Virus record (IMG/VR): IMGVR_UViG_3300035182_002586
Coordinates: 434,001-498,000 of that record
Reading direction: 5' to 3' (one strand)
Length of the DNA stretch: 64,000 nt
Made by a program: the position numbers and the translations under genes. This document shows, piece by piece, positions 1 through 64,000 of the stretch. Position 1 is the stretch's first letter, and each line of letters starts with the position of its first letter. Under the pieces are notes generated by a model. The model saw nothing but the letters and a program-made list of their open reading frames with translations, ran no database searches and was not told the origin of the DNA.

Positions 1-2
1 GA

Positions 3-495
3 ATGCAGCCAGTCTGTAGCGAGCAGGAAGAGGACGACTCGTTGGATGGGGTGTCCCTCTTCGAGGGGGAAACGCTCCGTATTTTGTGGCCCGACGGAAC
101 CCTAGAAGAACGGGACACCCACATCCGAGAAACCCCCACCAAGGGAAGGGGGGACCAGGTACAGGGCCTTCGTGGAGGAGGTTTTACGTGGCGTCACCGT
201 CGAGGTCCCCTTGCATGGGGTCAAGGCGGAACGGGTTCACCCCCCGAAGTTCCGGGTTGGGGATGTGGTGCACACCATCAACAGCTCGGACCGCCTCGCT
301 GGAAACACCCTCTGCATCACACAGATGGAGTGGGACGACCCGTGGAGGGTCGTTACCCGGCCCCTCTTCACCACGACGGGTTACTTCGTGTCGCACTTCA
401 CGGAGGAGGAACTCCGCGAAGGGCCCGACCCTAGAGAGCCCACCCCCTTCGCGGTCATCGCGGAAGACGGGAAAGTTGCCTACCGGCAGCTCTAG
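3..495 (+). CDS. hypothetical protein with SH3-like C-terminal part; 5' end uncertain, apparent +1 frameshift in G run 148-153
   Basis: frame of ORF 3.. (GETLRILWPDGTLEE) joins frame of ORF 172..495 (YRAFVEEVLRG...FRVGDVV) if one G is removed. Confidence 0.55.
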
Positions 496-511
496 CGTGT
501 GACACCTACTT

Positions 512-1087
512 ATGCGGGGGATTCAGATGGAGGCTCCACCCATGTACAGGTACGACCACCGCACCGTCACCGCAGACCGCTCGACGCAGGAAGGGCTAAT
601 GCGCCTGCACGACACGGTGCCGTACACGTATTTCCTGATGTCGAAGGACTTCACGGGGGTCCTGGACAAGCTCTCGCACCAGGCGCACTCGATCGCGGAC
701 CGCGCGGACGCCATCGCCGACGGGCGCAAGGGCGACACGGCGGACCTCTGCAACAAGATGCTGGACGTCCTCTCCAAGTCGATCGATCCCTTCCGCAAGT
801 GGGGCCCGGCGCACGAACACGAGTGCGCAGCGATCCACGGGATCGACCGCATGAAGGACGTGTACCGCGAGATGATGAACCTCGGGCACGTCTACAAGAA
901 GCTCGACCTGGTTCATCGCCAGGTCTACATGGCGGCCAAGGAGCCGCCCGCCAAGGCCGCAGAGGTGCTCGGCCAGGCGGCGATCGAGGTCTCCACCGCG
1001 CACTCGATCCTCAAGCAGCTCCACCACGCCTGGAAGGCGTACCTGGCGATGCCCTTCGTCGACCCGGGCGGTTCCACGAACTTCTGA
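512..1087 (+). CDS. hypothetical helical protein
   Basis: 191 aa ORF, GC3-rich codons; start may be 527. Confidence 0.75.
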   Translation: MRGIQMEAPPMYRYDHRTVTADRSTQEGLMRLHDTVPYTYFLMSKDFTGVLDKLSHQAHSIADRADAIADGRKGDTADLCNKMLDVLSKSIDPFRKWGPAHEHECAAIHGIDRMKDVYREMMNLGHVYKKLDLVHRQVYMAAKEPPAKAAEVLGQAAIEVSTAHSILKQLHHAWKAYLAMPFVDPGGSTNF

Positions 1088-1093
1088 GCAGAG

Positions 1094-1327
1094 CTAGACC
1101 GGATCCTCGTCAGCAATCCGCTCCCACAGCGTCTTGATCATCCCATCGGAGAGGTCGACGCGTGGGAGCAAGGGCTTCTCTCCGCCTTCGAGCTGCACGT
1201 AGTGGGCATCGAAGAGCCCGCCGACACGGCTCGTCACAACACCCGTCTGCCCTGCATGCTGGCCACCCGTGATGCGCACTCGCGTACCCACAGGAAAGCC
1301 CTCTGGTATCTCTCTGCCCGGCATCAT
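1094..1327 (-). CDS. KOW/SH3-like small protein with LWERI tail
   Basis: FPVGTRVRITGGQHAGQTGVV KOW motif; GGAGG SD; ends TLWERIADEDPV. Confidence 0.7.
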   Translation of the reverse strand: MMPGREIPEGFPVGTRVRITGGQHAGQTGVVTSRVGGLFDAHYVQLEGGEKPLLPRVDLSDGMIKTLWERIADEDPV

Positions 1328-1340
1328 CGTCACTGCCTCC

Positions 1341-1347
1341 GGTGTAC
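1341..1347 (+). promoter_or_regulatory. class B element GGTGTAC (leadered)
   Basis: upstream of GTG 1383. Confidence 0.4.
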
Positions 1348-1382
1348 CCATACCACACACCAAGTAGATCCTCGGAGGCCAC

Positions 1383-2183
1383 GTGATCACGTCGTGTCTC
1401 GCTACTGCCGGGTATGCCGCCAAGTTGCCCGCGCTCAAGGACCGCACGTTCACGTTCGGTCCCGGCCTCATCATTCTCTTCGGGCAGAACGGCTCGGGGA
1501 AGTCGACGTTACTGTCCATTCTCGCGAGCTACTCGGGGTGCTGGGAAGCTGGATGGACAGCGTTCTCTTCCAACTATGTGGGCTTCAACGACGCCCCGTT
1601 CCCGCACAGGCTCGCTACCCGTGGGAACCAAGCAGAGGTCGCGTGGGACGGCACCCCGAGCTTCTACAGCACGGGGCCCGAGTCCGGGCAGTCGGGGTTC
1701 AACAACGCCCTCGAAGACGGTGGTGAGGACGCGGACAACTACCTCCGGAGCCTCCTGGCTCCTGGTTCGGCAGGCCAAGGCCAGATCCAGTGGCTCAATC
1801 AGATGGAGAAGAAGCTCTCCGCGCCTCCGGATCTTCTCCGGGAAGACGGGACTCTACGCATACGTGGTCACGGTGAGGTCGAGAGGTCGAGCGTCAATAG
1901 CCTGTGGGGGGAGGCCATCGACGGCTTCCAGTCACACATCCGGTCGCTGCCCCACACGGGACCCGTGACGGTCCTTCTCGACGAACCCGACGCACACATG
2001 TCGCTGCCGAACCAGCACACCCTCTGGACGAAGGCCATCCCGCGCCTCTCCGTTGGGCGACAGGTCATCGTCGCCACGCACAGCGCATTCGCCCTATGCG
2101 CCCCGGACGCGACCATCATCGACCTCCAGCCGGGGTACGAGGATCGGTGCCGGAAGGTTCTTCGGGCTCTTCGCGAAGTCTGA
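1383..2183 (+). CDS. ABC/AAA-family ATPase (AAA_21-like)
   Basis: Walker A GQNGSGKST, Walker B VLLDEPD, H-loop IVATHS. Confidence 0.85.
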   Translation: MITSCLATAGYAAKLPALKDRTFTFGPGLIILFGQNGSGKSTLLSILASYSGCWEAGWTAFSSNYVGFNDAPFPHRLATRGNQAEVAWDGTPSFYSTGPESGQSGFNNALEDGGEDADNYLRSLLAPGSAGQGQIQWLNQMEKKLSAPPDLLREDGTLRIRGHGEVERSSVNSLWGEAIDGFQSHIRSLPHTGPVTVLLDEPDAHMSLPNQHTLWTKAIPRLSVGRQVIVATHSAFALCAPDATIIDLQPGYEDRCRKVLRALREV

Positions 2184-2210
2184 TGGATCGCTCCCCGCCT
2201 CGCATTGTAG
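2182..2210 (+). promoter_or_regulatory. class A promoter GATGGATC-N17-GTAG
   Basis: 7 nt to ATG 2218; overlaps upstream TGA stop. Confidence 0.8.
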
Positions 2211-2217
2211 GAGGGAC

Positions 2218-2565
2218 ATGGACACCAACACCACCCCCGCCGCCCCCGCTCTCGTCCGCTACCCCACCGACGGCCACACGCGTCCGCTGACGGTCGAGGA
2301 CATCACGGTCGGGCTCGTGACCCGTTACGTCATGTCCGACGGCGCGGTCGATCACTTCTCCGATTCCGTCATCACGAGCGTGGAGAAGAACGAGCACGGC
2401 CTGCTCTGCAAGATCGCTCGCCCCTACCTGCGGGTGACGCCGGACGGCACGCCGGTCGTGAGCTTCGAGAGTTACGAGGCGTACGCGCACCGACTCATCG
2501 AGCGCCACGTCGTGGTGATGTACTCGACGGGCAAGCCCGTGATCAACCTCGCGACGGAGAGCTGA
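2218..2565 (+). CDS. hypothetical protein
   Basis: ORF directly behind class A motif. Confidence 0.75.
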   Translation: MDTNTTPAAPALVRYPTDGHTRPLTVEDITVGLVTRYVMSDGAVDHFSDSVITSVEKNEHGLLCKIARPYLRVTPDGTPVVSFESYEAYAHRLIERHVVVMYSTGKPVINLATES

Positions 2566-2567
2566 AC

Positions 2568-2795
2568 ATGGCGAACACCCAAGTCGTTCGCGCACACCGC
2601 CTCGTCTTCGCGGTGCGTGACTGGAAGAACAACGGCGCCCTCGTCCCGCTTCGGACCCCGGGCCGCGAACCCTGGCCCGCTACGTGGGTCCGACGGGTCC
2701 CCGCCCTCTACGCGCTACACTCGGCCAACCAGTCGAGCCCCGGACGGTTCGCGCTGGTCACCCTGGACCTCGACAAACCCTACGCCGACGCATGA
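2568..2795 (+). CDS. hypothetical protein
   Basis: 75 aa ORF, tight packing. Confidence 0.7.
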   Translation: MANTQVVRAHRLVFAVRDWKNNGALVPLRTPGREPWPATWVRRVPALYALHSANQSSPGRFALVTLDLDKPYADA

Positions 2796-2796
2796 G

Positions 2797-3063
2797 ATGT
2801 CCTCTGCCCCTCCGCCCCCTCCAGTGTTCCACGCGATCTTCCCGGTCGCTGGAGCACTTCTCCAAGGGCATACCCTCCGTGTAAAGTCCCCTCCCTCCGA
2901 GGACGGGGGACCCTCAAAGGAAGTCGTGGCGGGGGAGGGCAAGGTCATCAACTGGTGCGGACAGATGATGCTCGAAGACGAAGACGCCTTCGAAACAGCT
3001 TGGCTCTTCATCGCGCTCGTAGGAACCGACGCCGCACTCCAGTCCGTCGAGGATGCCACCTAG
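2797..3063 (+). CDS. hypothetical protein
   Basis: ATG 1 nt after upstream stop. Confidence 0.65.
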   Translation: MSSAPPPPPVFHAIFPVAGALLQGHTLRVKSPPSEDGGPSKEVVAGEGKVINWCGQMMLEDEDAFETAWLFIALVGTDAALQSVEDAT

Positions 3064-3377
3064 TGAGGAGGCAGCGCGCGCCAAAGCACGACGACGCGCT
3101 TCATCACGTAGCCGGGGACAACACGGTCGGCCAGCACCACATCGGCCCCGTGCTCGAACAGATCGATCCAAGACTCGAACGCAATCGCCATGCGCCCCAA
3201 GTCGTGGCGTATCTCGTCCGCGTTCGCCGCAGTCATGACTTCCATCAGCTTGGCGAACAGCTCGGCGCGCAACAACACCCCGTGCTCATACGCCTCGAAG
3301 AGCTGCTTGGGTGTTCGTGTTTCCGCCACGACTGGGGGTTCGTAGAAGATGATCCTTGACCCCTGCTGCTGAGCCAT
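3060..3377 (-). CDS. hypothetical protein
   Basis: ATG abuts upstream TAG. Confidence 0.6.
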   Translation of the reverse strand: MAQQQGSRIIFYEPPVVAETRTPKQLFEAYEHGVLLRAELFAKLMEVMTAANADEIRHDLGRMAIAFESWIDLFEHGADVVLADRVVPGYVMKRVVVLWRALPPH

Positions 3378-3378
3378 C

Positions 3379-4005
3379 CTACGCCCCGACCCTCTCAAAC
3401 AGACGACCCCCAACTTGAGGGGCGCGCGCACGCAGCCGATCATCCGCAGTCAGCCACGTGTGGTTCGCCATCCGATAGAACTCGTTGGGGTTCGTTTCCA
3501 AGAGTAGCTTCTGCGCCAACATGTGATCTGGAGTCGGCACGTAGTCCCTAATGTGGACACAATAACGCGCCACGTCGATACCATCTTCCACGAGTACGAC
3601 GTTCATGGCAGAGCCACGCTCGATACGGAAGGTCCGTCCATCGGGGGCCCGAACGTGGAAGACGTTCTCCGCTGCGAGCTGCCGGCGGGCCTCTTCGTCA
3701 AGCAGGGCATCGAGGAGCCTCTCCGCCCGCGCCGTCGCTTGCCCCCACAGCTCTTCGCGGACTGCACGATCACGAGCCCGCAGTGCCTCGAAGTCCCGTC
3801 GTATGCCCTCGGGGAGCTGCCGGAAATGGAACAGGTCGATGGTCCACGCCCGCTCTTGGTCTCCACAGCCACAGGTGAACCCGAACCGCCGAGCGAACGC
3901 GAAGTCTTCCGTCCGACACCCCTCGTGAACGTGGTGCTCTCGGATTGCCTCTACCCACTCCCGTAGCGCCGGACGGAGTGCAGCCACACCAGGATCGTCG
4001 AACAT
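3379..4005 (-). CDS. conserved-looking hypothetical protein
   Basis: RAERLL..LL / YCVH..VP..DHMLAQKLLLE pattern; class B element upstream. Confidence 0.7.
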   Translation of the reverse strand: MFDDPGVAALRPALREWVEAIREHHVHEGCRTEDFAFARRFGFTCGCGDQERAWTIDLFHFRQLPEGIRRDFEALRARDRAVREELWGQATARAERLLDALLDEEARRQLAAENVFHVRAPDGRTFRIERGSAMNVVLVEDGIDVARYCVHIRDYVPTPDHMLAQKLLLETNPNEFYRMANHTWLTADDRLRARAPQVGGRLFERVGA

Positions 4006-4016
4006 CGCGAGGAGAT

Positions 4017-4032
4017 CTACACCACGGTGTAG
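4017..4032. promoter_or_regulatory. divergent class B pair TACACC-N2-GGTGTA
   Basis: 11 nt to ATG 4005 (-) and 8 nt to ATG 4041 (+). Confidence 0.7.
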
Positions 4033-4040
4033 GATGGAAC

Positions 4041-4886
4041 ATGACCCGTCTTGCTTGGGCCACCGACACGCATCTCGACCGCATGAACATGAAGCGGTTC
4101 CCGAGAGAGTTCGGCGCCAAGATCGCTGCGGACACCTCGGCGGAAGTCCTGCTCATCACCGGGGACATTGCCGAAGCGTCCACCTTCTCGAAGGCGCTCA
4201 TCGGCGTCTCGGAAGGGTTTGGGGGGCCCGTCTACTTCGTCCTCGGCAACCACGACGTGTGGGGGCAGAGCTTCGTGGACGCGCACCACAAGGCCGCGCG
4301 TCTGACGAGGAAGTACGAACGACTCACCTGGCTCACGGATGCAGGGGTCACCCTCCTGTCCGAGACGACCGCCCTCGTGGGGTTCGACGGTTGGTACGAC
4401 GCCAAGTGGGGTCCCACCAACCCCCCGAAGACACGCATGGGGGACTGGTCCAGGATCAAGGACTTCCAGCGCACTTGGAACCTGATGGCCATGACCTTCG
4501 AGGCGAGGGTCGACTTGATCATCCATCAGTGCCAGGAGAGGTGCGGCCTCATCGTGCAGTGGATCGAGAGGGACCTCCGGGCCGCGCTTGCCGTGCGGCC
4601 AAAGGTGGTGGTCGCCACGCACGTGCCGCCCTACCCGCAGAACGCCATCGAGCACATCGAGGGCAGGTCCGAAGAGGAAGACCGGTCCTGGCTCCCCTGG
4701 TACACGAACAAGGCGCTCGGGGACATGCTCCTGCGGGTCGCGGACGAGCACCCGGACCGGGAGATCCTCGTGCTCTGCGGACATGCACACGCCGAGCACA
4801 ACCACGAGGTTCTACCCAACCTGCGCGTCCGAACGGGGAAGGCCACGTACGGCGCGCCCTCGCTCGCCGGGGTGCTCGATTTGTGA
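4041..4886 (+). CDS. calcineurin-like metallophosphoesterase
   Basis: DTH, GDIAE, GNHD, THVPP, CGHAH motifs. Confidence 0.9.
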   Translation: MTRLAWATDTHLDRMNMKRFPREFGAKIAADTSAEVLLITGDIAEASTFSKALIGVSEGFGGPVYFVLGNHDVWGQSFVDAHHKAARLTRKYERLTWLTDAGVTLLSETTALVGFDGWYDAKWGPTNPPKTRMGDWSRIKDFQRTWNLMAMTFEARVDLIIHQCQERCGLIVQWIERDLRAALAVRPKVVVATHVPPYPQNAIEHIEGRSEEEDRSWLPWYTNKALGDMLLRVADEHPDREILVLCGHAHAEHNHEVLPNLRVRTGKATYGAPSLAGVLDL

Positions 4887-4913
4887 TGGATCGGAGAAGG
4901 GACCGCACGGTAG
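4885..4913 (+). promoter_or_regulatory. class A promoter (N17)
   Basis: 7 nt to ATG 4921; overlaps upstream TGA. Confidence 0.8.
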
Positions 4914-4920
4914 TAGGGAC

Positions 4921-5190
4921 ATGAGCCGCTCCCGCCTGATCCCGGTCACCGTCAACTTCGTCACCGACAACGGCTATTGGACCCCGAGCGAGTGGCGTAC
5001 GCGTTCGACCCGTCAGGGTGGCTACAGCCACGGCAAGCCGACCCTGGAGAACCTCCAGAAGTACGTCGCAGATGCCGAAGCGGCGACGCAGCCCGGAGGC
5101 GTGAACGCCCACCTCGGTCCGACCAAGATCCTCAAGGCGTGGATCATCGACCAGCGCTCGGGCGAGAAGCTCGTGGAGTACACGGCATGA
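4921..5190 (+). CDS. hypothetical protein
   Basis: ORF behind class A motif. Confidence 0.75.
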   Translation: MSRSRLIPVTVNFVTDNGYWTPSEWRTRSTRQGGYSHGKPTLENLQKYVADAEAATQPGGVNAHLGPTKILKAWIIDQRSGEKLVEYTA

Positions 5191-5549
5191 CGCAGAACGT
5201 CGACAAGCGACAGCAGCGCGCAGAGGCTCTCGCCAAGGTGGTGCAGTACAGCTCCATCCCGCACCCCTACGAGTCCGACCGAGCGCGGAACTTCAAGGCG
5301 TACAGCGTGACGGTCCACGGAGTCGCCATCGGCGAGGTCTACCAGACGCACGAGGCCGTCCACAAGAAGGCCGGGCGTCTCATCTCCTCGACCCGTCACG
5401 TGAAGCGGTGGTCGAAGTCGTCCAAGGTGCCCTCCGCGCCCGAGTACGTCTTCTACTACGACACCCGCACCGAAGCCGTGTTCTCTTTGCTGAAGCGCAT
5501 GCTCGCCTCCGGGCATGACGTTCAGGAAGGGATGCTGGTGAGGTCATGA
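5187..5549 (+). CDS. hypothetical protein
   Basis: ATGA overlap with upstream gene. Confidence 0.7.
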   Translation: MTQNVDKRQQRAEALAKVVQYSSIPHPYESDRARNFKAYSVTVHGVAIGEVYQTHEAVHKKAGRLISSTRHVKRWSKSSKVPSAPEYVFYYDTRTEAVFSLLKRMLASGHDVQEGMLVRS

Positions 5550-5737
5550 GCGTGGCATCGTCCAAAGAGGAGTTCGCCAAAGCGGCCGCCGGCCTTCCGG
5601 TGTACGAAGGGGTGGACTTCGACGCCGAGGTCATCTGCATCGAGCCCATCGATGCAGCCTATTTCCGCAACAACAGCAAGCAGCGGTGCATCATCCGCCG
5701 AGCCAACGGCCGGCTGTACCTCGCTTCGTACGACTGA
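5546..5737 (+). CDS. hypothetical protein
   Basis: ATGA overlap. Confidence 0.65.
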   Translation: MSVASSKEEFAKAAAGLPVYEGVDFDAEVICIEPIDAAYFRNNSKQRCIIRRANGRLYLASYD

Positions 5738-5744
5738 GGGATCC

Positions 5745-5954
5745 ATGGCGAAAGAAGCCCTGTACTTCCCCGAAGAGGGCACGCCCACGATGGTGGCCAT
5801 CATCCGCGCCGGGCTGGAAGAGCTGGACGTACCGGATCAGGTACGTGAGCAGCTCACCCTCTGGTGTGACGAGACGATCGAGCACTGGAAAGATGGGCTG
5901 ACGATCCCCCTCGTGTCCCCGAAGCGCAAACGCCCCGCACCCAAGCAGACCTGA
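5745..5954 (+). CDS. hypothetical protein
   Basis: GAGGG SD, codon bias. Confidence 0.65.
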   Translation: MAKEALYFPEEGTPTMVAIIRAGLEELDVPDQVREQLTLWCDETIEHWKDGLTIPLVSPKRKRPAPKQT

Positions 5955-5962
5955 GGCACAAC

Positions 5963-8194
5963 GTGTTCAAACCTGGTGAAGTCGTCAGAATCCGACGGGG
6001 CGGGCAACAGCCTCAGCCCTCTGCCCAAGCGTCCGAGCGCACCATCACCGTCTTGAACGGCGCCCCCATACGGTCCAAGCACAAGTGGCCCGTCGTAACT
6101 AGCGAGGGCGTCTTCGACGAGAGTGAGCTGATCCCCGCCCACCCGAGCGTGATCGCTAACGCCAGCGGTCGAGACCTGTCTCAGGAGGCGTTCCTTGCGG
6201 GTACCGAGGAACGTGAGCAGACGAGGGTGAAACGGTACGAGGGGTTGCCCTTCGAACTCCGAGATGAGATCGAGAACGCCCTGAAAGAGACCACTTTCGA
6301 GTACAACGGCCACTGGAGGAACGGCGCCCTTCTCAAGGACTTCAAACCCTTGGAGCACCTCTTCGTCAGCGGCGACGCCATGACCGCGGCCGATGCGAAG
6401 GACTTCCTCTGCGCCGCGAAGGCCAAGAAGCCCATGGACCATTGGGTCCCCGTGGACGTGTCCCTCGCCCTGTCGAGCATCCGAGCGTGCTCCTACTGCG
6501 GCGAAGAGGGGTTCGGCACGGAAACGAACGGCCTCGTCCTGCGCTTCACTGGAAAGCCGTGCCGGTTCCCAGAGGGTCTCCCGCCGACTGAGTGGGAGCT
6601 GAACGTACCGAGTGGCAAGCTCGTGGTGGCCAACGACCTTCGCCGCGTTTTCCCCCTACTGGAAGACGACTTCGACATCAACACCACGAGGGGTTGCAGC
6701 CAGACCGCCCTCGCCTACGCCGCAATCGGCATGTCCCACGCGTTCGTCGGCAACACCTGCCCTGGCGTCTTCAAGTGCAAGGACGGCAGTTACAAGATCG
6801 CCAACGAACCCTCGGGCGAACGGTGGAACGGCAAGAAGTACGTGAAGGTCAAGGTCCCGAAATTCGACGGAGAAAACGTCGCCGGCATCTGCACTGACCT
6901 CTGGTGGTACTCCATCTGCGATCAGGACGAGTTCGAGCGTCGCTGCAAGCACTTCAAGCAGAAGGCGAAGGACTTCCGCACCACCGTCATCGACATCAAG
7001 CCCGGCGTGTACCGCTTCCGCCACGACGAGGATGCCCGGTCGCACAACGGGCCGGAAGAGTGCGTCTACACGAAGTTCGAGTGGATCCGTGGGCCTGATC
7101 CGGTCAAGGACTACCTCGCGTCCTACGAGAGCGTCGATGTCAACCCGAACGCTTACGTACAGGCGCAAGTGGCGCGCTGGCCCACCCTCTATGGGGTCGT
7201 CAAACGAGGCCCCGGCCGTCGCGAAACGGTCACCCCGTGGGCGAGCATGACTGAAGAGGAGCGCACCCACTCGTGGCAGAGGGTCGCCGACCAGACGATG
7301 TGCACCATCGGCGGGGGCATCGAATGGCACGAGAAGGGGTTCCCCAGGGCCAAGGTCGACCCCTCCGTCCCTGATGTGGAACCCCCGGCCTTCCGGGCCC
7401 AACACCACTGGTACCCGTTCTCCAAGCCCTACGGCGGTCTGTTCGAGCCCAAGGTCCTCTCCCCGGGTTTCGCCAAGCTCGCCTTCCGCGTCCTGGAGTC
7501 CGTCATCTCGTTCGGGCTGACGGTTCACGACAGTAACCATTCGCGAGAAGTCCACCCCACCAGGGAACGCATGCTCCTCGCCGTCAAGCGCTACCGCGAG
7601 CTGGCCAAGAAGTACCCGAACGAAGCCGACCCCGAGTACGTCGCCTGGCTCAACGATTCTGGACGCGCCGAGGCGTGGGTCGCGAGCTTCCCCCTCGGCC
7701 CGGAGTTCACCGAGAAGCACAGGAAGAACGCCGAGGCGCAGCGGTGGATGCCCAAGGACGCCTACGCGATCGCCTTTGACGCGCGCCTGCTCAAGGACGG
7801 CAGCTTCGCCTGGCACCCGAAAACGCCCTCCGTTGGTGGCTGCTGGGCCAACAAGAAGGACGCGCAGCGGTACGCCCTTCTGGAGCACGGCGACAACGGG
7901 CAACCCGGCGAGCACAACTGCTTCTGGACCTCCCACACCAGGAACACGAGCGTCCCTCTCTACTCCGTCGCCCGTATCGTCAAGGTCGGAAACGTCTCCC
8001 ACATGGGCGAAACCCTCGTCGAGCTGGAGTTCGACTACGGGACCCCGTGGATGAGGGACGCGAAGAAGCGTAAGGCCGTCGCCGAGTCCAAGGAGAAGGC
8101 GGCGATCACGATCCTGTCCAAGGAAGACTACGAACGGCTCCTCCCGGAGGCCGTCAAGTTCTTCGAGGACGCCGAAGCGGCGATCAAAGCGTAG
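5963..8194 (+). CDS. large hypothetical protein (743 aa), N-terminal SH3-like segment
   Basis: long ORF, strong GC3 bias; FKPGEVVRI...FDESELIP N-terminus. Confidence 0.85.
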   Translation: MFKPGEVVRIRRGGQQPQPSAQASERTITVLNGAPIRSKHKWPVVTSEGVFDESELIPAHPSVIANASGRDLSQEAFLAGTEEREQTRVKRYEGLPFELRDEIENALKETTFEYNGHWRNGALLKDFKPLEHLFVSGDAMTAADAKDFLCAAKAKKPMDHWVPVDVSLALSSIRACSYCGEEGFGTETNGLVLRFTGKPCRFPEGLPPTEWELNVPSGKLVVANDLRRVFPLLEDDFDINTTRGCSQTALAYAAIGMSHAFVGNTCPGVFKCKDGSYKIANEPSGERWNGKKYVKVKVPKFDGENVAGICTDLWWYSICDQDEFERRCKHFKQKAKDFRTTVIDIKPGVYRFRHDEDARSHNGPEECVYTKFEWIRGPDPVKDYLASYESVDVNPNAYVQAQVARWPTLYGVVKRGPGRRETVTPWASMTEEERTHSWQRVADQTMCTIGGGIEWHEKGFPRAKVDPSVPDVEPPAFRAQHHWYPFSKPYGGLFEPKVLSPGFAKLAFRVLESVISFGLTVHDSNHSREVHPTRERMLLAVKRYRELAKKYPNEADPEYVAWLNDSGRAEAWVASFPLGPEFTEKHRKNAEAQRWMPKDAYAIAFDARLLKDGSFAWHPKTPSVGGCWANKKDAQRYALLEHGDNGQPGEHNCFWTSHTRNTSVPLYSVARIVKVGNVSHMGETLVELEFDYGTPWMRDAKKRKAVAESKEKAAITILSKEDYERLLPEAVKFFEDAEAAIKA

Positions 8195-8240
8195 TCGCCC
8201 ACAACGCAAACGTCACGGACAAGCCTGAGGAGTGACCTGT

Positions 8241-8450
8241 ATGCAGGACATCATCGAGCAGCTCGACGCCATGGAGAAGGTCGCCAAAGAGCAGCAAGAG
8301 GCCATCGCCCGCTGTCGTGAGCAGCTTCTCGCCCACGACTACAAGGGCGCGAAGCACTCCGGAAAGACCATCATCGACAGTGCCAAGGCGAGCTACGGCT
8401 ACGGCTACCAGTTCGAGCGGGACATCCAGCGCGTCGGGGCCGACCGGTAG
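8241..8450 (+). CDS. hypothetical coiled-coil protein
   Basis: GAGGAG SD. Confidence 0.65.
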   Translation: MQDIIEQLDAMEKVAKEQQEAIARCREQLLAHDYKGAKHSGKTIIDSAKASYGYGYQFERDIQRVGADR

Positions 8451-8453
8451 GCC

Positions 8454-8579
8454 ATGGAGCACTTCGTCCTGCTGATCGTCCCCTTCTCGCTCATCGGCGT
8501 GGTGGGGTGGGTCGTCGTCACGGCGCTCCGAGACAAGCCTCACCCGGCCGTCAACGACCTCCCCATGAAGCGCAGGTGA
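8454..8579 (+). CDS. small membrane peptide (41 aa)
   Basis: MEHFVLLIVPFSLIGVVGWVVVTALR hydrophobic helix; not in ORF track. Confidence 0.5.
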   Translation: MEHFVLLIVPFSLIGVVGWVVVTALRDKPHPAVNDLPMKRR

Positions 8580-8622
8580 AGACGAGAATCCGTTTGTCGG
8601 AAAAGGGTGGGTGAGGCCCTTC

Positions 8623-9378
8623 ATGCGCAAAATTGCCAACACCCACGAGCTGACCGCTGAGCTGGCACGCATCTCTGCTTACGCGGGTACTCCGAACCCG
8701 TCACGGCAGGTGCTCGCAGCGGATCTCCGGGTGCTCGCGAGCCGCCTGGAAGAGCGGACCATCGAGGCTGCTCTTCCAGGGCAGGACCCCCTCAAGAACG
8801 CCGACATGCTGAAAAGGCTGTTGGGTTCGATGAAGGTCATGCAGATGTCCATCGAACACGTCGAGGGACAGGCCAAGCACATTCTCGCAGAAATGGCGAA
8901 GGCCATCCCCTTGATCGCGGACCCCGTGTTCAAGGGCGAGGCGGAAAAGCTGTTCACCAAGGGCGCACACGCTCCGCTGCTCATGTTCGCGAACCACAGC
9001 GCGTCACCCCTCTACAAGCTCCTCTCGGACGCTGCAACCCTCGGCTTCAAAGCCAAGGACGACCCGGGCATCGGGGCGCTCCGGCAACTCCACTCCAAGC
9101 TCCTGGACGGGACCTCGCACCTGGGTAAGGCGGTAGGCTCCGTCGGGGCTGAGGCAATGGACGTACTCGGCCACATCTACAACTGGCCCGACACGCACCC
9201 CGAGGCGAAGGCCCACATGGCGCCCCTGTTCGCCGCCATCAACAAGATCTCGTCGCTGTCCCCGTACAAGGCCCCGAAGGGCTCGGGGCTGCTTGCACCC
9301 GCCCCCGTCATCCACGGCGCGATGCACGCGGTCGAAACCCTCATCGGGATGTTCGAACAGGCCGCCAAAGCGGTGTGA
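8623..9378 (+). CDS. hypothetical helical protein
   Basis: 251 aa ORF, GAGG SD. Confidence 0.75.
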   Translation: MRKIANTHELTAELARISAYAGTPNPSRQVLAADLRVLASRLEERTIEAALPGQDPLKNADMLKRLLGSMKVMQMSIEHVEGQAKHILAEMAKAIPLIADPVFKGEAEKLFTKGAHAPLLMFANHSASPLYKLLSDAATLGFKAKDDPGIGALRQLHSKLLDGTSHLGKAVGSVGAEAMDVLGHIYNWPDTHPEAKAHMAPLFAAINKISSLSPYKAPKGSGLLAPAPVIHGAMHAVETLIGMFEQAAKAV

Positions 9379-9405
9379 TGGATCGCCCGCGTGTCCCCGT
9401 TGTAG
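9377..9405 (+). promoter_or_regulatory. class A promoter (N17)
   Basis: 8 nt to ATG 9414; overlaps upstream TGA. Confidence 0.8.
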
Positions 9406-9413
9406 ATAGGATC

Positions 9414-9956
9414 ATGCCCGCTCAAAGCATTCGCTACGAGATCCACGACTGCACGGTCCGCTTCCACGCCCTGGAGTACCAGGCGCAACGTCAAGCTGCG
9501 GCGCAACAGCGGTTCCACGGCGGCACGTGGCGGCCCGCGCAGGTCGAGGGCTACCAAGGGTGGCTCGCGGTGGACGACCAGGGACACGCCTCCGACTGGT
9601 CGGGCAACGTTCCTTCCCACATCGTGGCGCAGCTCAAGATTCCTGCCCGCAAAGTAGACGGAGAAGACATGCTTCTGAGCCTCGGTTACGGCATGATCGC
9701 GGCCGGTACGACGGCCTACGCGATGAAGAACACGCTCGGCCCCATGGTCATCGGCCTCTGTCGAAGAGGCAACCTCACGCTTAGCAACGTCCTGGTGACG
9801 TCGGTGGCTGCCGTCCCCCTCAGCGCGCTCTGCGTACTTGCGGGCGCGCTCTGGCCCGTGTACCTGCCGTACATCGGCTACAACGCGTGGAAGTACCCCA
9901 ACTGGAAACCCTACGTCCCCGGCAATCCTCTACCCGACACTCAGGAGGGCTCGTGA
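9414..9956 (+). CDS. hypothetical protein with hydrophobic C-half (possible two-gene fusion)
   Basis: internal SD+ATG at 9669. Confidence 0.65.
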   Translation: MPAQSIRYEIHDCTVRFHALEYQAQRQAAAQQRFHGGTWRPAQVEGYQGWLAVDDQGHASDWSGNVPSHIVAQLKIPARKVDGEDMLLSLGYGMIAAGTTAYAMKNTLGPMVIGLCRRGNLTLSNVLVTSVAAVPLSALCVLAGALWPVYLPYIGYNAWKYPNWKPYVPGNPLPDTQEGS

Positions 9957-10156
9957 AACGCTGGCTGAACCAACTCCCCTGGCCTTTCAAGATCGCCCTC
10001 TACCTCGGCACGCTCGTCGTGCTGGCGGGGAGGATGGCTGCGACTCCGCTCCCGATCTTCATCGTGGTCATGCTCGGGTTCTGCCTTCTCTTCCACGCGA
10101 TCTTCGACCCGCACCCGAGCCTCGTCCAGGAGGATCAGCGCGAAAAAACCCCCTAA
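9953..10156 (+). CDS. small membrane protein
   Basis: GTGA overlap; two hydrophobic segments. Confidence 0.6.
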   Translation: MKRWLNQLPWPFKIALYLGTLVVLAGRMAATPLPIFIVVMLGFCLLFHAIFDPHPSLVQEDQREKTP

Positions 10157-10160
10157 TCAC

Positions 10161-10187
10161 TTGCCACCGCTCTGCTCGTGCTATGCT
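10161..10187 (+). promoter_or_regulatory. housekeeping-sigma-like promoter TTGCCA-N15-(TGc)TATGCT
   Basis: extended -10; 6 nt to GTG 10194. Confidence 0.5.
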
Positions 10188-10193
10188 AGGCAA

Positions 10194-10919
10194 GTGAACA
10201 AGAAGTTGGTCGAAGAGGCTGTGCAGGCGAGCACATCCTACCGTCAGGTCGCCAAGCGTCTGGGGCTGTACCCTAAAGCTGCCAAAGCAGCCGTCTTGGA
10301 GAGTGGTGCGTCCACCGCTCACTTCGACTTCGGGCGACGATCATATAGCTACGTAGGCAAAACGTACAACCGTCTCACCATACAAGAAGTCATCAAGGAC
10401 CCAAACGGTCGGTGGTTGTGCCGGTGTGACTGTTCGTGCGGAACGAAGGACGTACTGAAACGCCTCGACGGAGTTCTAAACGGGCACGTCCTCTCGTGTG
10501 GGTGCGCCTACCGTCACCGTCCCTCTATGTTTGGAGACGGGAACCCTGCTTACACAGGGTGTGGGGAACTGTCTGGATCTCGTGTGTACTGGATCAAAAC
10601 GGAAGCAGCTCGTCGAGGGGTCCCATTTTCTGTGTCAAAGGAGTACCTCTGGCGGCTGTTCGACAAGCAAAATGGTCTCTGTGCCTTGTCGGGGGTGAAG
10701 CTAATGTTCGGTAGAGGGAACTCCAGACAGGGGGACGCATCCCTTGACCGTATCGACTCCTCTCGTGGTTATGTCGAGGGGAACGTCCAATGGGTCCACA
10801 AGGACGTGAATAGAATCAAGTGGGAGTTCGATCAGGAGTACTTTCTGTCGATGTGTGACAGGATCAGCGCCCATACTCGTACACGTAAACAAGTCGCCCC
10901 TGAAACGCTTGCTGAATGA
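10194..10919 (+). CDS. HNH-family homing endonuclease
   Basis: WLCRCDCSCG, CALSG, SLDRIDSSRGYVEGNVQWVHKDVN; lower GC than flanks. Confidence 0.8.
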   Translation: MNKKLVEEAVQASTSYRQVAKRLGLYPKAAKAAVLESGASTAHFDFGRRSYSYVGKTYNRLTIQEVIKDPNGRWLCRCDCSCGTKDVLKRLDGVLNGHVLSCGCAYRHRPSMFGDGNPAYTGCGELSGSRVYWIKTEAARRGVPFSVSKEYLWRLFDKQNGLCALSGVKLMFGRGNSRQGDASLDRIDSSRGYVEGNVQWVHKDVNRIKWEFDQEYFLSMCDRISAHTRTRKQVAPETLAE

Positions 10920-11406
10920 GCGGTTCGATAACTCGCCAATCACCCTGTGCAAGTCCCGTCCCAATTTTGGGCATGTGAATGCTGGCCTGCGTCCCCCCGA
11001 GCGTGTCGGGGAGCACCGACGTGATGAACTCCACGCGCCGGAGACAGTCCGCGAGGGCTTCGTAGCGGATCGGCGGGCCCTTGCCCCCACCTCGAAGCCC
11101 CTGCTGCGCGATCATGTTCGCGACGTACGTGTCGGGCGTCACCTGTACGAGCTGCACCTGACCGAGGGCGAAGTCACCGGTCGTGGTGATGATCTTCCCC
11201 TTCGTGGGGTTCTGCAACCGCATGCCCTTCAAGATCCGGTGCTCGGACCACTCGCGGTAACACGCCTCGGGCTGGGGCCAGCGCTTCGAGAGGGCCAAGA
11301 CGAAGCCTGCGCCCCATTTCCCATCCGTGTTGCAGATGTGCGGGATGACGTGCACCCCCTTCGTCTGTGGGTCGGTGGCGTCTCCGCGCAGGTACGTGAT
11401 CGGCAT
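10864..11406 (-). CDS. macrodomain ADP-ribose hydrolase (Poa1p/TARG1-like)
   Basis: GDAT, HICN..G.WGAGF, MPKIGTGLAQGDW motifs. Confidence 0.85.
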   Translation of the reverse strand: MPITYLRGDATDPQTKGVHVIPHICNTDGKWGAGFVLALSKRWPQPEACYREWSEHRILKGMRLQNPTKGKIITTTGDFALGQVQLVQVTPDTYVANMIAQQGLRGGGKGPPIRYEALADCLRRVEFITSVLPDTLGGTQASIHMPKIGTGLAQGDWRVIEPLIQQAFQGRLVYVYEYGR

Positions 11407-11417
11407 GGGGGGCGAGC

Positions 11418-11424
11418 GTACACC
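11418..11424 (-). promoter_or_regulatory. class B element GGTGTAC
   Basis: 11 nt to ATG 11406. Confidence 0.6.
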
Positions 11425-11427
11425 TGA

Positions 11428-11697
11428 TCAGGGGTCGGTCCACAGCGAGTGCGACATCGCATCGACCCCGCACTTCGAGCACGTGGCCGAGGAGCCGCTG
11501 CACCCCCGCCCGCTCCCCTTGCACAGGCGACACGTCTCGTCGGTGGCGTTGCCCTCGGCATCGAGCTTCTTCCCCTCGCCGTAACAGGAAGCGCAGGAGT
11601 CGGTCCAGGTCTTCTCCGGGCCGTCCCACTGGTGTGCCCCGCCTTTCGGGCACACGTCCGTCACACCACAGGAGAAGAACGCGGCGACCTCGCTCAT
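11428..11697 (-). CDS. DnaJ-type zinc-finger small protein
   Basis: CASCYGEG and CRLCKGSG CxxCxGxG repeats. Confidence 0.65.
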   Translation of the reverse strand: MSEVAAFFSCGVTDVCPKGGAHQWDGPEKTWTDSCASCYGEGKKLDAEGNATDETCRLCKGSGRGCSGSSATCSKCGVDAMSHSLWTDP

Positions 11698-11707
11698 GAC
11701 GTAGCTC

Positions 11708-11714
11708 TTACACC
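11708..11714 (-). promoter_or_regulatory. class B element GGTGTAA
   Basis: 10 nt to ATG 11697. Confidence 0.6.
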
Positions 11715-11775
11715 GGGAGGACCCCCAGGCGCGAATAGCTCCACAACACGGATCCCCTTGTCATGTCGCGCAGTT

Positions 11776-12198
11776 ATGATCTTCGAGACGATTCAACGTC
11801 CGGCGACCCCCGTTCCCCCGGGGCCGATCGGACACTGGCCGAAGCCCACCTTCGGACAGAAGGCGGCCGAAGCCGTCGCCCGTCTCGTCGGATCGTGGAC
11901 CTTCATCATCGGGCAGAGCGTCGTTCTTGTGGTGTGGGTAACACTGAACGTCCTCGCGTTCTTGCGTCACTGGGACCCGTACCCCTTCCTGCTACTCAAC
12001 GTGATCCTGTCTCTTCAAGCTGCCTACACGGCGCCGATGATCTTGATGGCACAGAACCGTCAAGCGGAGTACGATCGCGCTGTTCTGCACTACAACTACC
12101 AGATGATGGCGGAGGTACTTCGCCAGGTGGCCCCCAACACACTCCAGAGGGTCACGGAACAACCACACGTGACCGATGGTCAACGACAACGGCGCTAA
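11776..12198 (+). CDS. DUF1003 membrane protein
   Basis: GSW.FI, WDPYPFLLLN..LS.QAAY.AP.I.MAQNRQ signature. Confidence 0.85.
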   Translation: MIFETIQRPATPVPPGPIGHWPKPTFGQKAAEAVARLVGSWTFIIGQSVVLVVWVTLNVLAFLRHWDPYPFLLLNVILSLQAAYTAPMILMAQNRQAEYDRAVLHYNYQMMAEVLRQVAPNTLQRVTEQPHVTDGQRQRR

Positions 12199-12923
12199 GT
12201 GCAACCAGCCTTTCCGAAAGCGCAAGAAGACCTCAAAGTACTGCTCCCCCGAGTGCTACTTTGCTGCGACCAGAGGAAAGACCAGACCCCCTCGACCTCC
12301 TGAGGTTAGAGCGAAGATCTCTGCCTCTCATATGGGGCGTCCCGTGTCAGAGGAGACCCGACGTAAGCTCTCGGAGTGGCGTCAAGGGCGTAAGGCAGGG
12401 CCTATGCCTCTGGAGGTGCGAGCTAAGATCTCTGCTGCTCATAAGGGACGCAAGAAAAGCCCTGAGCACATTGCGGCGATGGCACGGGCGCATTGTAAAG
12501 GAAGGCCCCCTATGCCCGCTGCGGGACGATGGGCCGACCCCCGCTACTACACTTGGCAGGCAGCCGTGTTTGAGAGAGACAAGCACACTTGCCAGTCTTG
12601 CGGGTACCCCCGTGGAGGCTCTCGACAGGGCCATCGCTCGGGGTGGGTGGCCGAGCATGATCTCCAGCCGGCGGTTCCGGATGTACCAGGGGCGGCCGGG
12701 AGAGGTCATTGAGAAGATGGACGAGGAGACGCGGGCCCTTCTCCGCGAACTACGGAGCGACGACCTCGCCCCTGAGAAGACCAGCCGATACGCAGCCTGG
12801 CTCGGCCAGAGCCACGAGGACGACCAGGCCAGGCAGTTCTCCGAGATGCTCCTCAAGCACGACCGGGAAGTTCTTCGCCTCCCCCCTCCGCGCGTACGCA
12901 AGGCGCAGGTCCCGTGGGAGTGA
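12176..12923 (+). pseudogene. NUMOD3-repeat DNA-binding protein (homing-endonuclease-like N-part), frameshifted or fused near 12607
   Basis: KYCSPEC, RAKISASHMG/SEETRRKLS/RAKISAAHKG repeats, VFERDKHTCQSCG; then continues in another frame (from GTG 12612). Confidence 0.6.
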
Positions 12924-12930
12924 CCCTCTC

Positions 12931-12937
12931 GGTGTAG
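12931..12937 (+). promoter_or_regulatory. class B element GGTGTAG
   Basis: 8 nt to GTG 12946. Confidence 0.6.
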
Positions 12938-12945
12938 AGGCGGTC

Positions 12946-13194
12946 GTGAACATGACGATCAGAACCGCATTCGAGGAGATGCAGTCCCTCATCCGAGACC
13001 AGGGCGCCATCGGCACCGGAGCGGCGTTCGTCGCCAACACCTGCTTCCGACTCTCGGCCCTGTGCTTCCACACGGCTCTCGCGGACGGGTTCCGTGGCAC
13101 CCGGACCGGGCGCGGGCTGCGTCAGGTCGGGCGGAAGCTCGAAGGCGCGGCCGACTACCTTTGCGACCGGTACGACCCCGACAAGGGCAAGTAG
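12946..13194 (+). CDS. hypothetical protein
   Basis: ORF behind class B element. Confidence 0.65.
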   Translation: MNMTIRTAFEEMQSLIRDQGAIGTGAAFVANTCFRLSALCFHTALADGFRGTRTGRGLRQVGRKLEGAADYLCDRYDPDKGK

Positions 13195-13197
13195 GGC

Positions 13198-13374
13198 CTA
13201 CGCTTGGTCCCGCGAAGCCTTGAAGGCTTCGAATCGAGCACGTGCGGCCTTCCGAGCACGTCGCAAGCGCATGTGCTCACGCCATGCGTTCAGGGGGTTC
13301 TTGACCTGCCACCAGCGGAACGCGACTTCGGACCGTACGAGGTTCCACCACGAGGTGAGGGCTCTGTGTTCCAT
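13198..13374 (-). CDS. small basic hypothetical protein (58 aa)
   Basis: minus-strand class A motif 7 nt upstream. Confidence 0.6.
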   Translation of the reverse strand: MEHRALTSWWNLVRSEVAFRWWQVKNPLNAWREHMRLRRARKAARARFEAFKASRDQA

Positions 13375-13381
13375 GTCTTCA

Positions 13382-13409
13382 CTACACCGCGATGAGAATT
13401 CGATCCATT
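13382..13409 (-). promoter_or_regulatory. class A promoter AATGGATC-N16-GTAG
   Basis: 7 nt to ATG 13374; back-to-back with 13423 copy. Confidence 0.75.
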
Positions 13410-13422
13410 CGCACCTCGGTCG

Positions 13423-13451
13423 GATGGATCGATCCGGGGGTCGCGCGGTAG
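13423..13451 (+). promoter_or_regulatory. class A promoter (N17)
   Basis: 7 nt to ATG 13459. Confidence 0.8.
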
Positions 13452-13458
13452 TAGGGAC

Positions 13459-13896
13459 ATGAACACCAACTACGCCGCCCCCGTCGACACTTTCCGCCAG
13501 GACGCCGGGGTTCCGGTCGCGGAGTGGGAGAAGCTCCTCATGGTGTGGACGCTCCGTAGCCTCAACCCGGCGGCGGACAAGTTCACCACCCTCTCGTTCG
13601 CCATCCAGCAGGACGGGGAGACCTTCCGCGTGGTGGAGCGTGTCGACGGCATGTGCACGTCGACCGCCAACGGCGACTTCACGCTCTCGCAGACCTTCGA
13701 GGGGGCGGACGCCAAGAGCAAGGCGCTGTCCTACTTCATGGAGCAGATCCGCTGCGCGACCCCTCCGTGCCGCCAGGGCGCGCTGCCCGGGCTCGTCGAA
13801 GCTGCGGCGAACTTCGTGGAGACGTACGCCTACTTCGGCGGTTACGGCGGGTCGCCCTGCAACCAGAGCCACGTCCGGGTGGGCGGCTGGAACTGA
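13459..13896 (+). CDS. hypothetical protein
   Basis: ORF behind class A motif. Confidence 0.75.
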   Translation: MNTNYAAPVDTFRQDAGVPVAEWEKLLMVWTLRSLNPAADKFTTLSFAIQQDGETFRVVERVDGMCTSTANGDFTLSQTFEGADAKSKALSYFMEQIRCATPPCRQGALPGLVEAAANFVETYAYFGGYGGSPCNQSHVRVGGWN

Positions 13897-13898
13897 CC

Positions 13899-13905
13899 GG
13901 TGTAG
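13899..13905 (+). promoter_or_regulatory. class B element GGTGTAG
   Basis: 8 nt to ATG 13914. Confidence 0.6.
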
Positions 13906-13913
13906 TAGAGGGC

Positions 13914-14279
13914 ATGACCCACTGGCGCACGACCCTGATCCTCGCTGCCTGCAACGTCCTGGCCTTCTCGGCCGGATGGGGAGTTCGCGCCGCACAAGGG
14001 TGGGCAGAGAAACCCACTCTGGAAATCCGCAGCGCACACGCAGCCGCGGTCGACGAGAACGCGTGGCTCAAGGCCAGCCCCCTCCAGGGAGGTCTAGCTC
14101 CGAACTTCACGGCGGTCCCCATGAAGCTCTGCCCGCAAGACGGGGGAACGTTCTGCCCGTACGAGTCGTGCGCGGCGAGCTACCCGCAGAAGACTGACTA
14201 CGGCAAGCTATGGAATTCCTACGTGGTCCCGGGCAAAGACGGTCCCGTCGTCATCTGTGAGTGGCGCACGAAGTTCTGA
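13914..14279 (+). CDS. exported/membrane-anchored hypothetical protein
   Basis: N-terminal hydrophobic signal; 4 Cys in C-half. Confidence 0.7.
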   Translation: MTHWRTTLILAACNVLAFSAGWGVRAAQGWAEKPTLEIRSAHAAAVDENAWLKASPLQGGLAPNFTAVPMKLCPQDGGTFCPYESCAASYPQKTDYGKLWNSYVVPGKDGPVVICEWRTKF

Positions 14280-14303
14280 TCTCCTTGTGATCGGGCGATA
14301 GGC

Positions 14304-14495
14304 ATGGACTCGGAGGCCATCAAGGGGGTCTACAGGCTGTGCCTGCTGATCTGGTGTCTCGGGGTCACGGTGCTTCCGGTCCTCATCGGGCGAGGCATCA
14401 TCGAGCCCGCCCCTGCAATGCTCGCGGTGCACCTGTATCTCCTGGTCCACTTCGGGAGCCTCGGCTACCTCCACCTTCGGGGCATCGTGAAATGA
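14304..14495 (+). CDS. small membrane protein
   Basis: two hydrophobic helices. Confidence 0.6.
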   Translation: MDSEAIKGVYRLCLLIWCLGVTVLPVLIGRGIIEPAPAMLAVHLYLLVHFGSLGYLHLRGIVK

Positions 14496-14779
14496 CCTCC
14501 CAACGTGTTCTCGCCCGCTACCTCGCCGCCTCCAAGATCCAACCCCTGGTCATGGACAAGGAGCGCTTCACGCGTTGGATCGAGGGCGTGACCCACCGGA
14601 AGATCAAGAACCTCACGGTGCGGATGGACGGCCCGAACACGGCCGTGCTCATCGTGGGGTTCGACGACACCAAGGGCCCAGTACACGTGCGCTACGAGAT
14701 CGAGTTCGTCTTCTCGACCGTCTCCATCGATAGCGTGGCGATGACCCCGACCATCCGAAGCGTCAAACAGATCGACTAG
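14492..14779 (+). CDS. hypothetical protein (N-term QRVLARYLAAS)
   Basis: ATGA overlap; codon bias. Confidence 0.7.
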   Translation: MTSQRVLARYLAASKIQPLVMDKERFTRWIEGVTHRKIKNLTVRMDGPNTAVLIVGFDDTKGPVHVRYEIEFVFSTVSIDSVAMTPTIRSVKQID

Positions 14780-14780
14780 C

Positions 14781-14787
14781 GGTGTAC
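14781..14787 (+). promoter_or_regulatory. class B element GGTGTAC
   Basis: 8 nt to ATG 14796. Confidence 0.6.
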
Positions 14788-14795
14788 ATGAGGAC

Positions 14796-15179
14796 ATGAA
14801 GGTCCCGGCCCGCGTCGTTCTGTCGAAGCCCCTCAGTCGCCACGCCTCCAAGGTGCCCGGCTGCTTCGAGATGAACGCCTACGTCATCGGCCAGGCCCCA
14901 CAGCTCGAAGCCGCCACCGAAGCGTTCGAGCTGTGCGTCAAGGCGTTCCACGAGCAGCTCGAAGCTCTCGGTGTCGAGGTCATCACGTCCAAGGCCGAGC
15001 TGCGTGCCCTACTCGGGGAGGAGGCCATCGCGATCCTCCCCCGGAAGGAACACTACGCCCCCCACGGCAAGCACATTTGCCCCACGACCTTCGTGTCGGA
15101 GAAGCACCTGACGACGGACCCCGAAAAGGTGACCTGCCGCAACTGCCTCAAGCTGATGAAGGCGGGCAAGGTGCCGTGA
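14796..15179 (+). CDS. hypothetical protein with C-terminal H-C-VTCxxC zinc module
   Basis: HYAPHGKHIC...VTCRNC. Confidence 0.7.
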   Translation: MKVPARVVLSKPLSRHASKVPGCFEMNAYVIGQAPQLEAATEAFELCVKAFHEQLEALGVEVITSKAELRALLGEEAIAILPRKEHYAPHGKHICPTTFVSEKHLTTDPEKVTCRNCLKLMKAGKVP

Positions 15180-15181
15180 TG

Positions 15182-15210
15182 GATGGATCGGACCCACTGA
15201 CACGATGTAG
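15182..15210 (+). promoter_or_regulatory. class A promoter (N17)
   Basis: 7 nt to ATG 15218. Confidence 0.8.
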
Positions 15211-15217
15211 AGGGGGC

Positions 15218-15526
15218 ATGCACCCGATCGACGCCATGCTCATCCGGTCAGGCTTCGCGCCCGTTGGGGACGGCGACCGGTTCATCCGCGTGACCGATGA
15301 CGGTGTTCGCATCATCGTGGCGAGCGGAGTCGTGGCCGGCGAGCCCGTCCGAGACACCGCCGTCGTCCGCGTGGAGCGCGTGCGCCCGGGTTGGACGGAG
15401 ACGTGCTTCCGCCGTACCGTCTCGGTCGGTTCGGCCAGCGACAACCAGATCACGTCACTCCTGAACCTGATGCGCTACGCCTGGCAGTTTGCCCGCGCGG
15501 TGGCGAAGAAGGACCACCATGTCTGA
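15218..15526 (+). CDS. hypothetical protein
   Basis: ORF behind class A motif. Confidence 0.7.
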   Translation: MHPIDAMLIRSGFAPVGDGDRFIRVTDDGVRIIVASGVVAGEPVRDTAVVRVERVRPGWTETCFRRTVSVGSASDNQITSLLNLMRYAWQFARAVAKKDHHV

Positions 15527-15791
15527 CCTTCGGTTCATGACCGACAAGAACGTCGGGTGGGAACGTGTGTGGAACCTCATCGCGCACACGTTTGGGTCCT
15601 TCGACTGTCTAGAGAACAACGAGGTCTGGCAGTACATGGGCACGACAGAGCGGGAGCACCAGTTCCGTCACCGCTCGTTCCGTGGCCAGCGCAAGTACCA
15701 CAACATCGCGATCGACCCCCACGACTTCGACACGCCCCCCGAAGAGCCCGCCCCGACCCTGTGGGAACGCCTGGAGGAGCCCCTTTTCTGA
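15519..15791 (+). CDS. hypothetical protein with LWERL tail
   Basis: ends PPEEPAPTLWERLEEPLF. Confidence 0.75.
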   Translation: MSDLRFMTDKNVGWERVWNLIAHTFGSFDCLENNEVWQYMGTTEREHQFRHRSFRGQRKYHNIAIDPHDFDTPPEEPAPTLWERLEEPLF

Positions 15792-16123
15792 TGGCTTCCC
15801 CCGACGAACGTGTGCTCTGGCTACTTCGCTGGATGACCAATCCGGTGAAGTGTTCTTCCGGGTTCCTGGTCGCGTGGAACGAGAACATCGTGGACGCATT
15901 CGTCCAAGCTTTCCCCGAGGCGCAGAAAGCACTCCGCTACTACATGATTGGCCCCAACTCCTGCCCCATGTTGAACGCTGCGGCGAAGCGGGCCAAGGAC
16001 GCAGGGTACATCACCCCCGGGGTCATCGGGAATGAGGGGGCGCGAGACTACAACCAACGCACGTGGTGCCGCACCTGGAACGTCACTCCGGCGGGGCGCG
16101 CAGCCGCAGAGAAGACCCCATGA
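15791..16123 (+). CDS. hypothetical protein (possible winged helix)
   Basis: TGATG coupling; C-terminal WNVTPAGRAA wing-like motif. Confidence 0.65.
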   Translation: MASPDERVLWLLRWMTNPVKCSSGFLVAWNENIVDAFVQAFPEAQKALRYYMIGPNSCPMLNAAAKRAKDAGYITPGVIGNEGARDYNQRTWCRTWNVTPAGRAAAEKTP

Positions 16124-16479
16124 TCGCCGTTGACCAGACCACGTTCGGCCATCCCGGCGGCAATTGCTTCTCCGCTTGTGTGGCGTCCCTGCTCCACCTG
16201 TCCGTCGAAGACGTGCCCTACTTCATGGGGCACGACGACTGGTACGAAGAATTCAGCAAGTGGCTCAAGCCACATGGGTTCGTCCCCCTGACATTCCGCC
16301 TCGACGGATGGACGCCCCCGGAAGGCGTCCTGTGCATCCTTGGGGGCAAGTCCCCTCGCGGGAGCCACGCCTGTGTGGGTCGAGGGAAGAAGATCGTCCA
16401 CGACCCACACCCAAGCCGTGACGGCCTAACCGCGATCGAGGACATCACCTTCTTGATCCCCTACGAGCCCGTCCGCTAG
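16120..16479 (+). CDS. putative papain-fold (C39-like) peptidase domain protein
   Basis: QTT..GNCFSACVASLL, SHACV, HDPHP catalytic-like Cys/His/Asp. Confidence 0.45.
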   Translation: MIAVDQTTFGHPGGNCFSACVASLLHLSVEDVPYFMGHDDWYEEFSKWLKPHGFVPLTFRLDGWTPPEGVLCILGGKSPRGSHACVGRGKKIVHDPHPSRDGLTAIEDITFLIPYEPVR

Positions 16480-17054
16480 CTCTCACGGGGCTTCCGTGCA
16501 CCACCCGTGCGCCCGATGAGCCTTGCCTCCTCAGGCGTCCATACATGGGCCGTCCCCCGTGCGTGGCAGATCTTGCCCGCTGCCGCCCCCGTCTCGGAGG
16601 TGAACTTTGAGGCCGTCCCCTTCGCTTGCGCAGCTCGTCCGCCCTGACCCGCCCGCTCGCGTCGTTGCTCGGGCGTCAGGATCGAGAACCCGCTCGGCTT
16701 TGAGAGACCCACCCGGAACACTGCGAGAGGGGTGGCCCCTCGAAGAGCCGCGCACGGAGCGCAGTACCCCTCTTGCGAGATTGGGGCAGTGAAGGTGCGG
16801 CACGCCGCGCAGAGACGGTGGCCCGCAACGTCCACGAGGTAGCACTCGAAGCACCAGCCTGGGGTTACGACCTTGTGGCCACACAACTTGAAGCACTTGC
16901 CGCACGGGGCCGGGACCCGTGGCACCGCCTTGTGCCCGTGTGCCGTGTGACACCCGCGGCAGCACGCCCACGGCTTGCCGAAACGGCTCGGTGTGTACGC
17001 CTCTCTCGGGAGGTCGCGACGGCACCGGGGGCAATGTTGCGTATCAGCAGGCAC
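16476..17054 (-). CDS. multi-CxxC zinc-finger protein fused to KGG-type stress repeat
   Basis: six or more CxxC pairs then GFSILTPEQRRERAGQGGRAAQAKGTASKFTSE..AAAG..HARGTAHVWTPEEAR..GRTGG. Confidence 0.65.
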   Translation of the reverse strand: MPADTQHCPRCRRDLPREAYTPSRFGKPWACCRGCHTAHGHKAVPRVPAPCGKCFKLCGHKVVTPGWCFECYLVDVAGHRLCAACRTFTAPISQEGYCAPCAALRGATPLAVFRVGLSKPSGFSILTPEQRRERAGQGGRAAQAKGTASKFTSETGAAAGKICHARGTAHVWTPEEARLIGRTGGARKPRES

Positions 17055-17259
17055 GGGGCGCCGGTACACCGAGTGGGGGACGCCGAGAGGCGCGGCTCAC
17101 CTCCCAGTAATAGCGGCAGCCCTTCTCCGCGTTCAAGCGGTTGAGACGCTCGGTTTGTTGGTCGGCCTCATCGACCGACCCGACGACCAACTTCACAACC
17201 ACTCGGTCCCCGTCGGCCCGAAGAACCACGAAGCAGGGCTCAATTGTAGCGGGGTTCAT
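17044..17259 (-). CDS. hypothetical protein
   Basis: 71 aa; class B element upstream. Confidence 0.55.
   Translation of the reverse strand: MNPATIEPCFVVLRADGDRVVVKLVVGSVDEADQQTERLNRLNAEKGCRYYWEVSRASRRPPLGVPAPRAC
17064..17070 (-). promoter_or_regulatory. class B element GGTGTAC
   Basis: 9 nt to GTG 17054. Confidence 0.55.
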
Positions 17260-17272
17260 CTCAGCGCTGCCG

Positions 17273-17292
17273 GTACACCGCGTCTGGTGTAC
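17273..17292. promoter_or_regulatory. divergent class B pair TACACC-N6-GGTGTA
   Basis: 13 nt to ATG 17259 (-), 9 nt to ATG 17302 (+). Confidence 0.7.
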
Positions 17293-17301
17293 CCCAGAGG
17301 T

Positions 17302-17883
17302 ATGCCTCCGAAGAAGATCACGCTCCCCGAAGACGCGACGCTCCAGGCCGCACGAGATGCCGTCGAGTTCGGAAGAACTGGCCGCGAGGGGGTGATCTGC
17401 CCCTGCTGCGATCAGCAGGCTACGATGTACCGGCGCAAGGTCACCGCAGCCATGGCGAAGGTACTCCTGGCGCTCTACTGCCGGGATCTGACGGCACCCG
17501 GCGCTTGGGTTCGCATCCCGTCTCTTCTCAGCACGATGAAGGGGGCCGACGGCCAGGGAGGCGATTGGGGGAAACTCGCCCACTGGGACCTCGTAGAGAA
17601 GGGCACTGGGAAGCGTGAGGACGGCAGTAGCCGCACGGGCTACGCCCGAATCACGTCCTTCGGTCGGAAGTTCGCAGCACGGGGTGCCCGGATCCTACAG
17701 ATCGCACACGTCTTCAACGACAAGTGCTTCGGTTACGACGGACCCCTCGTCACCATCGACGACTGCCTCGGGAAAGAAAACGCCTTCCTGTACAACGAGA
17801 TCCTCTCGGGCGTCAGCATCCCAGAAGAGGACACCCGGGAGGAGCCGACCGAAGAGGCGAAGTTCTTCGAGTCCCTCATCTGA
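17302..17883 (+). CDS. conserved-looking phage protein (CPCC motif, probable winged helix)
   Basis: G..CPCC.Q...YRRK, GDWGKLAHW, YARITSFG. Confidence 0.75.
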   Translation: MPPKKITLPEDATLQAARDAVEFGRTGREGVICPCCDQQATMYRRKVTAAMAKVLLALYCRDLTAPGAWVRIPSLLSTMKGADGQGGDWGKLAHWDLVEKGTGKREDGSSRTGYARITSFGRKFAARGARILQIAHVFNDKCFGYDGPLVTIDDCLGKENAFLYNEILSGVSIPEEDTREEPTEEAKFFESLI

Positions 17884-18251
17884 TGAGCCGCGAGAACCCC
17901 CAAGTCCAAGTGCTCCTGGCCCCCATCGACCAGGACTCCGCTGGAAGCTGCTTGCTTCTCGCACGCAACATCCGAGCGTGGGGGATCTCGTGTCTCGTGG
18001 ACGGGCGCGCCGTCCGCCTGAAAAAGAAGATCGAGTGGGCCGTGAAGATGGACGCGTTCTTCGTCCTCATCGTCGGGCCGGACGACATCGCAGCCGGAGT
18101 GGTGCAGATCAAGGACCTCGACGAGAGCACCCAACAGACGGTCCCCCTCGCGAACACCCCCCGCTACCTCGCCGGCCAGCTCCTCGCCCCCGACGAGATG
18201 CGGCGGATCAAGCTGGACCGGGAAGTCGAAGACTTCAACAAGCAAGGCTGA
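17883..18251 (+). CDS. stand-alone class II aaRS (HisRS-like) anticodon-binding domain
   Basis: VLLAPID..A...L.LA..IR..GI.C.VD....RLKKKIEWA.K...FVLIVG.D....G.V.IKDL....Q..VPL. Confidence 0.75.
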   Translation: MSRENPQVQVLLAPIDQDSAGSCLLLARNIRAWGISCLVDGRAVRLKKKIEWAVKMDAFFVLIVGPDDIAAGVVQIKDLDESTQQTVPLANTPRYLAGQLLAPDEMRRIKLDREVEDFNKQG

Positions 18252-18284
18252 GATCCGGTGTTACGCTTGGCCGAGGCCAGGAGG

Positions 18285-18842
18285 ATGAACATGGATCGAA
18301 GGACCGCCATCAGCACGCTTACCGGGATCGCTGCACTCACCGTCGCCGCACCCGCGCTCGCAGCCGCGCCGGGCACCCCTACCACGACTCCGGGGTGCCC
18401 GAAGGATCACGAGTACATCGCCCTCGTCATCAGAACCCCCACGGCGCTCAAGACCAAGGAGGGCGTCGCCGAAGCCCTCCGGCAGAGGGTGCGGACCGAG
18501 CTGGCGAACCTTCCCGGGTGGGGCTACTGCGGGCTGATCCGGATCCGCGCCGAGGGCATCGACGAGAGCCTGACGGAAAAGGACCGTCTGGCCCACCTCG
18601 CGATGGTCGAGGAGACGGTGAAGAACGATCCCGATTACGTGTTCGTCGCGAACTACGCCGCTAACGAGTGGCGGGTACGGGACGCAACGGTCGTGCTGGA
18701 AGAGGAAGCGGCCGACTTCACGTTCAAGCACCAGGAGTACGAGTGGCTCGTCGACGAGACGCTCAAGAACTGGACGCACGGGTTCGCGCCCTCCCACATC
18801 GAGTTCATCGCCTACGTGTCCGCTCCCAAGAAGAAGGCGTGA
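18285..18842 (+). CDS. putative Tat-exported protein
   Basis: MDRRTAISTLTGIAALTVAAPALAAA twin-Arg, h-region, AxA; AGGAGG SD. Confidence 0.65.
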   Translation: MNMDRRTAISTLTGIAALTVAAPALAAAPGTPTTTPGCPKDHEYIALVIRTPTALKTKEGVAEALRQRVRTELANLPGWGYCGLIRIRAEGIDESLTEKDRLAHLAMVEETVKNDPDYVFVANYAANEWRVRDATVVLEEEAADFTFKHQEYEWLVDETLKNWTHGFAPSHIEFIAYVSAPKKKA

Positions 18843-18855
18843 CGCTTCGGGCCCC

Positions 18856-18862
18856 GGTGTAC
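18856..18862 (+). promoter_or_regulatory. class B element GGTGTAC
   Basis: 11 nt to ATG 18874. Confidence 0.55.
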
Positions 18863-18873
18863 GCGGACTGCCC

Positions 18874-19503
18874 ATGCAGTACGTGATCGAGACGCGAGAC
18901 GGGGAGAAGCCGTGGGAGCCCTTCACCGAGCCCACCCTCGGCTTCGCGATTCTCGGCAAGGGGACGCAGCAGCTCAACCAGGTCCAGCGGATCTACCGGA
19001 CCGAGAAAGAGGCTGAGGATCGCGTGGGGGAGCTAGAGCGGCGCCTCCCCCGAAAGTCCCCACTCGCGTACCGGGCCGTGGGCCTCCAACGACCGAACCT
19101 CGAAACCCCTGAGTTCGAGTGGGCCCGTGATGGCGCCCCCACGGCCGAGACTATCGCCGCCAAGAAGGCCGAGCTGGACGAGCGCCTCATCGCCCTGGAA
19201 GCGGAGAAGGCCAAGCTCACCGAGGAGTCCAACCAGCTTCTTGGGTACACCCTGGTCACATGTACCCGGAACTGTCATGGCCCCGGGTGCGGCAAGGCCA
19301 CCCCCATCCGCGAGCTGGTCTACATCCAGACGCACTGGTACGTCGAGCCTCACGGCTGCACGGGTGGGGACTATTGGAGAGCAGGGGAGGGCAACTTCGA
19401 CTGCCCTCACTGCGGGCACCGCAACCGGCTCTATGACCGCAAGCCCATCGAAGCGCTCAGGCACCTGTTCCGGGGCGTCACCAACGAACACCGGGACAGG
19501 TAG
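18874..19503 (+). CDS. hypothetical protein, coiled coil plus Cys cluster
   Basis: 209 aa ORF; CTRNC..GCG, CPHCG. Confidence 0.75.
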   Translation: MQYVIETRDGEKPWEPFTEPTLGFAILGKGTQQLNQVQRIYRTEKEAEDRVGELERRLPRKSPLAYRAVGLQRPNLETPEFEWARDGAPTAETIAAKKAELDERLIALEAEKAKLTEESNQLLGYTLVTCTRNCHGPGCGKATPIRELVYIQTHWYVEPHGCTGGDYWRAGEGNFDCPHCGHRNRLYDRKPIEALRHLFRGVTNEHRDR

Positions 19504-19971
19504 CTACCCGAGGGTGACCATCGAGGCGTAGGCAGCAGGCTTCGGAGGGTCGACCTTCATCGTGGTCAGGTGTCCCAACGAGTGGGCGAACGTGATGATC
19601 CACGCCTTCAAGTAGACCCCCGTGACACGGTGGACCGTGCGTCCGGGCCCCGCCAGTGCCTTGGCTGCCAGGACGACCTTCTCCTCAGGGGTCTTGGCCG
19701 GGACACGGACGATGCGGTCCGGTACGGGCAGAGAGCCCTCGACGGTGCATGTGACGACCAGGTAGGTGTCTGCCGGGGCGATGGAGCGGAACATCCCGTG
19801 ATAGGGCTGCGGAACGTCGTCGAGGCTGGCGATTGGGGGTGCCATCGTCTCCACGGCTCCGACCGCTCCGTCCCGCATCAGGTCGAGAACCTCGGCCGGG
19901 TCTGTCACGCCCTCCTCCGCCAGCACAGCGAGGATCTTCCTGCCCACTCGTTCCTTCTTCGCAGTGTCCAT
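19504..19971 (-). CDS. hypothetical protein
   Basis: TATGCT 7 nt upstream of ATG. Confidence 0.65.
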   Translation of the reverse strand: MDTAKKERVGRKILAVLAEEGVTDPAEVLDLMRDGAVGAVETMAPPIASLDDVPQPYHGMFRSIAPADTYLVVTCTVEGSLPVPDRIVRVPAKTPEEKVVLAAKALAGPGRTVHRVTGVYLKAWIITFAHSLGHLTTMKVDPPKPAAYASMVTLG

Positions 19972-19978
19972 CTCGCGA

Positions 19979-19984
19979 AGCATA
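19979..19984 (-). promoter_or_regulatory. -10-like TATGCT (leaderless spacing)
   Basis: 7 nt to ATG 19971. Confidence 0.45.
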
Positions 19985-19998
19985 ACCACGCTGCATGA

Positions 19999-20005
19999 GG
20001 TGTAG
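19999..20005 (+). promoter_or_regulatory. class B element GGTGTAG
   Basis: 9 nt to ATG 20015. Confidence 0.6.
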
Positions 20006-20014
20006 AAGCGGATC

Positions 20015-20299
20015 ATGAGCACCGAACCCGCCCTCATGACCTTCGAGATGCTTCGCGACATCGCCACCCGGAAGGGCACGGTCCGCTGGACGGCCTCGGG
20101 CATCGTCGAGCACCTGCGGCTACACAAGAAGGGCTTCGTGATCGCCCGGAAGGTCAAGGACACCAAGGAGCACCGGATCAAGACCCACGACGACGGCTAC
20201 CGCTGCATCGAGGTCGCCAGGGACTCTCGGTTCCCGTCCGACCATCCGGAGGGCTTCGTCCCCACGATCCCCGCCGAGACACTCACGGGCCTGGTGTAG
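20015..20299 (+). CDS. hypothetical protein
   Basis: 94 aa ORF. Confidence 0.7.
   Translation: MSTEPALMTFEMLRDIATRKGTVRWTASGIVEHLRLHKKGFVIARKVKDTKEHRIKTHDDGYRCIEVARDSRFPSDHPEGFVPTIPAETLTGLV
20293..20299 (+). promoter_or_regulatory. class B element GGTGTAG doubling as Val-stop
   Basis: 8 nt to ATG 20308. Confidence 0.6.
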
Positions 20300-20307
20300 T
20301 CAGGACC

Positions 20308-21057
20308 ATGGAGACTGACACCGAGCGGCTGGTCCGAGAGGCAGAAGAGGCGGGGAAGAAATTGCTGGCCGACCTCCAGCAAGAGACCGACGCCCTACGC
20401 GAGAGGCTTCTCCCCATCGGAGAGACCCTTCGAGAAGCCGAGGTGTACCACGAGCGTGGGAGCACAGCCGGCTCGATGGTGTTCGTCCTGAGGGCGCTCC
20501 GCGAGTACGGAGCGGTCCTCACCGGCATCCTCGACCTCATGTGTGACTCGCCCGAGAAACGGGCCGAGAAGGCTGCGAACCTACCGAAGGTGCACCACGC
20601 GCCGAAGGGGCCCCGAGCAACGTGCGGAGCCCTGCTCGTCGAATGGGACAAGTGGTCCGACACCTTCGAGGGGGTGACCTGCGAAGCGTGTCGGGCAAGG
20701 GTTAAGGAGATCCGTGCGGCGGCCAAGATGATCCCGTTCACGAGCTACCCGCGGATCCCCGTCGTCCACGTGCTTCGTGAGGGACTCCCTGTCTGTGCCT
20801 TCTCTAGCCGGGTCCCGGGGGAGTGGCCGAGCGGTCACCAGTGGGTCTCGGAGGAGCACCTCTCCGATGTCACGTGCGGCGTCTGCAAGGGCGTGACGCA
20901 ACACTACGAGATCATCGGTGGCCACACGAACGAGGTCATCGGCTGCACGACGGGTGAACACGGGAAGGAAGACGTGCTCGCCGAAGAACCTGGAGCCACC
21001 TTCCGGCCCATCACGCGAGCCGACTGTGCCTCCTGCAAAGAAGCCAGGAGCAAGTAG
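20308..21057 (+). CDS. hypothetical protein with tandem H-C-VTCxxC zinc modules
   Basis: VTCEAC, VTCGVC, DCASC. Confidence 0.75.
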   Translation: METDTERLVREAEEAGKKLLADLQQETDALRERLLPIGETLREAEVYHERGSTAGSMVFVLRALREYGAVLTGILDLMCDSPEKRAEKAANLPKVHHAPKGPRATCGALLVEWDKWSDTFEGVTCEACRARVKEIRAAAKMIPFTSYPRIPVVHVLREGLPVCAFSSRVPGEWPSGHQWVSEEHLSDVTCGVCKGVTQHYEIIGGHTNEVIGCTTGEHGKEDVLAEEPGATFRPITRADCASCKEARSK

Positions 21058-21060
21058 CCC

Positions 21061-21366
21061 GTGACGAAGACCGCAGCGGAAGCGGAGGAGCGGCGCGCGT
21101 GGGAGTGGATCCACGCGCAGTGCGAAGCGCACGGGGTTACGTGGAAGACTCTCAGCCTGGCAGAGCAGCGAGACCTTACGCGAGCGATCCCCTGCAACCT
21201 CCGATGCTGGAGGGTCGGAGGTGCGGTCGACACGACCCCCGGGCAACCCTGCCCCGAGTGCGGCCGCCCGGTTCCACACCTCTCGCTGTGGGAGCGTCTG
21301 GTGGATGACGAGCACGGACCGATGGATCCCCACGTTCTACGCACGGTAGATGGACGGGAGATCTAA
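21061..21366 (+). CDS. zinc-ribbon protein with LWERL motif near C-terminus
   Basis: CNLRC, CPECG, HLSLWERLVDDEHGP. Confidence 0.7.
   Translation: MTKTAAEAEERRAWEWIHAQCEAHGVTWKTLSLAEQRDLTRAIPCNLRCWRVGGAVDTTPGQPCPECGRPVPHLSLWERLVDDEHGPMDPHVLRTVDGREI
21321..21349 (+). promoter_or_regulatory. class A promoter (N17), leadered
   Basis: embedded in 3' end of upstream ORF; GGGAG SD then ATG 21369. Confidence 0.7.
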
Positions 21367-21368
21367 CC

Positions 21369-21569
21369 ATGTCCGCACGCAAGTACTCCGAACCCCTTCG
21401 CGCCTGTGCCGCCGAGATCGCCGAAGAAGTCGTCTTCACCGGCCGAAGCACCGGATGGTCCGGCACCCTCGAACAGTGCGAGGAGGTCCAGGACATCCTC
21501 CGCCCCTTCAACATCGCGTACGTCGACGACATGCTCGGCGAGTATGCGGCCCGCCCCCCGAAGCCGTAG
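21369..21569 (+). CDS. hypothetical protein
   Basis: 66 aa ORF. Confidence 0.65.
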   Translation: MSARKYSEPLRACAAEIAEEVVFTGRSTGWSGTLEQCEEVQDILRPFNIAYVDDMLGEYAARPPKP

Positions 21570-21575
21570 GCGAGC

Positions 21576-21797
21576 ATGGACGACGAGCCCTTCCTCTTCG
21601 CCTTCACGGCCGTAGTCGACTCGCGAGGCTATCTGGTCGGGCGTGCAGATGTCGGCACGAAGGGCTACACACCCGTTCTCCGTGAGGGGTTCTTCCCCAC
21701 ATACCACGCCGCGAAGGCGAGGGCCGAAGAGTTGAACAAACTCATGGGGATACCCAACGACGAGGCCGATCGCATCGTCACCAGCACGATGCGCTAG
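21576..21797 (+). CDS. hypothetical protein
   Basis: 73 aa ORF. Confidence 0.7.
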   Translation: MDDEPFLFAFTAVVDSRGYLVGRADVGTKGYTPVLREGFFPTYHAAKARAEELNKLMGIPNDEADRIVTSTMR

Positions 21798-21827
21798 CTG
21801 TAAAGCACAGACGAGGCGCACCACAGA

Positions 21828-21860
21828 GGGTAAATCGATCGAACCCCGGTCGATTTACCC
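21828..21860. terminator. hairpin between convergent genes
   Basis: GGGTAAATCGA-N11-TCGATTTACCC perfect 11-bp inverted repeat. Confidence 0.6.
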
Positions 21861-22073
21861 TTCAAGTGCTTCCTGAGAGGTGTACGCAGACCATGCGTCA
21901 TGGCTGTGGAAAACACGTGCACGGAGGGCAAGCAGTCCGAATTTTAACGTGACTTCGCGCAACGGACCCGTACTTCGGGCACCTAGAGTCAACCTCCACT
22001 CAATGAGCGGGGCGTAGACCTGCACGATGAAGCCGTAACCCCCACACTTCCAGCACGGCGGGTCTTTGGTCAC
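21855..22073 (-). CDS. hypothetical protein (CWKCGG)
   Basis: class B element 9 nt upstream; lower GC. Confidence 0.5.
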   Translation of the reverse strand: MTKDPPCWKCGGYGFIVQVYAPLIEWRLTLGARSTGPLREVTLKFGLLALRARVFHSHDAWSAYTSQEALEG

Positions 22074-22082
22074 GTTGACCCT

Positions 22083-22103
22083 CTACACCGCGCTGTGGTG
22101 TAG
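22083..22103. promoter_or_regulatory. divergent class B pair TACACC-N7-GGTGTA
   Basis: 9 nt to GTG 22073 (-) and 9 nt to ATG 22113 (+). Confidence 0.7.
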
Positions 22104-22112
22104 GGTAGAAGC

Positions 22113-22595
22113 ATGATGCCCCGGCTGACGGAGAACGTCGCCCACCCCCTCTCCACGTTCAAGCGCTGCCAGCTCTGTGGCTTCGAGGGTCACCGGGACA
22201 TCTGCGAGTTCCGCATGTGGGTCGAGTGCGACGAACAGGACAAGCCCGAGCCGGGCAACGTTCTGGTCGTCTGCCGTGGGGAAGCGTGCCGGAAGGCCAT
22301 CAGCGACCACCCACGGCTCTACATCGAGGTACCGTGGGGCGAGGGCCTCCCCGGGCACTTCATGCTCCTGTGCGGCGACTGTGCCTTCCGGAAAGGGGTT
22401 GGCTGCACGCACCCCGACCTCAAGTCGAACGGGGGCGCCGGGTTGAAGGTCAGCATCGGCGGGCCCTTCTCAAACGTCCGGGTGTGCTTCTCGGACGGGA
22501 CCTCCAGCACGGGGCCGCACCCGGCTGTCGAATGCATCGGGCAGACGGCGATCCCGCCGCCCTCCGTGTGGGAGCGCCTCGGGGAAGACCTCTAA
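22113..22595 (+). CDS. Cys-rich hypothetical protein with VWERL tail
   Basis: CQLCG, CGDC; ends IPPPSVWERLGEDL. Confidence 0.75.
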   Translation: MMPRLTENVAHPLSTFKRCQLCGFEGHRDICEFRMWVECDEQDKPEPGNVLVVCRGEACRKAISDHPRLYIEVPWGEGLPGHFMLLCGDCAFRKGVGCTHPDLKSNGGAGLKVSIGGPFSNVRVCFSDGTSSTGPHPAVECIGQTAIPPPSVWERLGEDL

Positions 22596-22597
22596 AA

Positions 22598-23020
22598 CTA
22601 CGGAAGAAACTCGAACGGAAGAGAGTCCAGGAACAGGACTGTCCCTCGTGAGGCTTCGTGTCGAACGAAGGTATCGACCCCGAAGAAGGCTCCCACATAA
22701 CCTCTTGGCCCCGGGCTGAGTCCCTGACCGAGGGCTGCGAACTGAGCCACCCCGTTAAGCGCGTGGAGGATGTCGGCGAAGTCGGCCGGGTGGATGACCA
22801 TGGCCCGCACCGTGCGGTTCTGCCTCTGCGTCTCTGCGAGAAGCTCCCGGACGCGTTCGGCGGTTAGAGGGCCGAACCTCCGGTCCAGGTGGCCTGGGAG
22901 CGTCTGCTCTTCGAGCACGGGGACCGGAGGCTTCGGTGGTGGCGGAAGCTCTGGCTCTTCTTCCCCCGGCTCAAGGGGATCGTCGAGGAGGAGCCTCTCG
23001 TACGAGTTGAGTCGAGCCAT
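22598..23020 (-). CDS. hypothetical protein; Pro-rich N-part, capsid-A-domain-like C-part
   Basis: MVIHPADFADIL...YVGAFFGVDTFV...GTVLF. Confidence 0.65.
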   Translation of the reverse strand: MARLNSYERLLLDDPLEPGEEEPELPPPPKPPVPVLEEQTLPGHLDRRFGPLTAERVRELLAETQRQNRTVRAMVIHPADFADILHALNGVAQFAALGQGLSPGPRGYVGAFFGVDTFVRHEASRGTVLFLDSLPFEFLP

Positions 23021-23033
23021 CGCGGTTCCCCCG

Positions 23034-23040
23034 GTACACC
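23034..23040 (-). promoter_or_regulatory. class B element GGTGTAC
   Basis: 13 nt to ATG 23020; abuts class A copy at 23041. Confidence 0.55.
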
Positions 23041-23069
23041 GATGGATCGATCCCGGTCACGTGCGGTAG
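23041..23069 (+). promoter_or_regulatory. class A promoter (N17)
   Basis: 7 nt to ATG 23077. Confidence 0.8.
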
Positions 23070-23076
23070 TAGAGAC

Positions 23077-23208
23077 ATGGACAACCACTCGTACCGACGG
23101 GCTTTCAAGGCATACCGCCGCGCAAACTTCATCGTCGAGGGACCGTTTGAGAAACGCCAGGCCAACCGGGCTTCCCGTAGGCTCTCGCGGGTTCTGGTGC
23201 GCCTGTGA
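23077..23208 (+). CDS. small basic peptide (43 aa)
   Basis: behind class A motif; not in ORF track. Confidence 0.6.
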   Translation: MDNHSYRRAFKAYRRANFIVEGPFEKRQANRASRRLSRVLVRL

Positions 23209-23553
23209 GCGTCTTCATCAACAGCGTGTGGGTCAAAGAGGGCGAGTGCGTGGACTGGCCCTTGAACGTGCCCGTGAAGCTCGTCGACGGCTCGACCGCT
23301 ACGGCGCGGGAGCACCGGAAGACCAAGCAGGCACAGATCGCGGGTACAGTGGGACGGCCGCAACCGCAAGGTCACGAAGGTCCCGGACTTCGGAACGAGC
23401 TTCACGGGCACCGCGATGGCCTCGAAGGGGTGGGAGCCCCGCTGGTACATGGTCGGCAAAGCGGCATTCGCGCGCTCGACGGTCGACGGTAAGTTCTTCC
23501 CGTGTACGCACCGCCCCAAGGTCGCCCCCGGTTTCGTGATGGATCCCGCCTGA
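23205..23553 (+). pseudogene. hypothetical protein with apparent +1 frameshift near 23343
   Basis: removing one G from GCGGGTA joins MSVFINSVW...QIA to VQWDGRNRKV...MDPA*. Confidence 0.55.
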
Positions 23554-23565
23554 CCCACGTTGTAG
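23538..23565 (+). promoter_or_regulatory. class A promoter (N16)
   Basis: 7 nt to ATG 23573. Confidence 0.8.
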
Positions 23566-23572
23566 AGGAAAC

Positions 23573-23872
23573 ATGACCACCACCAAGACCCTCCGCAAAC
23601 CGACCGTCCACCTGAACGGCACGAGCCCCGACGCCCTCTTCGAGCAGCTCGCCAACGTGAACGGCGCGATCCGCAAGGCGATCAGCACCCTGCAAGAAGC
23701 TGCCCCCCACGGACGGGACTACTACCCGCAAGGGGACAACGCGATCAACGAGGCCACGAAGGAACACCTGGACCGCATCGCGCGTCTTCGGTCCGTGATG
23801 TCCGAGATCGAGGAGCTGGCCGAGCACGTGGCCGACGCGCGTGACGCGCGAGCGGCTCGGAAAGCCCGCTGA
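23573..23872 (+). CDS. conserved-looking hypothetical protein
   Basis: PTVHLNGTS..L...APHGRDYYPQG pattern. Confidence 0.75.
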   Translation: MTTTKTLRKPTVHLNGTSPDALFEQLANVNGAIRKAISTLQEAAPHGRDYYPQGDNAINEATKEHLDRIARLRSVMSEIEELAEHVADARDARAARKAR

Positions 23873-23890
23873 CGCACAGCGTAAGAACGT

Positions 23891-23930
23891 GGCCACAGGT
23901 TCTCCCGAACCTGTGGCCTTTCGGCTATTT
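23891..23930 (+). terminator. rho-independent terminator
   Basis: GGCCACAGGTTC-tccc-GAACCTGTGGCC followed by T-rich tract. Confidence 0.7.
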
Positions 23931-23976
23931 ACCGCATCCTTTTCGCGGTCGAAATCAGGCTTCGGCTCCGTGACCT

Positions 23977-23983
23977 GGTGTAC
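23977..23983 (+). promoter_or_regulatory. class B element GGTGTAC (leadered)
   Basis: intergenic, after terminator, before ATG 24057. Confidence 0.45.
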
Positions 23984-24056
23984 GGGATAGGGACAACCTA
24001 CCTCTGGAACTCGGTGTTGGCCGAGACCCCCAAGACACGAAAGGAGTCGGACAGGC

Positions 24057-24359
24057 ATGGCAGCCGAAACGATGTCAATGAAGGTCCTCGCGGCGCTGAA
24101 CGAGGGGGCCAAGACCCTCGCAGACGTCACAGAGAAGACGGGGATCCCTCGGCCCAAGACCTACGCAACGCTCCACCAGCTCCTCAAGGAAGGCAAGGCC
24201 ACCAGAACCGGGCCGCGCGGATGGGAACGAGGCCGATGGGCACCCTCCGCAGCGGCGACCTCAGAAGAAGCGACCCCCTCAGAGGAGACGATCGAGGAAC
24301 CGAAGTCAGGGATTCGCACTCGAAGCACGATGCGCTCCGCCACCCGCCTCGCCGGCTGA
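24057..24359 (+). CDS. TrmB/IclR-like winged-helix DNA-binding protein
   Basis: VLAAL..GAKTLADV.EKTGIPRPKTY.TL..L.KEG. Confidence 0.7.
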   Translation: MAAETMSMKVLAALNEGAKTLADVTEKTGIPRPKTYATLHQLLKEGKATRTGPRGWERGRWAPSAAATSEEATPSEETIEEPKSGIRTRSTMRSATRLAG

Positions 24360-24372
24360 CACCGCAGAACGA

Positions 24373-24412
24373 CGAAAGGCTCCCGACCCCGCGATGGGGT
24401 GGGAGCCTTTCG
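24373..24412. terminator. bidirectional hairpin between convergent genes
   Basis: CGAAAGGCTCCC(g)ACCCC-gcgat-GGGGTGGGAGCCTTTCG. Confidence 0.65.
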
Positions 24413-24428
24413 CACGTCCGGGGGTCGA

Positions 24429-26483
24429 CTACGAGGCGCCGTTGGTCGGCGTCGCCGGGGTCTTCTTGCCGACCTCGGCGCGGATCTGGTTCCGCAGTGC
24501 CTCGGTCTCCGGGCTCCGCTTGGGGGCCGCCGAGAGCACCGTGTCAGCCGCGAACTTGTCCGACATCACCATCGTCAGCAGAGTCTCCAGGATGCCCGAG
24601 CCCTGGCCGTTCTGACTCCCGACGACGATGCGAGGCACCACATCGACCTTCGACTCACGGATGGCGTTCGAGAAGCCCTCCATGACCTGCTGAGTGAGCT
24701 GGAACTTCGGACCACCGTAGGCAGCCACCTGCTCCTCGATCGCCACGGCCTGCGCGATACCGACGCGTGCAGCCCGGTCCGCCTCGGCTTCGGCGAGGTA
24801 GCGAACCTTGTCCGCTTCGGCGCGCGCCATCGCGCGAACCTTGTCGGCCTCCGCTTCTGCCATCGCACGGATCTGCGAGGCCGTCTGAATCGACCGCTGG
24901 TACTGCGCCTTGCCCTCGTTCTCCTGCGTCCGGATGGAGATCTCGGACTCGGTGAGCTGCTGCTGAGCCCTCGAAACCGCCTCGGCCTCGCGAAGCGCGC
25001 GTTCCTTCTCCGCAGCCTTCTGCTGGCGGTCGTAGGTGCCGATCTGCTCTTCGGCGATCTGACGCGAGCGGAGCTGCGTCAGGATGGTGCCGATCTGCTT
25101 GTCGTTGTCGTCCGGCGACGGCGTGCCGATGAGGACCTCTTCCAGCTCCAGGTTGTACTGCGCGAACTTGGCCTTCATCCCCACGGCCGACTCGCTCTGG
25201 ATCTCGCTGCGCTCCTGAATGAGCTGGATCAGCGTCCGGGTCTGCGCCACGTTCTTGAAGTACGCGCTGACCATCGGGTCGAGCGTCTGGTTCACGAGGC
25301 GCTGGATGTCACCGAAGCGCTGGACAACGAGCGGCGCCTTGCGGTAGTCGATGTGCACGACAACCGAGAGCGGCAGCCAGGGCTCGAACGCGTCCTTGGT
25401 GATGAGCCCGACCTCGCAGAGGTTCTCGTCGAACTTGTGAGCAGACACTTCCGTCTCTTCCCACTTGAGGATGAAGTTCGTGGTCGGGACCGTGACGATC
25501 TTCCCGGCGTACGTGTTGAACGCGTACTTGCCCGGCATCAGAGCCTCGTCCCACACGCCGCGCTGACCCTTGCGAACCAGCTCCCCGTGCGAGTAGTCCG
25601 ACCCCGAGAGGTCCGCGCCCGCCTCGCCCGTGTAGGAGACTACGACGCCGACCGTGCCGACCTCGATGACCGTCTTGGGGATCAGCTCGACCGTCGCGAA
25701 GAGCCGGTTGATGTAGTAGGTCCCGTCGACGAGCACCTGCATCTGGCGCCCACGACGGCCGCCCGCAGCCAGGAAGAGCAGAGGGTCCTGGAAGTTGTTG
25801 TGGTAGGAGGGCTTCTCCGGATCCTCTCCGACGAGCGGGGCGATCACGTCCCCGTGGGAGAGACCCGGGCCGTCGTGCACGGTCACGACCCCGATCTTGT
25901 CGTCCGTGCCCCGGATCACGATCGGCTTGAAGCCATCACGCTCCCGGATGATGGTCGACATCTTCTCCAGCTCGTGCTTGTCATTCGACAGGCTCAGCCC
26001 ATACACCTCGTCCTCGGTGAAGACCGCGAAGAGGGCCGGGTTGATGGCGTACGTCCCCTCACGGAGGATCGTCATCTGCGGGCCCCGCTGACCTCCCCCT
26101 GCGAGGAACGCCCGAGCATCCCCGTAATTGGCGCACCCCACCACGCATCCTGCGAGGGTCTGCGTCGCTTCGAGCTGCTTGCCGTCGCGCGCGAAGACGT
26201 AGCCGATCTTGCCCTGCGGCACGGTGACCAGCGGCGCCTTGTGGACGCGGTACTGAATCGGCGTGAGCCAGTGGATGCCGCCACGGAGCATGTCGGGCTG
26301 GTAGCCCGCCTCGCCCCCGAGGGCCATGAAGCCGCTCTTGACGGAGCCCTTGCGTGACCACCGTTTCTCAACGACGGCCACGCGATTGTTCGGGATGACT
26401 CGTACCCCTGAGAGGAGCACAAAGAAGACGAGGAGGCCCAAGGCCACCTCGATGAGGAATGCCGGTTCGGGCAGGTGGTGCAT
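24429..26483 (-). CDS. SPFH/band 7 flotillin-family membrane protein
   Basis: N-terminal TM, LITKDAFE..LP.SVVVHID SPFH core, AEA/EAE coiled coil. Confidence 0.85.
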   Translation of the reverse strand: MHHLPEPAFLIEVALGLLVFFVLLSGVRVIPNNRVAVVEKRWSRKGSVKSGFMALGGEAGYQPDMLRGGIHWLTPIQYRVHKAPLVTVPQGKIGYVFARDGKQLEATQTLAGCVVGCANYGDARAFLAGGGQRGPQMTILREGTYAINPALFAVFTEDEVYGLSLSNDKHELEKMSTIIRERDGFKPIVIRGTDDKIGVVTVHDGPGLSHGDVIAPLVGEDPEKPSYHNNFQDPLLFLAAGGRRGRQMQVLVDGTYYINRLFATVELIPKTVIEVGTVGVVVSYTGEAGADLSGSDYSHGELVRKGQRGVWDEALMPGKYAFNTYAGKIVTVPTTNFILKWEETEVSAHKFDENLCEVGLITKDAFEPWLPLSVVVHIDYRKAPLVVQRFGDIQRLVNQTLDPMVSAYFKNVAQTRTLIQLIQERSEIQSESAVGMKAKFAQYNLELEEVLIGTPSPDDNDKQIGTILTQLRSRQIAEEQIGTYDRQQKAAEKERALREAEAVSRAQQQLTESEISIRTQENEGKAQYQRSIQTASQIRAMAEAEADKVRAMARAEADKVRYLAEAEADRAARVGIAQAVAIEEQVAAYGGPKFQLTQQVMEGFSNAIRESKVDVVPRIVVGSQNGQGSGILETLLTMVMSDKFAADTVLSAAPKRSPETEALRNQIRAEVGKKTPATPTNGAS

Positions 26484-26493
26484 GGGCGCGGTG

Positions 26494-26500
26494 GTACACC
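26494..26500 (-). promoter_or_regulatory. class B element GGTGTAC
   Basis: 10 nt to ATG 26483. Confidence 0.6.
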
Positions 26501-26521
26501 GAGTCCACCCCGAACGAGGCC

Positions 26522-27631
26522 CTACTTTCCCTTGCCGAGGAACTCCTTGATCGAGGGGAGGATCGCATCGCGGTCTGCGATCTGGCTCAGGGTCACCCGA
26601 TCGTCGTCGGGGAATGCCGTTCGGAGGTCCTTGTAGAACTGCCCCGACCCGTACGGAGAATCGACCTGTCCGTACGAGAACACGTTCACGACGGGCAGGA
26701 GGCGATCGCGCAGGACCTTGATGCAATCCTCCGTGTCCTCAGTCGACCAGTTGTCCCCGTCGGAGAAGTGGAAAGGGTAGATGTTCCACGAAGATGAGGG
26801 GTAGTCCTTGTCGATGATCTTCATGCACAGGTCCAGAGCCGACGAGATCCTCGTCCCTCCAGACTCGCGCGTGTGGAAGAACGTGTGCCGGTCGACCTCG
26901 CGCGCCTCTGCGTCGTGGGTGATGAACCGGGTCTCGATGCCCTTGTACTGACGTCGGAGCCAGAGGTCGATCCAGAAGGACTCCAGGCGGACGATCTCTT
27001 TCTGGTCGTCGCCCATCGAGCCCGACACGTCCATCATGTAGATGACGACGGCCTGCGCCTGCGGCTTGAGGGTGATGTCCGGCGCGCGGTAGCGCCAGTC
27101 GTCTCGCACGGGCATGAGCACGGGCTGGTCGGGGTTGTAGTCCCCCGACGAGATGGCGCGCTTGAGCGTCTCCTTGTAGCTGCGCTTCATGTGGCGCAGC
27201 GACCCGGGCCCCACTCTGGAGATCCCCGTGTACTTGTTCGAGTCCTGGATGATGTTCTCTTTGCCCTTGTTCTCGATCTTCGGGAGTTGGAGTTCGTCTC
27301 CGAGCATGTCGGCGAGTTCATCCATGGAGATGTCCGCCTCGATCCCGTGCTTGTCCGTGTCCTTGCCGGCCTTCTTGCCCTTGCCCTTCTGGTCCGGGTC
27401 GCCGCCCACGGGATCGCCTACGTCCCCATCCCCCTGTCCTGCGCCCCCCGCCTGCTTGTCACCGTAGACGAAGCGCGGCATGTCGATCTGAGGGATCGGC
27501 ACGGACACGACATCCTTGCCGACGCGGCCGAGAAGCTCCCCCGAAGAGATGTACTTCGAGAGGTTCCCGCGCACCTTCTTGCGGATGATGTCCTTGAACC
27601 TCGAATGGTCTGCGCCGATGCGATTCGACAT
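26522..27631 (-). CDS. yeaH: YeaH/YhbH family (DUF444) protein
   Basis: DHSRFKDII, MMDVSGSM, SGGT.ISSA, NIYPFHFSDGDNW. Confidence 0.9.
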   Translation of the reverse strand: MSNRIGADHSRFKDIIRKKVRGNLSKYISSGELLGRVGKDVVSVPIPQIDMPRFVYGDKQAGGAGQGDGDVGDPVGGDPDQKGKGKKAGKDTDKHGIEADISMDELADMLGDELQLPKIENKGKENIIQDSNKYTGISRVGPGSLRHMKRSYKETLKRAISSGDYNPDQPVLMPVRDDWRYRAPDITLKPQAQAVVIYMMDVSGSMGDDQKEIVRLESFWIDLWLRRQYKGIETRFITHDAEAREVDRHTFFHTRESGGTRISSALDLCMKIIDKDYPSSSWNIYPFHFSDGDNWSTEDTEDCIKVLRDRLLPVVNVFSYGQVDSPYGSGQFYKDLRTAFPDDDRVTLSQIADRDAILPSIKEFLGKGK

Positions 27632-27642
27632 GGAGCCTCCCG

Positions 27643-27660
27643 GTACACCGGACGGTGTAG
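27643..27660. promoter_or_regulatory. divergent class B pair TACACC-N4-GGTGTA
   Basis: 11 nt to ATG 27631 (-), 9 nt to ATG 27670 (+). Confidence 0.7.
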
Positions 27661-27669
27661 CTTAGCGCA

Positions 27670-28086
27670 ATGGCCGACGAAGAAGCCAAGGTCGACGTCG
27701 TGATCGCCACGCGCCTGTGGAAGCTCTATAACCTCGTGTGGACGGGCAATCTCTACGAGAAGGCCCGAGCGAACACGCTCCAGAAGTACCCCGCAGTCCA
27801 CGAGTTCGTCCCCGAAGACAAGCGCACGAACCTCCCGGACGCCTGGGACCTCGGACGGGTCCGGCACTTCTACGAGCTGCTGCGCGCGGGCAAGTCCATC
27901 GACCCCATCGACGTGGACAACGAGTGCCACAACGGGTTCATCTACCCCGTCCCCATCGTCCTCGATGGCCACCACCGGCTCGTTGCGGCCGCCCTCGCAA
28001 GGGCCCGCATCCCCGTGCACTACGGTGGCCGGATTGACCTTCTCGACTACCTCACGGGCAAGCGACGGACGGCCCCGACGGCCTAG
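27670..28086 (+). CDS. ParB/Srx-like N-terminal domain protein
   Basis: IDPIDVD...IVLDGHHRLVAA. Confidence 0.7.
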   Translation: MADEEAKVDVVIATRLWKLYNLVWTGNLYEKARANTLQKYPAVHEFVPEDKRTNLPDAWDLGRVRHFYELLRAGKSIDPIDVDNECHNGFIYPVPIVLDGHHRLVAAALARARIPVHYGGRIDLLDYLTGKRRTAPTA

Positions 28087-28089
28087 CCG

Positions 28090-28422
28090 TCAGCTCGCTC
28101 CGCGCTGCTGCATGTACCCAAGCCCGTAGCTTGGGGTGGAGAGCGCAGCCTCGCCACGCTCCTCGAAGGGTCGGGGGTCGATCGCCAGACCCTTCGAGGT
28201 CAGAAGCTCGCAGTACGTCCGGATCTGCTCCCACGAGACGTGGATCCCCATCTCCCTGAAGTCCCTCGACCGAGCCACAATCAGGCCGTGGTTCCAGTCC
28301 GTGGTGACGAAGAAGACCTCGCCTGGTCGGAGCCACGTACGTCCCGTGTCGAAGGACCGGAGCACGCGCAGGGTGTCGATGGGTTGGAGGCGCTCGATCC
28401 CGTGGCCACGTCGTTTGGACAT
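28090..28422 (-). CDS. hypothetical protein
   Basis: class B element 8 nt upstream. Confidence 0.6.
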   Translation of the reverse strand: MSKRRGHGIERLQPIDTLRVLRSFDTGRTWLRPGEVFFVTTDWNHGLIVARSRDFREMGIHVSWEQIRTYCELLTSKGLAIDPRPFEERGEAALSTPSYGLGYMQQRGAS

Positions 28423-28430
28423 GTCCACAT

Positions 28431-28437
28431 GTACACC
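28431..28437 (-). promoter_or_regulatory. class B element GGTGTAC
   Basis: 8 nt to ATG 28422. Confidence 0.55.
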
Positions 28438-28439
28438 GG

Positions 28440-29099
28440 TCAACGCTTGGAGCGGTCGTACTCCCCGGCCAGGTGCTTCTTGAGGGTCTCCCCCAGAGCG
28501 CGCTCCAAGAGCCCTACGAGGTCCAGCTCCCGTTCGTAGGTGACCTCCCATGCGTAGGTCGCGCCCCCACCGAAACCCTCCACGATCCGAGACTTGTGGG
28601 CTCGACACCCCGTACCAAGACCTTTCGCCAACAGCTCGTTGGCGTCCGGAGCCTCGTGCCACTCCGACTCGGCCTCCTCGTGGGACTGCGCCCATCCGTA
28701 GCAGAGGCGAAAGCGCATCTCCAGCTTGTTCCCCTTCGCCGAAGCCTGCACGTACTCGACCGAGGGGCTCGTGGACTCGTGGTTCACAGCCGTCAGAGCG
28801 GCCTCGATGGCCTCGTCCAGCTTCGGAGAGTACAGCACCGGGTGCAGAGCCTCCCCCGTTGCCTCGTGCATGGTCTTGACGATCTCGTGGTACGCATGCG
28901 CCACGTAGGCTTCACGCGTCATCGCCTCCGGGGCGTCGGTGGCGTCGAGGTAGGTGGTACACCGGAGTACCTCCGTGACCATCCGGGTCGTCTCGTGCGG
29001 CTGGATCGCCTTGAAGGCGTTCAGGAAGAACTTGGGGTAGGTGGCCGCCACGATTGCCCGTTGGTTGTACTGGTAGGACATCTCACACCAGGGTTTCAT
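28440..29099 (-). CDS. hypothetical protein
   Basis: 219 aa ORF. Confidence 0.75.
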   Translation of the reverse strand: MKPWCEMSYQYNQRAIVAATYPKFFLNAFKAIQPHETTRMVTEVLRCTTYLDATDAPEAMTREAYVAHAYHEIVKTMHEATGEALHPVLYSPKLDEAIEAALTAVNHESTSPSVEYVQASAKGNKLEMRFRLCYGWAQSHEEAESEWHEAPDANELLAKGLGTGCRAHKSRIVEGFGGGATYAWEVTYERELDLVGLLERALGETLKKHLAGEYDRSKR

Positions 29100-29106
29100 A
29101 GAAGAA

Positions 29107-29113
29107 GTACACC
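29107..29113 (-). promoter_or_regulatory. class B element GGTGTAC
   Basis: 7 nt to ATG 29099. Confidence 0.55.
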
Positions 29114-29145
29114 AGCGCGCTTTTTCCTTCTAGGCTTCCAAGGGT

Positions 29146-29553
29146 ATGGCCCTCCGCACGGTCGGAGATCCCCGGTCCGAAGTCGTGGTCCTTGGACCCC
29201 AAGGACGCATCGTGGGCCATATTTTCGTCGACCTCAGCCTCTACGGCATCGACGACCCCGTTCTCGATGACCAGGACCTACGACCCTTCATCATCAACTG
29301 CCTCGACGGGATCATCCTCGTCGCCCACCGGCAGGTCGACCGCAAGTCGCGGTTCCTCGAACTCGGGCCCATGGATCTAGAGCACGAGCCGGTTCTGCGC
29401 GAAGCCTTCGAGATGCCCGCCGCGCACATGTACACGAGCGACTACATCAGGCACACGCAAGCGGTGAACAACACCGAAGTCTTGCGGATCAAGGGGTTGG
29501 CCGGAGCCCATTTCGGACGACGGGCCCGTGCATCCAGTGGTCTCCCGAACTGA
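29146..29553 (+). CDS. hypothetical protein
   Basis: 135 aa ORF; 3' overlap with ligase gene. Confidence 0.65.
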   Translation: MALRTVGDPRSEVVVLGPQGRIVGHIFVDLSLYGIDDPVLDDQDLRPFIINCLDGIILVAHRQVDRKSRFLELGPMDLEHEPVLREAFEMPAAHMYTSDYIRHTQAVNNTEVLRIKGLAGAHFGRRARASSGLPN

Positions 29554-30151
29554 CGTGATCCTTTCGGACCCACTTTCCAACCGCGCGTGAGAACTCGCCC
29601 TCTCCGAAGCCGCAGGCCCACCGAACGACGACGCCCTCCCTCTCCCCACCGCAGGCTGACGGCTGCACCGCGAAGCGCTCAACGATGGCCTGGAGGTCCT
29701 GCGCTCGGGGTGCTGGAGCGGGCTGTGCGAGAACCGGGACTGTCGGTAGCCCGAGGGACGCCGCACACTCCTCGACCTCGGCCCACGAGTGCCAACGGAG
29801 TGTCTGCGCGTTGCGTACTCCGAAGACGGTCAGGTAGGCGGGCAGCGCCGTGTAGGCGATCGAGTGCTTCGCCCAGAGCCACTCCCCGAACACCTGGAGG
29901 TTGTCGGGGATGCTGTCGCGCAACGACGCCCACAGAGCCTTGAAGGCGTCGAAGCTCGGGTGCGACGGCGGCTTCCCGTGGCTGCGCGCAAAACACCCCT
30001 CCCGTTCGAGGCTCACGTTGCTGCCGTCGAGCTTCTCGGTGAAGACGAGGGGCACCTTGAGGAGCGAACCGACGCTCTTCATGCGCTTGTCGTCGCTCTC
30101 GCCTCCAGGGGAGAACGGGAAGTGGGAGGTGCGGGGGTACTTGAGGCTCAT
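29489..30151 (-). CDS. ATP-dependent RNA ligase, Rnl2-like family
   Basis: KYPRT.H, motif I TEKLDGSN, FGE, REGVVVR, KWVR. Confidence 0.85.
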   Translation of the reverse strand: MSLKYPRTSHFPFSPGGESDDKRMKSVGSLLKVPLVFTEKLDGSNVSLEREGCFARSHGKPPSHPSFDAFKALWASLRDSIPDNLQVFGEWLWAKHSIAYTALPAYLTVFGVRNAQTLRWHSWAEVEECAASLGLPTVPVLAQPAPAPRAQDLQAIVERFAVQPSACGGEREGVVVRWACGFGEGEFSRAVGKWVRKDHVSSGDHWMHGPVVRNGLRPTP

Positions 30152-30154
30152 GGC

Positions 30155-31027
30155 TCAACTCCGGGGCTTCCGTAGTCGGACCCACTCCTCCGTCGTTCCC
30201 TCGAACCCCGACGGCTTCGGCCCGCACCCTACCGGCACGTCCTCGAACTCCCCAGGCCCCGTCTGAACCAGATACGTCTCAGGTTCGGGCACAGGCTCGA
30301 AGGCCGCAGCGGGGGGCAGGCAAAGACAGTCTCGCGAACGTCCACAGGTGTCGCAGTAGTACCCGCCGTCCGTGATGACACAGAGAGGGGCGGGGGGCGG
30401 GTTCTTCCGGCGCATCTTCGGGACGGGCTTGCCACAGAACGGGCAGAACCGACCCTCAGGATCCGTGTCGTAGTGACCATCCGGCGCGAGGTCCGTGTGG
30501 TAGCTCGTGCGCCACCACGCCTTACCTGTGATGGAGTCTGGGTCGACCCTGACCGTAAAGACGATCGCCGGGTGCACCCGCGCCTCTTCGCAGCATTCGA
30601 GACGCGGAATCGCGTTCTTCTGGAATCGCTGGTACTCGTCGAAGAGGTCGCTAAGCTCCCACCGCTCCTGTTCGGACAGTGCCTCCCCGTCCTCGTGACG
30701 CGCCGCGCCTTCCTTTGCACTGAGAACGCGGAACCGTTCGATACGGGTCAAGTCCATGCGAAGGGAGGTACACCATCGGAGTGCGTCGCGAAGCTCCCCC
30801 GTCGGAGCCAGCTCCCGGTTCCCATCCTCGGGGGTAATGAGCACCAGCGCGGACCCGACGACGTTCGTGTTCGCCGTGTTGCACACGTGGAACCGGCGCT
30901 CTGCCCGATCGACCACGGTGGTGCCCGCATTCGGCCGCGCGAAGAGCTTCGTCTCTGCCGACCGGAGCATCACTGCCCATGCGTCCATCGAGGGCGAGAA
31001 GCGGCTGTCGAGGATCTCGTAGACCAT
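30155..31027 (-). CDS. Cys-rich hypothetical protein
   Basis: FCPFCG, YCDTCG..DCLC. Confidence 0.7.
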   Translation of the reverse strand: MVYEILDSRFSPSMDAWAVMLRSAETKLFARPNAGTTVVDRAERRFHVCNTANTNVVGSALVLITPEDGNRELAPTGELRDALRWCTSLRMDLTRIERFRVLSAKEGAARHEDGEALSEQERWELSDLFDEYQRFQKNAIPRLECCEEARVHPAIVFTVRVDPDSITGKAWWRTSYHTDLAPDGHYDTDPEGRFCPFCGKPVPKMRRKNPPPAPLCVITDGGYYCDTCGRSRDCLCLPPAAAFEPVPEPETYLVQTGPGEFEDVPVGCGPKPSGFEGTTEEWVRLRKPRS

Positions 31028-31503
31028 CAGAACACCGCCAGTGCCCCAGCCACGAAGCCCTCGGAGTAGACGACGAGGGCTTCGCGCTTCTTTTTGGTGA
31101 ACGAGTCCCACTCGTTCACGGCGATCCCGAGCTTCCCGGTGGGGCCACCGTGGACCTTGATGTCCCAGATGTGATCGTCCCGGTCCAGAGACCAGAGGAC
31201 TTCCTTGAGGTTCGCGGCCAGAGCTTCGAGAACCTTGACCTCGCTGCACGTCACCAGGCGAACGTAGCGGCCGCTGTACTCCTCCTGCCAGACGGGGCAC
31301 TCGGGCCGCCCGTCGATGCCGCCCCAGCAGTAGTCGCTGAACGGGTCTCCGAGTCCCTTCCGAGAGCAGTCGATGTCCTCTGCGCTCGGCTTGTAGTCCC
31401 CACAGCCGGGGCAGACCTCGCCGCTCCCGACCCTAGGGGCACTCTCGCCTTCGCCTTCCGCCTTGGTGGCGTCCTCCCCGGGGAGCACTTCGTCGTCTTC
31501 CAT
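31027..31503 (-). CDS. hypothetical protein (CPGCG)
   Basis: class B element 9 nt upstream; TGATG coupling. Confidence 0.65.
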   Translation of the reverse strand: MEDDEVLPGEDATKAEGEGESAPRVGSGEVCPGCGDYKPSAEDIDCSRKGLGDPFSDYCWGGIDGRPECPVWQEEYSGRYVRLVTCSEVKVLEALAANLKEVLWSLDRDDHIWDIKVHGGPTGKLGIAVNEWDSFTKKKREALVVYSEGFVAGALAVF

Positions 31504-31512
31504 GCCCCCAAA

Positions 31513-31519
31513 GTACACC
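31513..31519 (-). promoter_or_regulatory. class B element GGTGTAC
   Basis: 9 nt to ATG 31503. Confidence 0.55.
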
Positions 31520-31553
31520 GGGAACCGGCACCCGAAAGAAAGTTGAGGGAGCC

Positions 31554-31581
31554 GATGGATCAGCACCCCCTCGCACGGTAG
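31554..31581 (+). promoter_or_regulatory. class A promoter (N16)
   Basis: 7 nt to ATG 31589. Confidence 0.8.
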
Positions 31582-31588
31582 TAGGAGC

Positions 31589-32236
31589 ATGGCCCGCTAC
31601 CTCCCCAAGAAGACCGGCGCACACACCTACGACAACAACGTCCTCGTCGCGAGCGAGATCGGCCTCACGGTCAAGGTCTACTCCGAGAGCGTCCAGGTCA
31701 TGTCGGACATCTTCGAGTACCAGACCTTCGCGGTTTGCTACAACCAGGCGACGGACTCGTTCGAGTCGCGGTACGTGAACTCGGACTACGGCTCCACGAC
31801 GGCGTACGCCGAGGTCGACGCCGAGCCCGAGCTGATGGTCCGCTACGCGGCGTGGCAGGTCGAGCAGGCGGCGGAGAACGCCGGCTTCCACCACTCGCGC
31901 GAGCTGGACGAAGCGCGGAACGAGCTGCGTCACGTCAAGTACGGCCGCAACGTCAAGGTTGTCCGTGGCCGCAAGGTCCCGGTGGGCACGACCGGTCGCG
32001 TGTTCTGGACCGGCGACAGCAAGTACGGCGCCCGCGTGGGCATCGAGCTGGCCTCCGGCGAACGCGTGTTCACGGCGACCCACAACGTCGAGGTCGAGGT
32101 CGACCCGGCCGAGGTCGCGAAGGTCGAGACGGTGTTCGCCAAGAGCGCCGTCCGCCAGGCGGCCAAGTTCGCCGCCGAGCGTGCCGCTGCGGTGGCGGCT
32201 GCCGAAGCGAAATACGCGGCCGCCCTGGCCGCGTGA
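31589..32236 (+). CDS. KOW/SH3-like conserved phage protein
   Basis: VKVVRGRKVPVGTTGRVFW...RVGI. Confidence 0.75.
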   Translation: MARYLPKKTGAHTYDNNVLVASEIGLTVKVYSESVQVMSDIFEYQTFAVCYNQATDSFESRYVNSDYGSTTAYAEVDAEPELMVRYAAWQVEQAAENAGFHHSRELDEARNELRHVKYGRNVKVVRGRKVPVGTTGRVFWTGDSKYGARVGIELASGERVFTATHNVEVEVDPAEVAKVETVFAKSAVRQAAKFAAERAAAVAAAEAKYAAALAA

Positions 32237-32262
32237 CCCCAACGAGACGAAAAGAGGCACCC

Positions 32263-32619
32263 GTGGGAATCATCGCAGACATCTACCGAAGTGGCATGGG
32301 CGACTGCTCCAACGGGGGCCTCTCGTCGAAGCACCAGAAGGTCTTGATCGTGAACGCCGAAGGGCCATTCGATCCGACCCCGACGTGCCCGGCCGTCCTG
32401 CTCCGCAAGGGGCCGATCAACACCATCCACGCGGTCCCCGCCAAGCTCGACGTGTACGGCAAGTGGGTCCCCGAAGACGAGACGTTCAGCTTCGGGGGCA
32501 CCTACGTCGCGTGCTGCGACAGCCGCTTCGGCGCCGCGGTCCGCCGGGTCGGCGGGCAGGACATCTACGGCGCGATCGCGTTCCACGACCGTCCCTGGTC
32601 CGACCTTGGGCCGGGCTGA
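32263..32619 (+). CDS. conserved-looking phage protein
   Basis: DCSNGG.S, FGG.Y..DSRF, AI.FHDR pattern. Confidence 0.75.
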   Translation: MGIIADIYRSGMGDCSNGGLSSKHQKVLIVNAEGPFDPTPTCPAVLLRKGPINTIHAVPAKLDVYGKWVPEDETFSFGGTYVACCDSRFGAAVRRVGGQDIYGAIAFHDRPWSDLGPG

Positions 32620-32636
32620 GAGGCCGCCCGATTCCC

Positions 32637-32665
32637 GATGGGTCACCCCGGAGGGCGCGTTGTAG
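32637..32665 (+). promoter_or_regulatory. class A variant GATGGGTC-N17-GTAG, leadered
   Basis: CAGGAG SD before ATG 32709. Confidence 0.6.
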
Positions 32666-32708
32666 TCCCGAACGCGCTCCCAACCCCAACCCTCAGGAGT
32701 GTGCCCTC

Positions 32709-32915
32709 ATGGCTCGTTTCGACCTCAAAGAGATCCTGGACATCTGCGTCACCAAGCACGGCTGCCGTATCGAGTACTATGGATCACACGTCCGCGTGCT
32801 GCCGCCCGACCCGAAGATGGGCATGGTCGGGATCTCGCAGCACCCGAGCGATCACCGGGCGATCCGGAACTTCATCGCGCAGCTCCGGCGCGCGGGCATC
32901 GACGTGAAGGTGTAA
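32709..32915 (+). CDS. HicA-like dsRBD-fold small protein
   Basis: GSHVRV..P...V.I..HPSDHRAIRN..AQLRRAG. Confidence 0.55.
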   Translation: MARFDLKEILDICVTKHGCRIEYYGSHVRVLPPDPKMGMVGISQHPSDHRAIRNFIAQLRRAGIDVKV

Positions 32916-32924
32916 GAGGATCCC

Positions 32925-33335
32925 ATGACCTGCGAGCACCTGACCGGCTGCCACAAGAACTCGAAGGGCGATCGCGTCTGCAACGGCTGTGGTCTTGTGA
33001 ATCCCCGCCGGCACTCGTGGCGGGGCCGCAAGCACGACGTGAAGTGCCGCCACTGCGGGATGGTCCGCAAGCACCTCGGGGGCGGCGTGTGGGCCTGCCA
33101 GACCAAGGACGGCAAAGCCCTCGTCGGAAGCGTGCACGAGTGCCCGCCAGAGCCCGAGGTGTGCGGGGACAAGGTGATCGTCGCCGACGGTGAGCAGGTC
33201 ACGTGCTCCCTGGAGAAGGATCACCCGGTCGTGGGCATCGACAACGGCAAGACCCGCAAGTACCAGTTCCACCAAGGTGGCGAGTGGGTGTGGGACGAGA
33301 AGTGCGCCTGGAAGAAAGGCGAGGAACCACGATGA
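32925..33335 (+). CDS. Cys/His-rich hypothetical protein
   Basis: multiple CxxC. Confidence 0.7.
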   Translation: MTCEHLTGCHKNSKGDRVCNGCGLVNPRRHSWRGRKHDVKCRHCGMVRKHLGGGVWACQTKDGKALVGSVHECPPEPEVCGDKVIVADGEQVTCSLEKDHPVVGIDNGKTRKYQFHQGGEWVWDEKCAWKKGEEPR

Positions 33336-34072
33336 ACGCCGTGTTCCGCATCGTCCGTTGGGTGCTCGGCCAGTTGTGGGAGAAGATCAACCTCCCGGCC
33401 ATCTACCGGGAGCTGCGCGCCCTCGGCAAGAAGCACGGCAAGCGGTTCTTCTGGGCGGCGCTCATCTGGGAGCTGATCGAAGATGTGCTCTTCCCGTACC
33501 TCTCGTGGCTCGCCGGGATGCCCGAGCTGATCCCCCTCTTCCTCGTGCTCCACTTCGAGCCCATCGTCTACCCCGTCTTCTTCTGGGCCTTCCGCACGTA
33601 CGACCGCTACAAGGACCGCGAGCCATGGGAGCCGGACCGCAGCGCGCAGTCGAGCCACTGGCGCTCGGCCGTGAAGGTCGGTGTATACAAGGTCGCCTCG
33701 CTCGGGTGGTTCACCGCCGTCTTCCTCGCGTGGCACGCGACGCCGAAGATGCTCGTCCTGTACGCCGTCCTGATGGCCCTCTTCGGGTTCATCCACGAGC
33801 GCATCTGGCACGACTCGAACTACGGGATCCTCCCGAACGATGTGGTTGAGGTCCGCCGAATCACCATGAAGGCCCTCACGTACCGCATCGTGTCGACGAT
33901 GATCTTCTACCCCTTCCTTCGCGCCACCCTCGGGACGGTGCCCTGGAAGCTCCTCCTGCTCTGCCAGGGAGTCGGGCTCGTCCTCTACATCGTCCTCGAA
34001 TCCGTGTGGGCGCGCTCCATGTGGGGCTGCTCCCCCGTCTCGCAACCCAAGACTGAGGAAGTGCCATGCTGA
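33332..34072 (+). CDS. membrane protein with tandem DUF2061-like repeats
   Basis: SHWRSAVK..YK...IHERIW and RRI.MKALTYRI...LESVW. Confidence 0.6.
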   Translation: MNAVFRIVRWVLGQLWEKINLPAIYRELRALGKKHGKRFFWAALIWELIEDVLFPYLSWLAGMPELIPLFLVLHFEPIVYPVFFWAFRTYDRYKDREPWEPDRSAQSSHWRSAVKVGVYKVASLGWFTAVFLAWHATPKMLVLYAVLMALFGFIHERIWHDSNYGILPNDVVEVRRITMKALTYRIVSTMIFYPFLRATLGTVPWKLLLLCQGVGLVLYIVLESVWARSMWGCSPVSQPKTEEVPC

Positions 34073-34251
34073 CCGACGCCATGAAGCGTGAAATCGTGGA
34101 GTACACCCTGGCCTTCTCGAAGGGCCTCATCGAAGACGACCAGTCGTGCCCCGAGGTCTGCAAGGCCGTCGACGACAAGGCCGTCACGTGGGGCGAGCTG
34201 GAAGAGTACGTGGAGAAGTGCAAGGAGGCCCTCCTCAAGAATCTCCCCTGA
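34066..34251 (+). CDS. hypothetical protein
   Basis: 61 aa ORF with SD. Confidence 0.6.
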   Translation: MLTDAMKREIVEYTLAFSKGLIEDDQSCPEVCKAVDDKAVTWGELEEYVEKCKEALLKNLP

Positions 34252-34255
34252 CCCG

Positions 34256-34283
34256 GATGGATCGTCGCCCCCTCGCACGGTAG
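34256..34283 (+). promoter_or_regulatory. class A promoter (N16)
   Basis: 7 nt to ATG 34291. Confidence 0.8.
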
Positions 34284-34290
34284 TGGAGTC

Positions 34291-34527
34291 ATGGCCCTCG
34301 TCGTCCACGTCACCAAGTCGAAGTCGGTTGCCGTTGCCTCGTTCGCTGAGGCGGCCAAGCTCGTGGTCGCGCAGTGGGGCTCCAAGAGCTACCACGCGAT
34401 GTACCGCGACCCCAAGGCGGGCATCATCGAGCAGGACGGCGTGCCCTACGCGCACGTCTCCTACAACGGCCGCGTGTGGGCGACCCCGAACCGCCTCGCG
34501 AACAACGCCCCCGAGATCGCGATCTGA
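34291..34527 (+). CDS. hypothetical protein
   Basis: HVSYNGRVW motif; behind class A. Confidence 0.75.
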   Translation: MALVVHVTKSKSVAVASFAEAAKLVVAQWGSKSYHAMYRDPKAGIIEQDGVPYAHVSYNGRVWATPNRLANNAPEIAI

Positions 34528-34549
34528 TGTCCCTAGTGTCGTAAGCACG

Positions 34550-35101
34550 TCACTTCCTGGAGTCGTGTGCGGCCACAACTTTGCGGCATAGAGCCACGAA
34601 CTCCTCGTCAGACATGTCGTGCTTCGCAGTGTTGACCTCCAACAGAACCCATCGGAGGTTACCCCTTACGGAAAGGCCGCCTTTAGACCGCGGTACTATG
34701 TGATCCAGGCTAGCGTTGACCCCTGGAATAAGCGGCTCACCTGTCACCGCACACAGCCCACACTGTTCATCCCAGATAGACTGTAGAAGGGCCGTACCAC
34801 CGTTCTTAGTTTGGAGCCCATATGGATTCCCGATGCCCTGGAACCAGTGGTACAGACAGAGAATGTTCGTCACCGCCTTCTGCTTACAGCGAATGCACCA
34901 CCCGTTCGCCAGTCGCGCCCCTTTCCAAGACTTGATGTACGTCCTGTACTGTTCTCGTTGTTCACTGGTCAGAGGTTTTCGAGTGGTGCGGCGGCACTCC
35001 TTACAGGGCATTCTCGGCCGCCCACTCGTCATCGAGTAGAAGTCTTTTCGAGGTTTGGGGAGCGAGCAGTCCCGGCACCGGATCAGTTCTACGTCTGACA
35101 T
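34550..35101 (-). CDS. HNH endonuclease
   Basis: CAVTG, SLDHIVPRSKGG...NLRWV...N.AK; lower GC. Confidence 0.85.
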   Translation of the reverse strand: MSDVELIRCRDCSLPKPRKDFYSMTSGRPRMPCKECRRTTRKPLTSEQREQYRTYIKSWKGARLANGWCIRCKQKAVTNILCLYHWFQGIGNPYGLQTKNGGTALLQSIWDEQCGLCAVTGEPLIPGVNASLDHIVPRSKGGLSVRGNLRWVLLEVNTAKHDMSDEEFVALCRKVVAAHDSRK

Positions 35102-35117
35102 TTGCTACCTAAGAGCT

Positions 35118-36128
35118 ATGACACACCTCGACAAGATCGGCTTCTACACCCTGCAAGACGAACGCGCCCGCACGTGTAGCACCACGTCCCCCATGACACG
35201 GGCGTGCTTCATGATCACCGGGCGTTGTAACTTCCGTTGCGTTTATTGCAACGGCTCGGTGTGCGACCGGGACTTCACCGTCGAGCAGGTTGGCGCGCTG
35301 CTCACGGACCTAGCCAACCACCAGATCCAGGCGGTCCGCTTCACGGGCGGGGAGCCGACCTTGCACCGTGACCTGCTCACGATGGTTCGGACCGCGCGCG
35401 ACCTCGGGATCCCGAAGATCGCCGTCTCGACGAACGGGGCCGCACGCCCCGAGCTGTACCGCGAGCTGGTCGAGGCCGGGGTCAACGACTTCTCGATCTC
35501 GGCCGACTGCCAAGACCTGGAGCTGGCCGCGAAGCTCTCGGGCCGCCCGGGGACGTGGGACCGGGTGAAAGAGAACATCCGGATGCTCTCGAAGCTCACC
35601 TACGTGATCATCGGGACCACCATCACGGAAGAGAACCTCGCGCAGATCCCGGAGACACTGGCGTTTCTCGGAGCCCTTGGGGTGGCCGACATCAAGCTGG
35701 CGACGGCGACACAGCTCAGGAGGGATATCCCCCTCGACATTCTCGACAAGATCTCGCCCGAGCTGCTCGAACGGATGCCCGTCCTACGCTACCGGATCGA
35801 GCACTACAAGGCCGGGAGACCGGTTCGGGGGCTCGTCGAGGGTCGGGACAGCCACCACTGCTGGTGGGTCCAGGACGACATCGTGCTGACCCCCGATGGC
35901 CACTACCCGTGCATCGTGTACCCCCGGGAGAAGGGGACGCCGATCGGACCCCTCGCGTCCGTGGCGGAGATGCGGGAAGCCCGCCTCGCGTGGGCGCGCA
36001 GCCGGGACACCCACGAGGATCCCATCTGCGTGCCCTACTGCATGGACATCTTCGCCGACTGCAACAAGCGGATCGAGGACCTCCAGGGGCTCGTCCCGGC
36101 TTCCAGGCTGAGGCGAACCACGGCCTGA
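35118..36128 (+). CDS. radical SAM enzyme (MoaA/NirJ-like fold)
   Basis: CNFRCVYC, FTGGEPTL, STNG. Confidence 0.9.
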   Translation: MTHLDKIGFYTLQDERARTCSTTSPMTRACFMITGRCNFRCVYCNGSVCDRDFTVEQVGALLTDLANHQIQAVRFTGGEPTLHRDLLTMVRTARDLGIPKIAVSTNGAARPELYRELVEAGVNDFSISADCQDLELAAKLSGRPGTWDRVKENIRMLSKLTYVIIGTTITEENLAQIPETLAFLGALGVADIKLATATQLRRDIPLDILDKISPELLERMPVLRYRIEHYKAGRPVRGLVEGRDSHHCWWVQDDIVLTPDGHYPCIVYPREKGTPIGPLASVAEMREARLAWARSRDTHEDPICVPYCMDIFADCNKRIEDLQGLVPASRLRRTTA

Positions 36129-36137
36129 ACTTTCCCC

Positions 36138-36165
36138 GATGGATCGATCCCGGGTCGCGTTGTAG
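36138..36165 (+). promoter_or_regulatory. class A promoter (N16)
   Basis: 7 nt to ATG 36173. Confidence 0.8.
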
Positions 36166-36172
36166 AGGGTAC

Positions 36173-36832
36173 ATGGCCCTCATTCACACCATCCAGGTCG
36201 TCGACGAGAAGCGCAACCACTCAACCGTCAGCTCGACCCGCAAGAGCGAGACGCGCCGCTACCTGGCGTGCATCGTCGCGACGACGACCGAGGCGAGCCT
36301 CAAGATCGACGCCGGCAAGAAGGCGGCCGTCGAGGCCGAGCTGGTGACCGCCAAGGCCCGGCTGGCCGAGCTGACGGCCAAGTTCGGGATGACCCCGGAA
36401 GAGGCCGAGGCCAAGCACGAGGTCGAGAGCGACCGTTGGTACAACCGTGAAGACGGGATCTTCGAGACGGGCCAACGCATCCGTCTGGCGAAGAGTGGGA
36501 GCACGTACGGCCACGTCCACAACCTGGACAGCATCGTCAAGGCCGACCTCCTCGCGCGCGGCTTCGTTGACCCCTATGACAAGAGCGGGACGTACGGCAT
36601 CTGCGACGTGTACTCCACCGTCCGGCGTTGCGAAGCCACCCTCAAGGGCTGGTTCAAGCTCACCCTTGGCTCGGAAGGCGTCATCTCGTGGCACGGGACG
36701 ACGGACCTGGCGCAGAAGGCGATGGGCAGCCTCGACTACATCCGCGAGCGGGGCGACACGCTGGCCATCCGTACGGACATCACCATCACCGAGACCAAGA
36801 AGCGCGCCAAGAAGAACGAAGCGGCGGAGTGA
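36173..36832 (+). CDS. hypothetical protein
   Basis: 219 aa behind class A motif. Confidence 0.75.
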   Translation: MALIHTIQVVDEKRNHSTVSSTRKSETRRYLACIVATTTEASLKIDAGKKAAVEAELVTAKARLAELTAKFGMTPEEAEAKHEVESDRWYNREDGIFETGQRIRLAKSGSTYGHVHNLDSIVKADLLARGFVDPYDKSGTYGICDVYSTVRRCEATLKGWFKLTLGSEGVISWHGTTDLAQKAMGSLDYIRERGDTLAIRTDITITETKKRAKKNEAAE

Positions 36833-36849
36833 CCCTCGGGCACCACCAG

Positions 36850-36906
36850 CTCTCAGATCTGATAGATCAGCGCCTCAAAGTGGCGACAATATACCAGATC
36901 TGAGAG
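36850..36906. other. intergenic inverted repeat with internal hairpin
   Basis: CTCTCAGATCTG...CAGATCTGAGAG (12 bp arms, 33 nt loop containing CGCC-N7-GGCG). Confidence 0.55.
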
Positions 36907-36913
36907 TCCACGG

Positions 36914-36920
36914 GGTGTAT
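36914..36920 (+). promoter_or_regulatory. class B element GGTGTAT (leadered)
   Basis: GGAGG SD then ATG 36938. Confidence 0.45.
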
Positions 36921-36937
36921 GGACGGAGGACTGAACC

Positions 36938-37216
36938 ATGAGCTACGACCCCGACGAGGACTACGACGACGAGGACTACGACGACGAGGACTACGACGAC
37001 GAGGATGCGGGCGACTTCGACCTCGACGACGAGGACGACCGCTCGATGTTCGCCGACCCCGGTGGCAAGAGCGCCCTGCGCGCGGCGACCCCGGACAACC
37101 CCCGGGACCTCCCGTGCCCGACCTGCCACCAGCCGGACAAGCTCACGCCCGCCGACAAGGCGCTCGGCTACCAGTGCGACGACTGCGCCGACCGGGCCGA
37201 GGGCGGGGGCTATTGA
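36938..37216 (+). CDS. acidic-N-terminus zinc-ribbon protein
   Basis: (DYDDE)n then CPTC...CDDC. Confidence 0.75.
   Translation: MSYDPDEDYDDEDYDDEDYDDEDAGDFDLDDEDDRSMFADPGGKSALRAATPDNPRDLPCPTCHQPDKLTPADKALGYQCDDCADRAEGGGY
36961..37005 (+). repeat. 15-bp tandem repeat x3
   Basis: CTACGACGACGAGGA x3. Confidence 0.9.
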
Positions 37217-37425
37217 TGCCCAAGCCGAAGAAGCCGAGCCGCAAGGACCTCCACAAGGCCGCGCAGAAGCTCCTCTTCGCGCTCGCGATCTACCCGAACT
37301 ACCGCGTCGACAGCCGGGGCCCGAGGGGGTGCCTCCTCGACGCGCTCGATGTTCTCGACCCCAAGGCAGCGGCTAAGCTCCGAGACGGACAAGACGCCCA
37401 CGACCTGCTCGATGAGGAAGGCTGA
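37216..37425 (+). CDS. hypothetical protein
   Basis: TGATG coupling. Confidence 0.65.
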   Translation: MPKPKKPSRKDLHKAAQKLLFALAIYPNYRVDSRGPRGCLLDALDVLDPKAAAKLRDGQDAHDLLDEEG

Positions 37426-37427
37426 CC

Positions 37428-37595
37428 ATGCACGTCTGCAAGGAAGAGACGAAGGAAGTCGTGCTCCCGGTCCTTGGCCGCTGCACCGTGGCCGAGGTCA
37501 AGAACGAACCCGGCCACTACCTGTGGCTGGACCTCATGGGTTGGCACGACTGCACGCGGGGCGAAGACGCCATCATCCGGAGCCAGAAGTCGTGA
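37428..37595 (+). CDS. small hypothetical protein (55 aa)
   Basis: fills gap, codon bias; not in ORF track. Confidence 0.55.
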   Translation: MHVCKEETKEVVLPVLGRCTVAEVKNEPGHYLWLDLMGWHDCTRGEDAIIRSQKS

Positions 37596-37972
37596 ACCAG
37601 CGCGATGTCGTGTACCCCGGCCACCCGATCACCGTGGCCCTCATCATCACGCAGGTGTTCCCCAACTTCGAGGGGGCCAACTACAACGCGCTCGGTTCCA
37701 GCGCCATTCCCGGTGCGGGCGGCAACGTCCACCAGGCGCTCGACCTCCTCCGGGACGCGAAAGACGGCAAACCCCTCGACGAGGTGTTCGCGGAAGCCGA
37801 CAAGGCTTGGGCCGAGTGTGATGCACAGGCGAAGGGAGGCTACGCCGGCAACGAGGAGCACCGCAACCACTTCGTCGAACGCTGGATGGAAGGTCAGGAG
37901 CAGGCGGACAAGGTGAAGGACGAGCTGCGCGCCCGCCTCACCCCCTGGCTACTCGCTGTCCCGGGCCGCTAG
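37592..37972 (+). CDS. hypothetical protein
   Basis: GTGA overlap. Confidence 0.7.
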   Translation: MNQRDVVYPGHPITVALIITQVFPNFEGANYNALGSSAIPGAGGNVHQALDLLRDAKDGKPLDEVFAEADKAWAECDAQAKGGYAGNEEHRNHFVERWMEGQEQADKVKDELRARLTPWLLAVPGR

Positions 37973-38149
37973 GCGGAGCGCCTCTTCACGCGCGCCACGC
38001 TTGGCAGCGCGCTTCATCCGCTTCTCGACCGCCCGATCCGCCTTGGTCTTCGGGTTGCTGGAAGTCCCGTGCGGCCGCCCATCGATGTAGGCTTGCACGG
38101 TCCCGGATCCGTAGACCTCACGTCCGAGACGCTTTTCCATCGTCGCCAT
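37949..38149 (-). CDS. small basic hypothetical protein
   Basis: GAGGTG SD. Confidence 0.55.
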   Translation of the reverse strand: MATMEKRLGREVYGSGTVQAYIDGRPHGTSSNPKTKADRAVEKRMKRAAKRGAREEALRLAARDSE

Positions 38150-38152
38150 GAC

Positions 38153-38788
38153 TCACCTCAGAGAGGCCAGCTCTTCGAGCGTCGTGATCGGCCGCGCACT
38201 CAGGACGACCGCTCGACTCCAGCCCATGGAACGAAACTCGCTCTGCCCCGGCGTTCCCGCCACGGGGATCTCGAACATCCCCCACGAGGGGTCCCCGCCG
38301 TCCGCGTGCGCTACGAACGAGAGGTCCGCCGTCACCACGAAGTGCGTCGGCTGCCGGATCCAAGGGCGGTCCGAGTCCACGTAGCGGCCGGCAGCGTACG
38401 CCGCAGCGTAGGCACCCGTCAGATGTGGGACGAGCAGCGCCGCCGACTGCGGCGTGTGCGTCACCAGGAAGACCTTTGCCTGCTTCCCCTTCGGCCAGCC
38501 GATGGGCACGTACGTGTACCCCGTGACTGCCGGAAACCCCGCCCACTCACCCTTGATCAGCATCTTGGCCATACTGCCCGACTGTAACACAGGATCATCG
38601 GGGGTTGTCGAGGGTAGGACACGATGGGCTGCCCTGCGAACCGCCTCCTCCGACACCTCGTGCCCCTCGACCTGGAGCGACTGTCGAACGCTCCGTATCA
38701 GGGCGTCGCTGACCAGAACACCAGGCGGGGCCCGGCGCCGGGGACGCGCCAGAAGCTCGCTCAGCTTCGTGTCCGGGGTGACCTTCAC
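38153..38788 (-). CDS. hypothetical protein (start uncertain, 38788 or 38572)
   Basis: GTGA overlap with upstream stop. Confidence 0.55.
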   Translation of the reverse strand: MKVTPDTKLSELLARPRRRAPPGVLVSDALIRSVRQSLQVEGHEVSEEAVRRAAHRVLPSTTPDDPVLQSGSMAKMLIKGEWAGFPAVTGYTYVPIGWPKGKQAKVFLVTHTPQSAALLVPHLTGAYAAAYAAGRYVDSDRPWIRQPTHFVVTADLSFVAHADGGDPSWGMFEIPVAGTPGQSEFRSMGWSRAVVLSARPITTLEELASLR

Positions 38789-39093
38789 AACGAGGTTGTG
38801 CCCGTCCACCCACAGCCGGGACACCCGATCCGCCGCTGCGGTGGGTAGGACGTGAGCACGACGCCCCCGCTGATGTCGTACAACTCCGTCTTGCAGTGGT
38901 CGCAAGCGAAGCCACAGGGGCTTGCACCCCCTCCAACGATCACCGCATGGATCCGGTCCCGCATCTGCTCCGTAACCCCCTCGCGGAGCGGGATCTGCTG
39001 GCTCTGGATCGCGAGGACCCTATCTGCACGCTCCTGCGCCTTCCGGGCACGCGACTCTTCTCGCCACGCCTTCTCTTCGTTGAGCGTCCTCAT
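38785..39093 (-). CDS. zinc-ribbon hypothetical protein
   Basis: CDHC...CPGCGW. Confidence 0.7.
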   Translation of the reverse strand: MRTLNEEKAWREESRARKAQERADRVLAIQSQQIPLREGVTEQMRDRIHAVIVGGGASPCGFACDHCKTELYDISGGVVLTSYPPQRRIGCPGCGWTGTTSL

Positions 39094-39102
39094 GCGCTCC
39101 TA

Positions 39103-39123
39103 GTACACCACGGTCCGGTGTAA
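39103..39123. promoter_or_regulatory. divergent class B pair TACACC-N7-GGTGTA
   Basis: 9 nt to ATG 39093 (-), 9 nt to ATG 39133 (+). Confidence 0.7.
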
Positions 39124-39132
39124 GCCCCTCAC

Positions 39133-39501
39133 ATGGGTGCGACCCGGACCGTTCGCGTTGACGCGCTTCTCGTCGAGTACATGCAGGCCACCGCCTCGGT
39201 CAGAAAACTCCGAGATCGCACGAAGGTTCTGCAACGCCAGATCCTCTTGAAGGCGGGCTGGAAGGTCCACGCTCCGGGTTCCACGGGATGGCTGAAAGGG
39301 ATCGAGCGGCACGTCGCCTCGAACCCCAAGTCCAAGGTGACCGCCGGGTTCTACCAACGCTACTACGCGAACAAGGAGGTCTGGGTCGATCCCGTCATGA
39401 AGGATCTCCTCTTCATGGTGTCCTACGCCTGGACCCGGCATTTCGGGCGAATCAGCCGCTCCTGCGATCTCATCGCCAACGGTGTAGAGGCACGAGCATG
39501 A
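39133..39501 (+). CDS. hypothetical protein
   Basis: 122 aa ORF. Confidence 0.7.
   Translation: MGATRTVRVDALLVEYMQATASVRKLRDRTKVLQRQILLKAGWKVHAPGSTGWLKGIERHVASNPKSKVTAGFYQRYYANKEVWVDPVMKDLLFMVSYAWTRHFGRISRSCDLIANGVEARA
39481..39487 (+). promoter_or_regulatory. class B element GGTGTAG
   Basis: 10 nt to ATG 39498. Confidence 0.5.
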
Positions 39502-39842
39502 AGAAGTGGACACCGTGGACGCGTGACCTCGCGTTCGACTTCATCGCGAGAGCCATCCCCGTGATGAAAGACGCCGGGTACGCGTGCGCCCTCGCGGGAA
39601 GTCTCCTGATCAAGAACGAGAGTCAGAAGGATCTGGATCTGGATCTCGTTCTCTTCCCCTACGACAACACCAAGTCACGCGTGGACGATGCTCTCGAAGC
39701 CCTCCGGTCCCTCGGGATGGCCTGCGTGTTCGACGTGGCGTTCGTACACGAGAAGTGGGCGAACCAGGGGAGCACGGATCGAAAGCACGTCGAGGTGTGG
39801 GAGTACGACGGCCACCGCATCGATGTCTTCTGGCTGGAGTGA
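39498..39842 (+). CDS. minimal nucleotidyltransferase-fold protein
   Basis: LAGSLL...S.KDLDLDL and RIDVF, Pol-beta-like G-S/DxD/D. Confidence 0.6.
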   Translation: MKKWTPWTRDLAFDFIARAIPVMKDAGYACALAGSLLIKNESQKDLDLDLVLFPYDNTKSRVDDALEALRSLGMACVFDVAFVHEKWANQGSTDRKHVEVWEYDGHRIDVFWLE

Positions 39843-39844
39843 AC

Positions 39845-40105
39845 ATGTCGAGTTACGGCGAACGAGTCCGCACTCTGCTCGAACACGGGACGGTCATCTG
39901 CGAGTGCCACACGTGCATGGGGTCGGACGGCACCGCTGTCCTCCGCATCCTGTGGGACGATGGACACATCAGCGAGATGCCTTACTACAAGGTCGTCCCG
40001 TCGGACAAACCCGGACGCCCGCTCTTCAACGGGCAGCCCGCAACGGACGGCCGAACGCCGCGAGTACCGCAGCATCCCGTTCAAGCACCTGCACGGGAGG
40101 TATGA
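39845..40105 (+). CDS. hypothetical protein
   Basis: 86 aa ORF. Confidence 0.6.
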   Translation: MSSYGERVRTLLEHGTVICECHTCMGSDGTAVLRILWDDGHISEMPYYKVVPSDKPGRPLFNGQPATDGRTPRVPQHPVQAPAREV

Positions 40106-40170
40106 CGCGACGTACCTCCCGGACCCCCTTCCTCGACACACGAGCCCTCTCACCCTTCCCTGAGGCCACG

Positions 40171-40689
40171 ATGATGCCCCGCAAGAACATGACGATCCGT
40201 GGGAACTACGCTCTCTTCTGGGGCCAGTGGCCGTCCAACTGGGAGGCGTCCCCCTTCACCATCGACGGCAAGAGCTACACGTGCGTCGAGCAGTGGATGA
40301 TGGCGGAGAAGGCTCGCCTCTTCGGCGACACCGTGGCGGAGGCCCGCATCATGGCGACTGCGGACCCCGCGGATCAGAAGCGCTACGGCCGTGGCGTGAA
40401 GGGGTACGTCGAGGACCAGTGGGCGGCTGTCCGCTACCAGATCGTGCTTCGAGGCGTCGTCGAGAAGTACAGGCAGAACGAGCACTTGCGGGAGAAGCTC
40501 CTCGCGACGGGAGACCTCCAGTTCGTCGAGGCGTCCCCCGAAGACCGGGTGTGGGGCATCGGCATGCGCGCGACGGATCCCGGTGCCGACAACCCCCGCC
40601 AGTGGCGGGGCCAGAACCTCCTCGGCAAGGCCACGACGGAAGCGCGGGAGACCATCCGCGCGGAGATGGCCCTCGCAGGCATCCCGTGA
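40171..40689 (+). CDS. ybiA: NADAR family (YbiA-like) N-glycosidase / ADP-ribosylhydrolase
   Basis: FW...SNW..SPF, EQWMMAEKARLFGD, EASP.DRVWGIG, G.NLLGK. Confidence 0.9.
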   Translation: MMPRKNMTIRGNYALFWGQWPSNWEASPFTIDGKSYTCVEQWMMAEKARLFGDTVAEARIMATADPADQKRYGRGVKGYVEDQWAAVRYQIVLRGVVEKYRQNEHLREKLLATGDLQFVEASPEDRVWGIGMRATDPGADNPRQWRGQNLLGKATTEARETIRAEMALAGIP

Positions 40690-40697
40690 GAACCCCG

Positions 40698-40976
40698 ATG
40701 ACCAAGGACACCCCCAAGCTCACCTACACCAAAGCGCGGGCGAAAGCCGCAGCGCTCGACGAGAAGCTCCTCGCGACGGACAAGCGACTCGACGGCAGCG
40801 TGATCGTCGTGCACCAGGACGGCTCGATCTTCTACTTCAACCGAGCCTTCGTGCTCCAGTACCAGGACTTCGCCATTATCCTGACGGAGCACCACGGTCC
40901 GCACGTCTACGCGACGTACGACCTCAAAGACATGCGCGCCTTGGGCCCGCGCATGTCCATCAAGAAGACCCGATGA
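40698..40976 (+). CDS. hypothetical protein
   Basis: 92 aa ORF. Confidence 0.7.
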   Translation: MTKDTPKLTYTKARAKAAALDEKLLATDKRLDGSVIVVHQDGSIFYFNRAFVLQYQDFAIILTEHHGPHVYATYDLKDMRALGPRMSIKKTR

Positions 40977-41161
40977 CCGAACCCAAGCCCACCGACCTGC
41001 ACTATTGGGGTTACGCAGGGAAGCCTACGTTCGGGATCCCCTGCGGCGCGCCATCGAACAACCACTCCAAGGTCACGGGCTACGCGAACGACGTCACGTG
41101 CCCGGGCTGCCGGGCTGCACTAGACGCCTCGTTCGCTTCCACCGTCACCCGACCCCGATGA
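40973..41161 (+). CDS. H-C-VTCxxC zinc-module protein
   Basis: LHYW...PCG...VTCPGC. Confidence 0.65.
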   Translation: MTEPKPTDLHYWGYAGKPTFGIPCGAPSNNHSKVTGYANDVTCPGCRAALDASFASTVTRPR

Positions 41162-41337
41162 GCATCAAGAACAAGAGCGGCTTCCTGCCCCCTGAGGACG
41201 ACCTTCCGCCTTACGCGAAGGACACGCCGTGCTGGGGCTGCGGCAACCTCTTCGACTTCACCGAGCTACTCGCCAAAGACGAAGGACTCTGCACCAAGTG
41301 TGCGAAAACCGTAAGGAAGACTGAGGGCTCGACATGA
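41158..41337 (+). CDS. small zinc-ribbon protein
   Basis: CWGC...CTKC. Confidence 0.6.
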   Translation: MSIKNKSGFLPPEDDLPPYAKDTPCWGCGNLFDFTELLAKDEGLCTKCAKTVRKTEGST

Positions 41338-41858
41338 CGACTCAGAGCTACAAGCGATGCGGCAAATGTGGGGCTCAGTACATCTACACGGGGAGCGGAC
41401 ACGGCTGTCTGAAGCCCCTGAACAACTCGACCTGGTGCCCCGACTGCACGAGAGTCGTCAACGCGGCCCTCGCGAACATCCCGAGGAAGTTCGAGGGGCG
41501 TTGGACCCCCATCGCCGAAGTGCCACACCTCGCGGGCGTCACCCCGGAGCACATTCGGGCCTGGGAGGAAGCGGCGCACCGTGAAGCTGAAGAGAGGCAG
41601 GCCGCAGGGCAGATCGTGGCCCGTCGCGTCTTCTCGCCCCTCTTCAACCTCCAGACCGGCGACTCTCAGAACGTGCGAGAGGTCCGTGGCCGCGACGAGT
41701 TCCAAGGGCACACGTTCAAGGTCGCCTCTTGGCGTCAAGCGGGAGGAATCGAGATCGAGGTCAACATGGAGTACGACCTCCAGAACAACCGCTACACCGG
41801 ACACGAATGGCCCCGCGCGGTCCCAAAGCGCGGATCGGTGTACCCCCGAGAGAGCTGA
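41334..41858 (+). CDS. zinc-ribbon hypothetical protein
   Basis: CGKCG...WCPDC. Confidence 0.75.
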   Translation: MTTQSYKRCGKCGAQYIYTGSGHGCLKPLNNSTWCPDCTRVVNAALANIPRKFEGRWTPIAEVPHLAGVTPEHIRAWEEAAHREAEERQAAGQIVARRVFSPLFNLQTGDSQNVREVRGRDEFQGHTFKVASWRQAGGIEIEVNMEYDLQNNRYTGHEWPRAVPKRGSVYPRES

Positions 41859-41859
41859 C

Positions 41860-42111
41860 ATGAAACTCGACATCCCGATCGTCGTCATCCACCGACCGAC
41901 CCCGGAGTATTCCAACATCCCGGGCCCCCGTCTCGACTGGACTGCTCGAAGCCTACTGCCCCTTCCGAGCTTCATGATGGGCGACCCCTTCTGGCAACCG
42001 GCAGCCGCAGGGGAGACTCGCGAAGAAGCCGTCAAGCACCTCAGGACCACGATCGAACGATGGTCCAAGGAACACCGGGCCGAGCTGGCAACCTTCACGG
42101 TGGAGACATGA
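41860..42111 (+). CDS. hypothetical protein
   Basis: AAGETREEAV C-terminal motif; GGTGTAC at 41837. Confidence 0.65.
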   Translation: MKLDIPIVVIHRPTPEYSNIPGPRLDWTARSLLPLPSFMMGDPFWQPAAAGETREEAVKHLRTTIERWSKEHRAELATFTVET

Positions 42112-42482
42112 TCGTCAACGTCTCCGCCGGCTCCGTCGAGGGTGAGGTCGTCCCCTTCCCGATGACGAAAGAACAACGGCATGTCGCCTGTGAGAAGCTG
42201 GCCGGAGGCCCTTCCCGTCAAACGGCGGAGTACGACGGAGTGCAGCTCTTCCGGGCTAACAAGCCTGTCCTGACCCTCGACGGACTGCCAGTCCTACCCG
42301 AACCCAAGACTCGCAAGTGTCACGCCTGTGGTTCAACCGTGCCGTCCAAACGAGCCCCGAAGGTGAAGGCCCGTCGCGCACGCAAGCAGAAGTGGTGGCT
42401 CTACTACGGACCCAACCGCCTCTCGGGCGGCTTCCCGACGAAGCAAGAGGCGATGAACTGGTACCTCAAGGGCGGGAGGTAG
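42108..42482 (+). CDS. hypothetical protein
   Basis: ATGA overlap. Confidence 0.65.
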   Translation: MIVNVSAGSVEGEVVPFPMTKEQRHVACEKLAGGPSRQTAEYDGVQLFRANKPVLTLDGLPVLPEPKTRKCHACGSTVPSKRAPKVKARRARKQKWWLYYGPNRLSGGFPTKQEAMNWYLKGGR

Positions 42483-42484
42483 CC

Positions 42485-42742
42485 GTGATCACCCAAGGAA
42501 ATTACAGACATTTCAAAGGGTCGCTCTACAGAGTCGTCATCATCGGCAAGGACTCTGAGACCCAAGAACCGACGGTCGTGTACCACAAGTACCCTTACCC
42601 CGAGCGACGCGACGAGCGTGGGCTCGTGATGTCCTTCCTCAAGTCACCCGACTGGTGGATCCGGCCCGCCCGGATGTTCGAGGAAGAAGTCGTCTGGCCT
42701 GACGGGATCAAGCGGCCCCGCTTCGTTCGCGAGGGGGACTAG
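42485..42742 (+). CDS. DUF1653 domain protein
   Basis: G.YRHFKG..YRV....DSET.E..VVY, WIRP..MF...V...RF. Confidence 0.85.
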   Translation: MITQGNYRHFKGSLYRVVIIGKDSETQEPTVVYHKYPYPERRDERGLVMSFLKSPDWWIRPARMFEEEVVWPDGIKRPRFVREGD

Positions 42743-43113
42743 TGCGCCACATGTGGGGTGATACCGAGCTGTGGGGTCGCAAGGCGCTCGCCTGCGAAGC
42801 CTGTGGGCTCCACATCGTAGATGCGGACCTCGGAGTCGCCTGGAAGTCGGAGGGTATGCTGCACCTTCTTGCTGAGGGCCCCATCCCCGAGGGTGTGCAG
42901 CTCGTCCGTTGGCAGGTGAGTAACGTCCTGAACTACGGCTTCAAGGACCGTACGCGCGAAGAGATCATCGCCTACGCCGAAGACGAGTTCAACCGCGAGT
43001 GCTCCGGGGACAAGTCCGCCAGGTGGGAGCCCTACGAGCGCATCGTGATCCCCGTGACCGGGCCCACCCGACGCAAGAAGGCAGCGTTCAAGGGACGGGC
43101 TACGAAGCGCTGA
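42742..43113 (+). CDS. hypothetical protein
   Basis: TAGTG coupling; CEACG. Confidence 0.65.
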   Translation: MRHMWGDTELWGRKALACEACGLHIVDADLGVAWKSEGMLHLLAEGPIPEGVQLVRWQVSNVLNYGFKDRTREEIIAYAEDEFNRECSGDKSARWEPYERIVIPVTGPTRRKKAAFKGRATKR

Positions 43114-43114
43114 C

Positions 43115-43121
43115 GGTGTAG
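43115..43121 (+). promoter_or_regulatory. class B element GGTGTAG
   Basis: 9 nt to ATG 43131. Confidence 0.6.
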
Positions 43122-43130
43122 ATCGTGGGC

Positions 43131-43817
43131 ATGGACCCGCGAGACATCCGAGCCTGGCTCCGAGACCCCGAGACCAACGGGGGCGACCTCTGGCTCAAAG
43201 CCAACGGAGAGGAAGCGATCCGTCTCCTGCTTGGGCGTCTCGACGCCTTCGAGGATCGAGACGAGACGATCGCGCGCGACTCGGCGGAGCGGAGGGCACG
43301 CATGGACGCCTTCATCGCGAAGCTCGAAGAGAACGCGCCGCCCCCTCCGACCCCGGAGGAGATGGAGAAGACTGCGGAGAGCTTCGCCGAAATGTTCAAG
43401 CCGTGCGAGCACTGCGGCAAGTCCGGCATGTCCTGCATCGAGGACGAAAGCTGCCACTGCTGCTACGGCTGCATCCGCCTGCGGGACATCCTGCACGCCG
43501 TCCTGACCAACCCGAAGAGCGAGACCCTCGCGGCTGCGCGGGCAGCCTACGAGGAGAGTGACCCCCGCCAGTGGATCGGGTCCGAGATCGCCTACCGGCT
43601 CAAGGACCTTGGCGTGGAGGTGGTCCGGAGCCCGTTCCCCGACTTCATCCAGGGCAGCAAGGGGGACAAGACCTTCGCGGCGCGAGCGGACGGGATCAAG
43701 GTCTTCTACTGGATCAACCACGGGGAGGAGAAGCAGGCGGAGTACCTGGTCGACCTGATCGACACTCTCGTGGCCGAATTCCAAACCCCTCTGGATGGAT
43801 CGGCCCCGCCCCCCTGA
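43131..43817 (+). CDS. hypothetical protein with Cys cluster
   Basis: CEHC..SC..SCHCCYGC. Confidence 0.75.
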   Translation: MDPRDIRAWLRDPETNGGDLWLKANGEEAIRLLLGRLDAFEDRDETIARDSAERRARMDAFIAKLEENAPPPPTPEEMEKTAESFAEMFKPCEHCGKSGMSCIEDESCHCCYGCIRLRDILHAVLTNPKSETLAAARAAYEESDPRQWIGSEIAYRLKDLGVEVVRSPFPDFIQGSKGDKTFAARADGIKVFYWINHGEEKQAEYLVDLIDTLVAEFQTPLDGSAPPP

Positions 43818-43822
43818 GGTAG
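43794..43822 (+). promoter_or_regulatory. class A promoter (N17)
   Basis: 7 nt to ATG 43830. Confidence 0.8.
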
Positions 43823-43829
43823 TAGGGGC

Positions 43830-44078
43830 ATGAGCAGCACGCCCCTCCCCGAAGTCGGCCAGAAGATCGCCTACTGCATCGGCAGCGATCGCTACGCGGT
43901 CACGATCAAGGACGTTCAGCGCGGGGGCCAGACGGTCATCGTCGAGCTGCGTCAGGGCCGCAACGTCCACGAGTACGAGTGCACCAAGGGCCGCGACGGC
44001 GTGTACCGGGAGAAGGGTCACCGTATCGGGATGCTCGACTTCACGCGCAGCGACGGCCACCTGTCGCGGGAGTTCTGA
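43830..44078 (+). CDS. conserved-looking phage protein
   Basis: PEVG....GSDRYAVTI..V ...YLSREF-like end. Confidence 0.75.
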   Translation: MSSTPLPEVGQKIAYCIGSDRYAVTIKDVQRGGQTVIVELRQGRNVHEYECTKGRDGVYREKGHRIGMLDFTRSDGHLSREF

Positions 44079-44079
44079 G

Positions 44080-44295
44080 ATGGGGGCCAAGCGCGAGAAG
44101 CTGAAAGAAGACCTGCGGGAGGCCATCCGCCTCATCCGCATGTTCGTCGACGGGGAGTACTGCACCTTCCACTACGACCGCAAGGACGGCGAGACGTGCA
44201 AGGAAGCACAGTCGCGTAAGCAGGGTGTCCCCATGCCCGGGTGCGACCAATGCCAGGCCCGCGACTTCCTCAAGAAAATGAAGGACTTCCGATGA
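44080..44295 (+). CDS. Cys-containing hypothetical protein
   Basis: 71 aa; CDQC. Confidence 0.65.
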   Translation: MGAKREKLKEDLREAIRLIRMFVDGEYCTFHYDRKDGETCKEAQSRKQGVPMPGCDQCQARDFLKKMKDFR

Positions 44296-44612
44296 AGACG
44301 ACGATCACCGAGTGGTACGCGCGGGGTGGTGGCATCGCGAAGTCTGGCCCCCACGCGTCGCAGGCGATGGCTGCGGCCGCGATCATGGGCGTCAACGGCT
44401 TCCCCGTGGAAGACGCCTTCATCTGGCCCGTCGAGGTCGAGCGCGAGGTGCTGAGCACCTCCGACGAGTACGTCGTGTGGGCCGCCCTCTCCGCCATGGT
44501 CGACGACGTGCACTGCGCGCAGGACCAGCTCACCGAAGAGCAGTGGGCGCACGCCAGCAACCTCTTCCAGCGCCTCACCAAGAAGCTGAACGCCAAGTCG
44601 GAGTCGAAGTAG
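44292..44612 (+). CDS. hypothetical protein
   Basis: ATGA overlap. Confidence 0.7.
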   Translation: MKTTITEWYARGGGIAKSGPHASQAMAAAAIMGVNGFPVEDAFIWPVEVEREVLSTSDEYVVWAALSAMVDDVHCAQDQLTEEQWAHASNLFQRLTKKLNAKSESK

Positions 44613-44613
44613 C

Positions 44614-45435
44614 ATGTTCCACACCCTCGCCGCCCACGACGACCTCGAAGCGAAGCGCGAAGCCCTCGCGGCGAAGCTGCTGCGTCCGGTCTACATCGTC
44701 AGCGCGACCTGCAAGAGCAACGGGACGCACTTCAAGCGCCCGCGCAGCATGAAGTACGCTCCGATGGGCGCCCTGGAGCTATACCTCTCGACGCTCACCG
44801 ACGACAACCGCTGCGTCAAGCGCGTGAAGGTCAACGACGACTCGGCCAACGACCACTACTACTTTGACCTCCGCGAAGCGGACTTCCTCCACGTCGTCTA
44901 CCCGATGACGGACCAAGAGAGCACGCTGCCGGGGATTCGCGACGCGTTCAAGTCCGTGGACCTGACGAGTGGCCTCAGCCCGTGCGAGAACGTCTACCCC
45001 TCGTCGGGCGAGCCGATCCCGCCGGAGCTGGAGAAGTATCTCCGCTCGAAGAAGGTCCGCAGCGGGGTGACGCGCATGGGAATTCTCTTCGCGCGCAGCG
45101 AGGCGATCGCCACCCCGAACAAGCTCCACGAGCGCTGGCACCGGGGTCTGAGGGTCGAGGGGAAGTACGCCCCGCCGTTCGTGACCCTCCAGGCGCCGGG
45201 CTGGTACCACGGCAAGCCGATCACCACGGTCGAGAACATCAACCGCTTCGGCCTCCTCGACACCGACCCGGGCCCCTGCACCGTCTGCCACGGAAAGAGC
45301 GGAGATCGCCGTCACATCGCCCCGGTGCAGTCGGCGGGCCCGGACGCCTACCTCGCGGGTCACCTGTGTCGCACCTGCGCGAAGGACGCCTTCGCGCAGT
45401 GGGCCAACCTACTCGACGACGCTACGCCGATCTAG
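44614..45435 (+). CDS. hypothetical protein with C-terminal zinc finger
   Basis: 273 aa; CTVC...CRTC. Confidence 0.8.
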   Translation: MFHTLAAHDDLEAKREALAAKLLRPVYIVSATCKSNGTHFKRPRSMKYAPMGALELYLSTLTDDNRCVKRVKVNDDSANDHYYFDLREADFLHVVYPMTDQESTLPGIRDAFKSVDLTSGLSPCENVYPSSGEPIPPELEKYLRSKKVRSGVTRMGILFARSEAIATPNKLHERWHRGLRVEGKYAPPFVTLQAPGWYHGKPITTVENINRFGLLDTDPGPCTVCHGKSGDRRHIAPVQSAGPDAYLAGHLCRTCAKDAFAQWANLLDDATPI

Positions 45436-45436
45436 G

Positions 45437-45790
45437 GTGTCGTTCGAGGATACCCTCACGGACGACAACCCACTGGCCGACGAGACCATCAGCGAGGGTG
45501 AGCTGGAGGTCTACCTGTCCGTGTTCCTCGGCGATCTGTTGACCAAGCTGGACCCCCGCGAGCGAAACGTCGTCGACCGTAGGTTCACGGACAACCCCGA
45601 AACACTCGAAGAGATCGCCAACAGCTTCGGCCTGTCGCGGGAGCGCGTCCGTCAGATCGAGGAGCGCTGCCTGAACAAGATCAGGGACGCCATGGCGAAA
45701 GGCGGCCACTTGGGCGTCCCGGGGACCTGGCGCATCGGCCTCGACGACTGGCCCGTGGTCATGGACAAGATGACACTGGTGGGGGAGTGA
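45437..45790 (+). CDS. stand-alone sigma70 region 3.2-4 (HTH) protein
   Basis: LDPRERNVVDRRF...TLEEIANSFGLSRERVRQIE..CL.KIR. Confidence 0.85.
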   Translation: MSFEDTLTDDNPLADETISEGELEVYLSVFLGDLLTKLDPRERNVVDRRFTDNPETLEEIANSFGLSRERVRQIEERCLNKIRDAMAKGGHLGVPGTWRIGLDDWPVVMDKMTLVGE

Positions 45791-45816
45791 TGGATCGAGC
45801 CATCACCGCCTTGTAG
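45789..45816 (+). promoter_or_regulatory. class A promoter (N16)
   Basis: 7 nt to ATG 45824; overlaps upstream TGA. Confidence 0.8.
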
Positions 45817-45823
45817 TAGACTC

Positions 45824-46123
45824 ATGACGAAGAAATACGTTGGATACTTCGCGCACCTCTCCGACCTGCCGGTCAAGCGCGGTCAGACGGTGACGATCCC
45901 CAAGGGGACTGTGATCCACACGACCGGACCCACGAAGAAGCGGATCGCGAAGCGCACCTACAAGATCAAGGTGCACAGCGTCGGCTGTGGCCAGAACCAC
46001 CCCGAAGGTCACCCCGACCACATCGGTGGCTACTCCGTGCGCAACCCCGACGTCACGTGGGTCGGCGAGGGCGGCTACTGGTTCTCGGTGGACATCAACG
46101 ACGTCCCCGAGGCGAACGCCTGA
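45824..46123 (+). CDS. hypothetical protein
   Basis: W.G.GGYW motif; behind class A. Confidence 0.75.
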   Translation: MTKKYVGYFAHLSDLPVKRGQTVTIPKGTVIHTTGPTKKRIAKRTYKIKVHSVGCGQNHPEGHPDHIGGYSVRNPDVTWVGEGGYWFSVDINDVPEANA

Positions 46124-46131
46124 CGATTCCG

Positions 46132-46160
46132 GATGGATCGGACTCTCCCTCGCGAGGTAG
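46132..46160 (+). promoter_or_regulatory. class A promoter (N17)
   Basis: 7 nt to ATG 46168. Confidence 0.8.
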
Positions 46161-46167
46161 TAGGGTC

Positions 46168-46524
46168 ATGAGCCGCCAATACGTCCTCGAAATCCGCCGC
46201 ACGGTGTGGGTCCTTTGGGGCTACGGTCCGAGCGGCGTCGTCGAGCATGTGGAGCCCGCCTGTACCCTCATCGACGTCGGCGTCGGCGAGCCCCTGGACT
46301 TCCCCTTCGAGCTTCCCGAGACCACCGGTACGCTCCCGGCCCCGGTCGAGTACGAGCGCCGTGAGGGCCTGGCCTGGCGGTTCACGAACCGCGCGGGCAA
46401 CGACACCGGCTGGAAGCTCGTCGAGAGCGATGAAGCCGCCCTGACGGCCGCACAGGCGAAGATCGACCAGATGCCTGTCCACGCCCGCACCCACTTCCAG
46501 AACGCCCCCGTCGTTCACTCGTGA
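46168..46524 (+). CDS. hypothetical protein
   Basis: behind class A motif. Confidence 0.75.
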   Translation: MSRQYVLEIRRTVWVLWGYGPSGVVEHVEPACTLIDVGVGEPLDFPFELPETTGTLPAPVEYERREGLAWRFTNRAGNDTGWKLVESDEAALTAAQAKIDQMPVHARTHFQNAPVVHS

Positions 46525-46531
46525 GGATCCC

Positions 46532-46942
46532 ATGGCACGGAAAGCCCCCGAACAGTCCTTCGCTGCTGCCGCCGCTCCGCCGGCCACGCCACCCGCCCCA
46601 ACCCTGATGGACAAGCTCCGCGCCAAGGAAGCGGAGTTCAACGCTGCCCGGCAGCGCGCCGTCGAGGCTGCCAAGGTGGAAGAGGCTGCCAAGCGCGAGC
46701 TGGCGACCCTCCAGGCAGAGCAGAAGCGTCAGCGCAACATGGCGTTCGCGAAGATGCTGGAGAAGGACGACGACCTGATCGACGTTCTGGCTCCCGAGCA
46801 CTCGCGTACCTCGTGTTCGGACACCGAGTTCGACAACTACTCGCGCGGCTGCACCCGGTGCGCCCTGCTGCACCTGCATACGCTTTCGGACTACGACGAC
46901 TTCGAGTTCGAGTTCACCGCCAAGGTCCCGAGGGACTACTGA
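46532..46942 (+). CDS. coiled-coil protein with C-terminal Cys motif
   Basis: H.RTSCSD...CTRCALL. Confidence 0.75.
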   Translation: MARKAPEQSFAAAAAPPATPPAPTLMDKLRAKEAEFNAARQRAVEAAKVEEAAKRELATLQAEQKRQRNMAFAKMLEKDDDLIDVLAPEHSRTSCSDTEFDNYSRGCTRCALLHLHTLSDYDDFEFEFTAKVPRDY

Positions 46943-46944
46943 CC

Positions 46945-47151
46945 ATGACCCTCCTCGAAGAACTTGAAGAGATCCGCAAGAGGCTCCGCGCCATCGAGCC
47001 CAAGGACTGCTGCAAGAAGCAGCCGATGGTGGCGGCGGGCAAGACCGAGATGCTCTGTGGGCCCGACTGCTCCTGGATGCAGCTCGAAACCGCGCTGATG
47101 TACGTCATCCTCGACGCTGAGCAGAGAGAGAAGCAGTCGCGCGGTGTATGA
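46945..47151 (+). CDS. hypothetical protein
   Basis: 68 aa. Confidence 0.6.
   Translation: MTLLEELEEIRKRLRAIEPKDCCKKQPMVAAGKTEMLCGPDCSWMQLETALMYVILDAEQREKQSRGV
47143..47149 (+). promoter_or_regulatory. class B element GGTGTAT
   Basis: 9 nt to GTG 47159. Confidence 0.5.
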
Positions 47152-47158
47152 ACGAGGG

Positions 47159-47287
47159 GTGCCGTACCCTCCCCGCAAGTGGATCGAGAAGTGGTCCTAC
47201 GATCACCCGTGGCAGGCGGCCGTCCTGTTGGTCGTCTGGCTCGGGATCGTCGCCACCTTCCTCTGGATGCTGATCACCGGACCCTGA
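47159..47287 (+). CDS. small membrane peptide (42 aa)
   Basis: HPWQAAVLLVVWLGIVATFLWMLI helix; not in ORF track. Confidence 0.55.
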   Translation: MPYPPRKWIEKWSYDHPWQAAVLLVVWLGIVATFLWMLITGP

Positions 47288-47295
47288 GGTCCCCC

Positions 47296-47583
47296 ATGTT
47301 CGAGATGCGAAAAGTCCGCGAGCGGGTGATGGCGAAGGCTCGGGTTCTCCGGGAGCCTGGCGAGGACTTCCTGCACGAGCAGTACTCCACCGAGGTCTAC
47401 CGAGAGCTGGAAGAGGTGCACAAGAAGGTGACCGTGGCGGGCGAAGCCCTGCGCTCGACCCTTCGGTCCATCGTCACCGCCAACATCCCCGGGAAGGGGG
47501 TCACCGTCGTCGATGCGGAACGCGTCAACGAGGCCCTGCGCGGCGTCGAAGCCCTCCTGGCCGAGGTCCGGGGGCTCCGATGA
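47296..47583 (+). CDS. hypothetical coiled-coil protein
   Basis: GAGGT SD. Confidence 0.65.
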   Translation: MFEMRKVRERVMAKARVLREPGEDFLHEQYSTEVYRELEEVHKKVTVAGEALRSTLRSIVTANIPGKGVTVVDAERVNEALRGVEALLAEVRGLR

Positions 47584-47735
47584 GGGTCCGCCTCTACGTC
47601 CGGCTGTACAGCATGTGGTGGCACACGGCGCCATCGAACCCACGCGCCGACAACCTGTGCCTCTGCATGAACAACCGGTGGTCCCGGATGACCCCCGAGG
47701 AGCGAGCCCTCGCTCGGTCGCTGGAGACCCGATGA
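47580..47735 (+). CDS. small hypothetical protein (51 aa)
   Basis: ATGA overlaps at both ends; not in ORF track. Confidence 0.55.
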   Translation: MRVRLYVRLYSMWWHTAPSNPRADNLCLCMNNRWSRMTPEERALARSLETR

Positions 47736-47962
47736 ACAGCGGCAAACACCCCGACGACTGTGGATGCTCGACCGGCATCCACGAGGGGATCACCTTCGGG
47801 CGGGGTCGCCTCGACTTCAACGGGTTCTGGGAGTTCCCCTGCCGCCCCTGCGCCGTCGCGTGGGACAAGGCCCACCCGGACGACTCCCACGGGCCAGCAT
47901 GGCCCTACGACGACGGCCCCTACGAGCCGGTCGACGAAGCTCGATTCCCGTTCTCGCGCTGA
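47732..47962 (+). CDS. Cys/His-containing hypothetical protein
   Basis: CGCSTGIH...PCRPC. Confidence 0.65.
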   Translation: MNSGKHPDDCGCSTGIHEGITFGRGRLDFNGFWEFPCRPCAVAWDKAHPDDSHGPAWPYDDGPYEPVDEARFPFSR

Positions 47963-47970
47963 GGAGCCTC

Positions 47971-48363
47971 ATGACCCCGTACCCGAAGGCCGACATATCG
48001 TTCGACGAACTCCCCATCACGCGCACGCACCTGCGCATGAAGCTGACGTGGGGGCTACCGGTCACGCCGACAACGACGTGCCAGGAGATCATCGCGCAGC
48101 ACGCTGCCGCGTTCACGCACGCGGATACAATCGCGGACGGCTACGGCAACGCCATCATCAGGTCGCAGAAGGAACGGTGCCCCGACGTGACCAGCTCGTT
48201 CCGCGAGGAGAGCGCGAGCGTCTCGATGCAGGCAACCAATGGAGAGCTTCTCTTCACCGCGACCGTGATCCTCAAGTTCGAGGAGCGTGTGACGATGAAG
48301 GACCGTGTTCCCGCGCGGGACTACCTGAAAACGGTCGCCAGCCGCATTATCGAGAGCATGTGA
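47971..48363 (+). CDS. hypothetical protein
   Basis: GAGGAG SD. Confidence 0.65.
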   Translation: MTPYPKADISFDELPITRTHLRMKLTWGLPVTPTTTCQEIIAQHAAAFTHADTIADGYGNAIIRSQKERCPDVTSSFREESASVSMQATNGELLFTATVILKFEERVTMKDRVPARDYLKTVASRIIESM

Positions 48364-48372
48364 GGGTCGGGT

Positions 48373-48400
48373 GATGGATCGGGGCCGGGTCGCGTTGTAC
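48373..48400 (+). promoter_or_regulatory. class A promoter GATGGATC-N16-GTAC
   Basis: 7 nt to ATG 48408. Confidence 0.75.
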
Positions 48401-48407
48401 TAGGACC

Positions 48408-48599
48408 ATGACCCCGACCCTCGTTCCGGTTCCCTCGTGCGGCATGTTCGTGACGCTCGCCGACGACGGCAAGACCATCCTCTGCGCCCCGGAGAACCTC
48501 GACGGCACCCCGGACATGGACTCGCTCTGCGAGATGGACATGATCTCGGCCGAAGACAGCACGATCGCCGCCGCCAAGGCCGCCCTCGGTCTGGTGTGA
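48408..48599 (+). CDS. hypothetical protein
   Basis: behind class A motif. Confidence 0.7.
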   Translation: MTPTLVPVPSCGMFVTLADDGKTILCAPENLDGTPDMDSLCEMDMISAEDSTIAAAKAALGLV

Positions 48600-48601
48600 C
48601 C

Positions 48602-48763
48602 GTGGATCGCATGGACCGTCTCGGGTTCTGCCTCTTCTGCGGGGTCCTCGCGGGTGCACTGGCCGTCGTGCTGCCCCAAATGGCCGCGTTCGCCGTGATC
48701 GCCCTGCTGGTCACCAAGCTCGTGTGGGAAGGGCTCAAAGCCCACGATCAGATCAAGCCGTGA
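48602..48763 (+). CDS. small membrane protein
   Basis: two hydrophobic segments. Confidence 0.55.
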   Translation: MDRMDRLGFCLFCGVLAGALAVVLPQMAAFAVIALLVTKLVWEGLKAHDQIKP

Positions 48764-48769
48764 GGGAAC

Positions 48770-49627
48770 ATGCCCGCCAAGAAGTCTGAACTCAAGCCGT
48801 GGCCCGCTGATGGGTCGTACGTCCCCGCCGAGCAACTCGTCGAGGGCGTCCTCAAGCTCCTCAGGGACACGTACAAGCTCCAGCGCAAGGGCCGGACGGT
48901 CCCTCCCTACGTAGGCTACGGCCTCGGGACGAAGGACCTCGCCGGTCAGCCAAACGTCGACGAGCAGTTCCAACCGGACATGCTCGCCTACCACCGGGCG
49001 CGCGGCCGCGACATCCTGGACATCGCCGCCTACATGCTGCTGAACCTCGGCATCGAGCAAGGGCGACGGCTTGCCGCCGAAGACAGCCGAAGTGACCTCC
49101 GAGATCAAGAGCTGATCGGCTACTGCCGTGGGCTTCTCCAGGGGCTCGACACCTCCGAGTCGAAGAAGGCCAAGCTCCGCGCGGAGACCGCCAGCACCCT
49201 CGACTTCTACAAGACGCGCCGGCCGTCCCTCATGGCCGAAGATCCGACGAAGCTCAAGCCCTTCCCCGCAGGCGATGTGGTCTTGAACGCCAAGGCTCGA
49301 CAGAAGATCAAGGTCATCCGGAAGCTCTGGCAGGACCTCAGCGGCGCCAAGACGGCCGCTCTCCAGGCCGCCAAGGGTGACGACGGAGGCTCCTGCAACT
49401 TCGACGCGTGCGCTCTCAAGGGCGGTGCGGATGTCGGCCGCGCCCTCCGACTGGCGGGCCTCACGAGCCGCTCCGGCTCGGGCCGTCTGTGGCGTGGCTA
49501 CTGGCTGATCGATCCCCCCCCCCCCGTCAACGGCCAAGCCGCCGTTCGCACGCGGCAGGCCGAAGCCATGGAGAAGCACCTCAAGGCGCTCAAGTACGAG
49601 GTCACCGTCTACTACCAGGCGGACTGA
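48770..49627 (+). CDS. two-domain hypothetical protein
   Basis: C-domain DDGGSCNFD...GQ...RT.QAEAM...L....Y.V..YYQ.D. Confidence 0.8.
   Translation: MPAKKSELKPWPADGSYVPAEQLVEGVLKLLRDTYKLQRKGRTVPPYVGYGLGTKDLAGQPNVDEQFQPDMLAYHRARGRDILDIAAYMLLNLGIEQGRRLAAEDSRSDLRDQELIGYCRGLLQGLDTSESKKAKLRAETASTLDFYKTRRPSLMAEDPTKLKPFPAGDVVLNAKARQKIKVIRKLWQDLSGAKTAALQAAKGDDGGSCNFDACALKGGADVGRALRLAGLTSRSGSGRLWRGYWLIDPPPPVNGQAAVRTRQAEAMEKHLKALKYEVTVYYQAD
49514..49525 (+). repeat. poly-C12 tract inside CDS
   Basis: GAT-C12-GTC, in frame (PPPP). Confidence 0.85.
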
Positions 49628-49654
49628 TGGATCGCCGCCACCCTCACACTGTAG
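49626..49654 (+). promoter_or_regulatory. class A promoter (N17)
   Basis: 7 nt to ATG 49662; overlaps upstream TGA. Confidence 0.8.
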
Positions 49655-49661
49655 AGGGAGC

Positions 49662-49898
49662 ATGACCACGACCGACGAGAACCCCGACTTCGTGTGCTTC
49701 GGTGACGTGTGCCGCAAGCGTATCGGCATCCAGTGCCAGTACAGCCGCCACTACCTCCGAGAGCCCGGGATCGGCGAAGGCATCCGCTGGCAGGGCCGGT
49801 TCGAGGATTACCACGGGCTCACGATCCACAAGGACGACGTGGAGCTGTTCGTCGAACGCGCAATCGCGTGGCGCAGGAAGATGGGGATCATCGCATGA
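49662..49898 (+). CDS. hypothetical protein
   Basis: behind class A motif. Confidence 0.75.
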   Translation: MTTTDENPDFVCFGDVCRKRIGIQCQYSRHYLREPGIGEGIRWQGRFEDYHGLTIHKDDVELFVERAIAWRRKMGIIA

Positions 49899-50098
49899 GC
49901 AAGCACTTCGACCACTGCAACGCCAACGGCCTGGTGGACGGGAGGATCCCGGTGGGCAAGCCCTGCCCCTTCCTCGCCAAGTGCCCGATGGCAAGCGAAC
50001 GTTGCCCCGGCTTCGAGGGGCAGCTCAAGCCCGTCGCCTACTCGTGCGCCGCCGCGCGAGGCTTCTCCATCTGCATGGAACCCAAGGATCCGGTGTAA
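49895..50098 (+). CDS. Cys-rich small protein
   Basis: CPF..KC....RCP...YSCAAARGF. Confidence 0.65.
   Translation: MSKHFDHCNANGLVDGRIPVGKPCPFLAKCPMASERCPGFEGQLKPVAYSCAAARGFSICMEPKDPV
50092..50098 (+). promoter_or_regulatory. class B element GGTGTAA doubling as Val-stop
   Basis: 8 nt to ATG 50107. Confidence 0.6.
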
Positions 50099-50106
50099 AA
50101 AGAACC

Positions 50107-50544
50107 ATGACCCTCCAGACCAGCATCGACCGCCTCACGGCGATGTTCACGGCCGCCCTCCTGAACGCCATCCGAGAGACCGTCTCCAACACCTCCCTCA
50201 TCGGCCTCGCGGCCATGACCGAGCCGCGACGACCCGGCCGCCCGCCCCGGTGGAAGACTGAGGCCCTGCGCACCTTCGAGAAGACCACGGCGGTCGCCGC
50301 CGCCCCCAAGATCAAGAGGGCTCCCAAGGCCAAGCCCGTGAAGACGGAGACGGTCGAGGCGTTCACCCCGCCACCGGCTCCCAAGGCCAAGCCCGTGCCC
50401 ATCGTCGGGATCGTCAAGGGCAGCCTTGTCATCACCGAGAAGGACGGCCGATTCTCCATGAAGCTGAACGGCAAGCAGTACGGCGCGTCCCGCCGTCGCG
50501 ACCTCGTGCGCCAGGCGCGCCGGATCGGCGTCGCCCTGGTGTAG
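50107..50544 (+). CDS. basic protein with AT-hook-like PGRPP and APKAKPV repeats (putative nucleoid-associated)
   Basis: RRPGRPPR; 22-bp direct repeat at 50319-50340 and 50376-50397. Confidence 0.6.
   Translation: MTLQTSIDRLTAMFTAALLNAIRETVSNTSLIGLAAMTEPRRPGRPPRWKTEALRTFEKTTAVAAAPKIKRAPKAKPVKTETVEAFTPPPAPKAKPVPIVGIVKGSLVITEKDGRFSMKLNGKQYGASRRRDLVRQARRIGVALV
50538..50544 (+). promoter_or_regulatory. class B element GGTGTAG doubling as Val-stop
   Basis: 10 nt to ATG 50555. Confidence 0.6.
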
Positions 50545-50554
50545 AAGACGGGGC

Positions 50555-50776
50555 ATGAACCACTCGAAGTTCTCCCTCGCCCTGGAAGCATTCGCCATTC
50601 GGGGCGACAGGAAGCCCGTGCTCTCCCTCACCCCGAGCGAGATCCCCCCGAAGTTCTACCCGACCGTCATCAGACTGCGCGCGTGGCCTCTCATCGAACC
50701 GAGTGTCCGGTTCACCGAGACCCGGCGCATCATGGAGCACCTCGCAACCGTAGGCGCGTGCCGCCAGGCCGCCTGA
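50555..50776 (+). CDS. hypothetical protein
   Basis: 73 aa. Confidence 0.6.
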   Translation: MNHSKFSLALEAFAIRGDRKPVLSLTPSEIPPKFYPTVIRLRAWPLIEPSVRFTETRRIMEHLATVGACRQAA

Positions 50777-51027
50777 TGTCCCTGGAAGTTCTCCGCGAGG
50801 AGAACCCTGAGGCTCTCCTCGCGGACGGGTTTGAGGATGCGTTCCTCGGCATCTGCCGGCGTTATGGGCAGCCCGCTCTGGCTGCCTATGACCGCGCCAA
50901 GTGCATCAACATCCTCATGGTCCGCGACGGCATGACCGAAGATGCCGCTGAGGAGTTCTTCGAGTACAACGTCATCGGTGCGTGGGTGGGAGAAGGAACT
51001 CCCGTCTTCATCGAGGTCGCCCCATGA
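50776..51027 (+). CDS. conserved phage hypothetical protein
   Basis: ADGFEDA.LG...Y...C..IL..DGM....A.EFFEYNV.GAWVGE.TP.F. Confidence 0.8.
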   Translation: MSLEVLREENPEALLADGFEDAFLGICRRYGQPALAAYDRAKCINILMVRDGMTEDAAEEFFEYNVIGAWVGEGTPVFIEVAP

Positions 51028-51428
51028 GCCACTGGGATACGTGCGAACACTGCCGAGCGAACTTCCAAGAACCGCCCGGCGTCGTGCACATCTACGGGCA
51101 GCATAGCTGGCACGGGGAAGCGTATATCGTCGCGGACGAGAAGGGTCTCACCCTTGTCCGCGACGCCATCAACCGGGCCCTCGCCGAAGGCCAGGCCCAC
51201 GTGGGGCTCTCCCCCGCCGATGGGGAGGGCTTCCTCCTCTACGTCGTCAAGCACGACACCGAGCGGATGGACAAGCTCACGCTGCCGTACCCCGAGCACC
51301 CGGGGTCGGAGAAGACCCACCGCCCCCCGTACAGCATCGTCAAGGAACCCACGGACGGGGTAGAGGACGAGATCCTCGGGGACGACGAGTGGTTCGAGTT
51401 CATGCGCAGAACGGGGATGATCGAATGA
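51024..51428 (+). CDS. conserved-looking hypothetical protein
   Basis: HIYGQ.SWHGEAYIV...GL..RDAI..AL...DGEG. Confidence 0.75.
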   Translation: MSHWDTCEHCRANFQEPPGVVHIYGQHSWHGEAYIVADEKGLTLVRDAINRALAEGQAHVGLSPADGEGFLLYVVKHDTERMDKLTLPYPEHPGSEKTHRPPYSIVKEPTDGVEDEILGDDEWFEFMRRTGMIE

Positions 51429-51724
51429 GCACCGAAGACACCAAGGCCCTGATCGCCCGCCTGCGGGAGCTGCGGGCGAAGACGCCACAGGGCACGTGGA
51501 TGACGTACTCCGAGGAAGGCCCCTACCAGGGCACGACCCGACAGACGCACTCCGTCTGCATCTACGACCCGACCTTCAATCACGACGAAGACCACGTGTG
51601 CGTCACCACGGGCGTCGGAGACGACGAAGAGCAGGCACGCAACGTCGCGATCTTCATCGCCGAAGCCCACACCGCGCTCCCCCGCCTCCTCGACGAGCTG
51701 GAAGCGGCACTGGCGGGCAAGTGA
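51425..51724 (+). CDS. Ead/Ea22-like hypothetical protein
   Basis: L..L..K.TPGTW ...NA.FIA.AH...P.LL.EL. Confidence 0.55.
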   Translation: MSTEDTKALIARLRELRAKTPQGTWMTYSEEGPYQGTTRQTHSVCIYDPTFNHDEDHVCVTTGVGDDEEQARNVAIFIAEAHTALPRLLDELEAALAGK

Positions 51725-51972
51725 CGAGGAACAGCTTCGACGTGCTATCCCGTCCCATGGGCGGGCTCAAGGTGCTGTTCGCCAAGTGCAGTGATGGGGT
51801 CGTCCACGCCTTCGGCCTGAACGGGGACAAGGTGGAGGCCACGCCTGCGTGCAACGCCGAGGTCGGGAGCAAGCGCGTCCCCGCCACCGATGCTGACCCC
51901 GCCTGCGAGAGCTGCGGGGCTGCTGCCGAAGCGTGGGCTCAAGGCGCGCCCCTCCGGATGATCCAAACCTGA
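51721..51972 (+). CDS. H-C-CxxC zinc-module protein
   Basis: VHAF...ACN...ACESC. Confidence 0.65.
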   Translation: MTRNSFDVLSRPMGGLKVLFAKCSDGVVHAFGLNGDKVEATPACNAEVGSKRVPATDADPACESCGAAAEAWAQGAPLRMIQT

Positions 51973-51999
51973 TGGATCGCCCCTAACCACACGAGGTAG
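51971..51999 (+). promoter_or_regulatory. class A promoter (N17)
   Basis: 7 nt to ATG 52007; overlaps upstream TGA. Confidence 0.8.
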
Positions 52000-52006
52000 A
52001 GGGATC

Positions 52007-52222
52007 ATGCCGACTGCCACCGTGTGCGCGAATGACCGTGGGGAACGGTACGTCGAGGCCGAGTGCAGCGGCTACACCTTCCAGTACAGGTCCGACGAGC
52101 TTCCCTCCGAAGGCACGGAGGTCGAGGTCGAGACCTACATGGGCATCGGGGACGTGTACTGCGCCGACATCACCTGGACCGACTTCGAGAGCCGCTACCA
52201 CATCACCGCGACCGGCTGGTGA
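52007..52222 (+). CDS. hypothetical protein
   Basis: behind class A motif. Confidence 0.7.
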   Translation: MPTATVCANDRGERYVEAECSGYTFQYRSDELPSEGTEVEVETYMGIGDVYCADITWTDFESRYHITATGW

Positions 52223-52472
52223 GCGGCTTCGCGCAGAACGCGCACGCCCCGTCCTTGACGTAGCTCCCGTGCCCGTCCAGACGCCCGTTAGGCGTGATGC
52301 AGGATACGAGGTCCCACTCCCCACGGGCCACGAGGTTCGCAGCAGCGATCACCGCCGTCATGCTCCCCTCGGCCACCACCTGGAGTTCCCTCAAAGGCTG
52401 GTGTTTGGGCTCCGGCGCGCGGCACAGACTCGCTCGACCACCACCCAAGTCGATCACCACGTACGGCTTCAT
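52203..52472 (-). CDS. hypothetical protein
   Basis: 89 aa; CAFC. Confidence 0.6.
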   Translation of the reverse strand: MKPYVVIDLGGGRASLCRAPEPKHQPLRELQVVAEGSMTAVIAAANLVARGEWDLVSCITPNGRLDGHGSYVKDGACAFCAKPLTSRSR

Positions 52473-52473
52473 C

Positions 52474-53427
52474 CTAGGACCCCTTCACCCGAAGACGGCG
52501 AATCTCCTCGATGAGCACGGGTAGATCGTCGAGAGCTTGATAGGCCGTCGCGATGTCCGCGTCGTTGTCCAGGGCGAAGCCAGGGACCCGGGCGCTGACT
52601 GCCCGCTCCGTGATGGCAGCCAGCGCTTCCTCCGAGAGCGGGACCTCCCTCGCCTTGAACCGCTCGACCTGGTAGCGACCACGAAGCTCCAGGAGGCACA
52701 TCACGAGCATCTGGCAGCGAGACCCTGTGTAGTGCTCCAGCTCGTGGATGGCATCGTCCAGCGTCTCCCACCGCTTGGGGTCCGTGATGGCTTCCGCTAG
52801 CGGACGGGGCTCCCCCTCCATCGCTCTCACGATGCGCTGCGTGCGCTCCACGACGGCCGCTGCACTCGCAGGGTCGACGACCAAGGGGTGACGAATCACC
52901 ACGGCGTCGAGGTTGGACGCACCCCCTTCGATGTCTTCGTCCCCGCACCCCGCCTCGCGCGCACGTGCGAGATCTTCCGAATCCGGCTCATAGTCGTCGG
53001 TGTCCGGATAGTCGGGGTAGTCGTAGTCGTCCCGGTCGTCCATGGGTCGAGAGTCCCCCTGACACTCTTCACATGCCGTCGCCTCCCACAGGTGCTTGGA
53101 GTAGACGCGACGCCCGGGCTTCCCGCACTGCTCGCACGTCTCGCCGCTCCGGTCGATGGCCTCCTTGACGATGGCCTGGACCTCGGGCGTGCCGCCGAAA
53201 GGTTCATCGGAGATCCTCGTGGGAACCATGTTGAGGGTGGCGTACTTCTCCTTGATGTACGTGAACGACGCCCCGAGCTTCTCCGCCTTCGCCCCGAGGT
53301 CCATCAGGATGGCTTCCCACCCCTCGTCGTGGGCGAAGTGGCAGTTGCCGTAGACCGTCGGGTACGCCGCGCGCAACCGCGCCGTCATCGTTGCAAGCTG
53401 CTTCGCGGACTCTTCGTGCGTCTTCAT
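52474..53427 (-). CDS. multi-module hypothetical protein
   Basis: N-domain GW..IL...YIKEKY.TL...S.ETCEQCG.PG...W..T.CEEC; acidic mid-segment. Confidence 0.8.
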   Translation of the reverse strand: MKTHEESAKQLATMTARLRAAYPTVYGNCHFAHDEGWEAILMDLGAKAEKLGASFTYIKEKYATLNMVPTRISDEPFGGTPEVQAIVKEAIDRSGETCEQCGKPGRRVYSKHLWEATACEECQGDSRPMDDRDDYDYPDYPDTDDYEPDSEDLARAREAGCGDEDIEGGASNLDAVVIRHPLVVDPASAAAVVERTQRIVRAMEGEPRPLAEAITDPKRWETLDDAIHELEHYTGSRCQMLVMCLLELRGRYQVERFKAREVPLSEEALAAITERAVSARVPGFALDNDADIATAYQALDDLPVLIEEIRRLRVKGS

Positions 53428-53438
53428 CGCGTAGAGGG

Positions 53439-53445
53439 CTACACC
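53439..53445 (-). promoter_or_regulatory. class B element GGTGTAG
   Basis: 11 nt to ATG 53427. Confidence 0.55.
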
Positions 53446-53448
53446 GGA

Positions 53449-53700
53449 TCAGCAGTGGAGCATTGAGGAAAGGAACACCCCGAGGACGATCCCCCACGAG
53501 AAGATGAGCAACGCCTGCTTCGTCGTGTACCCGGGAGGCTTCGGGGGGTCCGGCCACTTCAAATCGTCGGGCGTCGGCGCGGGCGGCGGAAGCGTGTACA
53601 TCGGCTTCCGTGAGGTCGGTCGAGGGTCGTATCGATCCTGGCAACGCGGACACGGGATCACTCTCCCGCACGTGTTGCAACGGCCCTCGTCCCAGGCCAT
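53449..53700 (-). CDS. zinc-ribbon protein with C-terminal TM helix
   Basis: CNTC..CPRC, Pro-rich linker, LLIFSWGIVLGVFL. Confidence 0.65.
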   Translation of the reverse strand: MAWDEGRCNTCGRVIPCPRCQDRYDPRPTSRKPMYTLPPPAPTPDDLKWPDPPKPPGYTTKQALLIFSWGIVLGVFLSSMLHC

Positions 53701-53966
53701 CAGCCGGGCCCACACGACTGGATGTACACGCTCACCGGGATCGCGCGACTCACCACCCACGAAGGCTCGAAGAAAAGGCTCCCCTTGGGGTCGAAGGTGT
53801 TAGGGTTCGGCCACCCCCACACGCGCGCAAGTCGTGTCGCCGCCTTCCCCATGAGCGTCCGCTCGATGTACTCGGCCAGGGTCTCCCCCGGCTGATAGCA
53901 CCCGTAGAAGTCCAAGTGGCTCTCCACCACAGGCTTCAGATCGAGAGAGCGGGAAGCGTTTGACAT
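53700..53966 (-). CDS. hypothetical protein
   Basis: class B element 11 nt upstream; TGATG coupling downstream. Confidence 0.55.
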   Translation of the reverse strand: MSNASRSLDLKPVVESHLDFYGCYQPGETLAEYIERTLMGKAATRLARVWGWPNPNTFDPKGSLFFEPSWVVSRAIPVSVYIQSCGPG

Positions 53967-53977
53967 CACAGAGGATC

Positions 53978-53984
53978 CTACACC
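53978..53984 (-). promoter_or_regulatory. class B element GGTGTAG doubling as Val-stop
   Basis: 11 nt to ATG 53966. Confidence 0.55.
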
Positions 53985-54925
53985 GCAGGAGCCGGGAATG
54001 ATGCGATCAGAGCACGCATAGCATCTTCCGCGACCTTGATCCCGTCCGCGTATACCCCACCCATGACGCGTCCGCGCACGGATTGTGTGTCGTACTTGCT
54101 GCTCCCGATGTTCCGGGTCACGTCCCAATAGGCCCACCGAACCCCGGAACCGTCGTTCAACCCCTCGCAGTTCTCGGACACCCCGATCGCCGTGAGGCTC
54201 CAACCCTGGAGGACAGTCCAGCACCCACAGAGGAACCGGCTCTCGTCCGCCATGGGGATCCCGTAGCCTGCGGCCGCAGCACGTGCCTGTGTCTCCGCCT
54301 CTTCCCACGTCCCCGCGCTGCCTGTCAGACGGTCCCGGGGCGGGCCGTCAGGTGGGTTCACGACGTGCGGCTTCACGCTCCACTCGAAGGTCTGCCGGAC
54401 GGGCACACGGCAAAGAAGCTCCTCCCACCCTCCAACCGGGAACTCCCCCATCTGCACCCTATCGTCGTAGAGCTTCCGGAGCCAGGCGGTGTCCCGCATC
54501 GTGTGCTTGACCTCCACCTTCCCCGCCTCGTTGCGCCACGTCGTGGAGGCGTGCGTCTGCACACCCCCGGCGAGGAACGACCAAGGCTTGTCCCGACGAA
54601 GTTCCTCGGAGAGCCCGTGGATCAGCAGGCCGGCACGCGCGATGGGATGCGCGCCCCGCTCGATCCTGTCGAGATCCTGCGTCAGCTCAGTTCTATCGTG
54701 GAGACGCCAGTAGCTCACGATCCACTGGAGGAAGGATTCCCCCACCAGCATGGCCCCGTCCCGCACCGAGGTCCCACGGTAGATCGCATCTCGCACCTCG
54801 GGCGGAGCCCGGCGACGCAGCTCCAAGACCGCATCACGGTACGTCGCCGGGATGTTCTCCGTCCCGTCCGCTGTCCGGTCCATCAGCGGAGCGAGAGAGT
54901 CCTCTAGCAGCAAACGCTCGTACAT
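53978..54925 (-). CDS. hypothetical protein starting MYERLLLEDSL
   Basis: 315 aa from ATG 54925, GGAGA SD. Confidence 0.7.
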   Translation of the reverse strand: MYERLLLEDSLAPLMDRTADGTENIPATYRDAVLELRRRAPPEVRDAIYRGTSVRDGAMLVGESFLQWIVSYWRLHDRTELTQDLDRIERGAHPIARAGLLIHGLSEELRRDKPWSFLAGGVQTHASTTWRNEAGKVEVKHTMRDTAWLRKLYDDRVQMGEFPVGGWEELLCRVPVRQTFEWSVKPHVVNPPDGPPRDRLTGSAGTWEEAETQARAAAAGYGIPMADESRFLCGCWTVLQGWSLTAIGVSENCEGLNDGSGVRWAYWDVTRNIGSSKYDTQSVRGRVMGGVYADGIKVAEDAMRALIASFPAPAV

Positions 54926-54935
54926 CGCTTCTCCG

Positions 54936-54942
54936 GGTGTAC
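54936..54942 (+). promoter_or_regulatory. class B element GGTGTAC
   Basis: 10 nt to ATG 54953. Confidence 0.55.
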
Positions 54943-54952
54943 CATGAGGCAC

Positions 54953-55180
54953 ATGATGCCCCCTCCGCCCAACCCCGCACGCGTCCCCGTCTTCCTCGTT
55001 CTTGAGGGACTCGACGACAAGGGGGCCACGTACACCGTGGTGGAAGCATCCGGCTTCAAGCTCGATGGTGGCACCTGGAGCATCCGCAAGGGCTGCATGA
55101 TCAACGTCGTGCAAGCCGAGAAGGTCTACCTGTCCAGGGGCGCCGCCGAAGCGCGCATCGAGGAGCTGCGTAAGAGATGA
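54953..55180 (+). CDS. hypothetical protein
   Basis: 75 aa. Confidence 0.65.
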   Translation: MMPPPPNPARVPVFLVLEGLDDKGATYTVVEASGFKLDGGTWSIRKGCMINVVQAEKVYLSRGAAEARIEELRKR

Positions 55181-55323
55181 CCACCAGGGTCCAGGTCACC
55201 GTCTTCGGCGCGGCGCTCCTCGGAGCCCTGTGGTTCGGCTTCGCTGGACACCCGGTCCCCACTGCCGTCTGCATCGCCATCGCGTACTACACGAAGGAAG
55301 CACCCGTCGAGGATGAGGAGTGA
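55177..55323 (+). CDS. small membrane protein (48 aa)
   Basis: ATGA/TGATG overlaps; hydrophobic; not in ORF track. Confidence 0.55.
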   Translation: MTTRVQVTVFGAALLGALWFGFAGHPVPTAVCIAIAYYTKEAPVEDEE

Positions 55324-55712
55324 TGCGCCACTCATTCTCCTACCGCTTCACCCACCTCGTGACCGGGCCCTTCCCGTTCGAGTACTGGACCTGGACAGGC
55401 AAGTCCGGCGCTCACGCGTGGAGCCGACCCAACGCCCTGTCCGCCACGATGAAGATCGCCTTCCCGAGGCACACCATCACCGGAAGCCCCACCGACGTTC
55501 GCGCCCGCTACGATGACGCGATCGCACACCTCCCCCGAGGCGTACGGACAACGATCACCGGGATCAGGGACAACGATAACGGCTCGATCGACCTCGGCAC
55601 CATCGCCTGCGTGCAGGACGTTGATCTCACCGAGGACGAGTGCCCCTTCTGGTTCGAGCCACCGGAGCCTCAACCCCTGTGGGAGAAGCTCCTCGTGGAC
55701 GACCCGTTCTAG
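55323..55712 (+). CDS. hypothetical protein with LWEKL tail
   Basis: ends EPPEPQPLWEKLLVDDPF. Confidence 0.75.
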   Translation: MRHSFSYRFTHLVTGPFPFEYWTWTGKSGAHAWSRPNALSATMKIAFPRHTITGSPTDVRARYDDAIAHLPRGVRTTITGIRDNDNGSIDLGTIACVQDVDLTEDECPFWFEPPEPQPLWEKLLVDDPF

Positions 55713-56218
55713 CCGACCGCGAACTGCCCCACGTGCTCGAACTCGGGCGGGGTCTCGATCGCCACGTACTTGCCGTCGTGGAAGCGACCGTCCTCGTGGC
55801 GCTCGCCCTTGTCGTATCGGAACCAGTACTGGTCCCGATGGAAGCCGCCGTACGCGTAGCCCATCGCGAACGACTCGATCACGGCGAAGCCGTAGCTGTA
55901 CTCCCACCAGAACTCGCCGCGATCACCACTGATCGCCTCGACGGCCTCGTCGAATGTCTCCAGGATCATCACGGTCCGCGTCCCACCGTAGCGCACGCTC
56001 GACGCGATCGTCGTCAGCGTGTACGCCCGCTTGCCCTTGAAGTCCGGGCTGAGCGGCTTCTCCGTGTGCCCCTCGGGCTTCAAGACCGAGTTCTCGAACG
56101 CCTTGTCGTACTCCTGCTCCGCCTCGGTCCGGACCCTCGGGTCCTGCGACAGAGCGGCCGCCACGCTCGCCAGTGCGTTGTTGCTCACAACCAGCGTCGG
56201 CTCTTCCTTCTCGCTCAT
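55709..56218 (-). CDS. hypothetical protein
   Basis: DFWEY..AVIE-like pattern; class B upstream. Confidence 0.75.
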   Translation of the reverse strand: MSEKEEPTLVVSNNALASVAAALSQDPRVRTEAEQEYDKAFENSVLKPEGHTEKPLSPDFKGKRAYTLTTIASSVRYGGTRTVMILETFDEAVEAISGDRGEFWWEYSYGFAVIESFAMGYAYGGFHRDQYWFRYDKGERHEDGRFHDGKYVAIETPPEFEHVGQFAVG

Positions 56219-56228
56219 GGGGGTCCTT

Positions 56229-56235
56229 GTACACC
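56229..56235 (-). promoter_or_regulatory. class B element GGTGTAC
   Basis: 10 nt to ATG 56218; divergent from class A at 56240. Confidence 0.6.
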
Positions 56236-56239
56236 GCTG

Positions 56240-56268
56240 GATGGATCACCCCACCCCCCGCGCTGTAG
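56240..56268 (+). promoter_or_regulatory. class A promoter (N17)
   Basis: 7 nt to ATG 56276. Confidence 0.8.
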
Positions 56269-56275
56269 AGAGGAC

Positions 56276-56464
56276 ATGGGAAACGAAATCGTCTACATCA
56301 AGCTCCCCCCGCCCGAGAGCCCTCTCGGGGGGCTCACCGGCTTCACGTCCAAGGTCCTCGAACGCAAGAAGGGCCACGTCCTCGTGGACTACCCCCTCTC
56401 GTTCGGACACTGCACCCACCAGTGGGTCCCCGAAGCGTGGGTCGCCTGGACGCTCCCGAGCTGA
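56276..56464 (+). CDS. small SH3-like hypothetical protein
   Basis: behind class A motif. Confidence 0.65.
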   Translation: MGNEIVYIKLPPPESPLGGLTGFTSKVLERKKGHVLVDYPLSFGHCTHQWVPEAWVAWTLPS

Positions 56465-56467
56465 CAT

Positions 56468-56716
56468 ATGGAAACCCCGCAACGCCCCGCTCTCCTGGTC
56501 ACCGTCGACGAAGCCTCCCACACGATGCGCCGCGTCGAGAAGTCGTCGTTCCTCCGGGATCAAGGGGTCACGGTCTACACCGTCCCCTCGGAGACCCCCA
56601 TCTACGTGGACGAGCGCAAGGTCCCGGCCGTGGTGCTCATGGTCCGCGCAGAGACGGACTACCTCGTCGGCGTGGGCGTCGGGTTCGTGACGCTCCTCGT
56701 TGAGGGCCTCCGCTGA
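56468..56716 (+). CDS. hypothetical protein
   Basis: 82 aa. Confidence 0.65.
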   Translation: METPQRPALLVTVDEASHTMRRVEKSSFLRDQGVTVYTVPSETPIYVDERKVPAVVLMVRAETDYLVGVGVGFVTLLVEGLR

Positions 56717-56721
56717 TTTCG

Positions 56722-56749
56722 GATGGATCGGTTCCCCCTCGCGCTGTAG
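56722..56749 (+). promoter_or_regulatory. class A promoter (N16)
   Basis: 7 nt to ATG 56757. Confidence 0.8.
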
Positions 56750-56756
56750 AGGGGAC

Positions 56757-56993
56757 ATGACCACGACGACCGCCCCCGCCATCGACGCGATGCTCGAAGT
56801 TCTCCTGACCGCGTGGGCGCTGTCGCAGGTCAAGGGCCCGGCCCCGAAGCTGAACGTGGCCTTCCCGCCCCGCCTCCAGTCGGCCCTCCGCAAGGCCCGC
56901 AAGCTCGAATACGTAACCGTCGACGATGCCGGCGTCTACCTCGACGAACTCGGCTGCCTCTACCTCGCCGAACACGGCAACCCCCAGATCTGA
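56757..56993 (+). CDS. hypothetical protein
   Basis: behind class A motif. Confidence 0.7.
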   Translation: MTTTTAPAIDAMLEVLLTAWALSQVKGPAPKLNVAFPPRLQSALRKARKLEYVTVDDAGVYLDELGCLYLAEHGNPQI

Positions 56994-57003
56994 GGAAGTC
57001 ACC

Positions 57004-57300
57004 ATGGAACGCACCACCGACCTCGACGTCATCCGCAAGCACCGCGCCCGCTTCACGTGGGGCAGCGTCCAGGAAATCCACGACATCGGCCCCTACACGA
57101 TCGTCGAGTACATCTCCCGCAACCGAGACAAGGAAGACGAGACCTGCTTCCACGTCTACGTCGACGGCAAGAACACCAGCTCGTCGACCTCGACGCTCGA
57201 AGGCGCCATGATCCTCGCCATCGCCCACAAGCACCTGGAGGTCAACGAGGCTCGCTACATGGCGATGGCCGCCTGCAAGATCCTCGGCGTCAAGGAGTAG
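57004..57300 (+). CDS. conserved-looking hypothetical protein
   Basis: FTWG.V..IHDIGPY.IVEY...FH.YVDG...S.S..TLE.A.I.AIA.K. Confidence 0.75.
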   Translation: MERTTDLDVIRKHRARFTWGSVQEIHDIGPYTIVEYISRNRDKEDETCFHVYVDGKNTSSSTSTLEGAMILAIAHKHLEVNEARYMAMAACKILGVKE

Positions 57301-57308
57301 GTGACCCC

Positions 57309-57458
57309 ATGCCCGACAGGTCCCTGATCCGCGCGCTGCTCCTGGTCGCGTACCACCTCACCCGCTGCTTGCTGGTTGCGGTGGCCCTGCTGCCGCTCGT
57401 CGGCTTCATCTGGTTCCTCGGGCTGTTCTTCGAGTGGGCGCCACAGGAAGGGGCGTAG
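57309..57458 (+). CDS. small membrane protein
   Basis: hydrophobic 49 aa. Confidence 0.55.
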   Translation: MPDRSLIRALLLVAYHLTRCLLVAVALLPLVGFIWFLGLFFEWAPQEGA

Positions 57459-57460
57459 CG

Positions 57461-57763
57461 ATGTCCACGAACACGTTCCCCAACTGGCTGGCCCTCATGG
57501 AGACCTGGTTGTGGGTCCACCACAAGGGTCAGCCCGCCGTCATCTTCTCCTACCCCATCGCCGGTCCTGATCCTGGCTTCGCCGATCGAGTCAAGCGACT
57601 GCAAGAACGCTTCGGCGCGGACTTCCCGAGTCTCGTTGGCGCCGAGTTCGCTGTCCTCGTGTGCCCCACCTTCGAGGAAGCGGGCCGCATCCTGCGCGAG
57701 ACCCCCGAGAACGACCCCTACACCCTCGTGTGGGACGGGAACAAGATCACGGGCCACCACTGA
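57461..57763 (+). CDS. hypothetical protein
   Basis: 100 aa. Confidence 0.7.
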   Translation: MSTNTFPNWLALMETWLWVHHKGQPAVIFSYPIAGPDPGFADRVKRLQERFGADFPSLVGAEFAVLVCPTFEEAGRILRETPENDPYTLVWDGNKITGHH

Positions 57764-57768
57764 AACCG

Positions 57769-57797
57769 GATGGATCGGCCCGTACCTCGCGGTGTAA
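57769..57797 (+). promoter_or_regulatory. hybrid class A/B promoter GATGGATC-N14-GGTGTAA, leadered
   Basis: GAGGT SD before ATG 57832. Confidence 0.7.
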
Positions 57798-57831
57798 CTA
57801 AGGCAGGTCGCGCATCCACACGAGGTTACCC

Positions 57832-58497
57832 ATGAACGTGTCTGTTCTTCGCCCCGAGGTGTCGAAGGTCGCCGTGAAGGTCGCGCTGCAAGGCGTCGCA
57901 GCGGAGGGCTTCAAGTACGACGCCCATCTGGTCGATCTCGTGCGCCGGAACACGACCATGCGCGGCCGGCAGGTGCAGTTCGGGCTCGACGCTCTCCGCC
58001 GTACGACCCGTTGGGCGCAAGTCGCCACGGGGATGAGCACGATCTTCGAGGAGGGGGTCAGCTCTCAGGACGCGCGTGACCGCTTCGAGGCCATCCGCGA
58101 ACGCCCGAACTACTACTTCATGGTGACGAACTACCTCGGGCGCCAGGCGACCAAGAAGGGAACCACCGCCCCGAACGAGAAGCTCCTGACGGCCGAGCAG
58201 GCGTGCACGATCCTCGGCCTCAAGTGGGGCATGTGGAAGAAGCGCATGTGGCGGTTCCACAAGGGGGAGCCCAACACCTACAAGAAGGACGACCGCCGCC
58301 GCTTCACCGGTTGGATGCCCACGCCAGTGGAAGGGGCCTACCTCTCCAAGAAGGCGCTGTTCACGGCCGCCGACATCGCCAGGGTTCAGCGCCTCCATGG
58401 AGGTAAGGATCCGACTGTCGAGGTGAAGGTGACGCCGGAGAACGATGTCGAACCCGCCCCCAAGGCTTGGCCGCGCGCGGCGCGAGGAGGCCGGTGA
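57832..58497 (+). CDS. putative DNA-binding protein with excisionase/MerR-like HTH
   Basis: LLTAEQACTILGL...FTAADIAR. Confidence 0.6.
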   Translation: MNVSVLRPEVSKVAVKVALQGVAAEGFKYDAHLVDLVRRNTTMRGRQVQFGLDALRRTTRWAQVATGMSTIFEEGVSSQDARDRFEAIRERPNYYFMVTNYLGRQATKKGTTAPNEKLLTAEQACTILGLKWGMWKKRMWRFHKGEPNTYKKDDRRRFTGWMPTPVEGAYLSKKALFTAADIARVQRLHGGKDPTVEVKVTPENDVEPAPKAWPRAARGGR

Positions 58498-59186
58498 TGA
58501 AAAGCCCCCGTCCGCGTCTCCACCTGAAGGACGACGACTTCCGCGCCCTTCGCCACATGGCCATCGACACGGACCGCACGGTCGGTGACCTGGTGGCCGA
58601 AGCGATCCAGCTTCTCTTCAAGCACCACAACTACGTGTGGGGGCAGACGAAACCTGAGAAAACGACCACACCCGCGAGCTGCGGCTCGACCCCGAAGAAG
58701 GGAGTTCGACCGATCGGCCGCCCGCGTCGGGCCCTCAACACCCCTCCGGAAGGGATCGAAGTCGAGCGCGTCCGACTCGGGTTGTCGAAACGCGAACACG
58801 CGAAGAAGATCGGGATCCCGATCGCAACGTACCTGGCCGCAGTGCAACGCGAAAGTGTAACGCCTGTGGTCACCGAGAAGCCCAACAAGGCTCCGGTCAC
58901 CGAGAAGCCCAACAAGGCTCCGGTCACCGGAATCTCCCTGGAGACGTTCGCGAAGCGACGTGGCGTGCCCGTGTCGCAGATCGTCAAAGAGGGCCCGGAC
59001 GCGCCGCTCAAGATTCGGTCGAAGACGACGGGACGGTGCCTCACGACGAAGGGTGAGTGGGCAGACCTTCATCGCAGGACCATCGTGCTGACGACGGCGC
59101 AAGAAGCCGAGGAGTTCGTGAAGAGCGTCTTCGGGGAGTTGAGTGGTACGTCGGACGTGGAGATCGTTCCGGTCTACGCCAACTGA
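58494..59186 (+). CDS. multi-domain regulator: RHH + AT-hook-like + XRE-like HTH
   Basis: LHLKDDDFRALRHMAIDTDRTVGDLVAEAI; IGRPRR; RVRLGLSKREHAKKIGI. Confidence 0.65.
   Translation: MMKSPRPRLHLKDDDFRALRHMAIDTDRTVGDLVAEAIQLLFKHHNYVWGQTKPEKTTTPASCGSTPKKGVRPIGRPRRALNTPPEGIEVERVRLGLSKREHAKKIGIPIATYLAAVQRESVTPVVTEKPNKAPVTEKPNKAPVTGISLETFAKRRGVPVSQIVKEGPDAPLKIRSKTTGRCLTTKGEWADLHRRTIVLTTAQEAEEFVKSVFGELSGTSDVEIVPVYAN
58869..58929 (+). repeat. 27-bp tandem repeat x2.3 (VTEKPNKAP)
   Basis: GTCACCGAGAAGCCCAACAAGGCTCCG repeated exactly. Confidence 0.9.
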
Positions 59187-59189
59187 TCG

Positions 59190-59217
59190 GATGGATCGCC
59201 ACCGACTCACGCTGTAG
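59190..59217 (+). promoter_or_regulatory. class A promoter (N16)
   Basis: 7 nt to ATG 59225. Confidence 0.8.
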
Positions 59218-59224
59218 TAGGAAC

Positions 59225-59563
59225 ATGACCCCCGAAACCGCCCGCGCTGCCGTCGCCCTCTTCGTCAAGGCCGCCGAGACCCGCCTCTGCCACGAACCCG
59301 ACGAGGAGACCCGCGAGATCGAAGGCAAGAGCATGATGCGCATCAGCGCAATGCTCGTCCCGTACAACAAGGCGAAGGTCGACCGTCTCTACGTGTGGCT
59401 GACCGACGAAACCATCACGGTCCAGGTCGCCGGCCAGACCCCTTCCCCCGAAGGCGCCGAGTACGGCTTCACCTCGGTCTCGGCCAAGGCCGAGACCAAC
59501 GCCCAGTTCGACGCCGCCGGGCTCTGCCAGTTCTTCCTCGCCCTCGCCAAGGGGATGCGCTGA
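59225..59563 (+). CDS. hypothetical protein
   Basis: behind class A motif. Confidence 0.75.
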   Translation: MTPETARAAVALFVKAAETRLCHEPDEETREIEGKSMMRISAMLVPYNKAKVDRLYVWLTDETITVQVAGQTPSPEGAEYGFTSVSAKAETNAQFDAAGLCQFFLALAKGMR

Positions 59564-59883
59564 TGCCCGCCGAGATCCGCATCGTATACAAGCGCCCGGG
59601 TTGCCTCGCGGACGTGCAGTTCGTCGAGAACTCCCTCCAGGGGTTCCGCGCCCTGCTCGACGGCGGACACATCGAGTTCATCCGCCTCCGCGAGTACGGC
59701 CAGGGCATCCACGGGTACGCGGACGAGGAAGGACGCCTCAAGGACCTGCCCTACAACCTCGACGTGGACGGCGAGCCCATCGTCGGCCCCATCTTCTTCT
59801 CGAAGGGTGACGGCGAAGGGGAAGACATCGGCTTCGAGGATGTCGAGGAAGCGTTCGCCCTCTGCCGCTTCCTCAACGCCTGA
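59563..59883 (+). CDS. DUF3846 domain protein
   Basis: NSLQGFRALLDGG.IE...DEEGRLK.LP.N...IVGPIFF. Confidence 0.8.
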   Translation: MPAEIRIVYKRPGCLADVQFVENSLQGFRALLDGGHIEFIRLREYGQGIHGYADEEGRLKDLPYNLDVDGEPIVGPIFFSKGDGEGEDIGFEDVEEAFALCRFLNA

Positions 59884-59910
59884 TGGATCGCTCCGTCCCT
59901 CATGCTGTAG
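59882..59910 (+). promoter_or_regulatory. class A promoter (N17), leadered
   Basis: overlaps upstream TGA; AGGAGGT SD before GTG 59939. Confidence 0.75.
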
Positions 59911-59938
59911 AGGAAGGGGATAAACCAGGAGGTGTGCT

Positions 59939-60412
59939 GTGGGAGGAAAAACCGTAGGAGACTGGGGCCAGGCACACAGCCGAGCACGCAACGCGCGAGA
60001 GTCCAACGACACCAAGGTCGAAGCCGCCCTTCGGGAGAAACGGGACGCCGAACGCTCCGTTGCTCTGATGCACATCAAGTGGATCCTCGAATCCCCCTAC
60101 GTGACCGATCCGGCGTGGGTCATCAGGATTCGTACGAACCTCTTGGAGAACCCAACCCTGGTACCAGCCCGGAGGGAGCAAGTCGCCCTCGAACGCCTCT
60201 TGTTTTCGTTGCACCTCCGGGATTTGAACGGAGGCGAGAGCAAGCCGCGTTCCCCCGAAGAGGTCGAAGCTGCTAGGGCGAAACGCCGCGCTCTCGTCGC
60301 TGCCGTGCAAGAGAGGGGCAAGTTTCGAGAGAAGATCAATCAAGCCGCCTTCCGCCCACAAGGGGAGCCACCGCCCAAACCACCCCGCAAAGTCTCTGTG
60401 GGTGACTACTGA
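59939..60412 (+). CDS. hypothetical basic protein
   Basis: 157 aa, lower GC. Confidence 0.65.
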   Translation: MGGKTVGDWGQAHSRARNARESNDTKVEAALREKRDAERSVALMHIKWILESPYVTDPAWVIRIRTNLLENPTLVPARREQVALERLLFSLHLRDLNGGESKPRSPEEVEAARAKRRALVAAVQERGKFREKINQAAFRPQGEPPPKPPRKVSVGDY

Positions 60413-60439
60413 CGGATCGCACCACCCCCAGCAGTGTTA
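60411..60439 (+). promoter_or_regulatory. degenerate class A copy GACGGATC-N17-GTTA
   Basis: overlaps upstream stop; GAGGAG SD before ATG 60459. Confidence 0.4.
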
Positions 60440-60458
60440 CCTGTGAGGAGAACCCCCG

Positions 60459-60677
60459 ATGCTGACCGTAGGGATGCGCGTGATCTATGAGCAGCCGGGC
60501 CACCGCCGGGAGACCGGCGTGCTGCTTCGCCTCATGGGAACAATGAGTTGCGAGATTCGCACGGACCGCTGCGCCTCTGACCCCAAGGGATGGCCGATCC
60601 CTTGGAGGACGCTCACCCTCAACGTCAACCGCGCCTTCGTGAGGCCGGAAGCGTCGAACTACCCGAAGGCAGGGTAG
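60459..60677 (+). CDS. small SH3-like hypothetical protein
   Basis: LTVGMRVIY...TGVL. Confidence 0.6.
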   Translation: MLTVGMRVIYEQPGHRRETGVLLRLMGTMSCEIRTDRCASDPKGWPIPWRTLTLNVNRAFVRPEASNYPKAG

Positions 60678-60691
60678 GCGGAGATCGAACC

Positions 60692-61525
60692 ATGAAACCG
60701 ACTTTGAACCTACCCTCGCTAGCGGCCGCTCTGCGCATTCACCCCACACACGCTGCTCACCTTGTGAGGGCGATGAGGGCGATGAGGGCGGGAACAAGTC
60801 AAGTGGCTGCCCTCGCCGACGAGATCGAGAGGGTGGCGCAACGCCGGAGTCCGCGGGAATCGATCAGCGTAACGCCTCCGCGACCAACAAGGGGACCCGA
60901 AGAACGGGAGTGGCGCCGACTGTACGCGCGTACGAGTGAGGCCCGAAGTAACAACCTTACCCGCAAGGCCGCCGCTGCCATGCGGTTTGACTACAACGAC
61001 GGCGACTCGCAATACGAAGCGTTCTGCAAGCGTTTCGGCTACGGTTCAACCGAAGAGGTGTTCCGCGCCGCTATTCGCCCGTGGGAGATCGGTTGGCGCG
61101 GTGTGGAAGTCGGAAATGTCCGGTTCGGCAAGCTGGAAAAACCACTGAGCCCGACGATGCCCCCGTCTCGTCGATCCAATACACCCGTCGACTTCTACCG
61201 GTTGCTGTACCTCACGAAGCCGGTAGGTGTCTCGTTCGACGACATGTACGGTCAGTCGATCTGTGGGTTCACGAGCCCGTGCCGTCGTTTCGCTATGGCC
61301 TTCTACTTCCACAAGTATGAGCTTGCAGCCTACCAATACGTCCGCAAAGACCTTGCTGTACGTACGCGTGAACTGCGCGGGCAGTTCATCATTCAGTCTG
61401 GTATCCCGGGCGTCGACAATGGTGTCAATACGAACGACGTCGACGCGAAACGATGGTTCCGAATGGTAGCTACCGCTATGCGCCGAAAGTGGAAGGTCTA
61501 CCCGGGTAACAACTTCGACATATAA
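60692..61525 (+). CDS. hypothetical protein (lower-GC island)
   Basis: 277 aa, weak codon bias. Confidence 0.7.
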   Translation: MKPTLNLPSLAAALRIHPTHAAHLVRAMRAMRAGTSQVAALADEIERVAQRRSPRESISVTPPRPTRGPEEREWRRLYARTSEARSNNLTRKAAAAMRFDYNDGDSQYEAFCKRFGYGSTEEVFRAAIRPWEIGWRGVEVGNVRFGKLEKPLSPTMPPSRRSNTPVDFYRLLYLTKPVGVSFDDMYGQSICGFTSPCRRFAMAFYFHKYELAAYQYVRKDLAVRTRELRGQFIIQSGIPGVDNGVNTNDVDAKRWFRMVATAMRRKWKVYPGNNFDI

Positions 61526-61624
61526 CCGCGAACTGATCGAGGCCCAAAGGAAGTGACGATGTGAACAGGTGCACCGCTGCACCGCAATCACTTCAAGTGC
61601 CTGTCGCCGAACGAGAGCTGAAAC

Positions 61625-61957
61625 ATGAGCCTAGCCCGCCACTGGATCATCCCCGGAGAAGTCACGCAAGAGGAGTTCGACTTCCTCGCGCACAGGCTAG
61701 GCGTCGTCTTCCCCGACCTCGGCGGGAAGTTCGAGCGCAACGCCCTCCAGAAGATGGTATGGGAAGTCGACCTCGACGAAGAGGACGCTCGGCGTGGTCA
61801 CAACCTGAGCCGGGAGGTGAAGGTCGACCTCACGGTCCGACTGCGCAACAGCGCGCTCGCGAACCTCGTCGCCTACCGGAACCGGACGCCCGGAGCCATC
61901 CCGAAGGCCGAGCACATCACCCTGTGGGATCGCATCCTCAAGGACGACGGACTCTAG
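61625..61957 (+). CDS. hypothetical protein with LWDRI tail
   Basis: ends AEHITLWDRILKDDGL. Confidence 0.75.
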   Translation: MSLARHWIIPGEVTQEEFDFLAHRLGVVFPDLGGKFERNALQKMVWEVDLDEEDARRGHNLSREVKVDLTVRLRNSALANLVAYRNRTPGAIPKAEHITLWDRILKDDGL

Positions 61958-62226
61958 TAGGGGTTCTCCTCCATCAGGAGCGCCTCGTAGACGTCCGCCA
62001 CGTCGCCGCGCGGACTCGGCCTCTCCATCGACGCCTCGCGCTCCATGGACATTTGGTTCAACCACCCGACCCTCATGGCACCGAGAATCTGAGGGCAGGT
62101 GAAGTCTCGATCCTTGCAGTAGACCCGGCCGGCATCGTCCACCCAGACGACCTCCCCGATGTCGATGTGGAACTTGACCTTCCCCGCCACCACATCGAAG
62201 GGACGCGCCGCGACGTAGCAATGCAT
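61954..62226 (-). CDS. hypothetical protein ending VYEALLMEENPY
   Basis: class B element 10 nt upstream. Confidence 0.65.
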   Translation of the reverse strand: MHCYVAARPFDVVAGKVKFHIDIGEVVWVDDAGRVYCKDRDFTCPQILGAMRVGWLNQMSMEREASMERPSPRGDVADVYEALLMEENPY

Positions 62227-62236
62227 GCGGCCGCCC

Positions 62237-62243
62237 CTACACC
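62237..62243 (-). promoter_or_regulatory. class B element GGTGTAG
   Basis: 10 nt to ATG 62226. Confidence 0.6.
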
Positions 62244-62249
62244 GCGAGG

Positions 62250-62483
62250 TCAGAGAAGGGGCCGGATCTTCTCCACCGTCTCCGCGTACGCCAGCGAGAC
62301 CGGCTGCTCGTCCTCGTCATCACCCCACGTGCGGCCCACCTTCGAGTGAGCCTCGCAGGCGAAGTACATGTCCCCCGCGTAGTCCACGCAACGCTTGGTG
62401 GCCGTCTCCGAGCACTGGTAGCACAGGGGAAGCTGACCGAGGAGCGTCTTGACCAGACCGCGAAGCTCGCCGTCGTCACACAT
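62250..62483 (-). CDS. zinc-finger hypothetical protein
   Basis: CYQC...CEAH. Confidence 0.6.
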   Translation of the reverse strand: MCDDGELRGLVKTLLGQLPLCYQCSETATKRCVDYAGDMYFACEAHSKVGRTWGDDEDEQPVSLAYAETVEKIRPLL

Positions 62484-62599
62484 GGGGTTCTTTCCTAGCA
62501 CGGGAGACGAACCGAGTCTCACAAGATACCAAGCGGCGCGAAGCGCCGCGCCCGGGGGTAAAGTCGATTTTTCAACCCCGGCCCACGATACCCGGCAAA

Positions 62600-63298
62600 T
62601 CAGGCCAGTGCGTCCCACAGGGCCGAAAGACGCCGCATCTCGGCCCCTATCTCCCCGAGCGCCTTCTTCACGTACGGCGCCATGTGCTTCGCGATGATCG
62701 CCGAGTGACGCTCCAGGTGCTTGTCCCGGCCCGCCACGTCCTTCGGGCACTCCCCCATCGCCCGGATCTCCTGACGCATCGCCTCCAACACGTCCTCCGG
62801 AGTCCCCGGAGCGAACGCCAGCTCCCGCGCCACCGGAGCGCTCAGACGCTCCCGGCCCATGCGGACCCCGTGCACGTCGTACGCGCACCAGCGGACGCCC
62901 TTCGGCAGCTTGTCCGCCTCCTTGTGACTCCCCACCACGATGACCGGCCACGCCTCGTACCCGTCGTAGACCGTGTACGGCACCGGCATCTGGAACGTGT
63001 GGCCCTTCACCACGTCGCGGCTGAACCGCCTCTTCGTCGACCCTACCCGGATCGCCATCCACCGGAGCGCCGTGTACGTGTACTCGCGCTCCATCCCGTG
63101 CAGGTGCGAAGCGTAGTCGAACCCGATCAGACGTTTGCCCCGGTCGTAGGACAGGTCCTCCGACGGGTCGCCCGCCGACCGGAACCCGCCCGGCTTGCCC
63201 TTCACCTCGGGCCAGCCCCGGAAGTTCGCCTGCATGAAGGCGACCATCTTCCGCTGCGCCGCCTCGGACTTCGTACGGATCGCGATGCTGTAACCCAT
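62600..63298 (-). CDS. hypothetical protein
   Basis: 232 aa; LSYD.GK..IGFDY..YDG.E motifs. Confidence 0.8.
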   Translation of the reverse strand: MGYSIAIRTKSEAAQRKMVAFMQANFRGWPEVKGKPGGFRSAGDPSEDLSYDRGKRLIGFDYASHLHGMEREYTYTALRWMAIRVGSTKRRFSRDVVKGHTFQMPVPYTVYDGYEAWPVIVVGSHKEADKLPKGVRWCAYDVHGVRMGRERLSAPVARELAFAPGTPEDVLEAMRQEIRAMGECPKDVAGRDKHLERHSAIIAKHMAPYVKKALGEIGAEMRRLSALWDALA

Positions 63299-63308
63299 GG
63301 AATGGGTC

Positions 63309-63315
63309 GTACACC
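63309..63315 (-). promoter_or_regulatory. class B element GGTGTAC
   Basis: 10 nt to ATG 63298. Confidence 0.6.
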
Positions 63316-63341
63316 AAGCTCGACCCCTTGCCCAGATGTCC

Positions 63342-63347
63342 TATGAT
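63342..63347 (+). promoter_or_regulatory. -10-like TATGAT (leaderless spacing)
   Basis: 6 nt to ATG 63354. Confidence 0.45.
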
Positions 63348-63353
63348 CCGAAC

Positions 63354-63587
63354 ATGGGCTACGACGTCTGGATCGAAGCCACCCTCCACGGACGAAAGGG
63401 ACGGGCCACGCGCACCGGCAGACCCGCCACCCACTCGTGGGACGAATGGCTCTTCGTCCCGGACGAGCCCAAGGACGAGATCGATCACGACCACCCCAAG
63501 CAGGGGGACGCAGGGTTCGAGCTGCACGGCACGGTCGTCGGCCCGCCCCCCTGGTGGAAGTACCACGGGATCAAGCCCCTCCTGTAG
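63354..63587 (+). CDS. hypothetical protein
   Basis: 77 aa. Confidence 0.6.
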   Translation: MGYDVWIEATLHGRKGRATRTGRPATHSWDEWLFVPDEPKDEIDHDHPKQGDAGFELHGTVVGPPPWWKYHGIKPLL

Positions 63588-63593
63588 CGCCCC

Positions 63594-63600
63594 GGTGTAC
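63594..63600 (+). promoter_or_regulatory. class B element GGTGTAC
   Basis: 12 nt to ATG 63613. Confidence 0.5.
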
Positions 63601-63612
63601 CGTCACCACCCG

Positions 63613-64000
63613 ATGCTCGCCCACGCTACGCTCGACGCACGCCCCGGTTGGACCGAAGGGCTCAAGGACCTCCCGCCCGGCGCCCACGTCGCCGTTCTCG
63701 GAGCCCGCCCCTCCCACTGCATGGAGGGCCGACGCGCCGGCCTGGAGTTCCGGGACACCATCCTCCTCGTCACGGCCAAGGGCCTCTCCGCCGCCGCCCT
63801 CTTCCGCCTCCCGTTCGACGGCACCGTCGCGACACAGATGACGAAGACGGCCACGGGCGGCCTCTGGGTCGACGGGTGCCGCGTCAGCACCACACCGAGC
63901 GACGATATCTTCGCAAAAAACCCCACACAAGGGGAGGGTTCGGACACGGGAACGCGCAAGTCTATGGGGACAGCGCAGGAGCCCCCAACTACAACCCGTC
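63613..64000 (+). CDS. N4/N6 DNA-methyltransferase-like protein, 3' partial
   Basis: GLEFRDTI...FRLPFDGTVA....ATGGLWVDGCRV resembles the RKPLEGTVA..GTGALNIDGCR segment of phage MTases; runs off window. Confidence 0.55.
   Translation, partial: MLAHATLDARPGWTEGLKDLPPGAHVAVLGARPSHCMEGRRAGLEFRDTILLVTAKGLSAAALFRLPFDGTVATQMTKTATGGLWVDGCRVSTTPSDDIFAKNPTQGEGSDTGTRKSMGTAQEPPTTTR

What the first reader, a model, noticed from the sequence alone, without database searches (positions are those of the whole stretch)
26522..27631. Phage-borne YeaH/YhbH (DUF444) without its usual PrkA/YeaG and SpoVR/YcgB neighbours
Seen: intact 369 aa gene with a vWA-like MIDAS (DVSGSM) and its own class B element, flanked by flotillin and a ParB-like gene. 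Established: yeaG-yeaH-ycgB (prkA-yhbH-spoVR) is a conserved stress/sporulation module. Inference: the phage may retune or titrate the host AAA+/vWA module that controls dormancy or development; partners may lie elsewhere on the genome.
Basis: partly seen in the sequence, partly recalled or inferred. Interest (0 to 1): 0.6.

Follow-up and report, generated by a model that had tools for sequence, protein, structure and literature searches.

The report
Lone YeaH gene in huge phage
A half-megabase phage carries an intact, selectively maintained copy of the bacterial stress and dormancy protein YeaH/YhbH without its partners PrkA and SpoVR, which probably lets it tap the host's own PrkA system; lone phage copies of this family are already catalogued, so this is a solid but not surprising case.

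Summary
Window 26522-27631 (-) encodes an intact 369-aa DUF444/YeaH protein: Pfam 2e-85, and NCBIfam NF003711 at 587 bits over its full length. It has a complete vWA MIDAS site. The 529 kb record is a real huge phage with a portal, a large terminase and tail genes. It has no PrkA or SpoVR domain, but 81.6 kb of the 620 kb parent contig was not seen.

The gene is not a passenger. Six copies at 63-82% identity, all on phage-like contigs, form one clade (support 97) with dN/dS 0.18-0.28. Of 129 residues that are near-invariant in bacteria, 106 are kept in all six. A phage-specific GGTGTAC motif sits 11 nt before the start codon.

The closest bacterial relatives are Polyangia-type Myxococcota (62-67%), and the three Polyangia-type loci examined do not keep the three genes together.

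The kind is known. PHROGs holds two phage DUF444 families, Bacillus phages carry lone "YhbH" genes, and RsoM2USA, Thermus MN1 and LR756511 carry the full trio.

The most likely role is a working YeaH that acts through host PrkA and SpoVR to change the host's starvation or dormancy programme. The direction of that change is unknown. The one complex prediction gave no verdict.

The parts
26522..27631 (-). DUF444 / YeaH-YhbH family gene, 369 aa. N-terminal conserved region (1-55), Gly/Asp/Lys-rich linker (56-97), helical region, and C-terminal vWA domain (about 190-369) with an intact MIDAS site.
27643..27659 (-). Phage gene-start motif GGTGTAC (27649-27643), forming the right half of the palindrome TACACCG-TC-CGGTGTA (27659-27644). 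It ends 11 nt before the DUF444 ATG, with GGGAGG between. The whole divergent intergenic region is 38 nt (27632-27669).
   Evidence: the motif is conserved before the DUF444 orthologues in L023, L132 and L027
26494..26500 (-). Second copy of the GGTGTAC motif, in the 38-nt DUF444-SPFH spacer, 10 nt before the SPFH start codon.
24429..26483 (-). Downstream neighbour: 684-aa SPFH/Band 7 (flotillin-like) protein with an N-terminal hydrophobic segment. Syntenic only in relative L132 (81% identity).
27670..28086 (+). Divergent upstream neighbour: 138-aa weakly ParB/sulfiredoxin-like protein with a DGHHR motif. An orthologue (53%) sits in the same position in L132.
29489..30151 (-). RNA ligase gene (context only); part of the block that is syntenic with L132.

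Best explanation
This is a genuine, functional phage-encoded YeaH/YhbH (DUF444) protein.

Origin and maintenance. An ancestor of a group of high-GC huge phages (contigs of 0.18-0.66 Mb) captured it once from the 369-aa 'deltaproteobacterial' YeaH subfamily (NF003711; Myxococcota and Bdellovibrionota). It has since been inherited under purifying selection. It is driven by a phage-specific gene-start motif rather than by host-type stress regulation.

Architecture. The protein keeps the whole YeaH layout: a conserved N-terminal segment, a glycine-rich linker, and a vWA domain with a complete metal-binding MIDAS site.

Inferred mechanism. The phage encodes neither PrkA (an AAA+ Lon-like protease) nor SpoVR, so the protein most likely acts during infection by joining the host's own PrkA-YeaH-SpoVR module. 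As an extra or replacement vWA subunit it would change the activity or targets of host PrkA, and so the host's starvation, quiescence or developmental response. Many other phages carry the complete trio, which suggests phages benefit from the module being active. I therefore favour 'supplies or redirects activity' over 'inert decoy'.

Shown here: identity, intactness, phage location, absence of partners in 529 kb, selection, clade conservation and the phage-type motif. Inferred: binding to host PrkA/SpoVR, the effect on dormancy, and the Myxococcota host.
For: Identity: NF003711, 587 bits, full length; phrog_19072, 273 bits.

vWA and MIDAS.

Phage genome: portal 7e-28 and large terminase 3.9e-20; tail-like proteins and helicases. 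The DNA beyond the IMG/VR trim point is still ORFan-rich and holds an Endonuclease_7 gene.

No partners.

Maintained: the six phage-like copies form one clade with SH-aLRT 97. They lie on contigs that share other genes with this phage. dN/dS is 0.18-0.28. Of 129 columns at least 95% conserved in bacteria, 106 are kept in all six copies, and no conserved patch is lost.

Phage-type control: GGTGTAC ends 7-13 nt before the start codon at 26 of 34 motif-bearing genes, including this one, and is conserved before the orthologues in L023, L132 and L027.

Arrangement confirmed independently: identical contigs in run X2 and 97-98% identical contigs in run X3 span both junctions.

Pathway logic: YeaG, YeaH and YcgB are mutually cofit with r>0.7 in six bacteria (10.1101/072470). 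YeaG and YeaH act together as a 'metabolic brake' whose dosage matters (PMC10954441). PrkA is an ATP-dependent protease needed for sporulation (PMC9512850).

Phages with the full trio: RsoM2USA (PMC8504454), Thermus MN1, LR756511, and 40 of 46 well-flanked IMG/VR loci.

The two Myxococcota genomes searched encode PrkA on a different contig from their DUF444 gene, so the module can work with unlinked genes.
Against: No direct evidence of binding: the PrkA-YeaH complex prediction gave no verdict, and no YeaH complex or structure is solved.

No RNA data hold the gene, so expression is inferred.

The host is inferred only from highest identity (62-67% to Polyangia-type proteins) and 64% GC. The tree puts the phage clade beside the bacterial groups, not inside Polyangia.

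81.6 kb of the parent contig was not seen and could hold PrkA or SpoVR.

The direction of the effect (boost, retarget or poison) is undetermined.

The gene sits next to an SPFH gene here and in L132, which could mean a phage-internal partnership instead.
Confidence: 0.55

Rival explanations
1. The phage YeaH has been repurposed and works with phage-encoded partners rather than host PrkA/SpoVR. Candidates are the membrane SPFH protein encoded 38 nt downstream, the weak-VWA_2/ThiF gene cluster, or the phage's AAA_5 ATPase.
For: The SPFH gene directly follows DUF444 here and in L132, with orthologues at 81%. In L027 the DUF444 gene abuts the 635-aa weak-VWA_2 gene, and in L134 it lies about 5 kb from it and about 2 kb from ThiF. 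One AAA_5 ATPase exists at 55.3 kb of the record.
Against: No neighbour is conserved across the six phage copies: there is no SPFH near the gene in L023, L027, L133 or L134. The AAA_5 gene is about 405 kb away, beside the portal. The protein retains 106 of 129 near-invariant bacterial positions and shows no lineage-wide remodelling of any surface, which argues for an unchanged partner set. Each of DUF444 and SPFH has its own start motif.
Confidence: 0.2
2. The phage YeaH is a dominant-negative decoy. It occupies host PrkA or SpoVR non-productively, releases the YeaG/YeaH 'metabolic brake', and keeps starved host cells active (or stops myxospore development) so that the phage can replicate.
For: Loss of yeaG or yeaH shortens the lag on recovery from starvation in E. 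coli, and excess YeaG/YeaH delays recovery (PMC10954441), so a phage would gain from switching the brake off. Two substitutions recur in the phage lineage at positions otherwise near-invariant in bacteria: G18 to K/R and I109 to M, each in 5 of 6 copies. Phage genes that disrupt sporulation are documented for other families (PMC9429907, listed).
Against: All MIDAS residues and most conserved positions are retained, which a simple blocker would not need. Most viral DUF444 loci bring PrkA and SpoVR along (40 of 46), which suggests phages want the pathway on, not off. No binding data exist (one search gave no verdict).
Confidence: 0.2
3. The gene belongs to the host, or is a recent functionless passenger. 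Either the record is a bacterial region or prophage boundary, or the gene is a neutral moron picked up by chance.
For: IMG/VR labels the record 'provirus' and trimmed 90.6 kb of the contig as host. The protein scores as a full-length bacterial equivalog. A transposase-like gene lies 40 kb away.
Against: Phage hallmark genes and dense ORFans lie on both sides, and the DNA past the trim point looks equally phage-like. The nearest bacterial homologue is only about 67% identical, while five phage-context copies are 63-82% identical and monophyletic. dN/dS is 0.18-0.28. The phage-specific start motif is conserved in orthologues.
Confidence: 0.03

Closest known systems
Bacterial YeaH/YhbH (DUF444, PF04285), 369-aa subfamily NF003711 of Myxococcota and Bdellovibrionota
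   Same: Same length and architecture. It scores 587 bits against the equivalog model, is 56-67% identical, and has all invariant residues including MIDAS.
   Different: It is encoded on a phage, with a phage-type start motif. It has no adjacent PrkA or SpoVR, whereas nearly all 80 bacterial loci with enough flank show PrkA-DUF444-SpoVR. Polyangiaceae are a partial exception: they keep DUF444-SpoVR only, or none.
Lone 'YhbH-like sporulation protein' of Bacillus Bastille-like phages (e.g. Thurquoise Thu_23; phrog_10856)
   Same: A phage-borne DUF444/vWA protein without PrkA or SpoVR nearby. PHROGs classes it as moron/AMG/host takeover.
   Different: Only about 33% identical over the vWA core (residues 187-334). 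Those proteins are shorter (317 aa), come from Firmicutes phages of about 160 kb, and were acquired independently.
Phage-borne complete PrkA-YeaH-SpoVR modules (Ralstonia jumbo phage RsoM2USA ORF28-30; Thermus phage MN1 MN1_200-220; 595 kb uncultured phage LR756511)
   Same: Large phages that carry a DUF444 gene of bacterial origin.
   Different: Those phages bring their own PrkA and SpoVR. This phage, five relatives and the low-GC phages L144-L146 carry YeaH alone. Identity to them is about 30-36%.
AAA+ / vWA-MIDAS partner pairs (MoxR-type systems such as RavA-ViaA and CbbQ-CbbO; from general knowledge)
   Same: A vWA protein with a MIDAS site that is genetically coupled in bacteria to an AAA+ ATPase (PrkA). 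This suggests an adaptor or regulator role for the vWA subunit.
   Different: PrkA is a Lon-like AAA+ protease, not a MoxR ATPase (PMC9512850). No physical YeaH-PrkA complex has been shown, and here the AAA+ partner would have to come from the host.

Membership tests
DUF444 / YeaH-YhbH (PF04285; NCBIfam NF003711) | HMM score above the curated cut-off over the full length | tested here: met
   PF04285: 287.8 bits against 27. NF003711: 587.4 bits against 388, covering 2-369 of 369.
DUF444 / YeaH-YhbH (PF04285; NCBIfam NF003711) | C-terminal vWA fold with a complete MIDAS site (DxSxS ... T ... D) | tested here: met
   D201, S203, S205, T260, D291 and D293 are invariant in 36 sequences. The model has pLDDT 80-94 over residues 190-369. 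Foldseek gives probability 1.00 to vWA/I-domains.
DUF444 / YeaH-YhbH (PF04285; NCBIfam NF003711) | Genomic coupling to PrkA/YeaG and SpoVR/YcgB (operon or regulon) | tested here: not met
   No PF08298, PF06798 or PF04293 match in the 529 kb record. tblastn best E=0.48. 81.6 kb of the parent contig was not seen.
DUF444 / YeaH-YhbH (PF04285; NCBIfam NF003711) | Acts in one pathway with PrkA and SpoVR (cofitness, shared phenotype) | not testable with these tools
   Known for bacteria only (10.1101/072470; PMC10954441). The complex prediction gave no verdict.
Firmicute sporulation protein YhbH (TIGR02877) | Score above the equivalog cut-off | tested here: not met
   271.4 bits against a cut-off of 467.95. 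This is a relative, not a member, so 'sporulation protein' should not be transferred as a name.
Phage DUF444 family phrog_19072 | Full-length HMM match | tested here: met
   E=6.9e-81, 273 bits, residues 7-365 against model positions 17-372 of 378.
MoxR-type AAA+/vWA two-gene system | Adjacent AAA+ ATPase gene | tested here: not met
   The neighbours are SPFH and a ParB-like gene. The only AAA_5 hit in the record is about 405 kb away.
Known anti-phage defence systems (PADLOC-DB) | HMM match to a defence-system component | tested here: not met
   No hit for DUF444, SPFH, the ParB-like protein or the 708-aa weak-VWA_2 protein.

The most novel reading that the evidence does not exclude
YeaH may be the control subunit of the PrkA AAA+ protease system, and huge phages may have repeatedly captured it alone as a minimal 'handle' on the host module. 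At least three independent lineages would have done so: this high-GC clade, the low-GC 130-394 kb phages L144-L146, and Bacillus Bastille-like phages. In this phage, whose likely host is a developmental myxobacterium of the Polyangia, the phage YeaH would retarget or lock host PrkA to block or delay starvation-induced quiescence or spore development during a long infection cycle.
Probability: 0.25. Interest if true: 0.65.

Novelty: new member of a known kind. Interest (0 to 1): 0.35.

Why it matters
The PrkA-YeaH-SpoVR trio is one of the most widespread bacterial stress and dormancy modules whose biochemistry is still unsolved, and YeaH's role is unknown.

Phages appear to use the module in two ways. 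Some carry the whole trio: 40 of 46 well-flanked viral loci, plus three named phages. Others carry YeaH alone, in at least three lineages. That points to YeaH as a subunit that can act through the host's copies of the other two. It also gives a natural 'orthogonal YeaH' reagent for dissecting the module. Examples are complementation tests, pull-downs against host PrkA and SpoVR, and MIDAS mutants.

For phage biology, it adds a candidate dormancy-control gene outside the Firmicutes, where phage-borne sporulation genes have mostly been discussed. The carrier is a phage of about 0.6 Mb, probably infecting Myxococcota.

On its own, though, the gene is an expected kind of host-derived accessory gene, and it is already represented in phage protein family databases.

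Tried and rejected
- Complex prediction: Polyangiaceae PrkA residues 1-628, Mg, and the full phage YeaH scored 0.00, 'no answer'. This is not evidence either way. PrkA had to be truncated by 52 residues to fit the 1000-residue cap, and a monomer was used although AAA+ proteins work as hexamers.
- The search for related loci in viral contigs with the single protein found nothing. The alignment-based scan then found 422 stretches.
- A sequence search of the PDB found no solved DUF444 structure.
- PADLOC gave no defence-system match.
- No RNA run holds the stretch, so expression could not be checked.
- An attempt to search the whole 620 kb parent contig failed because the record is not held. I did not walk further into it, because a session may hold only 40 kb of a metagenome record.
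- My first crude gene call dropped the target, because the longest form of the SPFH ORF (765 aa, TTG start) overlaps it. One family scan also failed on a frame error. Reading the sequence corrected the SPFH start to 26483, and this agrees with JGI's call.
- Distant phage outgroups (RsoM2USA, MN1, LR756511) gave saturated branches in the first tree, so they were removed for the second. Rooting, and hence the donor lineage, remains unresolved.
- I considered and rejected a reading of GGTGTAC as an extended Shine-Dalgarno sequence. By my own comparison with the usual 16S rRNA 3' end, it does not match the anti-SD complement.
- The large profile search (search of protein representatives) was not run, since the family was already clear.

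Full report
**1. The observation**

Window 26522-27631 (minus strand) is an open frame of 369 codons, ATG to TAG. JGI's gene call on the parent contig gives the same protein. It matches Pfam DUF444 at E=2.1e-85. It matches the NCBIfam equivalog model NF003711 at 587 bits (cut-off 388) over positions 2-369 of 369. The firmicute model TIGR02877 (spore_yhbH) is matched only below its cut-off (271 against 468 bits), so the label 'sporulation protein' should not be transferred.

Together with T260 (ESGGT) and D291/D293 (FSDGDNW) it forms a complete MIDAS site, and all these residues are invariant in a 36-sequence alignment. An AlphaFold model is confident for residues about 190-369 (pLDDT 80-94) and weak for the N-terminal 190 residues. 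Foldseek matches the confident part to many solved vWA/integrin I-domains at probability 1.00. No DUF444 structure is solved.

**2. Surroundings**

The downstream gene starts at the ATG at 26483, 38 nt after the DUF444 stop. It encodes a 684-aa SPFH/Band 7 protein with an N-terminal hydrophobic segment. The divergent upstream gene (27670-28086, +) is 138 aa. It has only a weak ParB-like PHROG hit (E=5e-5) and no Pfam hit at 0.01, but it has a DGHHR motif typical of the ParB/sulfiredoxin fold (the motif assignment is from general knowledge). An RNA ligase gene lies at 29489-30151.

**3. The 'class B element'**

CGGTGTACC occurs 9 times in the window against 0.45 expected, and the core GGTGTAC 28 times against 4.1 expected. 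Across the whole record, 34 of 613 called genes have GGTGTAC within 60 nt upstream. In 26 of these it ends 7-13 nt before the start codon. About nine also have an upstream TACACC half-site that makes a palindrome.

The DUF444 gene has such a palindrome (TACACCG-TC-CGGTGTA, 27659-27644). It ends 11 nt before its ATG, inside a divergent intergenic region of only 38 nt. The SPFH gene has its own copy 10 nt before its ATG. The motif is conserved before the DUF444 orthologues in L023, L132 and L027. So the gene is wired into a phage-specific control system. Whether the motif is a promoter, an operator or an RNA hairpin is not known.

**4. Phage or bacterium?**

The window is positions 434,001-498,000 of a 528,957-bp IMG/VR record labelled 'provirus'. 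The record encodes:
- a portal (phrog_16240, 7e-28) and a large terminase (phrog_2, 3.9e-20) at 57-63 kb;
- weak baseplate-hub and tail-fibre matches at 267-275 kb;
- helicases, exonuclease V and an NAD ligase.

Most genes are small and have no family match.

The parent contig is 620,031 bp. By coordinates, the record is roughly 90,622-619,578 of it. The 9 kb seen beyond the trim point is equally ORFan-rich and holds a T4-type Endonuclease_7 gene. The 'provirus' trimming therefore looks like an artefact, and the phage is probably about 0.6 Mb.

Contigs from another run (X2, identical sequence) and another study (X3, 97-98% identical) span both gene junctions around DUF444. The arrangement is not an assembly chimera.

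**5. Partners**

Neither the PrkA AAA domain (PF08298), the PrkA C-domain (PF06798) nor SpoVR (PF04293) is found in the record. tblastn with a Bacteriovoracia PrkA and SpoVR gives nothing better than E=0.48. One DUF444 copy is present.

Caveat: 81.6 kb of the parent contig could not be read.

**6. Relatives**

The word-based protein search gives 81, 77, 75 and 72% identity for P0002-P0005. It then reaches a plateau of 62-67% in proteins named for Polyangiales, Polyangiaceae and Myxococcales, some on contigs of several Mb. Bdellovibrionota proteins are 56-61% identical.

P0002-P0005 and P0033 (63%) all lie on contigs dense with small unannotated genes, plus Ku, GIY-YIG, LAGLIDADG, SpoU and ThiF genes. 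None has PrkA or SpoVR within reach. L023 and L027 share other proteins with this genome at 31-69% identity, and L134 carries the same ThiF and weak-VWA_2 gene pair. P0033 occurs on contigs up to 659 kb.

With saturated outgroups removed, the six sequences form one clade (SH-aLRT 97). That clade lies beside, not inside, the bacterial Polyangia-type and Bdellovibrionota groups. This indicates one old capture, with the donor unresolved.

Pairwise dN/dS among the phage copies is 0.18-0.28. Of the 129 columns that are at least 95% conserved in 38 bacterial sequences, 106 are unchanged in all six phage copies. Only G18 to K/R and I109 to M recur, each in 5 of 6 copies.

The neighbourhood is not conserved. 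Only L132 shares the block of RNA ligase, ParB-like gene, DUF444 and SPFH. In L027 and L134 the gene sits by a weak-VWA_2/ThiF cluster, which in this genome is at 150.7-155.9 kb.

**7. What the bacterial context looks like**

In 80 named bacterial loci, nearly every one with enough flank has PrkA-DUF444-SpoVR in that order. Polyangiaceae are the exception. L051 and L053 keep only DUF444-SpoVR, L048 has neither, and in L025/L026 SpoVR lies 7.4 kb away. The two Myxococcota genomes searched do encode a bona fide PrkA, on a different contig from DUF444. So in the three Polyangia-type loci examined, the module already works with unlinked genes.

**8. What is already known in phages**

tblastn against 50,697 phage records finds DUF444 relatives in 31 of them.
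- Ralstonia jumbo phage RsoM2USA carries SpoVR, DUF444 and PrkA as ORF28-30 (PMC8504454).
- Thermus phage MN1 carries DUF444, spoVR and a 'serine protein kinase' side by side.
- The 595 kb uncultured phage LR756511 carries PrkA, DUF444 and SpoVR.
- Bacillus phage Thurquoise and its relatives carry a lone 'YhbH-like' gene.
- PHROGs holds two DUF444 families. The target matches phrog_19072 over its full length and phrog_10856 ('sporulation protein', host-takeover category) over the vWA core.

In IMG/VR, at least 422 stretches encode a relative. Among the best 80 loci, 46 have at least 4 kb on both sides. Of those, 40 have the full trio, 3 have PrkA plus DUF444, and 3 are lone. Those three lone loci (L144-L146) are low-GC phages of 130-394 kb, one estimated 92% complete. 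They have no PrkA or SpoVR in the whole record and share almost no other genes with this phage. Lone YeaH has thus arisen in at least three phage lineages.

**9. Mechanism**

From the literature:
- YeaG and YeaH act together as a dosage-sensitive 'metabolic brake' in nitrogen-starved E. coli (PMC10954441).
- B. subtilis PrkA is an ATP-dependent, Lon-like protease whose ATPase activity is required for sporulation (PMC9512850).

By analogy with other AAA+/vWA pairs (general knowledge), YeaH is probably the adaptor or regulatory subunit.

A phage protein that keeps every conserved YeaH feature but comes without PrkA and SpoVR most likely acts through the host's copies. That would alter the host's starvation, quiescence or developmental response. 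Because most phage DUF444 loci bring the whole module along, I lean towards the phage wanting the pathway active or redirected rather than blocked. A dominant-negative role cannot be excluded.

The one complex prediction returned no verdict and counts neither way. It used truncated monomeric Polyangiaceae PrkA, Mg and the phage YeaH. No RNA data were available.

**10. Verdict**

This is a new member of a known kind: a host-derived, phage-maintained lone YeaH.

The more interesting point is the pattern across phages, with the full trio in many and YeaH alone in several independent lineages. That pattern nominates YeaH as the lever of the PrkA system.

Noticed in passing
whole record G000; in the window e.g. 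11418-11424(-), 14781-14787(+), 18856-18862(+), 23034-23040(-), 26494-26500(-), 27643-27649(-), 29107-29113(-), 56229-56235(-), 63309-63315(-): A GGTGTAC gene-start motif. 34 of 613 called genes have it within 60 nt upstream, and in 26 it ends 7-13 nt before the start codon. About nine also have an upstream TACACC half-site forming a palindrome. The sites cluster in the record's arms (0-20 kb and 400-529 kb). Its nature (phage promoter, operator or 5' hairpin) is unknown.
   Followed up: partly
L136 (parent contig Ga0373636_0000001, 81,588-103,384); record start = contig position about 90,622: The IMG/VR 'provirus' trim removed 90.6 kb from one end of a 620,031-bp contig. The 9 kb seen past the boundary is as ORFan-rich as the phage and holds Endonuclease_7, an RF-1 domain protein and a histone-deacetylase-like gene. 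The trimming is probably an artefact and the phage about 0.6 Mb.
   Followed up: partly
G000 150,747-155,904 (outside the window); L027 2663-9289; L134 13058-18329: A conserved cluster of a 635-708 aa protein with a weak VWA_2 hit plus a ThiF (E1-like) protein. It is far from DUF444 in this genome, directly next to it in L027 and within about 5 kb in L134. It may be a second vWA-based system; no PADLOC hit.
   Followed up: partly
L144, L145, L146 (IMG/VR records of 394, 130 and 204 kb): Low-GC (35-41%) large phages carry a lone DUF444 of the same 369-aa subfamily (50-51% identity). They have no PrkA or SpoVR in the record and almost no other genes shared with this phage. This is an independent case of lone YeaH.
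   Followed up: yes
IMG/VR loci L144-L223: At least 422 viral-contig stretches encode a DUF444 relative. Of the 46 loci among the best 80 with at least 4 kb on both sides, 40 carry the complete PrkA-DUF444-SpoVR trio. The whole module is a common phage cargo. How many of these contigs are true phages was not checked.
   Followed up: partly
G000 501,846-504,236 (-) (L022): A 796-aa protein with a C-terminal transposase-like domain (phrog_506 and phrog_12300, about 1e-13), preceded by the GGTGTAC motif 10 nt before its ATG.
   Followed up: no
G000 55,296-55,526 (-) (L143): The only MoxR-type AAA_5 ATPase hit in the record (E=2.8e-6, open frame 447 aa), lying just beside the portal gene.
   Followed up: no
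L139 and L140 (Polyangiaceae G001 and Myxococcales G002): Both Myxococcota genomes carry a second, divergent PrkA-like paralogue (26-28% identity to PrkA, about 750-780 aa open frame) besides the canonical PrkA.
   Followed up: no
window 26756-27127: Contig depth in the laid runs peaks sharply over the MIDAS-encoding part of the gene, because conserved DUF444 segments from other organisms in the same metagenomes also align there. This is not a copy-number signal.
   Followed up: yes
window 1-64000: ARAGORN finds no tRNA or tmRNA gene in this 64 kb stretch of a very large phage genome.
   Followed up: no
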